Below are positions 1-64,000 of a stretch of DNA of 64,000 bases, in pieces; position 1 is the stretch's first letter; every line of letters begins with the position of its first letter. This DNA is from Squalus acanthias. Lineage: Eukaryota. The notes under the pieces are model-generated. The model was given only the letters and a program-made list of their open reading frames with translations, was not told where the DNA came from and searched no databases. The stretch spans positions 89,096,001-89,160,000 of the forward strand of contig CM059432.1 of the NCBI GenBank assembly GCA_030390025.1, read 5' to 3'. A program made the position numbers and the translations under genes.

Positions 1-850
1 CCTGCCATCTATTACATCAGCATCGGTGTCCTTGAAACCATCTCAACTTGGTTCTCAGAATCCCACTGCAATCAACCCCAACACCAGCAGCCAGGCACAC
101 CAGCAGCACCAGGCACACCAGCAGCACCACCAACACAACACCAACCTTCTCCGCAATCAACTGATGCTGCAAAGGATAGAGGGCATCAGCACCCGACCAC
201 ATTGCTGCCTGGGACGCCAGGGATGGCCTCACCATGGCCAGATTTACTTCACTTGATGCTGTACACCCTGGCTGCCACATGATGCACCAGGTTGGCACCA
301 CCCCACACCAACACCAGAAAGCAGCTCTACAATGCCCAAGCCATTCCTTTCACACTCAGCACCATTGCGGGGGGTACCGTTATGTCTCACCATTCACTGC
401 AACTCACTAAGTCACTTCCAAAGGTGTGCACAAATCTGTCCAAGAATGCAAAGTGTTGAAAATAAAGGTTTCAATTTTTGACAGCACATTAACAGAAACT
501 TCACATGAACATTGGCTAAAACACACAAGTGCCTACCCTTGTGTGTTGTTAGTTGGTATGATTGGACAAGAATGAGGGTGAGTGTGAGGGGTGGCTAGTG
601 AGATGGGGAAGTGATAATGTAGATAGAGAGGGATGGGTGGAGGTGCAAGGTAAGTTGGTGTGAGTAAGGATGTGCAGGAGTAGGATAGGGTAGGCAGAGT
701 GATGGGTATGTGATGAGTGGCACAGCAGGATGAGGTTGAGTGTGGCTTTGCAGTAACATTTCGTGATCTACTGAGATTATTGGAAGGTTTGCGCCACTAC
801 AGCCTGGTCCTCATGATGACATCCCTACTTCTGCCCTCCTGTGCAATTCC
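1..850. mobile_element. Degenerate PIF/Harbinger fragment (internally deleted transposase on +, Myb/SANT exon 1 remnant on -)
   Basis: Gln/His-rich N-terminal stretch is joined directly to the transposase C-terminal motif HIAAWDARDGLTMARF (~200-250). The minus strand ~755-830 resembles Myb exon 1 of the other Harbingers in the window. Confidence 0.6.
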
Positions 851-920
851 CAATTTTTACCCCTCTGAGTATAAGTGGCTGGCTAGACCAGTTCAGAGGT
901 TATTAAGCATTAAACACATA

Positions 921-1755
921 GGGCTGGATTTTATGAATGGAGAAATTTTGGAGGCGGGACTGCTGCTTGCCTGGTTTCAGTCCAGCCTCCATCAGCCTCT
1001 GGCCAATCAGCGGGATCTTCCCCTGATTGACCTTGTTAAGCCCGTCCGGCGGGCTCAGCAGGCCAATTAGGGGGAAGTCAGTGACAGAGCACGTCAACGT
1101 ATGACGTGTCACCTTTTTGAAAGAAGAATGTCATCATTTGACAGCTCTGTGAAGCTGTCAAACACTGACATTCTGTGTAGATTGATGAGTTCTTGTGCTC
1201 AGGACTCATCAAACCTTTCTACTTTGTAGAAATCAGATGACTATTGGATCGGAGGATCCAACAGCCGGTCTGTGAACTCTACAAAGGAGATGTCGGGACT
1301 CCGGCTTCACAGTGGCTGAAGGCTGTAGGCAGAAACAAAGGGAAGTTAACATTTTCTAACACTTTACACTCACCTCACATACTTACCACTCCACACTTGC
1401 ACCCATCACTCAACTCTACATCGCACTTTCAGACCCCTCCGACCCCCGCAGACCTCCTTCTCGGCTCTTACACCCTGGTGGGGTTCCCCCAGGTCGGGAA
1501 GCCCGCACTTCGGAACGAAAAATGGGGATAATCCTATTTTCTGCCTGTTAACTACCTGTTAACAGGCAGTTAATAGGCTTTAATCCCTTCCCGCCTCCAA
1601 GGAGACGGGACCCGGGGCAGGACGGCTTCCAGCCTCCTGGCAAGAGGGCATGGAGGTGGGTTGGGGGCGGGTTTGCCACCCTCCCCCAAATTCTGCGACT
1701 TTCCCGGCAGTCCCGCCTCTATACCCGCCTCCTCGGGGCTGAGAAAATCCAGCCC
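921..1755. mobile_element. Non-autonomous Harbinger MITE
   Basis: TIR GGGCTGGATTTT...AAAATCCAGCCC; 3-bp TSD ATA/ATA; homologous, in inverted orientation, to 9347-10190. Confidence 0.85.
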
Positions 1756-1851
1756 ATATTGTAGGACTGGAATCACATGTAGGCCAAACTGGGTGGGGGT
1801 GACATGTTCCCTTCCCTGAAGGGCATTAGTGAACAATTTGTAGTAATCCAT

Positions 1852-2745
1852 GGGGTAAAAATTCACTTGGTTGCGCCACCCGTTAGCGCCTTAAGAGGGC
1901 GCTAATGGGGCGCAAAGCCGCTAACGCCCGGGCGCAGCGATGTTTGCGCCGCTCGAGAACTTAACTTGAGATTGTGCGGCGGCGCTAAAACTTACCGCTG
2001 CGACCACCTGCGCGCGCAGATTGTGACGTCATTCCATGGTGCAACGCCCTTGGGGCGCCCCGTAGCGGAAATTGAGTGGCGCCCCCTGCCTTACCGCCTG
2101 GCGCTTCCAACGACCAGAAGACTGGAACGCTATCAATCGCTGTGGGGCTGGGGGGGGGCGCTATTTAAAGGGCGCCTCTTCCTGTCTTTTATTGTTGGTG
2201 GCATTTTTGAACTACGCATTCTGAGAGAGAGAGGGAGAGACTTCTGGAGAGATTCAACGTTGTGTGAAGGAGTTTTGGGTCCTGAGCAGCACTTTGCAGG
2301 TTCATTTTGATTTGCCATTCCTTGTATCGATTTAGCAGAGACCGTGGGAGCTGCACTCTGAGCTCTTTGCTTGGTGCTCTCCATTGTTCTTTCCAGCACA
2401 TTTGATGTGCAAGTCTCTCCAGGCCGAGATTCAAGGCAGCAATGAACAGGATGTGGATGGAAAGCAAGATTAACCATCCCCTTTAAGAACTGGCCCGTGC
2501 CATTGTGTGTGTGTTCCATTGCTGACTGACATTACATGAGCTTCGCCAGCGCTCCGAGTTAGCGCCTCACTGCTCGGCCTTTGCGCCTTAAGAGAGGTGT
2601 GCAGCGCCTGCTTTAGCGCTCCACTCACCTCCCGGGGCGGTAAAAGTGAAGTTTCCCGTCAGTGCCGATAATTAGCGCCAGGCGCTAATATTTGCGTCCG
2701 GACGATATTTGCGCCCCAAATGGGGTGCGACCTAATTTCTACCCC
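1852..2745. mobile_element. Harbinger deletion derivative (family of 30101-34655)
   Basis: TIR GGGGTAAAAATT...AATTTCTACCCC; TSD CAT/CAT; both halves match the ends of 30101-34655. Confidence 0.88.
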
Positions 2746-3607
2746 CATGGCTTTTAATAATCATTTCTTTGGTGCTATCCCACAAATTAGCAGATTTATT
2801 GAATTCAATTTCACAACTTGCCATGGTGGGATTTGAACCCTTTGGGGGCGATTTTCCCAACCCCGAGAAGGTGGGTTTGGAGGCGGGACAGTTGGGAAAA
2901 TCACAAAAAGTGACGGTGGGTTCGGAACTCGCCCCCAACCCGCCTCCGCGCAATTTTGCCGGAGGTGGGTTTCATGGGTGCGATTCGGTCCCGCCTCCAT
3001 CAGTCGGGAGAGGTAGTTAAGACCCTTAAATAGTGGTTAAGGGCCTCTATAATCCTATTTTGCCAGGCCTTTGTTATTTTATCACATTTTCAGCATGTCG
3101 CACGACCCTCCTAAACCACACCAGTTAATCCTGGCGAGTTGACAAGTGGGTGGCCTCCTCACAGCTGCAGCTGCACCATTAAAACAGCTTTCAACAGGGA
3201 TCAGTTGCAGGTGGCAGAACTTTAGTTCCACAGGTCTGTCAGCACTTTTAGCAGGCCTACCAAAGTCGGAGGTGCTGCAGCTTCTATCTCTCAACTGTGG
3301 GACCTCCTTGGAGGACCCTCTCCCCGCTTGGACTGAGTGCTTCCACAACGGAGGTATCTGCCAGCAGCATGGGAACCATTTATTTCCTTTCATCATGGAC
3401 CTCAGATTCAGATGAGGAGCATCCACGGCAGCAGCAGAATCAGGCAGCTCAGCAGCAACAGCAGCAGGAGCCCCAACCTCCTGCTCACCCACCTGATGCT
3501 GCACAGGGCAGAAGGCGCCAGCGCATGGAAGCACGTCACCGCAGGAGATACCCGCCTCTCAGGGTTTACAAAAGTGAGAAGTCACACAACACCAGGTTAT
3601 AGTCCAA

Positions 3608-4500
3608 GGGGGAGAAATTCAGTATCGCCCCATTTGGGGCGCAATTATCGGCCGGGTGCAAAGATTAGCGCCTGGCGCTAATTATCGCCACCGACTGCAA
3701 ACTTGACTTTTATCGCCCCTGGAGGTGATTGGAGTGCTGAATCAGGCGCTTCACACCTGTCTTAAGGCACAAAGGCCGAGGAGCGAGGCGCTACCTCAGA
3801 GCGCTGGCGAAGCTCATGTAATGTCAGTCAGCAATGGAACACACACACAATGGCACGGGCCAGTTCTTAAAGGGGATGGTTAATCTCACTTTCCATCCAC
3901 ATCCTGCTAATTGCAGCCTTGAATCTCGGCCTGGAGAGACCTGCACATCAAATCTGCTGGAAAGAACAATGGAGAGTACCAGGCAAAGAGCTCAGAGTGC
4001 AGCCCCCACAGTCTCATCTAAATCGATACAAGGAATGGCAAATCAAAATGAACCTGCAAAGTGCTGCTCAGTACCCAAAACTCCTTCACACAACGTTGAA
4101 TCTCTCCAGAAGTCTCTCTCTCTCTCTCTCAGAATGCGTAGTTCAAAAATGGCACCAACAATAAAAGGCAGGAAGCGGTCACCTTTAAATAGCGCTCCCC
4201 CTTTCCCTTCATGACTGCAGAACGCTCCCCTCAACCTGTCGTTGCTAGCGTCAGGCGGTAAGGCAGGGGGCGCCACTCAATATCCGCTCCGGGGCGATAC
4301 CGGGGCGTTGCGCACTCGACTGACGTCACGATCTGCCGGCGCAGGAGATCGTGGCGGTAGTGTTTAGCGCCGCCGCAAAATGTCTAGTTAATTTCATGAG
4401 CGGCGCAAACTTCGCCGTGCCTGGGCGCTGGATGCTTTGCGCCCCATTAGCGCCCTCTTAAGGCACTAACGGGAGGCGCAACCAACTGAATTTTTCCCCC
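3608..4500. mobile_element. Harbinger deletion derivative, inverted sister copy of 1852-2745
   Basis: TIR GGGGGAGAAATT...AATTTTTCCCCC; TSD CAA/CAA; inserted in one arm of the Penelope palindrome. Confidence 0.9.
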
Positions 4501-4557
4501 CAACAGTTTTATTTGAAATCACAAGCTTTTGGAGTGGCTGCTCCTTCGTCAGGTGAC

Positions 4558-4597
4558 TTCACCTGACGACGGAGCAGCCGCTCCGAAAGCTTGTGAT
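4558..4597 (+). ncRNA. Minimal type I hammerhead ribozyme motif (Penelope-associated)
   Basis: CTGACGA (4563-4569), stem II GGAGC-AGCC-GCTCC, GAAA (4585-4588), then a palindromic AAGCTT. The copy on the other strand has GAAA changed to AAAA. Confidence 0.6.
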
Positions 4598-5669
4598 TTC
4601 AAATAAAACTATTGGACTATAACCTGGTGTTGTGTGACTTCTCACTTTTGTCCACCCCAGTCCAACACCGGCATCTCCGCATCAGGGTTTACAGACAGAG
4701 GATGAGCTACCTCAACATGAGTGAGCAGCAGTGCCAAAGGAGGCTGAGAGTTTCGCGAGAGGTTGTCGGAGACATCTGCGCACTGCTGCAACCAAACCTG
4801 GAGCCCAGAGGAGTGGGTGATTAGCAAATGGCTCAGTACATAGCCTCTTCCTCCTCCTCGGAGGAGGAGGACCGAGCAGTGGCGTATCTAACAGCAGCAG
4901 CGGCAGCACGCGAGCACATTGCTGGCCATGATGCAAGGGATGAACTAATCCTGGCCAGATTTGCATAGGTTGCCCATTGTGGCACATGTGCTTGGCTCCT
5001 CCTTAACACATGATAGACAATGGACATGACTCTCTGGCCTCCTTTCACTCTGACCACAAATCTGACCACGCAAGTGTCGCGGAGCCCACAATGTGGAGTT
5101 GCCTAAGCCGAAATAACAGATGCCATCACGCCAACAGTTTGCCATCACCTAATTTTAATACATTCACACAGGGATGGCATTTCATCAATAAACAGAAACA
5201 ATCACCCAATCTGCACACAGATCTGGAGGTTATATCCCTTGCCAGCTGGACCCACACAGCCTTGGTTTCTTTGGGAGGCCTCTTCCTCTCAGATGAGAGG
5301 AAGAGCACCTCCCTGCTAGCTCTCGCCCCCTCAACCAGGATACTCAGCGCCTCATCCGAGAACCTCGGGGAGGCCCTTGCCTTGGAGCTGGCCATTCTTC
5401 AATGAGATAAAAGTTTGGAGGTAGCACAGCATCGACCAAAATCCAGTGGAATGAGCCAAGGCAGCAAGCAGCCCTAAATGAAGCTGGATAAGTGACGTCA
5501 GCAGAGGCGAGTTTCAGTCCCAAAACACTAATTGGCCCAGGGGAACCCACACCTCTGAAATCAACTGGCCAATTAGGGGAAAATCGCAAATTTTTCCCAC
5601 CTCTCAGTGGAGGCGGGTTTGAACCTGCCCAAACCGAAACCCGCCTCCATTGGGAAAATCACTCCCTTT

Positions 5670-6138
5670 GTGTCAGCTGTGGCTCAGTGGGTAGCACACT
5701 CGACTCTGAGTCAGAACGTTGTGGGTTCAAGTCCCACTCCAGGGACTTGAGCCCATAAAGCTAGGCTGATACTCCAGTGCAGTGCTGAGGGAGTGCTACA
5801 CTGTTGGAGGTGCCATCTTTGGGATGAAATGTTAAACTGAGGCCCCGTCTGCTCTCTCAGGTGGACGTAAAGGATCCCAAGGCACTATTTTGAAGAAGAG
5901 CAGGGGAGTTATCCCCGGTGTCCTGGCCAATATTTATCCCTCAATCCACATAACAAAAAACAGATTATCTGATCATTATCAGATTGCTGTTTGTGGGAGC
6001 TTGCTGTGTGCAAATTGGCTGCCGCGTTTCCTACATTACAACAGTGACTACACTCCAAAAGTACTTCATTGGCTGTAAAGCGCTTTGAGATGTCCAGTGG
6101 TCGTGAAAGGCACTATATAAGTGCAAGTCTTTCTTTCT
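5670..6138 (+). mobile_element. tRNA-derived DeuSINE (SacSINE1-like)
   Basis: A box TGGCTCAGTGG and B box GGTTCAAGTCC; Deu domain TGTGGGAGCTTGCTGTGTGCAAATTGGCTGCC; L2-like 3' tail. Confidence 0.85.
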
Positions 6139-6260
6139 TAGCATCTGGTTTGCTAATTTAGTGCCATAAACACTAGGCTACTGTATGATAGCAAAAAGAA
6201 TGTGCTACAGGGAAGAATTTCCATGGATCATATTACCCTGTCCTGATTCAAACAGCTTGT

Positions 6261-7248
6261 GGGGGCAATTTTCGCTGAATACTTTAGACGCACAAGAGCC
6301 TCCGAATTGGCCAAGGTGGGGACTTAAGCTGTAACGTCGGTTTAGCCTGTGTTTAGCGTAAGACACCAGTTTGGTAAAGGAGTTGAAGCTTGCGCTAAGA
6401 ACAGCTTCCCAGTTAAACAGTTGATTGCCACTTAAAATGCCTGCTACCACTCATTAAAGAGGATGCATGGCATTTTGATGGCTAGTTCTTCAACTAAGTA
6501 ACAGCTGTTTGGCAGTAAACACGGCGTTGATTTCAATTTCAAGCGCTACTTAAAGGGATATTCATCAGTTCATGTTCATTGCTGCTGGAGCTGTGAAGAG
6601 GACCTCTGAAACACATTGGGAGACTTTCTGGGATACTTTTTCAAGACTTCACCAACACTCGAGCAACATTTATTCTGGAAATCGTTTGAAGACTTCACCT
6701 AAGTGTTGTGCTACTCCACCTTATTGGACACCTTATGGAAGTCACCAGGAGAAAGCAAGTGCTTGGTCATCGGCACCTTGCTAGGGATCCTTCTTGGTCT
6801 GAATGAGGAATGGGAGGAGGACATGAGGCCAGGCAGGGCAGCACCAGCTGCTGCAGGAGAGAGGGACAGGAGGGCGAGGTGGCCTCCTTCCACCTGTGGG
6901 TACAAGACATCCGACCTCCAGTGCCATATCCTAGAACCTGTGCACCCTCTCCCTCGGTCCCTGAGCCATCCTGCAACGTGCCGCTGTATGCCAGCCAGAG
7001 CACTCCACACCTTCAGTGGAAGTGGGTGCGAGGAGCCCACATATACTGCTCCACAAAAATTGCATCTAGTCAGCACTTGAGTGCTAAACCTGCAGGTTTC
7101 TGGTTTAGCACCTCCAGGCATGTTCAAGTTATAGTAATCAGTAATTAGGACCAAAATTGTGTGCTAAATCCAGACTTTCAAACAGGCATGTCTTATTAGC
7201 ACTGCACCATTTAGCAGCTGATTTAACCCTTCTGCCAAAATAATCCCC
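6261..7248. mobile_element. Old Harbinger-derived non-autonomous element
   Basis: Degenerate TIR GGGGGCAATTTT...AAAATAATCCCC; internal sequence resembles a transposase leader and N-terminus. Confidence 0.4.
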
Positions 7249-9346
7249 TTTATGTTTAAAGGCAAAATTTGTGTATTGAAAGAACATGTGGAGTGGAATG
7301 GATGGTGGACAATTGCAAAAGAAATCTTTACCTGAATATCAACAGGTGCAATTCTCTGGGAAGGAGGATCTCAAAGGTGTTGGCCCTGAGGAAGTTGAAG
7401 CAATGCGGTAAGGAACTGGTACATACCATATTAATCATATATTATTGATTTGCACCATATGTTACATCAGCCAGTCCAAACACACTAATTGTGTGGAATG
7501 CTTAATAGTTCATCTTATGACAGTACAATACTCAAATGGATAAATGTGCTTATGCACTCATATTTCTTGGACGTTCTCCATTCATTATAGCAGACAAAGT
7601 CATAGGGGGGTTCAAGACTTTGCCTGGGGATAAATGTAATGTATTGAGAAATTTCTAGCCAATGATTTCCTATCTGCTCCAGTCACAGAGCAAGAAGAAG
7701 CAGATGTTCCTCAGAATGTACTGCACATATACTAAAACTTTGTGGCTGTTACATAATGACTTGGATGAGAAAGTAAAGGGTGAAGTACAGGGCACTGGTG
7801 ATAAAAGAGCTGCTAACAGATGAGCACCCATCAGGTGCAGGGAAAACCTCTGCCTGGCTGACTGCCTGGAGATACAATCCTTAGTGGATCAGATTTCTAA
7901 CAAAGGATGTTGTAACACACGTTGAGAATTCACTTGCTTCTAAACATACAGCAGTAAAAGATGGTATGGCTAGCTTGAGCAAATGGCTGTCTGCTTCCTG
8001 TTCAAAGTGCATTGCATTCTGCCAGTCAATCACAATTGCACTGGTAATCTTAGTCATGTAAGAAAAGACACAATAGCAGGATAATTTCTCGTTAATCCTC
8101 ACACGTATACCATGGATGTTTTGGGCCCAAACACTGAGAAGCAGTCAAGGCTTTGAATAAAAGCACTTACTTACTCTTTGAGAAGCGTGCATTGAAGTTA
8201 TTATATTCTGGTGGAAGTCATAACATTTGCACATTGCTGGTGTAATAGCTCTTCCTGTTATGGTATGCCATAGGATTTCTGACAAATGCACAAATTACAA
8301 AATCTATATGATCATTGATGCCCTGTAACTTGGGAAGACTGCAATTTGAAAGAGAAAAACTACCTTGCTGGAATTGTGTGCAGAAAATGGCTCACTATTG
8401 TTAAGTCCCTTGTGGATGCCTGTGTCATAAATGGTAATTTTCACTACCACAGTGTGGATGGTTTATTGTTCTTGCAGGTCTTTATGGAAATAGTGTACAA
8501 AGAAAAATATGGCCTTATTTAGGCACTTGAAGCTATTCATGCCCCTTGTTTGAAACCCAATTTCAATTTCCCTGTATTTTTAACTTTGATTATGACAATA
8601 ACTGCAACTCTTTGAATGACGAAACAGACACCCAAATCTTGTACAATAGGTATCCTTTTGCATTGTTCAGATGCAAGAATAGTGTCATAATCACAGTACT
8701 GTGATTGTGTGGATGGTATTAATAATTGCAGTATTACTGGTTGTTGCAATGGAAAATGTGCATCCGAACTAAGTACATAAACTATTTGAAATACTGTGAC
8801 CATACTATGTGGTTTGATACAAATTATCAATGTTATTTATAACACTCATTAAGATTTTTATTGTTATAAAGCATTCATCTCTACAGAAATAATAAACACC
8901 CACAAAAGCAGTGAATGTTTCTTTAAAATTAGCAAAAAAAAGGCATGCTACATCAAGTTCAGTCATGAAGAAGTGTGGTGTGGGTATTGCAGTTTGTGTC
9001 CCATGACATATAGGATAAGCCACAACACAACCATGGTCAACAAATGAGGTAAGAGATAGTATCAAGCAAAAAAAAGGGCTTACACAAATGTAAGGGAAAG
9101 TGGAAATCCAGCAGCTTAGAAGAGCTATAAAAAGCAACAAAGGGATATAAAGAAAGTAATAAGTGGTGCAAAAAGAGAATATGAAAAAAAAAACTTGTAA
9201 GGGATATCAAAGCTAATAGCAAAAGTATTTCTAACTATATTAATAGAAAGAGAGTGGTAAAGAGGAATGTGAGCTTATTAACAACAGATGCAGGTGAGAC
9301 TATAATGGACAATAAGGAAATGGGAGGTTTGGTAAATAAATACTTT

Positions 9347-10190
9347 GGGCTGGATTTTCATTGACCCGTGGAGTCGGGTTTGGAGGCGTGTGGGGGGTTA
9401 AAGTTGCAGATTCGGGGGTCCCGACTCCATCCCGCCCCCAACCCGCCTCCATGCCAGTTTCGCTGGAGGCGGGTACCCGACCTGTGCTGGGACCCGCCTC
9501 CCCGAGGCGGGAAGGGGATTAGTGGCAATAAACTGCCTGTTAACAGGTAGTTAACAGGCAGTTTTTTGCCTAATCCCTATTTTGATGCGTGAAATGTGGG
9601 CTTCCCGACAGGTGCCAACCACGCCAAGTTAACGAGGCGGACCGTGGGTCTGCAGGGGTTGGAGGGGTTGATATGCCCGGTGGGCAGGTGAGTGATGAAT
9701 GCATGTGTGCAGAGGTAAGTGTGTAAGGTAAGTGTAAAGTGTGGAAAAAAGTTTTACTTACCTTAACTTCCTCCTTCAGGTGTCAGCCCTTCAGGTCTCG
9801 GGAGTCAGAAATCTCACCGGCACAGAAAACAGAAAGGCCGTGGACCTGTCAAAAACTGCAGCCTCTGTTTTCTGTGCTGGAATGATTTCGAACTCAGCCT
9901 GAGAGGAAGGACTCAAGTTAGAAGACAGATTGTCAGTGTTTGACAGCTTCACAGAGCTGTCAAACGCTGATATTTCATCTGTCAAAAGCTCTTGACAGAT
10001 GAAATGTCAATCTGTGACATCACCTGTTGCTGGGTGGCCCTTAATTGGCCTGCTGAGCTCGCTGGGCGGGTTCAACAAGGTCAATCAAGGGAAAATGCAG
10101 TGGGTTGGCCACAAGTCCATGGAGGTGGGACTACAACCCAAAAAGTGGGAGTCCCGCCTCCATCACGTCCCCAGTATCAAAATCCAGCCC
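9347..10190. mobile_element. Non-autonomous Harbinger MITE inserted in CR1
   Basis: TIR GGGCTGGATTTT...AAAATCCAGCCC; TSD TTT/TTT. Confidence 0.9.
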
Positions 10191-11487
10191 TTTGTGTCCA
10201 TTTTCACTGCAGAGAGGGAGGACAAAACACCAGCAGTAAAAGGGAACCTAAAAATAAGTCACGAGGTGAGACTTGGTCAAAAAAATATGTAATGGAGAAA
10301 ATAATGGGACTTAAGACAGACAAATCTCCAGGATCTGGTGGTTTCCACCCCAGAGTATTAAAAGAAATAGGTAAAGTAATTGAAGATGTGTTAAAAATAA
10401 TTTTCCAAAGCACTCTAGATTTAAGAATTGTACCTTTTCGGATTGGAAAATTGTAAATGTTATTCCATAAATTAAGAAAGGAGGCAGGAAGAAAGCAGGT
10501 ATCTACCAACCTATTCATTTAACATCCGTTGTGGGGGACTTACTCAAATCTATCATCAGGGAGGGAGAGACTGATCAGCTGGACAAATATGAGCTTATCA
10601 AAGAGAGTCAGCATGGATTTGTAAAGGGAAGGTCATGTTTGAATAATCTAGTTGAATTTTTTGAGGAGGTAACTAGCATTGTGGATAATGGAGTGTCTAT
10701 GGATGTTGTCTATATTGATCCAGAAGGTATTTGATAAGGTTCTGCACAAGAAATTATTAGCAAAAATGAAAACGCAAGGAATTTTCATTTGTGGTGTGAG
10801 TTGGCAACTGGTTGAGAGATAGGAGACAGAGAGTAGGGATAAAGGGAACGTTCTCCAATTGGTGGGATATGACAAGTGGTGTTCCCAAGGGATCTGCTCT
10901 GGAGCCTCAGCTTTGCATCATATATATCAATAACTTGGATGAAGGAGTTGTATATTCGAGTTTGCAAATGTCACTAAGTGAAAAGGCACAGTTGTGTAGA
11001 TGGGAGAAGGAAGTTACAAAGGGACTTAGACTCAACGAGATCAATTTTGATTTTTGAGCAGCTGACCAGCAGAGCACACTGGCCAGCCACCCATTCTGAC
11101 GGCGATGAGACGGCCGCGATTTGAGGCCCTGGCATCATTTGAACTTGGCAGGCAAGAAGCGGACCATCAGGTGTCCTGATAGTTCTCGCCACTCTTTGGC
11201 CTCAAGAATATCAGGCGGCTGGGACACTGGCAGAGGTCCACAGATAGGTGGGCGGGGGGGTGGCGGCAGACATGATGCCGAGGCGGGGTGAGGCCGGGCT
11301 GGCAGTGGCCCGCAGTATTTTTGTGGAGCCAGGATGAGAACTCCTGTACCTTCCAGCTCTAAAATAAATCATTAAAAAATGTTTTTCTGGCCATTACCTG
11401 ATCGGAACGTCAGTACACATGGGCGGAGTGTTTGCGTCGCAAATTCTGCCCACTTATCCTTTAAAATTGCAATCAGGGTCCAACTAC

Positions 11488-14400
11488 GGGCTCGATTTTG
11501 CCAGGCCTGTGGAGGCGGGTTTGGAGGCGTCGGGTATTAAAATCACAAAAAATGGCGGGCGGCTCCGATTCCGTCTCCATCCCGCCTCTGAGCAATTTTC
11601 CCAGAATCGGGGTTTCAGACCCCGTTTCCATCCCGCCTCTTGGGCCCTTAAGGCCCTTAACAACCAGTTAATTGCCTCTATAATCCAATTGAGAGGGCTT
11701 TCTGATTTTTAGACATTTCCCCCATTCTACACGCTTCCTCTGGAACACGCCAGGTAATCCTGGCGGCCTCACAAGTGGATTGCTTAGTAACAGCTGCAGT
11801 GCCACCATTAAAAAGGAGTTTTCAGCAATCATAATTTGCAGGTGGCAGAACTTTGTTGTCTCAGGTCTGGGGGAACTTTAGCAGGCCTATTCATTGTTGT
11901 GGAAGTTCCCCTCCTGGGAAACCCCGCTCCCCACCTTGACTGAGCGCTTCCTCAACTGAGGTATATAGCAGAAGCATGGGAACCATTTATTTCCTTTCCT
12001 CCTGGACATCAGATTTGGACGAAGACCAGCCGCGGTAGCAGCAGAACCCTGAACAACAGCACCACCAACAGCAGGAGCTACAACAGGAGCGCCAAGCTGC
12101 TGCTCACCCACCTGAAGCTGCACAGGCCAGAAGGCGCCAGCGCACGACCACATTGCTGCCCGGGATGCAAGGGACGCACTCATGTTGGCCAGATTTGCTT
12201 AGCCTGCACAATCAAACACTTTTGTCTCGCACCTTCTTACCAGAGCATCGACAATGGACAAGAACCTGGGATTCCTATCGCTCTGAGCACCATACTGAAA
12301 ATTGCAAGTCGCCCTAAGCCCTCAATGTGAAAGTTCCATTTGCGAAATGACACAGGCCACAACTTCAACAGTTTGCCATCAAATCTGTTTATGATACCAT
12401 GACAAGGATGGCTGGTCCAAATACAATACATCACAGCACCCAAGTGACTACCCTTGTGACTACTTGTGCATTATTTTCCTCTTATGCGTGCTCCTACGTG
12501 GTGCTTCCCCTGTGGCTTCAGCAGATGTGGAGGCCCCTTGCTCACTTTCTTGCTGCTCCTGTGGGGTTGCGAACCTGTGAGGGCTCGGCAACAATCTGCT
12601 GCTCCTGCGGCTGTGCAGGGGCTGAGACGCTCATCTCAGTTGGGTGAGGACTCTGGTGGGGCTCTGACCAAGGGCTTTGCAGTGGCATGATCGTGTGAGC
12701 ACTTGGAGAAGAGACCCCACTTCCTTGTTGTCTGACACCAACATCCCTCTCATGGGTCAGCTCCACTTAAGAGCCTGCAAGTGGCTTGACAGTACCTTGC
12801 TGCACTTCAGGGGGGCCATGAGGACCCATTTCTGCACTGGAAGTCCTACTCCAGAGGACTTCCATGAAGGTCTGGTTTCTATGCTCAATAGCTGACCATC
12901 GCTCCTCAAGAGATGTCATTCTAATCTGAACAATGACCATGTTTTCAAGACCCTGGCGACTAAGCTTCTCATTGCCATAGCAATCCTCTCCTCTACTGTA
13001 GCCATCCTCTCCTCTACCGTAGCCAGCCTTACCATGGAGTTAGCCAGCCTTACCATGGAGTTAGCCATCCTTTCCACGGAGGTGTGCCATCCTTTCCGTG
13101 GTGATGCGTTCATGTGCCAATGCTTCCACAAAGTCTCTGCTCATGTTCGCGATGGACTCCTCCATTCACTCCACACTCGCAGTGACACTGGAGACAAAAC
13201 CTGCCAGAGACTCCTGCACCTGTTCCTAGAGTTCCAGCACCGCTCTCCTTCTAGATGGACCCGGAGGCACAGGGTCGACATGCAGCTGAGCCGAGCTGGC
13301 AGAGTCCTGCGCCCTCCGACGAGGACTCTCCACTGCTGTCCCTGTCTCCACCATCTGCTGATGCTCACTTGTGAGCTGTGATACACCAGGTGCCAGCACT
13401 GCTCTGTCTTGCGAAGGTTCCACCGAGGTGTGAGTGTCTGCGCTGGTGCTGGGTGCGCTGAATTCTGCTCACGCTACGCCATCAGAGGTTGCAGCTTCCT
13501 CTAAGGTGTCTGGAAGCTCAGGCTGTTCCTCCTGGACAGTGGGGACGGGGGCTTTCGATGGTCCTGTGGGGGAGTAAAGGAAAGTGTCAGAGATGTGAGG
13601 TCAAGGTTACATGCACATTGAATAGTGCAGATGATCATAAGTCAATCTGTTAGAGCATCAGATTCATTATCAGTGACTCATGCAATGTCAATGAGAGAGC
13701 TGCCAAACTATTCTGTCACCAGCTTGCTGTGATGCGTCTGTCTGTCCGTCCCCCACTTGGGAATCCTCCTCGATCCTGGCGATTTCAAGGGCCGCCGCCT
13801 CCCAGGAGTTGAGCTGGGCTACTGAGGGTGGCCCTCCTCCTGTCATGGCTCTTTCCCTCTTATTGTGGGCTCTCTTTTCCTGCAATGAGGGACACAGGTG
13901 GTGTTTGAGTGAGATGCTTAGAAGGAGACAAAGTTGTTGTTGTTGTTGCATCACAGTGATAGGGAGTGTGAGGGCTAAATGGTAGAATAGTTAAGTGAAT
14001 GTGACCATAGAGAGAGAGGGAATGGGTAAGGGTGCAGGGATGTAAGTATCAAGTGGGATGTGGAGGAAGAGGTTAGCAAAGCAGAGTGCTGGTGGTGAGA
14101 GGCGATGAGGATCAGATTGAGGGAGATGGGAAAGTCATACTCACTTTTCCTGTGCGGAGAAGGTCATGAAACTTCTTCCTGCACTGCAGCCAGGTTCTGC
14201 GGCTCATCGGTATGGAGTTGACCTCCTGGGCCACTTGCAGCCACACAGCCTTAGTCTGCTGGGGTGGCTTTTTCCTCCCTGAGGAAGGGAAAAGCACCTC
14301 CTTATTCGAATCTTGCTCCCTCCAGCAGAGCTTGGAGGGTGGGCTCATCAAAGCGTGGAGCACACTTTTGCCTGCTGGTGGACATAGTCGATCAATGAAT

Positions 14401-14665
14401 TCCTTACTACAATCATGATAAGGTTTGCAGTCTCCAGAAGAAGCAAGGCTGCTTGCAGGCCTTAAATCCAGCAGCATTTATGACGTCATCGGAGGCATCT
14501 TTCTGTATGAAAAGACTCATTGGGTCAGGGGTTCCCACACGCTGGAAATCAATTGCCCAATTAAGGGAAAATCGCACTTTTTCCCCACTTCACTTCAGAG
14601 TCGGGGTCCTGACACGAATGCCACCTGACACGCCCCAGCCCGCCCACACTGGCAAAATCGAGCCC
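11488..14665. mobile_element. Harbinger element with deleted transposase and retained Myb/SANT gene
   Basis: Perfect TIR GGGCTCGATTTTGCCAG; transposase N-terminus fused to C-terminus (11977-12200); TSD ambiguous (TAC/GTA). Confidence 0.85.
12471..14385 (-). pseudogene. Harbinger Myb/SANT DNA-binding protein gene, 3 exons, frameshifted
   Basis: Exon 1 ...VWLQVAQEVNS...RTWLQCRKKFHDLLRTGK|GTGAGT (donor at 14144); exon 2 EKRAHNKRERAMTGGGPP; long low-complexity exon 3. Confidence 0.75.
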
Positions 14666-15154
14666 GTATGTCTTTAGAACCTTATCTGCATGGGAAAGAG
14701 GCCTACCGCCTGTTTCAGGCAGGTGCTTCAGCCGTCCAGTGGTAGGCCTCTGTGCCCAATTGTCAGGGTTAATGAGGCGGTAAGGCTACAAAGCCCATTG
14801 TTCGCCCCTTACTGCCTTATTAGCACCAATTTTCCCAAGTGAAAATCGGCTCCATTGAGTGGGCAAAGTTATGGCAGATGGAACTCAATGTCGGGAAGTG
14901 TAAGGTCATCCACTTCGAGAAAGACAAATTGGAATACTTTCTTAATCATGTAAGACTGGGAGCTGTGGAGAAGCAATAAGATTTGTTTGGTGTCCATGTG
15001 CACAGATCACTAAAAGCTAGTATAAAAAGTAATCAAAAAGCCCTTCATCTCAAGGAGGTTGGAATACAAAAGTGAGGAAGTGATGCTTCTGTTATACAGA
15101 GCCTGGGCCAGAACCCATCTGGACTACTGCCTTCAGTTTAGGGCACTGTATTAT

Positions 15155-16030
15155 GGGGGGAATTTTTCCAGCACTCAGGGGGTGGGTTTGGAGGCGGGAC
15201 CGGTGGCAAAATTGCAAAGATTGACAGCGGGTCCCGAACCCGCTGTCAAGCCGCCTCCAATCAATCTTCCCAGGTGTTGGGTCCCCGATTTGCGCATGGA
15301 CCCGACACCTAGCGGCAGGAAGAGGATTATAGCCACTTAACTGCTTGCTAACAAGTTGTTAACAGGCAGTTAAGAGGCTTTTTCCAATTTTGACATTTCT
15401 ACTGCGGGCTTCCCGACGTCCAGGCACCATGCCAGAGTAAGTGTGGCGTGCTGTGGGTCTACTGTAATGTTTCTTCATTGATGACAGCTGCAGAAGTGGT
15501 ATGAAGGATCCAATGGTACACTGGTGAGTTTCAGAGGTAAGATAATGTTGGGGAAATCATTTTAATGCATTTAGACTTTTCTGTAGGTAACAAGTTTTGA
15601 AGTGTTTGTATAGTCCCATCTCATTGGGAGAACCTCTCTCACCAGTGGTAGATCGCTTCTGTAATCTCACCTGCAGCTGCCATCTGTTCTAGCCTAAGGA
15701 GGGAGTCACTGGAGAGCCTTGGTGCAAGGGTTCACCTTTGTGCAGTGATTGTCAGTGTTTGCAGCAGCTCAATGCTGTCAAACATTGAAAAATTACCTGT
15801 CAAAAAAATTGTGCGTGGCCCCTTTAAGAAAACCATCAGATGACACGTCATCAACTGACGTCATCTGACACCGGCTTCCTCTTAATTGGCCGGCAAGCCT
15901 GCAGGGCGGGCTTAACAAGGCCAATTGACACAAAATAGCATCTGTGCATTGGACGTCATTGGGGGCGGGATCGGAACCTGGAAGGCAGCTGTCCCGCCCC
16001 CAAGCCACAACGAAAGGTAAAATCCAGCCC
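15155..16030. mobile_element. Harbinger-like MITE in CR1
   Basis: Ends GGGGGGAATTTT...AAAATCCAGCCC; subterminal motifs shared with 9347-10190. Confidence 0.7.
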
Positions 16031-16511
16031 ATATTGTCCGTAGAGGTGATACAGCACAGATTCATCAGAATGGTACCAGGGCTCAAAGGGTTAAATTATG
16101 AGGACAGATTGCATGAACTTAGCTTGTATTCCCTTGAGTTCAGAAGGTAGAGGGGTGATCTAATCGAGGTGTTCAAAATGATAAAGGGATTCGATAGGGT
16201 AGATCCAAATAATCTATTTCCTCTGGTGGAGCAATCTTAAAATTAGAGCATGGACATTTAGGAGTGAAATCCGGCAGCACCTTTTCACACAAAGGGTAGT
16301 GGGAATTTGGATTACTCCCTCACTTCCTCCCCCCAACAGCGCCCCTTCCCCCCACACCGCCCCAGCAGACTGTGGGTGCTGGGGGCTGGGTTAATTGCAA
16401 TTTTCAACACTGGGATTGATAGTTTTTGTTAGGTAAAAATGTTAAGGGATATGGAGCAGAGGCGAGTAAATGGATTTGAGGTACAGAACATCCATGATCT
16501 AATTGAATGAT

Positions 16512-16873
16512 ATACCATCTACAAGATGCACTGCAGCAAGTCACCAAGGCTTCCTCGACAGCACCTCCCAAACCCGCGACCTCTACCACCTAGAAGGACA
16601 AGGGCAGCATGTGCATGGGAACACCATCACCTGCAAGTTCCCCTTCAAGTCACACACCATCCTGACTTGGAAATATATCGCCGTTCCTTCATCATCACTG
16701 GGTCAAAATCGTGGACTCCCTCCCTAACAGCACTATGGGAGTACCTTCACCATACGGACTGCAGCAGTTCAAGAAGGCAGCTCACCACCACCTTCTCAAG
16801 GGCAATTAGGGATGGGCAATAAATGCTGGCCTTGCCAGCAATGCCCACATCCCAGGAACGAATTTTAAAAAAA
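16512..16873 (+). mobile_element. 3' end of a second CR1-group LINE family
   Basis: Highly similar to 49115-49476; ends AATAAA...poly(A); inserted in a CR1 3' tail. Confidence 0.75.
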
Positions 16874-19059
16874 CAGACTTGCGGGGGTTAATAGCTTACT
16901 CCAGTTCCTATATTCGTATAACTTGTTCACACTCTTGTTACAATATAATGGATCTCAGTCTTGTTATTCTTTGCAATGGAGTTTATTCAGTCTCTACAGA
17001 TTTGCACTGCTATCACCTTTTCAACACCATTTTGATTTAATTATACATTCTGTCTAAACCATTTAATATTGTAAATGATTTTACAAATCTTTTTTCTACA
17101 TGCAAATGTTTTTATAGCATTCTCTATTGGTGAAAAAATATCTATATACATTATGTATAATAATTATATAATTTGCTTTTCACATAAAGTTTATTATCAA
17201 CCAGATTGAGTTACTGTCTATCATGTAGGCTTGAAATGAAATACTAAAATAAAGTCAGGGCACTATAGTAAATGAAATTTCATTAGGTTATGACACTTTT
17301 AATTATGAAAAGGCAAGCATTCAAGAGAAAGAGAGCCAGAACACTTTCAGAACAGAACAAAATGGACATGAAAAAAGACCTTGACATGTTTTTTTACGGT
17401 ATAGATAAACAAATCTTAGTTTGTTGATTGGTTGCTTTTCAAAGGTCACTCAGGGTTGAACTTCTAAATCTCATTAAGTTTCATGTAGGAGAAGGTCTTT
17501 TTCATTATTACAGTGCTGAAGTCTGTATCCCTGAAGCTAATTGCAAGGTACTGCTGCAGATTTCTAATTGTTTGCCATCAAAATAGCTGTGTAAGCTTGA
17601 TTAACAGTGTTCAGCAACATTCATAATAGTCCTAGCCTGTTCCTGCATAAAATAGAAACTGGGGGGAAAAAATCAATAAGATTTAATAAGATCAGGAACA
17701 ATCACTTACAATAGTACATCAATCACACAAAGTAATAGCTGCAGGATTTGATAGGGTCCTGAACTGCCTGAGAGATTCATAACCGGTACTCGTTAATGAT
17801 TTGTTCATTTGCATTTTATCAATCCAGCAGGAGCTGACAAGCAGAAGGGGCAATTAGGTAATGTGTTTGCTTAAACTCGTCAAATTCTGCAATTAAAAGC
17901 AAAACAGGCAACACCAAACAGTTTGTCAGTTAGTTACTAGCAACAATTTGAATAATGTCCAGAAGGTATGTTACCAAACATACTGCATTTTAGCTGATTT
18001 CAGTTTGTTACACCATGTAAATGCTAACGTGCTCTTTCTGCAGAAAGTAAAAATAGAAACCCTTATAAGCAAAGAACACCATTAAAATGTCATTGTACTT
18101 TTAGGTACATATATCCACGCTTCTCTGGTTTTGTTTTTCCACTTTCCGAATGAACTGCTGGGCATCATTTAGTTACAGTTTAAAATAATATACATATATA
18201 TTAACTGCAGTTGTGAACTACTGCAGCAGACAATTGCTTCTTGTCACTTAAGTGACCTTAGCAGGTACTAAAATACCTGAAGGCACCAAATATAACCAAA
18301 ATGCAGTCAATATTTGTTTTATTATATATTTAAGCAAACTTTAAAAAAAAATGTGAAATCCTTTCATACATTTTGAGAAAACCGTGCTCTATAACATCAG
18401 TAATCTCTCTTCCAATGTTCACTGACATCACTCGCAGATTATGCCAACTGATAGCAAATACTGTAGTGCACAACAATGAGGAGCATAGAAACGGGCATTT
18501 ACAGGAGGCCATTCAGCCCATCAGGTCTGGGCAAGATCTAGCTTCTCATAAATCCAACTTCTCAATGGTCAGATATACATTAGTCAATAATTACTAGCAG
18601 ACAATCTGGGGCCTGCTCACCCCCATGTCTGACTGTGAAAATCTACCTTTCATGGAGGGAAAATAGAGCCAATCAAAATATAAACTTGCTGCCATTGCCA
18701 AGCCATTCTAACCAAACATAATCCATTAACGAAAACTTCATTGTCTTTGTGGAAGTAGTGGGGAGAGTTTTTTCTGTCTTGTTGGGTATTTAAAAAATAA
18801 CACTTTTTCAGCTAATTGCCTGACAACGCAAAAACAATATAGGTTAGAGGTCATTCAAAGCAACGCCACGACGCACTATAGTGCAAACTTATTTTTGCAT
18901 TTTCTCAGGGGTTGCTCGCAGCAGTGCCCAGAAGACTCATCTTCGATTATAGGAGACTCTCAGGACAATCCAGGACGATTGGCAACCCTCCCCTGGCATC
19001 ATCCTGATGAATCTATGTTGCACACTTCCTATAACTTTAATGTCCTTTCTATAATGGGG

Positions 19060-20050
19060 CGCCCAAAACGGCTCACAGTGCTATAATTGCAGGCTAACCT
19101 ATGTTTTGTATGAAGTTATCAATATTTCTTTACACTTGTAGTCTATGCTACTACATATAAAATCCAAAATTCTATTGGATATTTTTACGCTTTTATCTAC
19201 CTGCACTCATGGAATTATGTAGTTGCGTCCCTAGGTCTCCTTTATCACACCCTTCAGTGTCTCTCTTGATAAAATGTATACTCCCATTCCTTAGGATAGA
19301 TAGTCCCGATGGGTGGCCTGATCCATTTTGATGCTGGGCCTCATTCGCAAACTGCCAGCAGGTTGCAGGTGGAAGATGAGCACTCCCGGGGCAGCCTGCC
19401 AGCCCTGGGCTCCCGCGATACCAGACAGCCTGGCCAGCTGCTGGGCTGGAAGAAGGCTGGTCCATGGATGCGCAGGTTCATTTTATGGGATGGGCGGACC
19501 CGGTCTTCCCGAAACCTTTTGCAGTCCTCATTGCTTCCTACATTTGTGTCATTGGAAAATTTTGTGATTGCGTTCCCTGTACTCAAATCCCAAGAACAAA
19601 AGTGGAACCAATATTAACCCCTGGTGTACATCATTTCCAACCCTCTCCATTCTGAGGAACACCCATTTACCCTAACTCATTGTTTCCTATCCATCAAACA
19701 ACATTCTATCCATGCTGCTATATAATGCTTTTTATATACTACATTGACTGCACTCCCTTTATTCAATAGGTCAATTCTTCAAAAAACCCAATTAAACTTG
19801 CCTTTAACAAATCGAAGCTGTCTGTCCTTGTTTAACAAATACATATTTAAGGAGGATTGAAAGATTGTGGCCATAGCCTCTGCTATCTCCTGTCTGGCTT
19901 GTTTCAATAGTCTAGGGTGTATGCCATCAAGGGCTGGTGACTTATCCACCTTCAGTTCTGCTAACTCTTTCAAAATCAATTCTTTTTCTTCAGTTAGCTC
20001 TATCAATTGTTCCATATCCTCCTGTTGTGCACTTGTGCTTTCATTTGAAC
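19060..20050 (-). mobile_element. Degenerate CR1 LINE fragments
   Basis: LKVDKSPALDGIHPRLLKQ...IFQSSL on the minus strand. Confidence 0.7.
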
Positions 20051-20541
20051 CAGTTATTTTGTTGCCTGGCAGCAGAAACATTAGGGGGGTGGGGGGGGGG
20101 GGCAGGTGGAATTTTAACAAGAGTGTGGGTTTGGGTGCAGGTAGGAGGTGAAATCCAGGAAAAATGCGAGCGCGTTGGGAAGCCGGCTCCAACCCGCCGA
20201 CTACCGCATTTAACTGCAGTGATTTAGGCTGCGTGCGAGCAACCTCCTCGGGAGAAGCAGGTTGTCAATTTCAATATGTTAATCACTCAATTAGAGTGAG
20301 AATAACATGGGTTTTGCACTTTAACATTAGCTCCACAGGTTTCCCAGGCTTCTGGAGCTCGCCAGTGAAAGCAAGGTGAGAAGAAATTGGCAATTGAGGG
20401 GGATGAAGACATGACAATAAGTACTGAGTACTCATGCTGCTTTCTTACCTGCTTGTGTGAAAGGGTTTGTTCACAGTACTTGTGCTGAGAGGTTACTTTA
20501 CACAATTTGGAGGTTACTTTATATACTTTGGAGGTGTCATA

Positions 20542-21292
20542 GGGGGAAAAATTGAGTCGCGCCACCTTTGGGGCTAACTTCGCCAGGGCGCTACTTTGAG
20601 CGCCCCTGCGGCCTGAAATTCATTGGTAGCGCCCCAAGAGGGAAGCGGGGCGCTACTGGAAGCGCCCCACCTCCCTCTTGGGGTGCTGTGAGGAAATATC
20701 GCGGCGCGACGTGCCGCAGCGCCAAGCGCCGCGGCATGTCGCACCGCGGTACTGCAGGCCATCCTCCCCTTCTTAAAGGGGAGGGGCCTTGCGCAGCGCG
20801 ACCCGGGGCCCAGCTGGGTCACCAGGGATCGGAGTGCCGGCAAAAGAGCCGGGCACGCAAGAAGGGCCGGGCTCATGGAGCGAAGCCGGCACTCCGCGGG
20901 GGGGCTGGTCAGGAGGCCGGGAACGGCAGAGGGGGCAGGTGCTGGCAGGCGGCCAGCAACAAAAATGGCCGCCCGGCACTTCTTCTTTAATTAATGCCGC
21001 CCCGGCTGCAGGTAGGCCCCCCTGACGCCGTCGGACATAGCGTCCGGTGGTAAGTCAGAGGGCGCTACCGAAGATCGCGGCTGGGGCGTGAGCGGGGCGC
21101 TGCGCACAGTGATGATGTCATCGCCGGCGGAGCAGCACCACAGAATGCTAACGGTTACCGTCGCCGCTAACCTCCCACTGAATTTCACGGGAGGCATTGG
21201 CGGCGCCGCACCCGGGTGCTAGTTGCTTTGCGCCCCGTTAGTGTCCTCTAAGGGCGCTAACGGGAGGCGCAAAGCAACCAAATCTTTAGGCC
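20542..21292. mobile_element. CpG-rich Harbinger MITE
   Basis: Ends GGGGGAAAAATT...AATCTTTAGGCC; TSD ATA/ATA. Confidence 0.75.
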
Positions 21293-21592
21293 ATAGAGTC
21301 ATAACGGCACAGAAGGAGGCCATTCGGCCCATCGAGTCCGTGCCGGCTCTCTGCAGAGCAATCCAGTCAGTCCCATTCCCCCGCTCTATCCCCGTAGCCC
21401 TGCAAGTTTATTTCCCTCAAGTGACTATCCAGTCTTGACTTCAAAACATTGAGGCCTAAAAATTTGGTCTTGGGGCGCTGTGAGGGAACGTCCCAAAGGG
21501 GGTGCGACTCAATTTTTCCCCGAGTGTCTCTGCTTCCACCACTTCTGTCAGCAGCGAATTCCAGGTCATAACCACTCGCTGCGTAAAAAAGT
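21293..21592 (-). mobile_element. CR1 3' tail fragment containing a ~68-bp mini-MITE
   Basis: CATAGAGT tail and GGAGGCCATTCGGCCCATCGAG motif typical of CR1 3' ends. Confidence 0.65.
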
Positions 21593-21666
21593 TTTCATTT
21601 TTCATCTACACTTTGGATATTTGGAGGTCTGATCTGCACTTTGGAGCACTGATTTATCAGATCAGC

Positions 21667-23192
21667 ATGGGTGCTGCTTACGCTGTGTTACTTTGGACCT
21701 CAGATGAGGAACAAGATGACCACAAGCAGCAACAGAAGCAGCAGGACCTGCACCAGCAACACCAGCAGCACCAGCAGCAGTAGGACCTGCACCAGCAACA
21801 CCAGCAGCACCAGCAGCAGTATGACCTGCACCAGCAGCAGCCTGCTGGACACAGCCTGTAACTCCACAGGAGAGAGGTGCAGCTTTCAGGAGGCCATACC
21901 CAGTACACAGGGTCTACAGCAATGGTCCTTTTAACCTGCGTGGCCGTGCGGCCATGCAGTGCTCCAGGGGTCCCGCGCAGCACTCCAGGGGTCCCGCGCA
22001 GCACTCCAGGGGTCCCGCGCAGCACTCCAGGGGTCCCAAGCAGCCAATGAGCCGGCTCTTAAATTGAAAAAAATGGGCATGCACAGAATTTTGAATGGGC
22101 TGTGCAGCCCGTTAAAGGGGCCGCATGGCCCCCAAAAAATTACCGGCAACATTGGTCTCCAGATAGAGGATGAGCTTCCTCGACATGTCGGAACACCAGT
22201 GTCTCAGGAGGTTCAGGGTGTCACGTCAGGTGGTGGCAGACATTTGCAGCCTGTTGGAACAAGACCTGCTGCCAGCTGGACCTGGTGGCCACACTATACC
22301 AGTGGTTGTCAAAATCACCACCACCCTCAATATTTTTGCCTCTGGATCCTTCTAGGGCTCTGCCAGAGACATTTGCAGGATCTTGCAGTCGGCGGTACAC
22401 AAATGCATGAGACAGGTGGCTGATGGCTTCTTTGCCAGGGCAAGCAATCATGTGAACTTTGCCTGTGATGAAGCCAGTCGGAATGAGCGGGTGCTTGCGT
22501 TTGCGGCTGTGGCTGGCTTTCCACAGGTGCAGGACATCATCAACTGCACACAGGTGGCAATTAAGGCACCCTTAGATCACCCAGGAGTGTAGATCACCCA
22601 CAAGGGCTTCCACTCCATCGATGTGCAGCTGTTGTGCAACCACAAAAAGATCTTTATGCAGGTGTGCACAAGATTCCTGGGCAGCTGCCATGATGCTTTT
22701 ATCCTGCAGCAGTCCACCCTCCCTGATCACTTCGCACCTCAAAGCAGAGTTATCGGCTGGCTGCTCGGAGACAAGGGATATCCACTTAAAATGTGGCTGA
22801 TGACACCTCTCAGAAACCTAAGGAATGAGGCCCAGGAGTGATACAATCAATGCCATATCATCATCAGATGTGTCATCGAACAAGCCATCGGCATGCTGAA
22901 GATGCGCTTCAGGTGCCTGGACAGATCTGGAGGCGCCCTTTAGTACGCACTAGCCAGGGTCTCCAGAATGGTTGTGTTGTGCTGCACTCTGCACAATATT
23001 GCGCAGCAACGAGGTTTGGACCTGCAGGAGGAAAAAGGTACAGAGCACAGAACCTCTTCAGACGATTCCGAGGAGAAGGAGGAAGACGAGAAGGAGGGGG
23101 AGGAGGAGGAGGTTGAAGGTGATGGGGGCAATGCACCACCAGTGGTCCACATTGCTGTCCGGGATGCCCTAATTATTGTGAGGTTCACTTAG
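21667..23192 (+). pseudogene. Harbinger (HARBI1-like) DDE transposase with several stops
   Basis: Motifs GFPQVQDIINCTQV, KGFHS, GSCHDAFIL, WLLGDKGYPL..WLMTPL, IEQAIGMLKMRFRCL, CCTLHNIA, then an acidic tail. Confidence 0.9.
21920..22154. mobile_element. hAT-type MITE with internal 21-bp tandem repeat
   Basis: Ends CAATGGTCC...GGCAACATTG; 8-bp TSD GTCTACAG/GTCTCCAG; about 4 copies of GCAGCACTCCAGGGGTCCCGC. Confidence 0.8.
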
Positions 23193-23519
23193 GTTCCACC
23201 AGTGCACCCATCTAACAACCACATGCAAAAGTCACTTTTGCCCACCATCCCCGCCCCGCCCCGATGCCACTAACACAGAGTAGTGCTGGAAACAACCAAG
23301 CCTTCCTTTCACAGCCCCCCATTGCTCGGCATCAATTAAAGCCTTCATATTCATCATCACACATATGAAAAGGCCACTTTCCAGCCAGCAACCAAGAATG
23401 GGCAAGATGGGAAAGTGGTGCAAAAGAATAATATTTATGTGTTTCAAATAGACAACAGAAACTTAATAATATAACAATGTCTAACACACCCATGTACATA
23501 CTCTTCTGAAAATACAAAT

Positions 23520-25311
23520 CATTACTCTTCCTTTTCCTGGCACTTCTACATGCTGCAACCCCTGTGGCTTCAGCAGAGGTAGATGCAGGCTGGCCAGATC
23601 CCTGCTCTGACTGTTGAGTTGCTCTTGGCCGATGGCTTCTGGTTTTTGGAGACCATGAGGACACCGCCAAAGACTGCTCCACCTGCACCTGTGCAGGGGC
23701 AGCCTTGGCCATCGGGACACGAGGCAGCATGTGGGGTACTGACTGTGTGGGGCGGGGAGTAGAAGCGCTTTGAGCCGAGCCCCCAAGCCCATGTCCCCTT
23801 TCCCCATTGTCCCTCTCATGGCCCAGCCACACTTCCCTGCTAGCAATCAGTTGGAGAACACGTTGCTGCACATCAGTGGGGCGATGAACGGCCAAGGCTA
23901 TTCATCCTATTTAAGGTGGCATTCATAGTGTGCATGCCATTGGTGAAGGTCTGCATGCACTCATGTGATTGCTACGTTTGATTTTCCATGCAGTTGGCCA
24001 CTTTTTTCATGGACGAAGACATCATAGCAAAGGCCTGCTACATCATGCCACTTGTGCTTGAGACAGACTCCTCCAATCTCTCTGCAAGCATGCACAGTGT
24101 GGCTGAAACGCCTGCCAGTGCATCACACATTCTCTGCTGCTGCTCCAGAAGTATCCTGTTCGTCGATGGCCTCTGAGATACAGCATCTACGTCCAGTTGA
24201 GCAGAACTTGGAGTTCACCCCCTGATGCGGACTCTCCACTGCTGTCCCTGACTCCACCATCTGCTCTTGCTCACTTGTGATGTGTGAGTCACCAGGTGAA
24301 AACCCAAATACCTACCGAAGTGTGAGTATCTGAGCTGGTGCATTGTCTGCATGAGTCCTGTGACGGTGCACCCTCAGAAAGAGTGACCTCTTTCTCTGAA
24401 GAGTCATCATTGTCCGTGACCTGGTCCACCTCCTGCAGGATGTGTGAAGGCCCTATGGGAGATAAAAGACATGAATGAGTTCTGTCACGGTAAGAATGTT
24501 TGAAGTTATCATTATGAACATGATCATATTTCACTCGCTGTTGACATCAAGTCAACATGACGGAGTGTTGTATGCCATGTGGCTGTCTGATATTTAATTC
24601 TGTCACCAGGTAGCTGGGAGACCCCCAACTTCCCCATCTCCGACGGCCAGGCACACGTAGACTCCACTGATTTCCAGCACCTGCTCCTCTGCACTTGTTA
24701 GCTGTGAGATGGCTGGAGGGCCACCTCCATTTCTCTGCCTCTCCTTTGTGTTCTGTGCTCTCTACTACAGCAAGGAGGGAAAGAAGAGCCCTGTGAGTGA
24801 GAGTAATGGCATGTGTTGAACGGATGGATGGAGAGCATTTGTTGAGGGTGACTATGATGGAGAGGCATGACATTGCATTAAGATGAGGGTGAGTGTCAGC
24901 GGTGGATGGACAGATGGGGATATGAGGAAGTGCATAGACAGAGAGGGATGGGTGTACCTGCAAGGTAAGTTGGTGTAAGGAGCGATGTGCTGGAGTAGGC
25001 TTGAGAAGGCAGAGTGAGGCGGTTGGGGTGATACGCACATCAGGTTAGAGGGCAATGTGCCATTGCTCTCACCTTTCCTGCCCTTCTTAGGTTATTGAAC
25101 CACTTCCTGCATTGTATTCAGGAGGTGGCATCACCATCCTACTGCTGACTTCTCGTGCCACCTCCAACCACGCCTTCTTGGTGTCCCCAGCTGGCTTCTT
25201 CCTCCCGTTGCTAGGGAACAGCATATTCCTCCGAGTCCTCACAGCCCCCAGCAGCACATCCAGGGAGGTGTCACTGAAACGAGGCGCAGCCTTTAACCGA
25301 CTGGATTCCAT
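23520..25311 (-). pseudogene. Harbinger Myb/SANT gene, 3 exons, decayed
   Basis: Exon 1 MESSRLKAAPRFSDTSLDVLLGAVRTRRNMLFPSNGRKK...AWLEVAREV; same exon layout as the other copies. Confidence 0.75.
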
Positions 25312-25949
25312 TCTGGCACTTCCTTCACTTTGGCTCCCAACTCCAAACTCCTTCAAATTGCATGCTTGGAGTGTCGCTTTAAATACGGGAGTTGAAATTG
25401 CATTATGCGGGTACCATCACGCCCGCTGACACTAATTGGTCAGGAAACCTGGAAATCAGATGGCTGGGTTAAAAGGCCACTGACAGACCGCTGGACTTAC
25501 TTCCGGGTTTCCCGCATGGTACTGGACTCCCCCCCGCGCCCCCCTCCCCCCTCGCTCCCAGCGCGTCATGAACTTAAAATGCAGCCCATGGTGGGAGGAG
25601 CCAACTGGCCAGAAGAGGTCAAATTAAGTTATTAAAATTTCCCTCTCTTTGAACTCCTTGTGGATCAGGAGGAGCTCCACAGCCCCCTCGATCCTCATGT
25701 AATCCCTAGCTCAGCATTCCCCCAATAGCAACGTGAAAAGCGAATCCCCAGGCCTTGCCCCCAATCCCAATCTGATTACATTGCAACCCCTTCACCCACT
25801 GACTGCCAGGGACCATTCCCATAGATCTCCTGCAGCCAGATTTCTGCTCCCGCCTGCTGGGCAGATAATGAATCTGGCCGCTTGTCGAGCTGGGATCCAG
25901 TAATTTTTATCTAAATGAGGCACTGTTGTTAAGATCAGCAGGGCCTCCA

Positions 25950-26803
25950 TTGGGTGAGTGGGCAGAAGCGTGGCAGATGCAACATAACATGGATAAATGC
26001 GAGGTTATCCACTTTGTTGTCAAAAACAGAAGGGCAGACTATTATCTGAATGGCAATAGATTGGGAGAAGGGGAAGTGCAACGAGACCTGGGTGTCCTTG
26101 TGCACCAGTCGCTGAAGGTAAGCATGCAGGTGCAGCAGGTGGTGAAGAAGGCAAATGGTATGTTGGCCTTCATAGCGACAGGGTTTGAGTATAGGAACAG
26201 GGATGTCCTGCTGGAGTTGTACAGGGCCTTGGTGAGACCACACCTTGAGTACTGTGTGCATTTTGGTCGCCTTATCTGAGGAAGGAGGTTCTTGCCATGG
26301 AAGGAGTTCAGCGAAGATTCACAAGGCTGATACCTGGGATGGCAGGAATGACATATGAGGAGAGATTGGGTCGATTGGGCTTATACTCGCTGGAGTATAG
26401 AAGAATGAGAGGGGATCTCATCGAAACATATAAAATTCTGACAGGTCTGGACAAACTAGATGCAGGAAGAATGTTCCCGATGGTCGGAGAGTCCAGAACC
26501 AGGGGTCATAATCTAAGGATAAGGGGTAAGCCATTTAGGACAGAAATGAGGAAGAATTTCTTCACCCAGAGAGTGGTGAACCTGTGGAATTCTCTACCAC
26601 AGAAGTTAGTTGAGGCCAAGTCATTAAATATATTCAAGAATGAGTTAGATATATTTCATAAAGCTAAAGGGATCAAGGGATATGGGGAGAAGGCAGGTAC
26701 AGGGTACTGAGTTTGGATGATCAGCCATGATCTCATCGAATGGCGGAGCAGGCTCGAGGGGGCCGAATGGCCTACTCCTGCTCCTATCTTCTATGTTTCT
26801 ATG
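25950..26803 (+). mobile_element. 5'-truncated CR1 (HER1-like) LINE 3' end
   Basis: WQMQHNMDKCEVIHF, LYRALVRPHLEYC, RRMRGDLIETYKI; tail TTCTATGT repeats. Confidence 0.92.
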
Positions 26804-26989
26804 TCCCTGTCCTGTCTCGGTGCGCCACCCGCTATTGGGTTCACGTGCAGCCTTCCCCCCCTATAAAAATCGAGGCTGCACCAATCTCGGAACCAGTCCT
26901 GCATACATTCTACAAAACATTCTCCAGATTCTCCAGTTTCACCTTTATTCTAATGTATCCTGGGATGGTTAAAATCACCCAATATTGTT

Positions 26990-27660
26990 GTCCTCTTGTT
27001 CTTGCACATCACTCACATCTCACAGCACCCGCTCTATCTCATCTTCACTATTTGTTGCCTTGTAAAGCAAATCAAGAATTGTACCATATAACTTCCTATT
27101 CCTGAATTATATCCATGTGGATTTGGTTTTAATGCAAACCCCAAGGGCATCCTAATGTTTAACTCTGTAATAGAATCCTTCACTAACACTGCCATTCTGC
27201 TCCCCATTTTCCTCCCTACCTCCCGTGAAAATGTTATAACGTGGAAGATTTAGGTCCCAGTGCTGCCCATGCTACATCTCCATCAGAGCTACTATCGCTC
27301 ATATTCCTCCATAGTTATTAAGGCTTCAAACTGTCCAATTTTATTTTGAATGCTTTGTGCATTCATGTAAATGCTTATCAATTTTGACTCCGATTTTGGG
27401 GAATTTTTACCCTATTCCTTTTCCTGGTTTTCTCACTTAATTTTTTGATATTTGTTGCCCCTTCTACAACAATGCTTTTGTCTCTCACTACTTCATAGTC
27501 TGTTTCTTTCCTTTTCTCTTCTGAGAGTATTTCCAGACTTCTGTTTCAACTAGGCCTCTGTTTCTATTCCAAGAGCTTTATTAAACATATTCTCTATCTC
27601 TCCCCTCCCGTAAAAAAAATCTTCCCAAAATAGACTTTCCCCACTCCTGCCATAACAGTT
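26990..27660 (-). mobile_element. Old CR1 ORF2 endonuclease N-terminal fragment
   Basis: Minus strand IYMNAQSIQNKIGQFEAL (~27375-27320). Confidence 0.55.
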
Positions 27661-30606
27661 TAAACCCTCCCATTTACTATTACATTGTGTCCAGCCAAAT
27701 ACATTTATCATTTCAGTCCAATGGTGTAATTAAATTGTATCTAGCTGAGTTGAATTATAAATGTGGTTTTCCGAATAAAACAGAAGTGTTAGTAAAATAT
27801 TATTTATCCCTGTGATTCTACTCAATAATTGTTAATTTTAACAATCTGCTGATGGCAGAATATCTACTCTTTGTCATAGCCTCCCTACTGAACCTGCGTT
27901 GCTTCATGTATTGCTCCTCCATGATGCAACAATTATTGACTCTCTCGTAGCAGAGCTAGTGTCTGAGGTTGTGTCCATTGTGAGTTGTGCAGCCACTATG
28001 CCCTTGGTGCTCAAAAGCAGCATACCAATACTAATAGGACTATATCCTTTCTATCTGACAAAAAAACTCCTCTGTGCTATTCACTTTTGTCACTGCTCTA
28101 GTGATATATTTCTTCAATTAAGCTCTCTAACCCCAGGCATGCTGGAATGGGTGGGGAGGGAGGGGTGGGGTGGGGGGGCGGGCGGTGGCATATATTCTCT
28201 TTTCGATTTGACTGCAGCTGCAGAATACTATGCAAGTTCATCATTATTGACCTTAACAAGTAAAAGACATTTTACATTATTACTGGGTGATCCATTTTGG
28301 TGAGGTAAGACTCCTCAGAGCAGGACTAAATACAGAGGATTTGCCTGTTAACACTCCTACTCAATTGCATCAACTTTTTTGTTAAAATTATCAGAGGAAA
28401 ATATATCCCTTGATGACTACACTATGAAAAACCAGACAGCTCCTGAGTCAGTGACTTCAATGGAAAGGAATATCGGGCAGCGTGTATAACGGGCGGCCAA
28501 TCCACAACCACTAGTTTACTGCCCATGTTATTACACATTTAGAAATAAGCCCTGGAACCCCCCCAGCCCCAACCAGTGTTTAAAAAAACAGACATTAATT
28601 TTAAACTCACACAAGCTGAGATTATATCAGGTTGTGATATGTGGGTTGCTAAGCAACAGAATGTACAGCGAGTGACACTGGCGCTGCCCATTCCATTTGT
28701 TGACAAATTGGATGTAGATATGGTTTCCAGTAGTTTGAAATGTGCCTCTCATGCTGTTGGTCTGTGGTTTATAATGTGTACTGTAATGTAAATTGGGCAG
28801 GCATATGATATACAAGTTAATTATTTGAATAAGCGGCTAAAACTTTTGAAGTCATTGTGTGTGTTATCTCAGAAACACTGAAGGCTAGCCTGCTATTTAG
28901 CCCTTTACCATTCCTCTATGCAGCTCAGTGTATAATATAGTTCATTTTCTGTACAATTACAGTGATGGATGGTTAATTGAGTCACTCTAAGGTACCATAT
29001 GTGATACCCATGATCTGAGCATCACTGGTCAGATTAAAGTATCACACTTTCTGAAAGAGCATTGTCATCTTGGATTCAGGACAAGATCAGAAGGGTTATC
29101 TGGGGTCTAGTGGATTTATTTTGTTTAAAGGGACATTACTTTATCAAAACTAACATAGTGGGTAATCAGTTCTTGTGACAAAATTTATTTTGGCTGTTTT
29201 ACTGTATGTTGACCCAGTTGACTGAATATGTTAGCAAATCTCATTTTCACCATTTTAGATGTTTAGTTGGGGTGCACAAACAGCAGCAAATTTATATTGT
29301 GGTATATTTACAATTGGCTGATCTGAAATTCGTACAAAGAGGATAATGAATAATGGACTATGTGATATGATAAGTATTTCCACAAGTGAGCTGACTGAAT
29401 AATTCACAAACAGTGAAGTGAGTTTTAATTTAGCTCATGAGGGAAAGTATCACTTGCAGCCAGTCATTCATTGTTCTGTTTATACAATTTTTAAAAAATA
29501 AATAATTTGTTTGACTAGTTTATTTAATAAACTTACATTAATTCATTTTAATGGCGATTATAAGAAGTGCAGAGAACATTTAGCACTGATTAAGTTGGAA
29601 GATTCACCTTTCTTCTCTTCTGGGTTATTTGGTCATCACCTTGAAAATCCCATAAAAAGGGATTATATTATATATTAAATAAATAGGGTCAAATCAACCC
29701 CAAATCTAAGGCAACCCTTTCTCCGTGCACATAGTAAGTTCTATTGGCTGCTTTCAGTCTAAATGCAGCCACATATGCCCTCCCTTTGAGTGACCAATAC
29801 ATCCTTTTTTGGATTCCATATCTTCCCAAAAAAATTCCTCCATGACTTCTGAATTTGAATGTTTTTGTCTGTTATTTATTGTCTTAAACTGGCTCAAGTC
29901 ATGTTATCCACAACCACTGAAACCTGCCACTAAAATATGCTGCACTGGGAGCCATGAAAGACTGGAAGAGATACAGTGCTGGTTAAATACATATTGGAAA
30001 AACAGTGATCAACTGAAAACCAAGAACATGCTCTGTAAATAAAAAAGAATGGAAATACAAGGGGGTAAATAAAGATGAACAGCAACCCAATAAAAATAAA
30101 GGGGGAAAAATTCGGTTGGTTTGCGCCTCCCATTAGCGCCTTAAGAGGGCACTAATGGGGCGCAAAGCAGCTAGCGCCCGGGCGCAGCGATGTCTGCGCC
30201 GCTCGCGAAATTGACCAGACATTTTGCGACGGCGCTAAACAATACCGCCCCGATCTCCTGCACCCTCAGATCTTGACGTCAGTCGAGCATGCAAAGCCCT
30301 TGTGGCGCCCCGGACAGGATATTGAGTGGCGCCCCATTCCTTTCCGCCTGGCGCAAGCAACAACAGGTAGACTGGAATGTTTCCCAGTCGGTGTGGGGCT
30401 GGGGGGGCACTATTTACAGGCGGCCTCTTCCTGGCTTTTTCTGTGGTAGACATTTTTGCACCACTCATTCTGACAGAGAGAGATTCTGAGAGAGAAGGAG
30501 AGACTTCTGCATAGAGTCAACGCTGTGTGAAGTAGTTTTGGCTACTGAGCATCACTTTGCAGGTACTTTTGGATTTGACCTTCATTACTTTGATTACCAA
30601 GAGACT

Positions 30607-31742
30607 ATGGGGGCTGCACTGATTTGGGGCGTCGTCCTACGCCTGCAGAATCGGAGGCAACATAGACGCAGAGAGAGAGTGGCAATCATGGCCAGACGGA
30701 GGAGGGCCAACAGGCCTCTGTACAGGAGACCTTACCCTCCCAGGGTATTTCGCCAACAATTCTCCTACATTAATATGTCTGAGGAGCAGTGTTTGCGCAG
30801 GCTGCACTTCAGCAAGGAGGTAGTCACTGAGCTCTGCCACCTGCTGCAGCCAGATCTGCAGCCTCTACTGAGGACCAGGACATCTCTGTCGGTGGCTGTG
30901 AAGGTCACAGTGGCTCTGAACTTTTATGCCACCGGCTCCTTTCAAGCAGCTACTGGTGACATTGCCAATATCTCCCAGTTTGCAGTCCATTGCTGCATCC
31001 GTCAGGTCACAAATGGAGATGCCAGTACATCTCTTTCCCGATGACCCGGGCCAAAGAGCATGAACACGCATTGGGCTTTGCGAGGATAGCGGGCTTCCCC
31101 ATGGTGCAGGGTGCCATTGACTGCATGCATGTGGCATTGCGGGCACCGCATGAGAATGCAGAGGATTTCCGCAACCGCAAGGGGTTCCACTCCTTAAACG
31201 TCCAGTTGGTCTGTGACCACAGACAGCTGATACTCGCTGTCAATGCCCGCTATCCTGGCAGCAGCCACGATGCATTCATCCTGCGTCAGACTGCTGTGCC
31301 AGAACTTTTCCAGGCATCGCATCAGCCAAGTGGTTGGCTCCTCGGGGACAAGGGTTATCCACTGTGCACCTGGCTAATGACACCACTCCGTAACCCCAAC
31401 ACCCCTGCTGAGATGCGGTACAACGAGAGCCATCTCTCCACCAGGAACATCGTTGAGCAGACGATCGGCATGCTCAAGCAACGGTTCCGCTGTCTGGACC
31501 GCTCAGGAGGAGCCCTGCAGTACTCGCCTGAGCGAGTCTCCCTCTTCATAGTTGTGTGCTGCATGCTGCATAATCTGGCAATCCTCAGGACCCAGCCAAT
31601 ACCACCAGGCCTTGGAGCACCACTGGAGGAGGAGGAGGAAGAGGAGGAGGATGATCAGCAGCAGCACCAAGGTGGGAGGGAGGCCCAAAATGTTGAAACT
31701 GCAAGGGCCGTCCGTCAATGGCTGATAGCAAGCCGCTTCTAG
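30607..31742 (+). pseudogene. Harbinger DDE transposase with one frameshifting deletion near 31015
   Basis: Two overlapping ORFs (30538-31044, 30990-31742); catalytic GAIDCMHV, LLGDKGY and NIVEQTIG motifs intact. Confidence 0.93.
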
Positions 31743-31786
31743 GCCCCTGCTGAGGAAATGGCTTCTGCCATGGAGAACAACATGAA

Positions 31787-32262
31787 TAGAAGCATAGAAG
31801 ATAGGAGCAGGAGTAGGCCATTCAGCCCCTCGAGCCTGCTCCGCCATTTAATGAGATCATGGTTGATCATCCAAATTCAGTACCCTGTCCCTGCTTTCTC
31901 CCCATATCCCTTGATCCCTTTAGCCTTAAGAAATATATCTGTCTCCTTCTTGAATATATTTAATGAATTGGCCTCAACTGCCTTCTGTAGTAGAGAATTC
32001 CACAGGTTCACCCCTCTCTGGGTAAAGAAATTCCTCCTCATCTCAGTCCTAAATGGCTTACCCCTTATCCTTAGACTGTGACCTCTGGTTCTGGACTCCC
32101 CCGCCATCGGGAACATCCTTCCTGCATCTAGTCTATCTAGTCCTGTTAGAATTTTATAAGTTTCAATGAGATCCCCTCTCATTCTTCGAAACTCTAGCGA
32201 ATATAAGCCTAATCGACCCAATCTTTCTTCATACGTCATTCCTGCCATCCCAGGTATCAGTC
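31787..32262 (-). mobile_element. CR1 3' end inserted between the Harbinger genes
   Basis: MAGMTYEERLGRLGLYSLEFRRMRGDLIETYKIL; very similar to 26340-26800. Confidence 0.92.
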
Positions 32263-32525
32263 AATGAGTAATGAAACCAACCCGCAACCCCTAAGCCAGC
32301 CAAGGCAGCAATGAGTCCAAAGACCAAACATGTACATTTTGAATACAAAATCTTATTTATTTTACAAACTCTGTGTGTGTCATTTCTTCATGACAAACTA
32401 ATAGAAACAAACACAAAAAATCATTAATTAACACAACCTGGAGATAATGTCCAAAACACTAAACAAAAGTTTGAACGCGAACCTCAGCCTTTAATAAAAA
32501 ATTGACCAACATTTCGTCACACCTC

Positions 32526-34301
32526 CTACTTTTTGCCCTTCGAGGGTGATCTCCTTCCCTTGCGCACTTCCCCCCTTCCCACCCTACTGCTCCTCCATAA
32601 TGGGGCCCCAGTGGCTGCAGCAAGGCTGGTGGAAGGCTGCTGATTGTCAGAACCTGAGACTGTAGATGCCCTTGAAGGACGGCCTCGACCAGCTCTGGGC
32701 CTGGAGGGCCCGGCTGCAGACTGCACCAACTCTGCATGGGCGGCAGCAGTCTGGGCTACAGGCGGTGGCAAGTGCAATGGGGAAGTGACAGTGGTGGCAG
32801 CAGGAATGCTGTCATCTTAAGAGAGGACAGAAACTCCCTGCTCGACCGACACACTGGCACTCCCATTGCTGGCCTGCTGCGGCGCGGTGAGAGCCCCGGG
32901 GAAATGTGTCCGAACCAGCGACAATGGCAGCAGTCAGTGCTTGCGTGACCTCAATCTGAGTCTGCATGAGAGCAGTCTGAGATGGGATCACGGCAGCCAG
33001 TGACTGAATTGCAGCACTAAGCTTTAGCGTGGCATCCGCCTGTGCTACAGCGAAGTGCTCCACACTCCTTGCCAGTGCATCAATGCATTTGGGCACCCTT
33101 CCCACTGCACCCATGAGCTGAGTCTGCATGTGCACCGCCTGGGTGTTCATTTCAGTGATGAGCAGCTCCTCCTCTGCGTCCAGTGCAGCAGGACTCGCTG
33201 GCCTACTCTCCCTCCGGGGAGAAGGCCCCCGAGCTTCCCTAGCCACATCGCGTTGCTGCAGCCCGCTGGGTCCTGGAGCTTTACCCTCATCAGACCTTTC
33301 CCCCCTGCTCCCCTCCAGGGAAGACGTGGTCCCAGTGTGGGCATGGGCGTCCTCGGGAGAGGGTGGCGCTGATGCTCCGGCTTCCTCTTCCTCCCTGCCT
33401 GCGGCTTCACTCCCACTGGCAGCTTGAAGGCCCGTCTCCTCAGCTGGTGAGTCACCATCTGAAAGCAGGGAGGTATAAGTGTGGCTTTAGTGTGAGGATA
33501 GGGGGGCAGTAAGGGAGGAAGGAGTGCAGCGATTTAGTAAGTTGGATTGAAAGTGTCAAAGGCTGGTGTTATGAGGGATAAGTGGAATGAGAGTGGAGAA
33601 AAAGATGATGACCTTACCATTGCTGTCCAGAATGGGGTCGGCCTCTCCTGGGGCGACGGGACCGATCACCTGGCTTGACACAATCCTGTGGATGCGCACC
33701 TCAAGATCGCTGAGGGGTTGCAGCTGAGGCCGCCCTCCACCCGTCCATTGCTGCTGTCTCCTATTATGAGATAGCTTGGCCTGCAAGAAAAAGGACGGTG
33801 TCTGAGTAAATATACAGCCATGGTCTTGCCTGATGTGCCTCCCATAATTGAATAGCCCTTAATGTAAGCAGTCATGGTCTTGCCTGATGTGCCTCCCATA
33901 GTTGAATAGCCCTTACTGTATGCAAAGTGTGGAGTGTGCGTGTGTGTTTCATGAGAGGGCCATAGGTGTTGGATGAGTGTTGGGCATTGGGGTTTTAAGA
34001 CCCTCTGGCCATAGAGTGAGGTTGAGATGGAGGGATAGAGAGATATTGAAAAAAAGCCACTCACCCTGACGACCCGAGTGAGGTCGTTGAACTTTTTGCG
34101 ACATTGTATATGGGTCCTGGTCACCATGCTCCTGGAGGAGACGTGCTGAGCCACCTCCCTCCACACTCTTCTGTAGTCACGTGGCAAAGGCTTCCTGCCA
34201 CTCTCAGGGAAGAGTATAGATCTTCTGCGCTCCAACGTGCCAACCAGAGCCTCCAAGGCCCGCTCGCTGAAGCGCTGAACTTGTTCTCTCACCCTCTCCA
34301 T
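32526..34301 (-). pseudogene. Harbinger Myb/SANT gene (exons 34301-34065, 33780-33618, 33458-32526)
   Basis: Canonical GT/AG junctions give an in-frame splice (phase 0 then 1); RTHIQCRKKFNDL motif; frameshift/stop near 32900-32817. Confidence 0.85.
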
Positions 34302-35949
34302 AGTCATTGCCTGGAAAATGTAGTCACAGGTCTCTCCAGGCCGAGATTCAAGGCTCCAATGAGCAGGGTGTGGCTGGAGAGCAAGATCGACCCTCCCCTT
34401 TAAGAACTGTCCGGCGCCAGTGTGCCTGTGTTCCATCGCTAACTAACATCACCTGCGCTGCGCCCGCGCTCTGAGTTAGCGCCTCGCTCCTTAGCCTTTA
34501 AGACAGGTGTGCAGCGCCTGATTTAGCGCTCCAATCACCTCCAGGGACGATAAAAGCCAAGTTTGCAGTCGGAGATGATAATTAGCGGCAGGCGCTAAAC
34601 TTTGCGCCCGGCCGATAATCGCGCCCCAAATGGGGCGATACTGAATTTCTCCCCCAAATATCCAAAATTCCAGCCAAGGACAGAGAGCAGGCAATGCCCC
34701 AGCAGTTGAAAATTGGGATGAAACGTGGTTCTGTTAGGATTCCCACCCCCATCCCCCTGTTTTTGGCTGTACATATTTTCCGATGAGTGAGGAATGAGGC
34801 GATTCTTTTGCCCGTTCTCCCCCCCACCCCCACATCAAGTGGTCATATCTGGGGAATTCTTGGGCGATCCTGGGAATACTGCCAAGGATGCCCTCATAAG
34901 ATCGCAGCAGATCACTCACCAGATTTGCCTGAATGGTAATCTGGTGGGGCAGAGACCATGCCCTTTATAGATCCTGCCAGATTTCAATTTCTATCAAGGG
35001 CACGCAATCTGGCCCACCAGATTACTGTCCAGGTGGTGAATGTGAAAATCTACCCCAAGGTGTGAGTTCTCTTGAGGCATTAGCAAAGCCCCCAAACCTT
35101 TAATAGACAAATCTGTTTATTAATCTTAGAATCATAGCAGCACAAACATTGAGTATGCAAATATTTAGTAGATAAGGTAAAATGAGGAAATAAATCAGAG
35201 GTTACAAAGGCAGTAGCGGTTATGCCACAGTAATTCAGCATTAACTACTTGCTGATTAAAAATTTACAGCAGAAATCAGTGTTTGAGATTGATATAAATG
35301 GGTGAGATTAATTTAGGATTAGACTCCTTAGATAGCTGTCAAGTTAACAGCATAGATAGCCAGTCTATTGAGTAGATTAAAGTCTACATGCTTGTAGTTA
35401 GCATTGTTTCCAGAATTTATATAACCTCATCATGAGCTGGGAAAGATACATTGGTTGCCTTGCCCTCCTCTGTGAGCCTTCTGAGACATCAGGATAATGA
35501 ACCTTTATCAATAGAGGTGCTATTCGTTCCTCCTGGATCACCTGTTCCTGGGTAAATTCACCTTCCATGCTGATAGCTGTATCTGGATTAACTGGCTTAA
35601 ATTTCACGTCCTTTTATATCAAGGATTATCTAAGTAACATATTTATATCTGCCTGTGTCTGACTGGTATAGCTGTACAATCTTAACTTCTGTAAGGTTTC
35701 TTGTTCTGTCGAAAATGCACTTTTTGATTTTATAGAGACATCTTCTGACATATACTAGACAAATTACTCCTACACCTTCTACTACAAAGACAACTGCAAG
35801 AACGACTAAAATAACTAAAACTAAACTAAGAATTAATAACTGAGGACTTTAGTGTCAAAAACACGATTTTATATATGCTTAATTTCCGATGAAACTGCCT
35901 CATTCTATTCACCGATCTGAGTTAGAAGAGTCCAGCCCTTCTGGTGTCA

Positions 35950-38900
35950 GAAGTAGGCCATACGGCCCCTCGAGCCTGCTCCACCATTCAATAAGGTCAT
36001 GGCTGATCTTCGACCTCAACTCCACTTTCCTGCCCGTTCTCTATATCCCGTCGATTCCCCTAGAGTCCAAAAATCTATCTATCTCAGCCTTGAAAATACT
36101 CAATGATTCAGCATTCACAGCCCTTTTGGGTAGGAAGTTCCAAAGTTTCACAACCCTCTGAGTGAAGAAATTCCTCCTCATCTCAGTCTTAAATGGCCGA
36201 AAACCTTATCCTGAGCCTATGCCTTCTAGTTCTATACTCTCCATCCAGGGGAAACAGCCTCTCAGCATCTACCCAGTCAATCCCCCTCAGAATCTTATAT
36301 GCTTCAATGAGATCGCCTGTCATTCTTCTAAACGCCAGAGAATATAGGAACAATCTACTCAATCTCTCCTCTTAGGAATCCCAGGAATCAATCCAGTGAA
36401 CCTTCGTTGCACCGCCTCTAAGGCAAGTATATCCTTTCTCAGATAAGGAGACCAAAACTGTCTCACCAAAGCCCTGTACAATTGTAGCAAGACGTTCTTA
36501 CTTTTATACTCCAACACCCTTGCAATAAAGGCCAACATGTCATTTTCACTCCTAATTGCTTGCTGTACCTGGATGCTAACTCTCTGTTTCCTGTACGAGG
36601 ACACCTAAATCTCTCTGAACACCAACATTTAATAGTTTGTCACCATTTAAAAAATATTCTGTTTTTCTATTCTTCCTACCAAAGTGAATAACCTCACATT
36701 TCCCCACATTATACTCCATTTGCCACCTTATTGCCCACTTACTTAACCTGTCTATATCCATTTGCAAGCTCTTTGTGTACTTGTGTATCGTCAGCAAACT
36801 TGTTTACATTACACTCGGTCCCTTCATCCAAGTCATTAATATAGATTGTAAATAGCTGAGGCCCAAGCACTGATCCTTGCGGCACTCCACTAGTTACAGC
36901 CTGCCAATCTGAAAATGACCCGTTTATCCCTGCTCTCTGTTTTCTGTCCATTAACCAATCCTCTATCTATGCTAATATATTACCCCAACCCCATGAGCCC
37001 TTATCTTGCATAGCAACCTTTTATGTGGCACCTTATCAAATGCCTTTTGGAAATCCAAATATACTACATCCATTGGTTCCTCTTTATCTACCCTGCTAGT
37101 TACCTTTCATAAAACCATGCTGACTCTGCCTAATCATATTATGATTTTCTAAGTGGCCTGTTACCACTTCTTTAATAATAGATTCCAGCATTTTCCTAAC
37201 GATGATGTCAGGCTAACTGGCCCGTAGTTCCCTGTTTTCTCTCTCCCTCCTTTCTTGAATAGCAGGGTTACATTTGCTACCTTCCAATCCAAGGGGACCG
37301 TTCCTGAATCTAGGGAACTTTGGAAGATCACAACCAATGCATCCACTATCTATGCAGCTACCTCTTTTAGAACCCATGGATGTAGGCCATCAGGTCCAGG
37401 GGATTTGTCAGCTTTTAGTCCCATTAGTTTCTCTACTGATCATAATTATTTTAAGTTCTTCACTCTCATTAGCCCCTTGGTACCCCGCTATTTTTGATAT
37501 GCATTTTGAGTCTCTGCTGTGAAGACAGATACAAAATATTTGTTTAAAGTCTCTGCCATTTCCTTATTCCCCATTTTAATTTCTCCTGTCTCAGTCTCAA
37601 AGAAACCAACACTTAATGTTGCTACTCTATTCCTTTTTACATACTTGTAGAAGCTCTTATATTCTCTTTATATGTTTCTTGCTAGTTTACACTCATTTTA
37701 TTTTCTCCCTTTTAAACAATTTTTTGTCATTCTTTGCTGGTTTCTAAAGCTCTCCCAATCTCAGGCTTACTACTATTCTTTGCAACATTATAAGCCTTTT
37801 CTTTTAATCTAATACTACCCTTAACTTCTTTAGTCAGCTACAGATGAATCACTTTTCCTGTGGAGTTTTTATTTCTCAATGGAATGTATATTCGTTGAAA
37901 ATTTTGGAATATTTCCTTAAATCTTTGCCACTGTTTATCTACTGTCATACCTTTTAATCTAATTTCCCAATCTACCTTCCTGAACCTGCCCCTCATACCT
38001 GTGTAATTGACTTTATTTAAGTTTAAGACTCTAGTTTCGCGCTTAAGTATTTCACTCTCAAACTCAATGTGAAATATTATGATCACTCTTCCCCAGAGGA
38101 TCCTTTACTATCAGATTACTAATTAACCTTGTCTGATTGCGCAATACTAGATTTAAAATGGTCTTCACTATAGAGGATACAAGTAGCATCCCAGAAATAG
38201 CTGTAAATCAGGAAATGGAAGGGAGGGAGGAATTCAAGAAAATTACAATCACCGGGGAAGTGGTACTGAGCAAATTGTTGAAGCTGCGGGCTGACAAGTC
38301 CCCGGGTCCTGATGGACTTCATCCTAGGGTCTTAAAAGAAGTGGCTAGTGAGATAGTTGATGCGTTGGTTTTAATTTTCCAAAAGGTTTCATTAGATTGG
38401 AAAATAGCGAATGTAACTCCTTTATTCAAAAAGGGAGGGAGACAGAAAGTAGGAAACTACAGGCCAGTTGGCTTAACATCTGCCATAGGGAAGATGTTAG
38501 AAGCTATTATTAAAGACGTTATAGCAGGGCACTTAGAAAAGTTCAAGGTAATCAGGCAGAGTCAACATGGTTTTGTGAAAGGGAAATCATGTTTAACTAA
38601 TTTATTGGAGTTCTTTGAGGAAGTAACATGTGCTGTTGATAAAGGGGAACCGGTGGATGTACTGTACTTAGATTTCCAGAAGGCATATGATAAGGTGCCT
38701 CATCAAAGGTTATTGCGGAAAATAAAAGCTCATGGTGTAGGGGGTAACATATTGGCATGGATAGAAGATTGGCTAGCTAACAGAAAACAGAGAGTAGGCA
38801 TAAATGGGTCATTTTCTGGTTGGCAAGATGTAACGAGTGGTGTGCCACAGGGATCAGTGCTGGGCCTCAACTTTTTACAATTTATATAAATGACTTAGAT

Positions 38901-40090
38901 GAAGGGACCAAATGTATAGTTGCTAAATTTGCTGATGACACAAAGATAGGTAGGAAAGTAAATTGTGAAGACGACATAAGGAGGCTACAAAGGGATATAG
39001 ATAGGTTAAGCGAGTGGGCAAAGATCTGGCAAATGGAGTATAATGTGGGAAAATGTGAAATTGTCCAGTTTGGAAGGAAGAATAAAAGAGAAGCATATTA
39101 TCTAAATGGTGAGAGATTGCAGAGCTCTGAGATGCAGAGGTATCTGGGTGTCCGAGTGCATAAATCGCAAAAGTTTAGTATGCAAGTAATTAGGAAAGCT
39201 AATAGAATGTTATAGTTTATTGCGAGGGGAATTGAATACAAAAAGTAGGGAGGTTATGCTTCAGTTATACAGGGCATTGGTGAGACCACATCTGGAGTAC
39301 TGTGTACAGTATTGGTCTCCTTATTTAAGGAAGGATGTAAATGCATTGGAAGCAGTTCAGAGGAGGTTTACTAGACTAATACCTGGAATGGGCGGGTTGT
39401 CTTATGAGGAAAGGTTGGACAGGCTAGGCTTGTATCCGCTGGAGTTTAGAAGAGTAAGAGGTGACTTGATTGAAACATATAAAATCCTGAGGGGTCTTGA
39501 CAGGGTGGATGTGGAGAGGATGTTTCCTCTTGTGGGAGAATCTATAATTCGGGGTCACTGTTTAAAAATAAGGGGTCGCCCATTTAAGACAGATGAGGAG
39601 AAATTTTTTTTCACAGAGGGTCGTGAGTCATTGGAACTCTCTTCCTCAGAGGGCGGTGGAAGCAGAGTCTTTGAATATTTTTAAGGCAGAGATAGATAGA
39701 TTCTTGATAAGCAAGGGGGTGAAAGGTTATCGGGGGTAAGTGGGAATGTGGAGTAATCAGATCAGTCACGATCTTATTGAATGGCGGAGCAGCTTTGAGG
39801 GGCCAAGTGGCCTACTCCTGCTCCTAATTCGTATGTTCGTGTGTATGTTCGTAAAATAGTCTGTTCCCTGGTTGGTTCTACAACATATTGTTCTAGGAAA
39901 CGAATGCATTCAATGAACCCCTAGCCCCCTCCAGACTACCTTTGCCAATTTGATTTGCCCAGTCAGCAGCTTAAATTCCCCCATGATCATTGCATTACCT
40001 TTGTTACAAGCTCCTATTATTTGTTGATCAATACTCTTTCCAAAGGTATAGCTACTTTTAGGGGGCCTATAAACGACTCCCACTAAACAT
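35950..40090 (-). mobile_element. CR1 LINE ORF2 (EN-RT-3' tail), decayed, split by the 38161-39852 insertion
   Basis: VGVVYRPP (EN, ~40080), [31 protein letters not shown], 3' tail near 35950. Confidence 0.9.
38161..39852 (+). mobile_element. 5'-truncated CR1 LINE with RT domain (frameshifted)
   Basis: ORFs 38137-38889, 38820-39215 and 39220-39684 ([25 protein letters not shown]); tail (TATGTTCG)n; approximate TSD TAAAAT(G/A)G. Confidence 0.93.
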
Positions 40091-40169
40091 GACAATACAT
40101 CAGCCCTCTTTGCCCCTACATGGTGATGTGGGGCTTAGGAGCAGGAGCAAGCAGGAAATGGCAATGGGT

Positions 40170-40287
40170 CATGTTGGAAATACTCAGCAGGTCAGGCAGC
40201 ATCTGTGGAGAGAGAAACAAAGTTAACGTTTCAGGTCAATTAAATATTTTATTTCAGATTTCCACCATCCACAGTATTTTGCTTTTG
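40170..40287. mobile_element. Short Penelope-like repeat remnant
   Basis: TGGAAATACTCAGCAGGTCAGGCAGCATCTGTGGAGAGAGAAAC...GTTAACGTTTCAGG resembles a common shark PLE terminal repeat (recognised from memory). Confidence 0.45.
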
Positions 40288-41138
40288 TGTTGTAATGGAT
40301 GATGTTACTTGCTTTACCAGTGAAAACACATGTCCACCATTCTGCAACCGCCTCCTCTGATGATTGCAAATGTGCCAGTAAAGAGGCAGGGCCAAATTTC
40401 ACTCACAACTGTGGAAGTGCTGCAGCCTGTAACTGGACCATCTTAGACCCATGCTCACAGAGGTGAAGTGCCACCTCAATGGCAGGAGACTCTCATAGAT
40501 ACATAGCTGCAAAGTACCTCACAGGCTCCAGCTATGGGACTGCACTGAGAAACAGCAAAAAATGAAGAAGTACAGCACAACACATATAGACTGTTGGAAA
40601 GGGAAAGCACATCAGTGGCAGGCACTAGTATCAGAGACACATCACATTTTTGATAACACATGGTGGTATTGGAGCTGCAGCACATGCAAACAATTTCATT
40701 TATGTAGTTGAGAAACTATTAGGTTTTCTGTGTAAATGTAGAGGATGGTCAATTCTTCCAGGGTATGGGAAAACTATTCATGCAAAGGTTAGGTGGGGCA
40801 ATTAAGAAAAGGTATTGGTCTAGAAATTGGATATGACCACGAAACGGGCAGTGTTAAGGCCCAACGATGTTAAGCATGGCCAGGTAAAAATGGTCTAGTT
40901 AGCACGCAACATTCGTGCTCAGTCCTCATTAACATGATTGTAGTCCTGATTTCAGTGCTAAAACCACTGCTTATTAGCTTAACGCTTAACAGGTCAGCCA
41001 ATAGCGGGTCCAGCCAATTGCCAGTCATGCTTGCCACAGGCTTTATACAGTACTTAAAGAAGAGGTGCATTGATGCTGCAGCACCTCATTGTCAAGCCAC
41101 TCACAAATTCAACTGGAAGAAGACGGCATTGCAAACAC

Positions 41139-44100
41139 ATGGCAGAGCCTCAGCACAGGGAGAGCCCGCAGATTCTCCGATGAGGCTCTTGAGGCACTGG
41201 TCATGGCTGTGGAGAGGAGGCAGGCTGTCCTCTTCCCACACACCGACAGGAAGCCGTCGTCACACACCTCTGGAAGGCTCTGGCAGGAGATAGCTGCTTA
41301 TGTGACGGCCAGCACTGTGGTCCCAAGGTTGGCCATCCAATGCCGAAAGAAGTTTAGTGAAGGCTTCAGCAAATGCCATATCCCATCATCTCCACCACAA
41401 GCCTCACGCACTGCTCAATGCACCACACCCCCAGCACTCACCTACCAACAATCTCTACCTATCCCCACTCACACCTCACAATCATAGCTTCACTTCACCC
41501 TCACAACCTTACCACTGCTGCAACACTCACACCCACATCTCACACCTTGCACACTGATAGCTATTCAACTATGGCAGGCACATCACCCAAACTAATTGCA
41601 CCACATGCACTCACACACTTCTCTTTCTCTTGTAGGCCAAGGTCGCATATAATCAGAGAGAGCAGCGGCAGACAGGCGGGGGTCAGGCTGCCATTCACGA
41701 CCTCAGCCAGCTGGAGGCGAGCGTGCTGGAGATCATTGGGCGGTAGATCATGGAGGCTGTGGCAACCGGCGAGGTTGAACCCCTTGGGGACAAAAATGGT
41801 ATGCTCATTCCTAATCCTTCTTCTCACATCCCACTTCCTCCTCATCTCACAATCTCGTCTCACTTTCAAGCTGCTGATGTTGTATGCATGCATATCTTGC
41901 TCCCCCTACCTCCCCTCACCGTAACCCGACTCTTGTGCCTTTCTGCTTTCAGCTAATCAAGACCAAGCACCTGAGCAGCCTGTCCCTGAGGCGATGCACG
42001 AGAGTGAGGGGGGAGAAGAAGAAGACACAGCAGCACTGCATCTGTCACTCGCAGACAATAGCTAGAAACTGGCACTGCAGCGTACTTTAGAGGCTAGTGT
42101 AGAGGCTAGTGTAGTGTCTGCACAGGGTGAGGCACCAGGCACGAGTGGGCTGCAGCAAGGCCAGGGGGAACAGGTAGCTCGGGGGCCAGCTCCCCAGAGG
42201 GCGAGTTCATGTGCGAGCTCTGCTGCACACGACTCAGATGAGGTCCTCGATGGGGCGGCCTTCAGAAGAAGGGTGATAGGCATGCTGAAGAACAACAAGG
42301 CCTCAGGAGCAGATGGAATCCCCACCGAGGTGCTAAAACATGGCGGAGAAGCACTATTGCGCAAATACATGAACTCATTTCTTTTATTTGGAAGGAGGAG
42401 AGCATGCCAGGGGATCTCAGAGACGCCGTAATCGTGACCATCTTCAAAAAAGGTGACAAGTCCGATTGCGGTAATTACAGAGGAGTCTCCCTGCTGTCTG
42501 CCACAGGGAAAGTCATCACAAGATTCCTCCTCAATTGCCTTCTCCCAGTGGCTGAAGAGCTCCTCCCAGAGTCGCAATGTGGATTCCGCTCACTAAGGGG
42601 CACAATGGGCATGATCTTCACCGTGCGTCAATTACAAGAGAAGTGCAGGGAACAGCACCAACCGCTGTACATGGCCTTCTTTGACCTCACAAAGGCCTTC
42701 GACACCGTCAACCGTGAGGGATTATGGAGTGTCCTCCTCAAATTCGGCTGCCCTCAAAAGTTTGTCACCATCCTCCGCCTGCTTCACGACGACATGCAAT
42801 CCGTGATCCTGACCAACGGATCCACCACAGACCCAATTCATGTACGGACCAGGGTCAAGCAAGGCTGTGTCGTCGCACCAACACTCTTCTCGATCTTCCT
42901 GGCTGCAATGCTCCATCTCACCCTCAGTAAGCTCCCTGCTGGAGTGGAGCTAATCTACAGAACAAACGGGAAACTGTTCAACCTCCGTCGCCTCCAGTCC
43001 AGATCCAATGTCATCCCATCCCCTGTCATCGAATTACAGTATGCAGATGATGCTTGCGTCTACGCACACTCTGAGGCCGAACTCCAAACCATCGTCAACG
43101 GCTTCACCGAAGCGTACGAGAGCATGGGCCTTACACTAAACATCCGTAAGACAAAGGTCCTCTACCAACCTGCCCCCGCCACACAGTACTGCTCTCCGAT
43201 TATCAAAATCCATGACGAGGCCTTGGACAACGTGGACCACTTTCCATACCTCAGGAGCCTACTGTCAACAAGGGCAGACGTCGATGATGAAGTCCAACAC
43301 CGCCTTCAGTGTGCCAGTGCAGCCTTCAGTCGCCTGAGGAAGAGAGTGTTTGAAGACCAGGACCTCAAACTCAGCACCAAGCTCATAGTCTACAGAGCAG
43401 TAGTGATAGCCGCCCTCCTGTATGCTTCCGAGACATGGACCATGTACAGCAGGCACCTCAAAGCACTGGAGAGGTACCACCAATGCTGCCTCCGCAAGAT
43501 CCTGCAAATCCATTGGCAGGATAGGCGCACCAACGTCAGTGTTCTCGCTCAGGCCAGCATCGAAGCTTTGACCACGCTCAATCAGCTCCGATGGACGGGC
43601 CACATCGTCCGCATGCCCGATACGAGACTCGCAAAACAAGCACTCTACTCGGAGCTCCGAAATGGCAAGAGAGCCCCAGGTGGGCAGAGGAAACGCTTCA
43701 AGGACACCCTCAAAGTCTCCTTGAAAAAGTGCAACATCCCCACCGACACCTGGGAATCCCTGGCCCAAGACCGCACAAAGTGGAGGAGAAGCATCCGGGA
43801 AGGCGCCAAACACCTCGAGTCTCTTCGCCGGGAGCAAGCGGAAGTCAAGCGCCGCTCTGGGGCAGTGGCAGTGGGTCAGTACAGCAGGACCCTGCCGTCC
43901 TCTCTCAGATGACAGCATTTATCCTCCCACCACTGCCGCTCTGCCATTGCCCTTGCCGCTGCCTGTCGGCCAGCCAGCCCAGACTGCTGCCGCCCATGCC
44001 AAGGTAGTGCAGTCTACAGCCGGGGCTTCTAGGTCCACAGCTGCTCGAGGTCGTCCTGCAAGGCCATCTGCAGTCTCCCCCATAGAAACTCAGCAGCCTT

Positions 44101-44200
44101 CCACCAGCCATGCTGCAGCCACTGGGGGAGCACTTCGTCAGAGCACTAGGACAGGCAAGGACACCCAAACAACAGGCTCTAAGGGATTGCACAAGGGTGA
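41139..44200 (+). pseudogene. Harbinger Myb/SANT gene interrupted by an RTE LINE
   Basis: RFSDEALEALVMAVERRQAVLFP...LWQEIA...IQCRKKF; exon 2 at ~41636-41798; exon 3 from ~41953. Confidence 0.75.
42283..43852 (+). mobile_element. RTE-clade LINE fragment with an open RT domain
   Basis: 502-aa ORF: NYRGVSLL, FDLTKAFDTV, VKQGCVVAP, LQYADD, LRWTGHIVRM, GGQRKRFKDTLK. Truncated at both ends; no TSD seen. Confidence 0.93.
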
Positions 44201-44477
44201 TTACTTCAGATCGTTTGTGTGTATTGATTTTGGATAAATTTATTAATTTTGTTTGGAATCTTTTGCCGTGGCTCTCACTTCAGCTTTCTGCCCAGGAGGA
44301 CACTGTGATATACCATGTCAGAGGGATGGTGTGATGGAGATGTGGTGAGCAACGGGGATTTGGGGTTTCATTCATTGGAATCGGAGTCGGATGAGGCATT
44401 CACAGACAGCCCATCCGGAATGGAGATTGGCTGTGTAGGGGGTGGTGTGGTAGGGGTCAGCCTCACCTCTGACTCAG

Positions 44478-45743
44478 TGAGCGGGTTGAATCGCTCCCAC
44501 GCCCCTGGTTCAGACCTTGGACTTATTTAGGGGTTGTGAATAAAGATGCAGTAGACAACAGGTTCCGATGAAAGAATTTTGACTTTTATTAAAAGAAAAA
44601 AAGGTAACAAACTTAAAACACACTTAACACTTAAACAGGTTGGGGAACACACGGTACAGGCGAGGGAGAATGACAATATACAAAAACCCTTATCCCTCCC
44701 AAAAATCCCACTATCTAGCTAGGTTTCGGTTTCTGGAGATCAGGGATATTGCTCACCAAACAGGGGTTTTGACAGTGCGAAATCCAGCCAGGTAAGTTGA
44801 TTGCGATTTTGAGGTACTCTCTTTTTGTCCTTTGGGGCCTGCCGTCCCCACGTGGTACCGGTCTGTGAAATCTGTGATGGTGGTCTGGTCGTCGGGTGTC
44901 TTGCTGGAACTTGCTGCTTCTCTCCTCCTCCTGCTCGTGTCGTGTGCTGTAGACCCGTCTGTGTCTTGCTGGAACGTGCTGCTTCTGGAACAGAGCTGAG
45001 AGAGAGAGCTTCTTGGGGGATTGGGACCTCAATTATACTGTTCGGACCCTTTGTCTTTTTCGCGCCAAAACCCCTTACTAAAACGGTTTCGTGTTGAAGT
45101 GAATTAGGTTTCAGTTGAGGCCTGCTCATTCCATTGTCTTGGTTTTGCGGGCTAATTAAGTTTTGATGGGTTGAACTTTGTGTTAAATTGTCCTGAACTC
45201 TCTTCTTACTGAACTGTTGTAACTGCTTGATGGGCCTTCAATTATACTAAATTGAAGTGGCCTTATCAAAACCAAATCAAATCCTGGTCATTGTAAGACC
45301 TCGTCAACAGTAACGACCCTACCAAGTGTCAAATGGCTTGCGTCCTGTCGATCTGTTGTTCAATCGGAGCCCGCATTGTCCTCATGTTTTGGGTTTCTTG
45401 CTGGGCCTAGCACTCCTATCTTTATGCATGTCTTTAATGGATTCTGCGATAGGTTTTAATGGTTCCTGTGTTTTGGGTGGGGCGGCCTTCTCCCAGGGCC
45501 TATTGTCCAAATGTTAATGTTTGCTGGGGCTTGAATTCCCAGACAATGCAATACCCAAAACTGCTATTTACAGAGGTTGAACCGACGTCCTGTGCAGCCC
45601 CCTCTCCCTTACATGTCGACATGTTCTTTTAAAATGCCAAAGCATGGTTTTGGTCTTAAATTCCTTATTTTTATCACTCTGGGGTAGATCCAAAGTCCTT
45701 TTTCCTTAGGTTTTGGGGATCTGCAAATTTTGGAAACTTTACA
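44478..45743 (-). repeat. 3' LTR (~1.27 kb)
   Basis: Starts TGT after the PPT; TATAAT at 45037-45032 followed by a CT-rich tract; AATAAA at 44590-44585; ends ...CA at 44478 (alternative end 44470). Confidence 0.78.
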
Positions 45744-45754
45744 GTCCCCCCTTC
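45744..45754 (-). promoter_or_regulatory. Polypurine tract
   Basis: GAAGGGGGGAC immediately 5' of the LTR start TGTAAAG on the minus strand. Confidence 0.8.
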
Positions 45755-46090
45755 GATACTTTCAGTTCACTACAGTATCGTCCTGGGTGGACAAAATTCC
45801 TGATCCCCGAAAACCAACCTTCCCCTGTAATTCCTAAACTAAAACCCAAACATACATTCCCCTTTAAATGTGGTGTTTTAGGTACATACAGGTAAGAAAA
45901 TCTTTATTTCACAACCAAGCACGGAGAGGGTCCGACACCCCTGCAATGCTTGGGAAAACACATATATCTTTATTAAAAAGAACAAAACACAAAAAAACAA
46001 CAATCTTTATTCAGGAACACAGAATAAAAAAATTCAAACAGGTGTATCTCTCTCCACCTCAGCATAATGCTTCTTCCAAGTCCTTTCATT

Positions 46091-48214
46091 TCAGAACTGT
46101 AGTATTCTGCCCTTTCCCTTGCACTGAGTGCACAACAGGTACAACACTATTCCCAGTTGGCAAACTACGAGGATGTGGGAAGCCATTCTGACCCATGAAG
46201 GGACCTCTATGTTTTCGAAGATGTCCCACCAGGGTGAGACTGTGATACCTTGAATCTCTCTCTCTATCTCGTGTGTTTTCTGTTCTAAATTGTAGAAATG
46301 TTTTTGAGAGAGCTCTACAGCTTTTAGTAACTTGGTAAGGCGTTCTGGTAGAGGGGGAATTTCGTAGCCAAAATGTGCTACATATTTTTGCAGGTTGGTG
46401 AAATTTTGTGTTACAGTGAGGTGAACAGTGGAGGGTTCAGGAATGGGGACAATCCGTTCCTGGGCCACTTGAACTTCTGCCTCGGGTTTAAAGCAGAAAC
46501 TGCTGTCACTTACCGGACACCAGGTATGCTGTCTATGCTGGTAGTGAGGCGCGCTGGTGGTGACACAATATGTCCCACCTCCTATATATGCTACCTGTGG
46601 GGGAACATGGTCTTGTGCCATTACCTCCATGGTACAGTTTATAGGTCTTGCGCCAGCAGCTTTAAACCCGCACTGTGGTTTAGAATAGGCGTTCAAGTGC
46701 TGGGGACACAGTATTATGTGTGCTCCCCGGCTCTGGCACCCGGAGAGGTCTGTACCTGTCATAGCATGCTCCCACTTTATGACATTAGGTGGGACCGCTG
46801 TGAAATGGATGTGTGCACCCCCTTGAATGACTGCAATGTTCTCCACCCTGTATACCGGTGCGGGTCGGGCCGTCCCACCCATGACCAGCATCCTCACCAC
46901 TATCCCCATGATAGTGTGATTGGAACACTCACAATCTACTGGTACAGGGTAGGCTTCAGAGGCTAGACGGAGCTGACACGGGCTTAGTGAATTCTCAAAT
47001 GGGTGGAGGGCTGCGAGGTGCTTGTTGCTGATCCAGGAGGAGACTAAACCTTGCTTTAAATCCTCCAGGTTACTCTGGCCCTCGCCTAGCAACCATGCCC
47101 CGTACAGTACGCACACCTCGTTCTGTGCAGCCTGGTCTGATGCATTCCTGTCCTCCCATATGAGTGCATTCACTGTCTTTGCGTGCCTTTCCAGCTCAGC
47201 AATGATTTCTTTTAAATGGACCGTCATAGCTTGGTCCTCGTGTAACTCTGAGCCCACTACTGTATTTTCATCCATTAAGATTTTGCGTAATTGTGTTTTT
47301 AAACCGTTTATTTGTGTCTGCAATTCTATGTCATCCAGACTGTTGATGACAGAGGATCCTGTATTTAATGCTGTGAATACATCATTCCAGGTTCCCCTCC
47401 TTTGTCTCCCCGTATTGCTAAAATACTAAGTGTGTGCAGTGTACAGTTCTGTTTCGTCTACGTTTGCGAAATCGAAATCGTAGAACTTCCTGAACATTTC
47501 TCTCAACAGGGCCTGGTATAGCTGTTCCGTCTCTTTGGGGCACCACTCAGGTAAGTGTACCTCCGTGAGGTTTAGGATCACGGAAGCTACTGCATAGTGT
47601 ACCCCCTGGTATAGCACCTTTTCGGTTGGCACTAGTACCAGCCCATTCCCTGGTCCCTTGGTGGTGGTAGGGCACGTCTCTGTGTGTGTCCTTGCTGTCT
47701 GGGTCATGGGCAGGGGCTTACGGGCGTGTGCCACGAGTTCAGTGGCCTTAACTGGGGCTGGAGAGGGTGGGACTATGCAAGTGTGTAGGTGGGAATCCCA
47801 TTCCACCCCCTTCCCCTTATCCAGCCATGCTGCGGAAAAGATAATAGATATGCCCGTGGGGCAGGCCTTCCGCGACCCCCACATGCAGACATAGATCCCC
47901 TGTTCCGATTTCCACCACTTGTCCCAGCACACGCTCACCCCCCTATGGTCCCCTGTAATGGTCCGATGGGTGTCGTTCCCCAGTTTCTCCCAGTCAGCTG
48001 TACGGTCCCCCATGTCTCTGCTCAGCTTCCTGAGCCACCACCACCTTCCCAGGGGAATCTGTCCTCTGCAGGTCAGACACACGCGTTTCCCCTCAGTGAC
48101 CCCGACCCGAGTGGCTACAACCTGTATGCTGGGGCAGGGGAGGGAGGTCTCCCCGTAGGTGAGCCCGGTCTGACTGAGTATCGGGTGGAGTTAGATCCCA
48201 GCCACCCTGGCCAT
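46091..48214 (-). pseudogene. env: Envelope glycoprotein, F-like class I fusion protein with N-terminal Ig-like domain (707 codons, 2 in-frame stops)
   Basis: ORFs 47426-48082 and 46091-47323 are in one frame with an ATG at 48214 in Kozak context AAGATGG. Stops are TAA 48193-48191 and TAG 47428-47426. Furin site RQRR|GTWNDVFTALNTGSSVINSL, heptads, Cys-rich region, C-terminal TM. Confidence 0.85.
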
Positions 48215-48221
48215 CTTCCCA

Positions 48222-48582
48222 CATGTTTTGGGTTTCTTGCTGGGCCTAGCACTCCTATCTTTATGCATGTCTTTAATGGGTTCTGCGATAGGTTTTAATG
48301 GTTCCTGTGTTTTGGGTGGGGCTGCCTTCTCCTAGGGCCTATTGTCCAAATGTTAATGTTTGCTGGGGCTTGAATTCCCAGACAATGCAATACCCAAAAC
48401 TGCTATTTACAGAGGTTGATCCCACGTCCTATGCAGCCTTTTCTCCCTTACATGTCGACATGTTCTTTTAAAATGCCAAAGCTTGGTTTTGGTCTTAAAT
48501 TCCTTATTTTTGTCACTCTGGGGTAGTTCCAAAGTCCTTTTTCCTTAGGTTTTGGGGATCTGCAAATTTTGGAAACTTTACA
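48222..48582 (-). repeat. Truncated 5' LTR (first 361 bp of U3)
   Basis: Matches 45383-45743 with about 12 substitutions by my manual count and no indels. Confidence 0.9.
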
Positions 48583-48639
48583 GCTGCCTGCCTCCTCCCT
48601 CCCTCCTCGTCCTCTTCCTCCTCCTCCTCCTCTCCCTCA

Positions 48640-49477
48640 TTGAACAAGACCTGGACTACATTCAGGCTTGGGCTGATAAGTGGCAAGTAACATTCGCGCC
48701 ACAGAAGTGCCAGGCAATGACTATCTCCAACAAGCGAGAGTCTAAACACCGCCCCTTGACAGTCAACAGCATTACCATCGCCGAATCCCCCACCATCAAA
48801 ATCCTGGGGGTCACCATTGACCAGAAACCTAACTGGACCAGCCACATAAATACTGTGGCAACAAGAGCAGGTCAGAGGCTAGGTATTCTGCAGTGAGTGT
48901 CGCACCTCCTGACTAGCCAAAGCCTTTCTACCATCAACAAGGCAAAGTAAGGAGTGTGATGAATACTCTCCACTTGCCTGGATGAGTGCAGCTCCAAAAA
49001 CACTCAAGAAGCTCAACACCATCCAGGACAAAGCAGCCCCCTTGATTGGCACCCCCTCTATCACCTTAAACATTCACTTCCCTCCATCACCGGCGTAACG
49101 TGGCTGCAGTGTGTACCATCTACAAGATGCACTGCAGCAACTTGCCAAGGCTTCTTCAGCAGCACCTCCTAAACCCGCGACCTCTTCCACCTAGAAGGAC
49201 AAGGGCAGCAGACACATGGGAACACCACCACCTCCAAGTTCCCCTCCAAGTCACACATCATCCTGACTTAGAAGTATATCGCTGATCCTTCATCGTCGCT
49301 GGGTCAAAATCCTGGAACTCCTTACCTAACAGCACTGTGGGAGTACCTTCACCACATGGACTGCAGCGGTTCAAGAAGGTGGCTCACCAGCACCTTCTCA
49401 AGGGCAATTAGGGATGGGCAATAAATGCTGGCCTTGCCAGCGATGCCCACATCCAATAAAAACGAATTAAAAAAAAA
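48640..49477 (+). mobile_element. 5'-truncated CR1-group LINE 3' end
   Basis: QDLDYIQAWADKWQVTFAPQKCQAM, ILGVTIDQK; AATAAA and poly(A) end; same family as 16512-16873. Confidence 0.85.
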
Positions 49478-50234
49478 TCCTCCTCCTGAGGTGGCAAGGG
49501 CGGCGCCCTCATGATGGGCAAGTTGTGAAGCATGCAGCAGACCACCACAAAATGGGACATCCACTCTGGTGTGTACTGGAGGGCGCATCCTGAGCGGTCA
49601 TGGCATGCAGAACCGTTGCTTTAGTAGCTTGATGGTCTGCTCGATAATGTTCCTGGTTGAAGCATGGCTCTCATTATATGAGTGCTGGGCACGAGTGTTG
49701 GGGTTGCGGAGGGGAGTCATGAGCCAGGTGTTGAGCGGATAGCCCTTGTCTCCAAGCAGACACTCTCGAGTTTGATGTGGTGGCTGGAAGATTACTGGCA
49801 TACCGGACTGACGCAGGATGAAGGCATCATGGCTGCTGCTAGGATAGCGGGCATTGACCATCAGGAAGCGCTGGGCGTGGTCACACTGCAACTAACATTA
49901 AGTGAGTGATAACCTTTGCGGTTACGGTGGATCTCAGGATTGTTATACAGTGCTCGCAAAGTCACGTGGGTGCAGTCGATGTCACCCTGCATCATGGGAA
50001 GCACGCTATCCTGGCAAAGCCACACGCACGTTCGTCGTGATTCTCTCTGCTCAGAAAGAAGACGTTAGTCAATTTTCCTGGTGTAGAGAGCCTTAGTGAC
50101 CTCGTGGATGCAGCAATTTACAGTGAATTGTGAAATGCTCTTGGTCTGCAGGTCTGGTTGCAGGAGGTGGCAGAGTGCTGTGACCACCTCCTTGGTGAAG
50201 CGGAGTCTCCAAATACACTGCTCCTCGCTTAAGT

Positions 50235-51725
50235 TAGGGGGACAATATTTTCTAAACCGTATCCGGGGACACAGAGGGTGGGAGCACAGCAAAGTAGCCA
50301 GGATGGAAAATGTAGGGTACACAGCATAGTGAGGCAACACTTTTAGCAGCCTATATTTTAATAGTTGTACATATATTCTACAAAGGCTATACAAATGTGC
50401 ATATAATTCCTGCGAATCTGATGCCACACTATTGAAGCGCATTCAGACACCTGCCCACCCCAGTGACTGAGGTCACACCTGACCCCTCCGTCCCCGTCCC
50501 CCCAGTGACTGAGGTCACACCCAACTCCTCCCCCCCACCAAGTGACTGAGGTCACACCTGACCCCGACGCCCCCCCCAGTGACTGAGGTCACACCTGACC
50601 CCGACCCCCCCCCGTGACTGAGGTCACACCTGACCCTGACCCCCCCCCGTGACTGAGGTCACACCTGACCCCTCCCCCCCCACCAAGTGACTGAGGTCAC
50701 ACCTGACCCCGACCCCCCCCGTGACTGAGGTCACACCTGACCCCGACCCCCCCCCAGTGACTGAGGTCACACCTGACCCTGCACCCCCCAATGACTGAGG
50801 TCACACCTGACCCCGACCCCCCCCCAGTGACTGAGGTCACACCTGACCCCGACCCCCCCCCAGTGGCTGAGGTCACACCTGACCCCGACCCCCCCAGTGA
50901 TTGTCGTCACATGTCATCCCCCCACCCCTGACTGAGGTCACACCTGACCCCCTCCCTACAGTGACTGAGGTCACACCTGACCCCAACCCCCCCACACACA
51001 GTGTCTAGGATTAATATACTCACCAACCAGTTCGCCGATCATTATTATTACACAGATGACCAAAGCTATCCAGTCTCCATTTAGCTTGATGTTGCTCTCT
51101 TTGCTTCTGTTCATGAGCCTTTTTATTGTAATGGCAATGGAAAAACCCATTGGATTCGCTGACAGTCTCAGGTGGGAGCTTTATCTCCAGTTCCAGATTC
51201 GGATGTAGAAAGGATGAGCTGTAGTTGATAGTGGATCAGGTCAGAGTGGTCATCTCTCAGTTTATTTCTAACGCTCGAGCTCTTTGGGTCAACACAAGGG
51301 TCAAAAACCAACTGTGAGGACTTGCTGGCGCTGCTGGGGCCGATTGTGCCTGCTGTGCTAATCGGGCAGGCGGCGGACCGTCCAGGTGGCTGGGCCTCAT
51401 TAGCACGCAGCCGGCCAGCTGCGAGGGCTGATTTGGTGTTTGGAAACAACTCGCCGGTTGGGGAAAGGAGGTGGGGGGAGGGAGGCAAAACCGGCCGAAT
51501 GTCCGAACCTGGGGTGTGTGAGATTGACGATTAGAGGGTAGGGGCCAATGAGGAGCAGGGAGGGGAGAGCCTCAGAGCCGCAAACTGATAGCTCAGGTCA
51601 GGTGGGGTACACTTCGGGGATGAGTCTTGTGAAACGGGACTCTTCCGGGGACATTGTTTGCCTGGGGACGCTGTACCTCATTTGGAGACTGTCCCCGGAA
51701 AACGAGGACGTATAGGTTACCCCTC
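50235..51725. mobile_element. Non-autonomous hAT (Blackjack-like) element carrying a minisatellite
   Basis: Ends TAGGGGGAC...GGTTACCCCTC with subterminal GGGGAC/GTCCCC motifs; 8-bp TSD GCTTAAGT/ACTTATGT; removing it restores the transposase frame. Confidence 0.7.
50455..50995. repeat. Minisatellite, ~35-42 bp unit, ~14 copies
   Basis: Unit GTGACTGAGGTCACACCTGACCCCGA(C)n. Confidence 0.95.
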
Positions 51726-52410
51726 ACTTATGTGGATATAAGAGAAGTGCTCATAGAAGACCCTAGGTGGGTAAGGCCTCCTGTTAAGAGCCCTCCTGGC
51801 CCTCCACCTCCTCCCTCTGCGAGCATCTTCGCCTCTTCTTCGCTGCCTCCACTCCCTCTCTCGAAGATACTCGAGCATGAGGGGAACTGCCAGTAGAGCC
51901 CCCATGACTGTGAGCAAGTGTTGTGAGCAGAAGCCTTTAAATAAGAATGAAGGCGTTCTCCACTTGCCCCAACACTCCCTGTTTCCATAGAACCTTGAAA
52001 GAAGTTAATAAAGCTGCTGGAGTTGCAGAAAGTTGCACAGAGCCAGTCAAACTGAACAAACATATTAGCGGCAAGTTTTTGCTGATGATCCCTTTAAATA
52101 ACACTGCTGGAGCCTCCGTCCTGCTTGTCAACACTTGCTCAGCTTGTCGCACGTAAGGCATGCCGGTAAGCGGAGCAGCGAAACCGAAACTCGCAGATCG
52201 GGCGTCAGGCGAGTGTTGTACACTCACTGCCACCACGATCGGCATCATCTACATATCCCTAGCGATCACTGACATCAGCAGTGCTGCCGGCCATCCGAAA
52301 ATGGCGGCCACTGCAGGACCCACCGGCAGCAGGTGGAAGTGTGGCGGCCACCATTTTTTCGGCTGAATCTGGCGATAATGGGTGCCGATAAACCCCCGAA
52401 TTTCTAGGCC

Positions 52411-52800
52411 AGTGTCTATGAGGCACAGCTCATTGACTCTCTCAGCTAGCAAAGGTGCTTCCGTAGCTTGATCCTCAGGTTCTTCAAGCTCTTCAGCGAC
52501 ATCTCCTTGGTGATGCTCTGTGGCCTTTTGCTCTGGCAGGTCCTTAATAATTCCTCACTGAAGAGCCAAGTTACTGAGCATTCAAAACACGATGAGTTAT
52601 GAACTTTTGGCTAGGCTTTACTGAAGAACTTTTTCCACACTCCACCCCCTCTCTTCCGATCCACCTAGGCAGTATAATCGCTGAGTCACCATTTATATAG
52701 TATGCTGAATAATGGCTCTGGTGGAGGCATGCATCTCATTAAGCCTGTGCTCCACTGCTGTCCACAGTTGTTGCAGAAGAGTCATGAGCCAGGGTTACAG
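52411..52800 (-). pseudogene. Older Harbinger transposase C-terminal remnant (target of the 40817-52410 insertion)
   Basis: WLMTLL...NEMHASTRAIIQHTI and an acidic tail; the frame continues across the insertion to ...TFS* at ~40803. Confidence 0.55.
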
Positions 52801-53224
52801 AAGGCACCTCTGGTCTCTGAAGATCCAACTTTTTACCACCAGGCGCAAAATGGGTAATAGTGAATCAGCAGCCCATTTAATGGAAAAGAAAATCGGGCAA
52901 AGTGTGAAATGGGCTGACAATTTGCTATCACCTGTTTTTCGCCAGGCGATAAAAGTTAAAGTTACCCCCCCATAGAGTGTATTTCAATCCCTTAGGACGT
53001 CCTAAAGTGCTTCACAGCCAATGAAGTACTTTTAAAGTGTAGCCATTGTTGTAATGTAGGAAAACACAACAGCCAGTTTACACACAGTAAGCTCCTACAA
53101 GGAAAGCAAGCATTCACTTGTATTATCCTGTGCAGATGGTCACAGACAAGCTGCGCATTGAGTGGTTGCTCCTCCAGTTCACGTATGGCTCACTCTTTTG
53201 TGAAGTTGCAGATAGGGCTAAATG

Positions 53225-54270
53225 TTTTCAATCAATTTTACACAGCAAGTTGTTGTGATCTGGAATGCACTGCCTGAAAGGGTGATGGAAGCAAATTCAG
53301 TAATAACTTTCAAAAGAGAATTGGATAAATACTGTTCACAACCTTGGTATCATATTTGACCCTGAAATGAGCTTGCGACCACATATCCGCACTATAATTA
53401 AGGCTGCCTATTTCCACCTACGTAACATTACCCATCTCCGCCCCTGCCTCAGCTCATCTGCTGCTGAAACCCTCACCTCTGACCCTTTGTCACCTCTAGA
53501 CTTGACTATTACAAGGCACTCCTGGCTGGCCTCCCACATTCTACCCTACATAACTTGAGGTCACCCAAAACTCTGCTGATCATGTCCTAACTTGCACCAA
53601 GTCCCATTCACCCATCACCCCTGTGCTCTCTGACCTACATTGGCTTCTGGTTAAGCAACGCCTTGACTTTAAAATTCTCATCCTTGTTTTCAAATCCCTC
53701 CATGACCTCGCCCCTCCCTATCTATGTAATCTCCTCCAGCCCAACAACCAACCCCCCCTTGCCCCTCCCTATCTATGTAATCTCCTCCAGCCCAACAACC
53801 CCACGAGATATCTGCGCTACTCCAATTCTGGCCTCTTGCGCATCCCCGATTTTAATCACTCCACCATTGGCGTCCGTGCCTTCTGTTGCCTAGGCCCTAA
53901 GCTCCGGAATTCCCTTCCTAAACCCCTTCACCTCTCTACCTCTCTTTCTTCCTTTAAGATGCTCCTTAAAACATACCTCATTGACCAAGCTTTTGGTCAT
54001 CTGACTTAATATCTCATTATGTGGCTTGGTGTCAAATTTTGTTTTATGACACTCCTGTGAAGCGCCTTGGGATGTTTTACTACTTTAAAGGCGCTATATA
54101 AATACAAGATGTTGTTGTTGTTGTAGTACTTGAAGGGAAAAATATTGTAGGGATATAGGGAAAGAGGAGGGGAGTGGGACTAACTGGATTGCTCTACCAA
54201 AGAGCCGGCACAGGCATGATAGGCCGAATGGCCTCTTTCTGTGCTCTATCATTCTATGATTCTATGATTC
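53225..54270 (+). mobile_element. CR1 3' tail split by an L2 insertion
   Basis: WNALPERVMEA...FKRELDKY|YLKG; tail ATTCTATG repeats. Confidence 0.75.
53334..54124 (+). mobile_element. L2 LINE 3' end
   Basis: AYFHLRNI, LSDLHWLLVKQRLDFKILILVFKSLH, FKMLLKTYL; (TGT)n tail; ~50-bp internal duplication at 53705-53800. Confidence 0.9.
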
Positions 54271-54317
54271 TAATTACATCCTGAATGTTGTAAGAATCCT
54301 AGGGACTTTACTATTGC

Positions 54318-54640
54318 TCTTGCAACCAATGCATCAGTCACCTGCTTAATGTAACTATGCACTGCAAATTGCTTGATGCTGCTGATGTCCCCACTTCCAA
54401 TCGGGAAACAAACCAAAGCAACAAAGCACAGGCTTGCGGTGAGCTTTGCAACCAATGGCAGTGCCTGCCCTAGAGTCTGGTTGGAGGCCAACCTGATGCA
54501 TGTGGCACAAGTCTGTCATAACCTTCCTGGTGTATCTCACTTTGACTGACAGAAGCAGTTGGCAAGGTAATGGCAATGAGGAGCCTTCCTCCTGTAATGT
54601 AGCCTTGCTCCTCTGGCATCTATGCGTTCCTCATCATCAT
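54318..54640 (-). pseudogene. Very old Harbinger transposase N-terminal fragment
   Basis: VRYTRKVMTDLCH...; GDISSIKQFAVHSYIKQVTDALVAR. Confidence 0.55.
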
Positions 54641-55429
54641 CATCATCTTTCTCCAATTAATATATATATAAAGTGGGGTTCCCAGAAAACACCCATTGTG
54701 TGAAGCGGTATGATGAGAGAAACAATAAATAAACCTTAGGGGTCCTACAACGCCCTTGACCCACAAAGCTCACCAGAAGTGAAAGAGATCCACAAAATCA
54801 TACACATACACTTGTAGAAACATGATTTAAATATCACCTATATGTTGCATCCTGCCCCTTCAACCAATTCTCTAGGTAAAGGCGCAGGCTAGCATCTCTG
54901 AAGTCCTAATTTATATAGGTATGAATATGGAACGGCATGGACTAGAAAAAGATGCAGAAAGCATAATTATCATCACCTCCATATCATCATAATTAGATTG
55001 TGAAGCTCCCATCAGTTTCAAGTTGGAGATTTCTGCATATGCTCCCACCCCCTTAACTGCTAGAAATGTGTTAAGGGTCTCTGCTCCTTTTTCCATGCCA
55101 TTACACCTGTGAACTGTGTGCTCAGGAAGCTAATGACATGAAAAGCATTTACACTGAGCCATCTTCCATAGTTCTTTTCCTAAGATAAATTTGCTTCATG
55201 ATTATTTCTTACTGGCAAATTAGTTAAGGAATAGCAGCAAGCGATCATCTTAGATTCATTCAAAAATATCTTCAACATTAAAATATAAAAGCAGTCCACT
55301 CATAAATATTGCTGAATTTTTCCCTCATTCTCTGCTGCGATCCCACTCAATTTTGGCCGGGTAGGATCGTGGAGAAGAATGCTCCCCCACCCCCCCATGT
55401 CATGAGCAATATCTTGGAGATCCACTAAA

Positions 55430-55842
55430 GAAAAATCTTGCATTTATATAGCACCTTGACCCAATCAAGTACTTTTTAAGGATAGTCACTGTTGTCATGT
55501 AGAAAACATAGCAGCCAATTTACATGCAGCAAGGTCTCACAAAAGCAATGAGATTAATGACCAGATAATCTGTTTTTAGTGATGTTGCTTGAGGGATAAA
55601 TATTGGCCAGGACAGCAGGAAAACTCCCCTGCTCTTCTTCGGATAGTGCCGTGGGTTCAATTGCGAACACATTAGAGAGTAGAGAGGGCTTTGGGTTAAC
55701 GTCTCATCTGAAAGATGACACCTCTAACAATGTAGCACTCCCTCAGTTCTGCACTGAAGCATCAGCCTAGATGATGTGCTCAATGCTCTGAACCCACAAC
55801 CTCTTAACTCAATGACGAGTGTGCTACTACTGAGCCAAGCCT
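55430..55842 (-). mobile_element. Degenerate DeuSINE (SacSINE1-like)
   Basis: Collinear reverse complement of 5670-6138. Confidence 0.8.
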
Positions 55843-56213
55843 TACAGGTCTATAAGTCTTGCATCTAGTGCATTTTTATTGCACTAAAGACACCACAACT
55901 GATCAATCGTTTAATAAAACATATAAAAAAAGAGCAAGAAAAGCACACATTTCCTGTTGCTTTTTCTGACCTGGCCTCCCTCCAAGTGCAGGAGTCAGGG
56001 ATTTACAAGCAACTGCGACACAAAAGAAGCTTCCCTCGCAATTCGTTTCTAATTTGCTTCAACAAGTAGCTATTTAGACCACTTGTTCAAAATAGTACTT
56101 GAGCAATGGCCTTAAAGGGACAGGTCAAGTTAAATACAGCTTCATTTTAGCTGCTAATTCATGCTCAAGGTCCCAGATTACTAGTGAACAATACATCAGG
56201 AAATCAACTTATT

Positions 56214-56956
56214 GGCCCAAAAATTAGTGCCGCTACGCGAGAGTACGCACTGTGTACTCTCGCGTATTCTGTCTCCAATTGCTGGTTTTCTGCATGCACT
56301 GCGCATGCGCTGAAAACCGGCACTTGGTGATTTCAAAAGGGGGCGGTTCCTAGGTGAACTGCGTGCGCGCTACAGGCTGCGCGCACGCAGTGCACTTAGT
56401 GCTTTGAACGCGCAGGTAAGCATGGAACATTTTACACATAAAGAAAGGAGGCATAAGACCCTCTTTTAACAAGGTAAGTAGTTAATTAAGTATTATTTTG
56501 AATTTTTTTCAACAGGTATATCTTTTTTAGAGACTTTAAAGAAAGGTAAGTTTATTTTTATAACTTTTTAAAAGATTTTAAATTTTTTCAAAAATGTAAT
56601 TTTTTGTTTAAAGTGGTTAATTTATTTAACTATACTTATTTTATTAATGTGATGGTTTTTTTTAAAAATTTAATTGAGGTTTAGCTGTTCTTTTGGGGGG
56701 TATAGTATTCATAGCTTTCACAGCCGTGCTGTGAAAGCTAGGAATGAAAGATGGTGTGCTGCCATTGGCTCTAACTGAGTCACGTGATCCCACAGCTCGC
56801 ACGAATTAACTGCGCCTGTGGGATACGGAAGCCCAGCACAGCTGCTGTCCAGAACATCAAGTTCGTGCGAGCTGGGAATGAAAAAGCCAGCGCGCAGTGA
56901 GAGATCGCGGGGAAGCCTTACCCTCGCACGAAGGCGCCCTCACTAATTTTTGGGCC
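56214..56956. mobile_element. Harbinger-like MITE rich in internal hairpins
   Basis: Perfect 16-bp TIR GGCCCAAAAATTAGTG; flanks ATT/GTT. Confidence 0.82.
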
Positions 56957-57804
56957 GTTATACATTATCTAGTTGATCTGCTGTTGCATTGCTCATGCCG
57001 AAAAGTTAGGGCAAAAATCATGTAACCCTCTTTCTGTAGCTGTCTCTTTACTTGAGTCCCCAGGACTGGAATTTCCTTTTCCTACCCCTATTAGTTTGGG
57101 TGGACTTCCACCTACCACCCCAACTCAGCTATGACCCCAGCATAGTTTCCTTGGACATGGTTATTACATGCTCATTATATGTTCTCAGCAGGACCCCTGC
57201 CAGCAACGGCAATCCAGGCAGTTGTGCAGCGGGACCTCCAAAGTAGTATAAGAATAATGATAAGGCCATCTTAAAGGGGCAGAAGAGCACTGAGACTGCA
57301 GCAGATCTTTAACTGAAGGCCTCAGCCAAAACCAATCAATCTCCATTACAATTACTATCCAGAGTGATCCAAAAGCCTCCCCAGAAGCAGACCCCATGTT
57401 AGTTGGCTAAACACTGCTCACTATTAGGTCAAAGAGTATCTGCTAATTCACTTTATTACAATGTAGTCCAAGTTCATTTATTTTGGCAGTAGAGAATTTC
57501 TGAAATAGCAGAGAGTAATAGTTTTCCAAGAGTAAGATTTTGCAGGTCATAAAATTGATAGGCTGCAGACTGAGATACAACAAGCACAGAGTCTGGGCAA
57601 TAGCAGCAGGGACACCCTGGTAAAACAACTAGCACTTTTAACCTCTAGAACACCAGTCCAAGATCGCAGAGAAAGTGCAAAGTACCTGTGCAAAGGAAAG
57701 TTGTTACAATGATTTATAGGAGAAAGTGGCCTGGTTTATGGCTAAATGTAGTGCCTTCTTACAGAATTTATTTTTTTCATATTAGTTTACTATGTTATAG
57801 ATTA

Positions 57805-58244
57805 CATAAACATAGAAACATAGAAACATAGAATCTAGGAGCAGGAGTAGGCCATTCGGCCCGTCGAGCCTGCTCCGCCATTCAATACGATCATGGCTGA
57901 TCATCCAAATCCAGTACCCTGTCCCTGCTTTAATCCCCACAGTACACATATCCCACCCTACCCCCGTAACCCCACGTATTTAATTCCCCCTAACATATCC
58001 CATCCTATCCCCATAACCCCACATATTTAATCCCCCCTAACACTAAGGGTCAATTTATCATAGCCAAATCAACCTAACCCACACATTTTTGGACTGTGGG
58101 AGGAAACCGGAGCACCCGGAGGAAACCCACGCAGACACGGGGAGAATGTGCAAACTCCACACAGACAGTCACCCGAGGTCAGATTCGAACCCGGGTCTCT
58201 GGCGCTGTGAGGCACCAGTGCTAACCACTATGCCACCGTGTTGG
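57805..58244 (-). mobile_element. HE1-like V-SINE with CR1-derived 3' tail
   Basis: tRNA head TGGCATAGTGG...GGTTCGAAT; V domain GGAGTTTGCACATTCTCCCCGTGTCTGCGTGGGTTTCCTCCGGG; tail matches CR1 26700-26800. Confidence 0.88.
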
Positions 58245-58557
58245 CATTCGTAGATATTTGGAGTCAGTGGCTTGAAAAGCATTTGGATGTGGAAGGAAGT
58301 TAAAACAACATTTTTTAAGCTACTTGATTGGTAGGTTTGTTATTTGTTGATCTGTGAATGGTAGCTTTTAACAAAAATTGACGATATGACTGCCCAGTTT
58401 TGTGCTGATTACTTCCTGCTGATTAATAGATGTTGCTACCTGCCTAGTGAATGTGTCTGATTTTTGAGTGATTCACATTTAGCAAACCTTAAAGGTTAAC
58501 TTCACAGATAATGGTTATTTAAGGCAATCATGATTTTTCCCTCTGGACATGTGCACG

Positions 58558-58708
58558 GGTCCGATTTTCACTTTCGGCGAGGGTGATAGGCTGGCGGTGG
58601 CAGATTGGTGCCTGTTATATTTCCATTTTATTGAAGTCAATGGAAAGGAATATCAGGCAGGCATATAATGAATGATTTGCCACCCATGCTGAAAGTGAAA
58701 ATCAGCCC
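58558..58708. mobile_element. 151-bp Harbinger-like MITE
   Basis: TIR GGTCCGATTTTCACTTTC vs rc GGGCTGATTTTCACTTTC; flanks ACG/ATG. Confidence 0.7.
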
Positions 58709-58724
58709 ATGAAGTCTTTGATAT

Positions 58725-61700
58725 GTGATGGTTTGAGTTGTGATGGTTTGAGGTGCGATGGTTTGAGTTGCGATGGTTTGAGGTGGGATGGTTTGAATTT
58801 TGATGGTTTGAGGTGCGATGGTTTGAGATGCGATGGTTTGAGTTGCGATGGTTTGAGATGCGATGGTTTGAGGTGGGATGGTTTGAGAAGCGATGGTTTG
58901 AGATGCGATGGTTTTAGATGCGATGGTTAGAGTTGCGATGGTTTGAGATGCGATGGTTTGAGATGCGATGGTTTGAGATGCGATGGTTTTAGATGCGATG
59001 GTTTGAGATGCGATGGTTTTAGATGCGATGGTTTTAGATGCGATGGTTTGAGTTGCGATGGTTTGAGATGCGATGGTTTGAGTTGCGATGGTTTGCGATG
59101 CGATGGTTTGAGTTGCGATGGTTTGAGGTGCGATGGTTTGAATTTTGATGGTTTGAGGTGCGATGGTTTGAGATGCGATGGTTTGAGTTGCGATGGTTTG
59201 AGATGCGATGGTTTTAGATGCGATGGTTTGAGTTGCGATGGTTTGAGATGCGATGGTTTGAGGTGGGATGGTTTGAGGTGCGATGGTTTGAGGTGGGATG
59301 GTTTGAGGTGCGATGGTTTGAGGTGGGATGGTTTGAGGTGGGATGGTTTGAGATGCGATGGTTTGAGGTGGGATGATTTGAGGTGCGATGGTTTGAGATG
59401 CGATGGTATGAGATGCGATGGTTTGAGTTGCGATGGTTTGAGTTGCGATGGTTTGAGGTGGGATGGTTTGAGGTGTGATGGTTTGAGGTGGGATGGTTTG
59501 AGATGCGATGGTTTGAGGTGGGAAAGTTTGAGGTGGGATGGTGTGAGGTGGGATGGTTTGAGATGCGATGGTTTGAGGTGGGAAAGTTTGAGGTGGGATG
59601 GTGTGAGGTGGGATGGTTTGAGGTGGGATGGTTTGAGGTGGGATGGTTTGAGGTGCGATGGTTTGAGGTGCGATGGTTTGAGGTGCGATGGTTTGAGTTG
59701 CGATGGTTTGAGATGCGATGGTATGAGTTGTGATGGTTTGAGGTGCGATGGTTTGAGGTGCGATGGTTTGAGGTGCGATGGTTTGAGGTGGGATGGTTTG
59801 AGGTGGGATGGTTTGAGTTGCGATGGTTTGAGGTGCGATGGTTTGAGTTGCGATGGTTTGAGGTGGGATGGTTTGAGTTGCGATGGTTTGAGGTGGGATG
59901 GTTTGAGTTGCGATGGTTTGAGATGGGATGGTTTGAGTTGCGATGGTTTGAGGTGGGATGGTTTGAGGTGGGATAGTTTGAGGTGGGATGGTTTGAGATG
60001 CGATGGATTGAGATGCGATGGTTTGAGTTGCGATGGTTTGAGATGCGATGGTTTGAGATGCGATGGTTTGAGATGCGATGGTTTGAGATGCGATGGTTTG
60101 AGATGCGATAGTTTGAGGTGGGATGGTTTGAGATGCGATAGTTTGAGTTGCGATGGTTTGAGATGTGATGGTTTGAGATGCGATGGTTTGAGGTGGGATG
60201 GTTTGAGGTGGGATGGTTTGAGGTGGGATGGTTTGAGGTGCGATGGTTTGAGGTGGGATGGTTTTAGGTGCGATTGTTTGAGGTGGGATGGTTTGAGGTG
60301 GGATGGTTTGAGGTGCGATGGTTTGAGGTGCGATGGTTTGAGATGCGATGGTTTGAGATGCGATGGTTTGAGTTGCGATGGTTTGAGATGCGATGGTTTG
60401 AGATGCGATGGTTTGAGTTGGGATGGTTTGAGATGCGATGGTTTGAGATGCGATGGTTTGAGTTGCGATGGTTTGAGATGCGATGGTTTGAGATGCGATG
60501 GTTTGAGTTGCGATGGTTTGAGATGCGATGGTTTGAGTTGCGATGGTTTGAGATGCGATGGTTTGAGTTGCGATGGTTTGAGATGCGATGGTTTGAGATG
60601 CGATGGTTTGAGATGCGATGGTTCGAGTTGCGATGGTTTGAGATGCGATGGTTTGAGTTGCGATGGTTTGAGGTGGGATGGTTTGAGTTGCGATGGTTTG
60701 AGGTGGGATGGTTTGAGGTGGGATGGTTTGAGATGCGATGGTTTGAGGTGCGATGGTTTGAGGTGGGATGCTTTGAGATGCGATGGTTTGAGGTGGGATG
60801 GTTTGAGGTGGGATGGTTTGAGATGCGATGGTTTGAGGTGGGATGGTTTGAGGTGGGATGGTTTGAGGTGCGATGGTTTGAGGTGGGATGGTTTGAGGTG
60901 CGATGGTTTGAGATGCGATGGTTTGAGGTGGGATGGTTTGAGTTGGGATGGTTTGAGGTGGGATGGTTTGAGGTGGGATGGTTGGAGGTGCGATGGTTTG
61001 AGGTGGGATGGTTTGAGTTGCGATGGTTTGAGTTGCGATGGTTTGAGGTGGGATGGTTTGAGGTTGGATGGTTTGAGATGCGATGGTTTGAGGTGCGATG
61101 GTTTGAGGTGGGATGGTTTGAGGTGGGATGGTTTGAGGTGGGATGGTTTGAGGTGGGATGGTTTGAGGTGCGTTGGTTTGAGGTGGGATGGTTTGAGGTG
61201 GGATAGTTTGAGGTGCGATGGTTTGAGGTGCGATGGTTTGAGGTGCGATGGTTTGAGGTGGGATGGTTTGAGATGCGATGGTATGAGTTGCGATGGTTTG
61301 AGATGCGATGGTTTGAGATGCGATGGTTTGAGTTGCGATGGTTTGAGATGCGATGGTTTGAGGTGGGATGGTTTGAGTTGCGATGGTTTGAGGTGGGATG
61401 GTTTGAGTTGGGATGGTTTGAGGTGGGATGTTTTGAGATGCGATGGTTTGAGATGCGATGGTTTGAAATGCGATCGTTTGAGGTGCGATGGTTTGAGATG
61501 CGATGGATTGAGATGCGATGGTTTGAGTTGCGATGGTTTGAGTTGCAATCGTTTGAGGTGGGATGGTTTGAGGTGCGATAGTTTGAGGTGGGATGGTTTG
61601 AGGTGGGATGGTTAGAGGTGGGATAGTTTGAGGTGGGATGGTTTGAGGTGCGATGGTTTGAGATGCGATGGTATGAGTTGCGATGGTTTGAGATGCGATG

Positions 61701-64000
61701 GTTTGAGGTGCGATGGTTTGAGGTGGGATCGTTTGAGGTGGGATGGTTTGAGATGCGATGGTGTGAGTTGCGATGGATTGAGATGCGATGGTTTGAGGTG
61801 AGATGGTTTGAGATGCGATGGATTGAGATGCAATGGTTTGAGTTGCAATGGTTTGAGGTGGGATGGTTTGAGGTGGGATGGTTTGAGGTGGGATGGTTTG
61901 AGGTGGGATGGTTTCAGCTGGGATGGTTTGAGGTGGGATGGTTTGATGTGGGATGGTTTGAGGTGGGATAGTTTGAGGTGGGATGGTTTGAGGTGCGATG
62001 GTTTGAGGTGCGATGGTTTGAGGTGTGATGGTTTGAGGTGGGATGGTTTGAGGTGGGATGGTTTGAGATGCGATGGTTTGAGGTGGGATGGTTTGAGGTG
62101 GGATGGTTTGAGGTGGGATGGTTTGAGGTGGGATGGTTGGAGGTGCGATGGTTTGAGGTGGGATGGTTTGAGTTGCGATGGTTTGAGTTGCGATGGTTTG
62201 AGGTGGATGGTTTGAGGTGGGATGGTTTGAGATGCGATGGTTTGAGGTGCGATGGTTTGAGGTGGGATGGTTTGAGGTGGGATGGTTTGAGGTGGGATGG
62301 TTTGAGGTGCGTTGGTTTGAGGTGGGATGGTTTGAGGTGGGATGGTTTGAGGTGCGATGGTTTGAGGTGCGATGGTTTGAGGTGCGATGGTTTGAGGTGG
62401 GATGGTTTGAGATGCGATGGTATGAGTTGCGATGGTTTGAGATGCGATGGTTTGAGATGCGATGGTTTGAGTTGCGATGGTTTGAGATGCGATGGTTTGA
62501 GGTGGGATGGTTTGAGTTGCGATGGTTTGAGGTGGGATGGTTTGAGTTGGGATGGTTTGAGGTGGGATGTTTTGAGATGCGATGGTTTGAGATGCGATGG
62601 TTTGAAATGCGATAGTTTGAGGTGCGATGGTTTGAGATGCGATGGATTGAGATGCGATGGTTTGAGTTGCGATGGTTTGAGTTGCAATCGTTTGAGGTGG
62701 GATAGTTTGAGGTGCGATAGTTTGAGGTGGGATGGTTTGAGGTGGGATGGTTTGTGGTGGGATGGTTTGAGGTGGGATGGTTTGAGGTGGGATGGTTTGA
62801 GGTGGGATGGTTTGAGGTGGGATGGTTTGAGGTGCGATGGTTTGAGATGCGATGGTATGAGGTGGGATGGTTTGAGGTGCGATGGTTTGAGGTGGGATGG
62901 TTTGAGTTGGGATGGTTTGAGGTGGGATGTTTTGAGATGCGATGGTTTGAGATGCGATGGTTTGAAATGCGATAGTTTGAGGTGCGATGGTTTGAGATGC
63001 GATGGATTGAGATGCGATGGTTTGAGTTGCGATGGTTTGAGTTGCAATCGTTTGAGGTGGGATGGTTTGAGGTGCGATAGTTTGAGGTGGGATGGTTTGA
63101 GGTGGGATGGTTTGTGGTGGGACGGTTTGAGGTGGGATGGTTTGAGGTGGGATGGTTTGAGGTGGGATGGTTTGAGGTGGGATGGTTTGAGGTGCGATGG
63201 TTTGAGATGCGATGGTATGAGGTGGGATGGTTTGAGGTGCGATGGTTTGAGGTGGGATGGTTTGAGGTGGGATGGTTTGAGGTGCGATGGTTTGAGGTGG
63301 GATGGTTAGAGGTGGGATAGTTTGAGGTGGGATGGTTTGAGGTGCGATGGTTTGAGATGCGATGGTATGAGTTGCGATGGTTTGAGATGCGATGGTTTGA
63401 GGTGCGATGGTTTGAGGTGGGATGGTTTGAGGTGGGATGGTTTGAGATGCGATGGTGTGAGTTGCGATGGATTGAGATGCGATGGTTTGAGGTGAGATGG
63501 TTTGAGATGCGATGGATTGAGATGCAATGGTTTGAGTTGCAATGGTTTGAGGTGGGATGGTTTGAGGTGCGATGGTTTGAGGTGGGATGGTTTGAGGTGG
63601 GATGGTTTGCAGCTGGGATGGTTTGAGGTGGGATGGTTTGAGGTGGGATGGTTTGAGGTGGGATAGTTTGAGGTGGGATGGTTTGAGGTGCGATGGTTTG
63701 AGGTGCGATGGTTTGAGGTGTGATGGTTTGAGGTGGGATGGTTTGAGGTGGGCTGGTTTGAGATGCGATGGTTTGAGGTGGGATGGTTTGAGATGGGATG
63801 GTTTGAGGTGGGATGGTTTGAGGTGGGATGGTTTGAGGTGGGATGGTTTGAGGTGGGATGGTTTGAGGTGGGATGGTTGAGGTGCGATGGTTTGAGGTGG
63901 GATGGTTTGAGTTGCGATGGTTTGAGTTGCGATGGTTTGAGGTGGGATGGTTTGAGGTGGGATGGTTTGAGATGCGATGGTTTGAGGTGCGATGGTTTGA
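58725..64000. repeat. 15-bp tandem satellite, ~350 units, running off the window
   Basis: Consensus GATGGTTTGAG(A/G/T)TG(C/G). Confidence 0.99.

Follow-up and report, generated by a model that had tools for sequence, protein, structure and literature searches.

A dead, internally deleted endogenous retrovirus copy in Squalus acanthias, of a family with a probable SnRV-related pol and a predicted F-like envelope

The element analysed here lies in a 64,000-nt stretch of the Squalus acanthias genome (GenBank assembly GCA_030390025.1, contig CM059432.1, forward-strand positions 89,096,001 to 89,160,000), referred to below as the window and numbered from its first letter. It occupies positions 44434-48582 on the minus strand, between 4-bp target-site duplications (TSDs) that read GCTG on the plus strand at 48583..48586 (5' LTR side) and 44430..44433 (3' LTR side). 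The 3' LTR (44434..45743, minus strand) is complete, comprising 1310 nt from TGTA to TACA with an AATAAA at 44585-44590, and is preceded by a polypurine tract at 45744..45754 (minus strand), which the preliminary description of this DNA had already pointed out. The same description rightly noted that TGTAAAG opens both LTR copies, at 48582 and 45743 on the minus strand, and it ended the LTR at 44478; since the 4-bp TSD is visible only with an end at 44434, the boundary was moved to this position. The 5' LTR is reduced to a stub of its first 364 nt (48219..48582, minus strand), of which 351 are identical to the 3' LTR. At a junction at 48213..48225 (minus strand), marked by short microhomology with an overlap of about 7 nt between the LTR-side and env-side matches, the stub passes directly into the interior of env, the deletion having taken the rest of the 5' LTR, the primer binding site (PBS), gag, pol, and approximately the first 50 env codons. 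Among the 40 scored of 2046 candidates, the junction is spanned by the window locus only. The LTR pair, the TSD and an env remnant without gag and pol agree with the earlier reading of the locus as a deleted endogenous provirus, and show a single integration with a 4-bp TSD and a later deletion at this one locus. Origin as a retrocopy of a spliced env mRNA was rejected, since the copy begins at the U3 end and the TSD flanks both LTR ends. A telomere, considered for the G-skewed end of the window, was likewise dismissed, the sequence there being a 15-bp satellite.

The env remnant (46034..48225, minus strand) is 94% identical to the open env of a relative over residues 104-816. Besides the 5' deletion, its reading frame changes near 48175 and is interrupted by stops at 47426-47428 and 46091-46093, the latter falling in the cytoplasmic tail, where relatives continue for 19 residues more. 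The frame had been credited with two stops, of which the one at 47426-47428 is real, while the first is not, and the tail stop comes in addition. According to tblastn with the relative's env, the first ~50 nt are off-frame and correspond to its residues 87-103, so the first "stop" is off-frame text, and the peptide MARVAGI, followed by a stop and LHP, is not the signal peptide it was taken for. In the relative, the true hydrophobic leader is located upstream of these residues by about 50 codons, and the window copy has lost it. Otherwise the frame 48214-46091 contains what had been reported in it: the GLVLVPTEKVLY segment, the RQRR site with the peptide that follows cleavage, the cysteine pattern, the heptads, and the transmembrane segment. 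The window copy is a dead fossil and yields no functional Env.

The family to which this copy belongs is very abundant in the 3.7-Gb genome. All 95 scored env matches, self included, are 84-100% identical, and the env pattern is therefore beyond chance. The full-length relatives that had been expected in the source genome are present, five of the 20 fetched loci containing all of gag, reverse transcriptase (RT), RNase H, integrase (IN), and env. The order in the relatives is tRNA-Arg PBS, gag, an in-frame TGA, pro, RT, tether, RNase H, integrase, and env. At one locus the PBS is the exact 18-nt complement of the end of the host tRNA-Arg(TCG), and at the gag/pro boundary TGA is followed by CTR in 16 of 20 loci, which is every locus where the motif was found. 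Gag has an N-terminal coiled coil, as judged by eye, and one zinc finger, with a CCHC motif that obtains a weak score from Pfam zf-CCHC. In pol pieces from the relatives L057 and L067, Pfam recognised RVT_1, RT_RNaseH (the tether), a second RNase_H, Integrase_H2C2, and rve. The TSDs at 19 LTR loci of relatives measure 4 bp in 11 cases and 5 bp in three. The pN/pS ratio on env was 0.47, pooled over 24 ungapped pairs that are not independent of one another, a value below 1 that records selection on the virus prior to its insertion. Contigs related to the family also occur in two sequencing runs that may be RNA, which is no evidence for or against expression. The closest env relatives come from a skate and a sawshark, in line with an elasmobranch host, a shark-like one having been suspected at the outset.

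To place pol, matches of the RT were counted by hand over 153 positions, without a tree, against the rows in the supplement of PMC7947760. Snakehead retrovirus (SnRV) reached 79 matches, followed by MuLV and HERV-L (59 each), FFV (58), Loki-Lch (57), and WDSV (56). Identity is thus about 52% to SnRV versus 37-39% to the loki, foamy, gamma, epsilon, and ERV-L sequences, and the family therefore probably lies outside the lokiretroviruses, contrary to the lokiretrovirus-like placement first suggested. Its RT carries the motifs LPQG and YVDD, while the Loki RT rows of dataset S3 read PFG; the RNase H row of SnRV shows, by eye, the same motifs as the family. In an RT tree with unlabelled references and a midpoint root, the family falls within the LPQG retroviral clade beside frog and coelacanth elements, and a 100/100 branch parts its RT from 31 further rows, almost all of them with PFG. 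RT relatives at 51-53% identity were found in frogs and coelacanth, the closest bearing the automatic name "NYNRIN-like"; the viral contig set yielded no relatives of the pro-RT piece. Among the 60 listed matches to solved RTs, which do not include the SnRV RT, MLV was best with 211 bits, versus 190 for foamy virus and 137 for Ty3. The family is a retrovirus and not a Ty3/Gypsy element, the alternative that had been kept in reserve being ruled out by the tether and second RNase H of the pol-bearing relatives. Several points weigh against the SnRV placement: its basis is a hand count and motifs, not a labelled-reference tree, the best solved RT match is MLV, the Env tail is much shorter than that of SnRV, and the TSD is mostly 4 bp. 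A 4-bp TSD is listed for ERV1 rather than ERV3/4 (PMC4299795).

The Env of the family was compared with known fusion proteins through a predicted model of mediocre quality (pLDDT 60.8, pTM 0.41). The top Foldseek match in the PDB was the hPIV3 F protein 1ztm (E 1.4e-10), and VIA-align gave Z 12.7 with Langya F 8tvg (rmsd 6.2, 327 aligned) and Z 9.0 with foamy Env 8rm1. Matches in the ESM Atlas belonged to Baculo_F and Fusion_gly clusters (0.92), as well as to Gypsy clusters, and a Foldseek search against predicted structures (BFVD) returned the WEHV-1 (E 2.6e-11) and WDSV (2.9e-10) Envs. Sequence identity to F proteins is 8-15%, and no F protein was retrieved by sequence from Pfam with 2, 4, then 28 Env-family proteins, nor by phmmer or a 28-row profile against the PDB. 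The structure searches agree with the earlier view of this Env as paramyxo/pneumovirus-F-like, and its core is predicted to have an F-like (class Ib) fold across both subunits, resembling the fusion proteins of viruses such as measles virus and RSV. In the window copy, an F2-like segment of predicted beta strands and a helix (47408..47653, minus strand), with which the structural alignment to F starts (residue 278 onward of the relative P0003), leads directly to the furin-type site RQRR (47396..47407, minus strand), no other R-x-[RK]-R occurring in the Env of the relative. The F1-like ectodomain (46187..47395, minus strand) would comprise a putative fusion peptide, which is amphipathic and weakly hydrophobic (mean KD -0.2), a long HR-A helix, Cys-rich beta domains, and HR-B, and is followed by a transmembrane helix (46130..46186, minus strand) and a short tail of about 31 aa in relatives. 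The post-cleavage subunit is indeed long, with 453 aa in P0003 instead of the ~430 proposed. The reported lack of a CX6CC/CX7C loop holds for CX6CC in the open frame of P0003, in which two CX7C spacings occur, one of them in the F1-like beta region. Similarly, no big insert separates F2 and F1, in accordance with the short F2 and missing SU insertion first described, but about 240 residues N-terminal to the F-like core in the Env of relatives had been overlooked.

Within this N-terminal arm, a probable, weakly supported Ig-like (V-type) domain corresponds to 47831..48121 of the window (minus strand; residues ~122-218 of P0003). The arm of P0003 shows sequence motifs of an Ig domain, namely a Cys for strand B, a Trp for strand C, and G-x-Y-x-C for strand F; Pfam Ig_3 was matched with E 0.016, and Ig-like matches in the ESM Atlas scored 0.88-0.90. 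The arm model (pLDDT 37.9) gave no Foldseek match at E<=0.001; the matches listed, all with E>0.02, are nearly all antibody/TCR-type chains, and the best structural-alignment Z was 5.5. Together these hints weakly suggest that the arm bears an Ig-like domain.

We consider it quite probable that this defunct, internally deleted copy stems from a large elasmobranch endogenous retrovirus (ERV) family with a pol in or beside the SnRV ("Huo") clade and, as its Env, a class Ib, F-like fusogen. By analogy with the mechanism of F and foamy Env, the Env would begin with a signal peptide and form a trimer, cleavage by furin at RQRR would make the fusion peptide the new N-terminus, and HR-A and HR-B would then refold into a six-helix bundle. 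More speculatively, the arm with its Ig-like domain could act as a built-in attachment module, in a position ahead of the F core that recalls coronavirus spike, and not inserted into it as in foamy Env. The family may have spread mostly via particles that depended on Env, and copies lacking pol may have been complemented in trans.

A separate deep anamniote lineage of sharks, rays, coelacanth, and frogs, merely nearest to SnRV, or a recombinant with a loki- or epsilon-type F-like env, is an unlikely but serious alternative. The RT relatives from frogs and coelacanth point this way, as do Env relatives at 21-28% identity from frogs and bamboo shark, such as KAM8960540.1, KAM5193609.1, and GCC29952.1, and the walleye epsilonretrovirus Envs (WEHV-1, WDSV) among the top predicted-structure matches; env-pol swaps are reportedly frequent among anamniote ERVs, and the 4-bp TSD, the TGA readthrough, and the short tail are unlike the available descriptions of ERV3/4 and SnRV. 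However, SnRV leads by 13 points of identity and its Gag has the same layout, both in favour of true kinship, and such a lineage departs from the preferred SnRV-related placement mainly in rank and env origin. We regard as improbable that the family is the first chondrichthyan member of the lokiretroviruses, a lineage sister to the sampled retroviruses. An F-like Env and dual RNase H are Loki hallmarks in the accessible text of PMC7947760, the Env excerpts there show by eye a similar layout of cysteines and motifs, and the Loki IN is reportedly near CGIN1/NYNRIN. However, "NYNRIN-like" is a generic automatic name for retroviral pol, the PFG motif and low RT identity (about 37% to Loki-Lch) speak otherwise, and the Loki screen, as given in the same text, found none in six chondrichthyan genomes. 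An errantivirus-like, env-bearing Ty3/Gypsy element is very improbable: F-type env is documented in such elements in the consulted part of 10.1101/2023.10.26.564294, Baculo_F and Gypsy clusters occur among the Atlas matches, and the IN region obtains a good score with Ty3, but the tether with second RNase H, the LPQG and YVDD motifs, the position on the retroviral side of the 100/100 branch, and a Ty3 RT score far under those of MLV and foamy virus argue against it. Co-option of the env at the window locus for a host function, for which one might cite that env and LTR sequence alone remain and that pN/pS is below 1 versus other copies, is hardly credible and was rejected on account of the deleted signal peptide, the frame change, and the two real stops, the junction moreover being unique to this locus among the 40 scored matches.

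The literature search, in accordance with the undescribed lineage first proposed, gave no description of this family or of an SnRV-type pol joined to an F-like Env; one may exist in Repbase or Dfam, in subscription papers, most of which were outside the search, or in supplements on bioRxiv. In the portion of PMC7947760 consulted, Wang and Han left open four scenarios for retroviral Env acquisition, because an F-like Env was then known from lokiretroviruses only; foamy Env has since joined the F-like Envs through cryo-EM, according to the part of PMC11468914 available. A high-copy shark family combining a probable SnRV-type pol with a predicted F-like Env would put the F fold beside orthoretroviruses, and whether the F-like Env was ancestral or swapped in repeatedly would become testable by RT and Env trees. 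We tentatively propose, as a possibility below even chances, that F-like (class Ib) Env is ancestral to retroviruses, accompanying loki, foamy, epsilon, and SnRV-type pol, that gamma- and beta-type Envs are later replacements, and that the family's Ig-type receptor-binding head on an F core was gained in parallel with the gamma-type IgV RBD. There is also a blind spot in Env detection: the family Env is unrecognised by Pfam, and two Env surveys taking in sharks used gamma-/beta-type or syncytin queries, one of them demanding an ISD and CX6-7C.

Among the references compared, the SnRV/Huo clade (PMC6001957, PMC12193657), including the elephant-shark CmiERV lineage I, has the closest RT and similar RNase H motifs. 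In the consulted sections of PMC2717909, SnRV Gag combines one zinc finger with a coiled coil, as in the family, and pol continuing in frame after a gag stop, a further trait of the clade, is also found here. According to the text available for PMC4422223, the clade is known from a chondrichthyan through CmiERV lineage I, as the family is; in the CmiERV supplement, neither the PBS nor the LTR-end motifs of the family were matched, although line breaks could mask a match. The SnRV-related anamniote ERVs reported so far were detected through gamma-type Env, as stated in the part of 10.1101/2021.11.23.469661 consulted. The SnRV Env tail has 136 residues versus ~31 aa after the transmembrane helix in P0003, and SnRV has accessory ORFs and complex splicing. 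The TGA-CTR readthrough site of the family is a further difference. Lokiretroviruses share LTR-gag-pol-env, the tether with RNase H, an F-related Env, and an RXKR-type site, but in the accessible text of PMC7947760 their Env model has no N-terminal Ig-like arm, and they possess a separate smc gene of which none was seen in the family. Class Ib fusogens (paramyxo-/pneumovirus F, foamy Env, coronavirus spike), as described in the consulted part of PMC11468914, likewise have a furin site, HR-A, Cys-rich beta domains, HR-B, and a transmembrane segment; there, paramyxovirus F lacks an N-terminal arm of this kind, and the foamy RBD is inserted between the Env subunits, whereas the extra module of the family is N-terminal, in a spike-like position. 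Foamy Gag has no zinc finger, in contrast to the CCHC motif of the family. Epsilonretrovirus Envs, described as neither gamma- nor beta-type in the available text of PMC3758190, give strong Foldseek matches as predicted structures (WDSV and WEHV-1, E 1e-11 to 1e-10), but are far larger (1159-1317 aa), and the RT of the family is only ~37% identical to that of WDSV. Finally, gamma-type Envs (MLV, FeLV, EnvP(b)1) carry an N-terminal Ig-like module, the IgV-like RBD-C, comparable to the one suspected in the arm of the family, but their fusion subunit, according to the part of 10.1101/2024.03.17.585361 consulted, is a short class Ia TM with an ISD and CX6CC, whereas the family combines a predicted F-like core, a 453-aa post-cleavage subunit, and no CX6CC.

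The element is a real, dead copy of a very abundant, apparently undescribed elasmobranch retrovirus family. It extends from 48582 to 44434 on the minus strand, with the same LTR start at both ends. The 3' LTR (1310 nt, TGTA...TACA) ends at 44434, and the end at 44478 proposed in the preliminary description is 44 nt too short: 19 other LTR loci were compared, one was incomplete, and all 18 with both ends matched extend identically. With the LTR end set to 44434, a 4-bp duplication, GCTG, is found on both flanks; in the 19 other loci, the target-site duplication was 4 bp in 11, 5 bp in three, none or shorter in four, and in one the terminus was absent. Since both LTR ends and the flanking duplication are preserved, the locus is one integration that was internally deleted later. 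The LTR stub is fused to env across a short microhomology, a junction spanned by this locus only among the 40 scored of 2046 candidates. The LTR copies have 364 nt in common, 351 of them identical; the divergence of 13/364 sites translates to about 8 My at a mammalian rate, or to about 80 My if the rate that PMC4422223 assumes for sharks is applied, and the insertion age is therefore loosely bound.

The stub adjoins a decayed LINE reverse transcriptase (RT) fragment (48600–49450, plus strand, weak Pfam RVT_1). On the other side lies an open LINE RT frame of 556 codons (42242–43912, plus strand, Pfam RVT_1), which we take to be RTE-like. A DDE_Tnp_4 (Harbinger/PIF-type) nuclease fragment was detected by Pfam at 49598–49891 (minus strand); a candidate second frame is at 50065–50442 (plus strand). 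A minisatellite (period 34–38 bp, about 15 copies) occupies 50451–50994, and a 15-bp satellite (352 copies, 58727–64000) continues past the window end and is responsible for the strong G skew.

The env motifs reported in the preliminary description are present in frame when stops are read as X. Relative to P0003, an open Env of the same family from another locus, residues 104–816 are found in one frame (94%) and residues 87–122 in another; this difference in frame means that the signal peptide quoted earlier is off-frame text. The true hydrophobic leader corresponds to P0003 residues ~34–50 and is deleted here. The minus-strand env remnant changes frame near 48175 and is interrupted by stops at 47426–47428 and 46091–46093; this copy cannot make Env.

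The proposed paramyxovirus-F-like nature of Env was supported by predicted-structure matches. An AlphaFold2 model of P0003, built from a 28-row alignment, was confident mainly in the core (pLDDT 60.8, pTM 0.41). The best Foldseek matches in PDB were the F proteins of hPIV3 (E 1.4e-10), RSV and henipavirus; VIA-align, with the match beginning at model residue 278, gave Z 12.7 against Langya F (rmsd 6.2, 327 aligned) and Z 9.0 against foamy Env; and the ESM Atlas features were Baculo_F and Fusion_gly (0.92). In BFVD, the top row was A0A384ZVF2 (928 aa), and the best rows included lispivirus-type glycoproteins and the predicted Envs of the epsilonretroviruses WEHV-1 (E 2.6e-11) and WDSV (E 2.9e-10); our literature search found no paper calling an epsilonretrovirus Env F-like. 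Sequence methods (Pfam, phmmer, profile search of PDB) missed the F homology. P0003 contains no CX6CC, as anticipated. By analogy with class Ib fusogens (PMC11468914, accessible part), furin cleavage at RQRR would free the following peptide, after which HR-A and HR-B would refold; the peptide in question, a putative fusion peptide, has an unusually polar composition.

About 240 residues stand N-terminal to the F core. Ig-type motifs occur at P0003 residues ~122–218, Pfam Ig_3 matched weakly (E 0.016), nearly all rows of the profile search were Ig chains, and ESM Atlas returned Ig clusters at 0.88–0.89. Both fold searches returned mostly V-type Ig chains (best Z 5.5) and no match at E<=0.001, using a poor model (pLDDT 37.9). 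These weak but consistent signals make an Ig-like domain in this arm probable. A receptor-binding role is about as likely as not. Gamma-type Envs are known to bear IgV-like RBDs (10.1101/2024.03.17.585361), and coronavirus spike has N-terminal binding modules on an F scaffold (PMC11468914).

The search of the genome (3.71 Gb, 3882 contigs) yielded 11154 first-look candidates for the env piece, of which 95 were scored, all 84–100% identical (self included), and 5700 for the LTR, 40 of them scored. The env pN/pS was 0.47 over 24 ungapped, non-independent pairs with the window copy. Among 20 hand-picked env loci fetched from the 95, five, all of them with broken pol frames, span gag, RT, RNase H, integrase and env, 12 carry gag and env without RT, and one more has partial RT cover; gag is absent from two. 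The pol pieces contain protease, RT, integrase and, besides the tether (RT_RNaseH), a second RNase H; a single CCHC knuckle is present in Gag. In all 16 loci with the boundary motif (20 examined), gag stops at a TGA, with CTR next, and pro lies in the same frame, pointing to probable readthrough at the gag/pro boundary.

Two distinct PBS types follow the 5' LTR (L051, L052, L054–L057 and L061 versus L066 and L067). The PBS of one copy is the exact complement of the host tRNA-Arg(TCG) 3' end, a comparison covering one of the two types. In this family, the PBS shares nucleotides with an ATG of the gag frame. At ~39–42 Mb of contig C26 (L072–L074), tRNA-Arg(TCG) and tRNA-Ser(GCT) sit in long tandem arrays that repeat every ~1.62 kb, with 424 pattern matches genome-wide. 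Nine pol-less copies (L052, L053, L055, L056, L058, L059, L061, L062, L070) share a common replacement after the gag stop: a few pro residues, a piece of 70–90 aa that is 40–46% identical to the Gag coiled coil, and the integrase tail. Breakpoints relative to L051 were the same in 7 of 8 tested. These copies look like a successful non-autonomous subfamily retaining gag and env.

Close env relatives occur in a skate (Rhinoraja) and a sawshark (Pristiophorus), at 55–81%, and distant ones, at 21–33%, in Mustelus, Chiloscyllium punctatum and two frogs, Pelodytes and Mantella; RT relatives (51–53%) were found in frogs and coelacanth. These relationships make an elasmobranch host very probable. The sawshark gene models P0007, P0008 and P0022, which fuse family Env pieces with Niban-, cadherin- and zinc-finger-like models, are probably annotation chimeras. 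The Mantella P0055 cluster (16 members) contains many annotated 677-aa copies of a distant Env relative, suggesting a young expansion.

The literature searched contained no report of an F-like Env combined with an SnRV-type pol or carried by a shark ERV; Repbase, Dfam and closed supplements may contain the family. The shark-covering Env surveys, in their accessible parts, targeted gamma-, beta- or syncytin-type Env (10.1101/2021.11.23.469661; 10.64898/2026.05.06.723177). If the Env of snakehead retrovirus (SnRV) is itself F-like, the novelty reduces to a new host lineage.

F-like Envs are already known from lokiretroviruses (PMC7947760), foamy viruses (PMC11468914) and Ty3/Gypsy elements (10.1101/2023.10.26.564294), according to the accessible portions of these sources. 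In a hand count over seven ungapped RT blocks of the family (153 positions of P0005) against rows from the available part of the PMC7947760 supplement, identities were 79 for SnRV, 59 for MuLV and HERV-L, 58 for feline foamy virus, 57 for Loki-Lch and 56 for WDSV. SnRV Gag is described as having one zinc finger and a coiled coil (PMC2717909), like the Gag of this family, and the elephant shark carries an SnRV-related lineage (PMC4422223). Against a plain SnRV label count the mostly 4-bp target-site duplication, the value given for ERV1 in PMC4299795, the best solved-structure RT match, which is MLV, and an Env tail of ~31 aa versus 136 in SnRV. The lokiretrovirus-like placement favoured in the preliminary description was not supported, given 57/153 for Loki-Lch versus 79/153 for SnRV and the PFG of the Loki RT rows examined, whereas the family has LPQG; the accessible part of PMC7947760 reports no Loki among 6 chondrichthyan genomes screened. 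A Ty3/Gypsy element is ruled out by the dual RNase H, the LPQG/YVDD motifs and the RT tree, in which a 100/100 branch sets the family apart from 31 other rows (references unlabelled), nearly all of PFG type.
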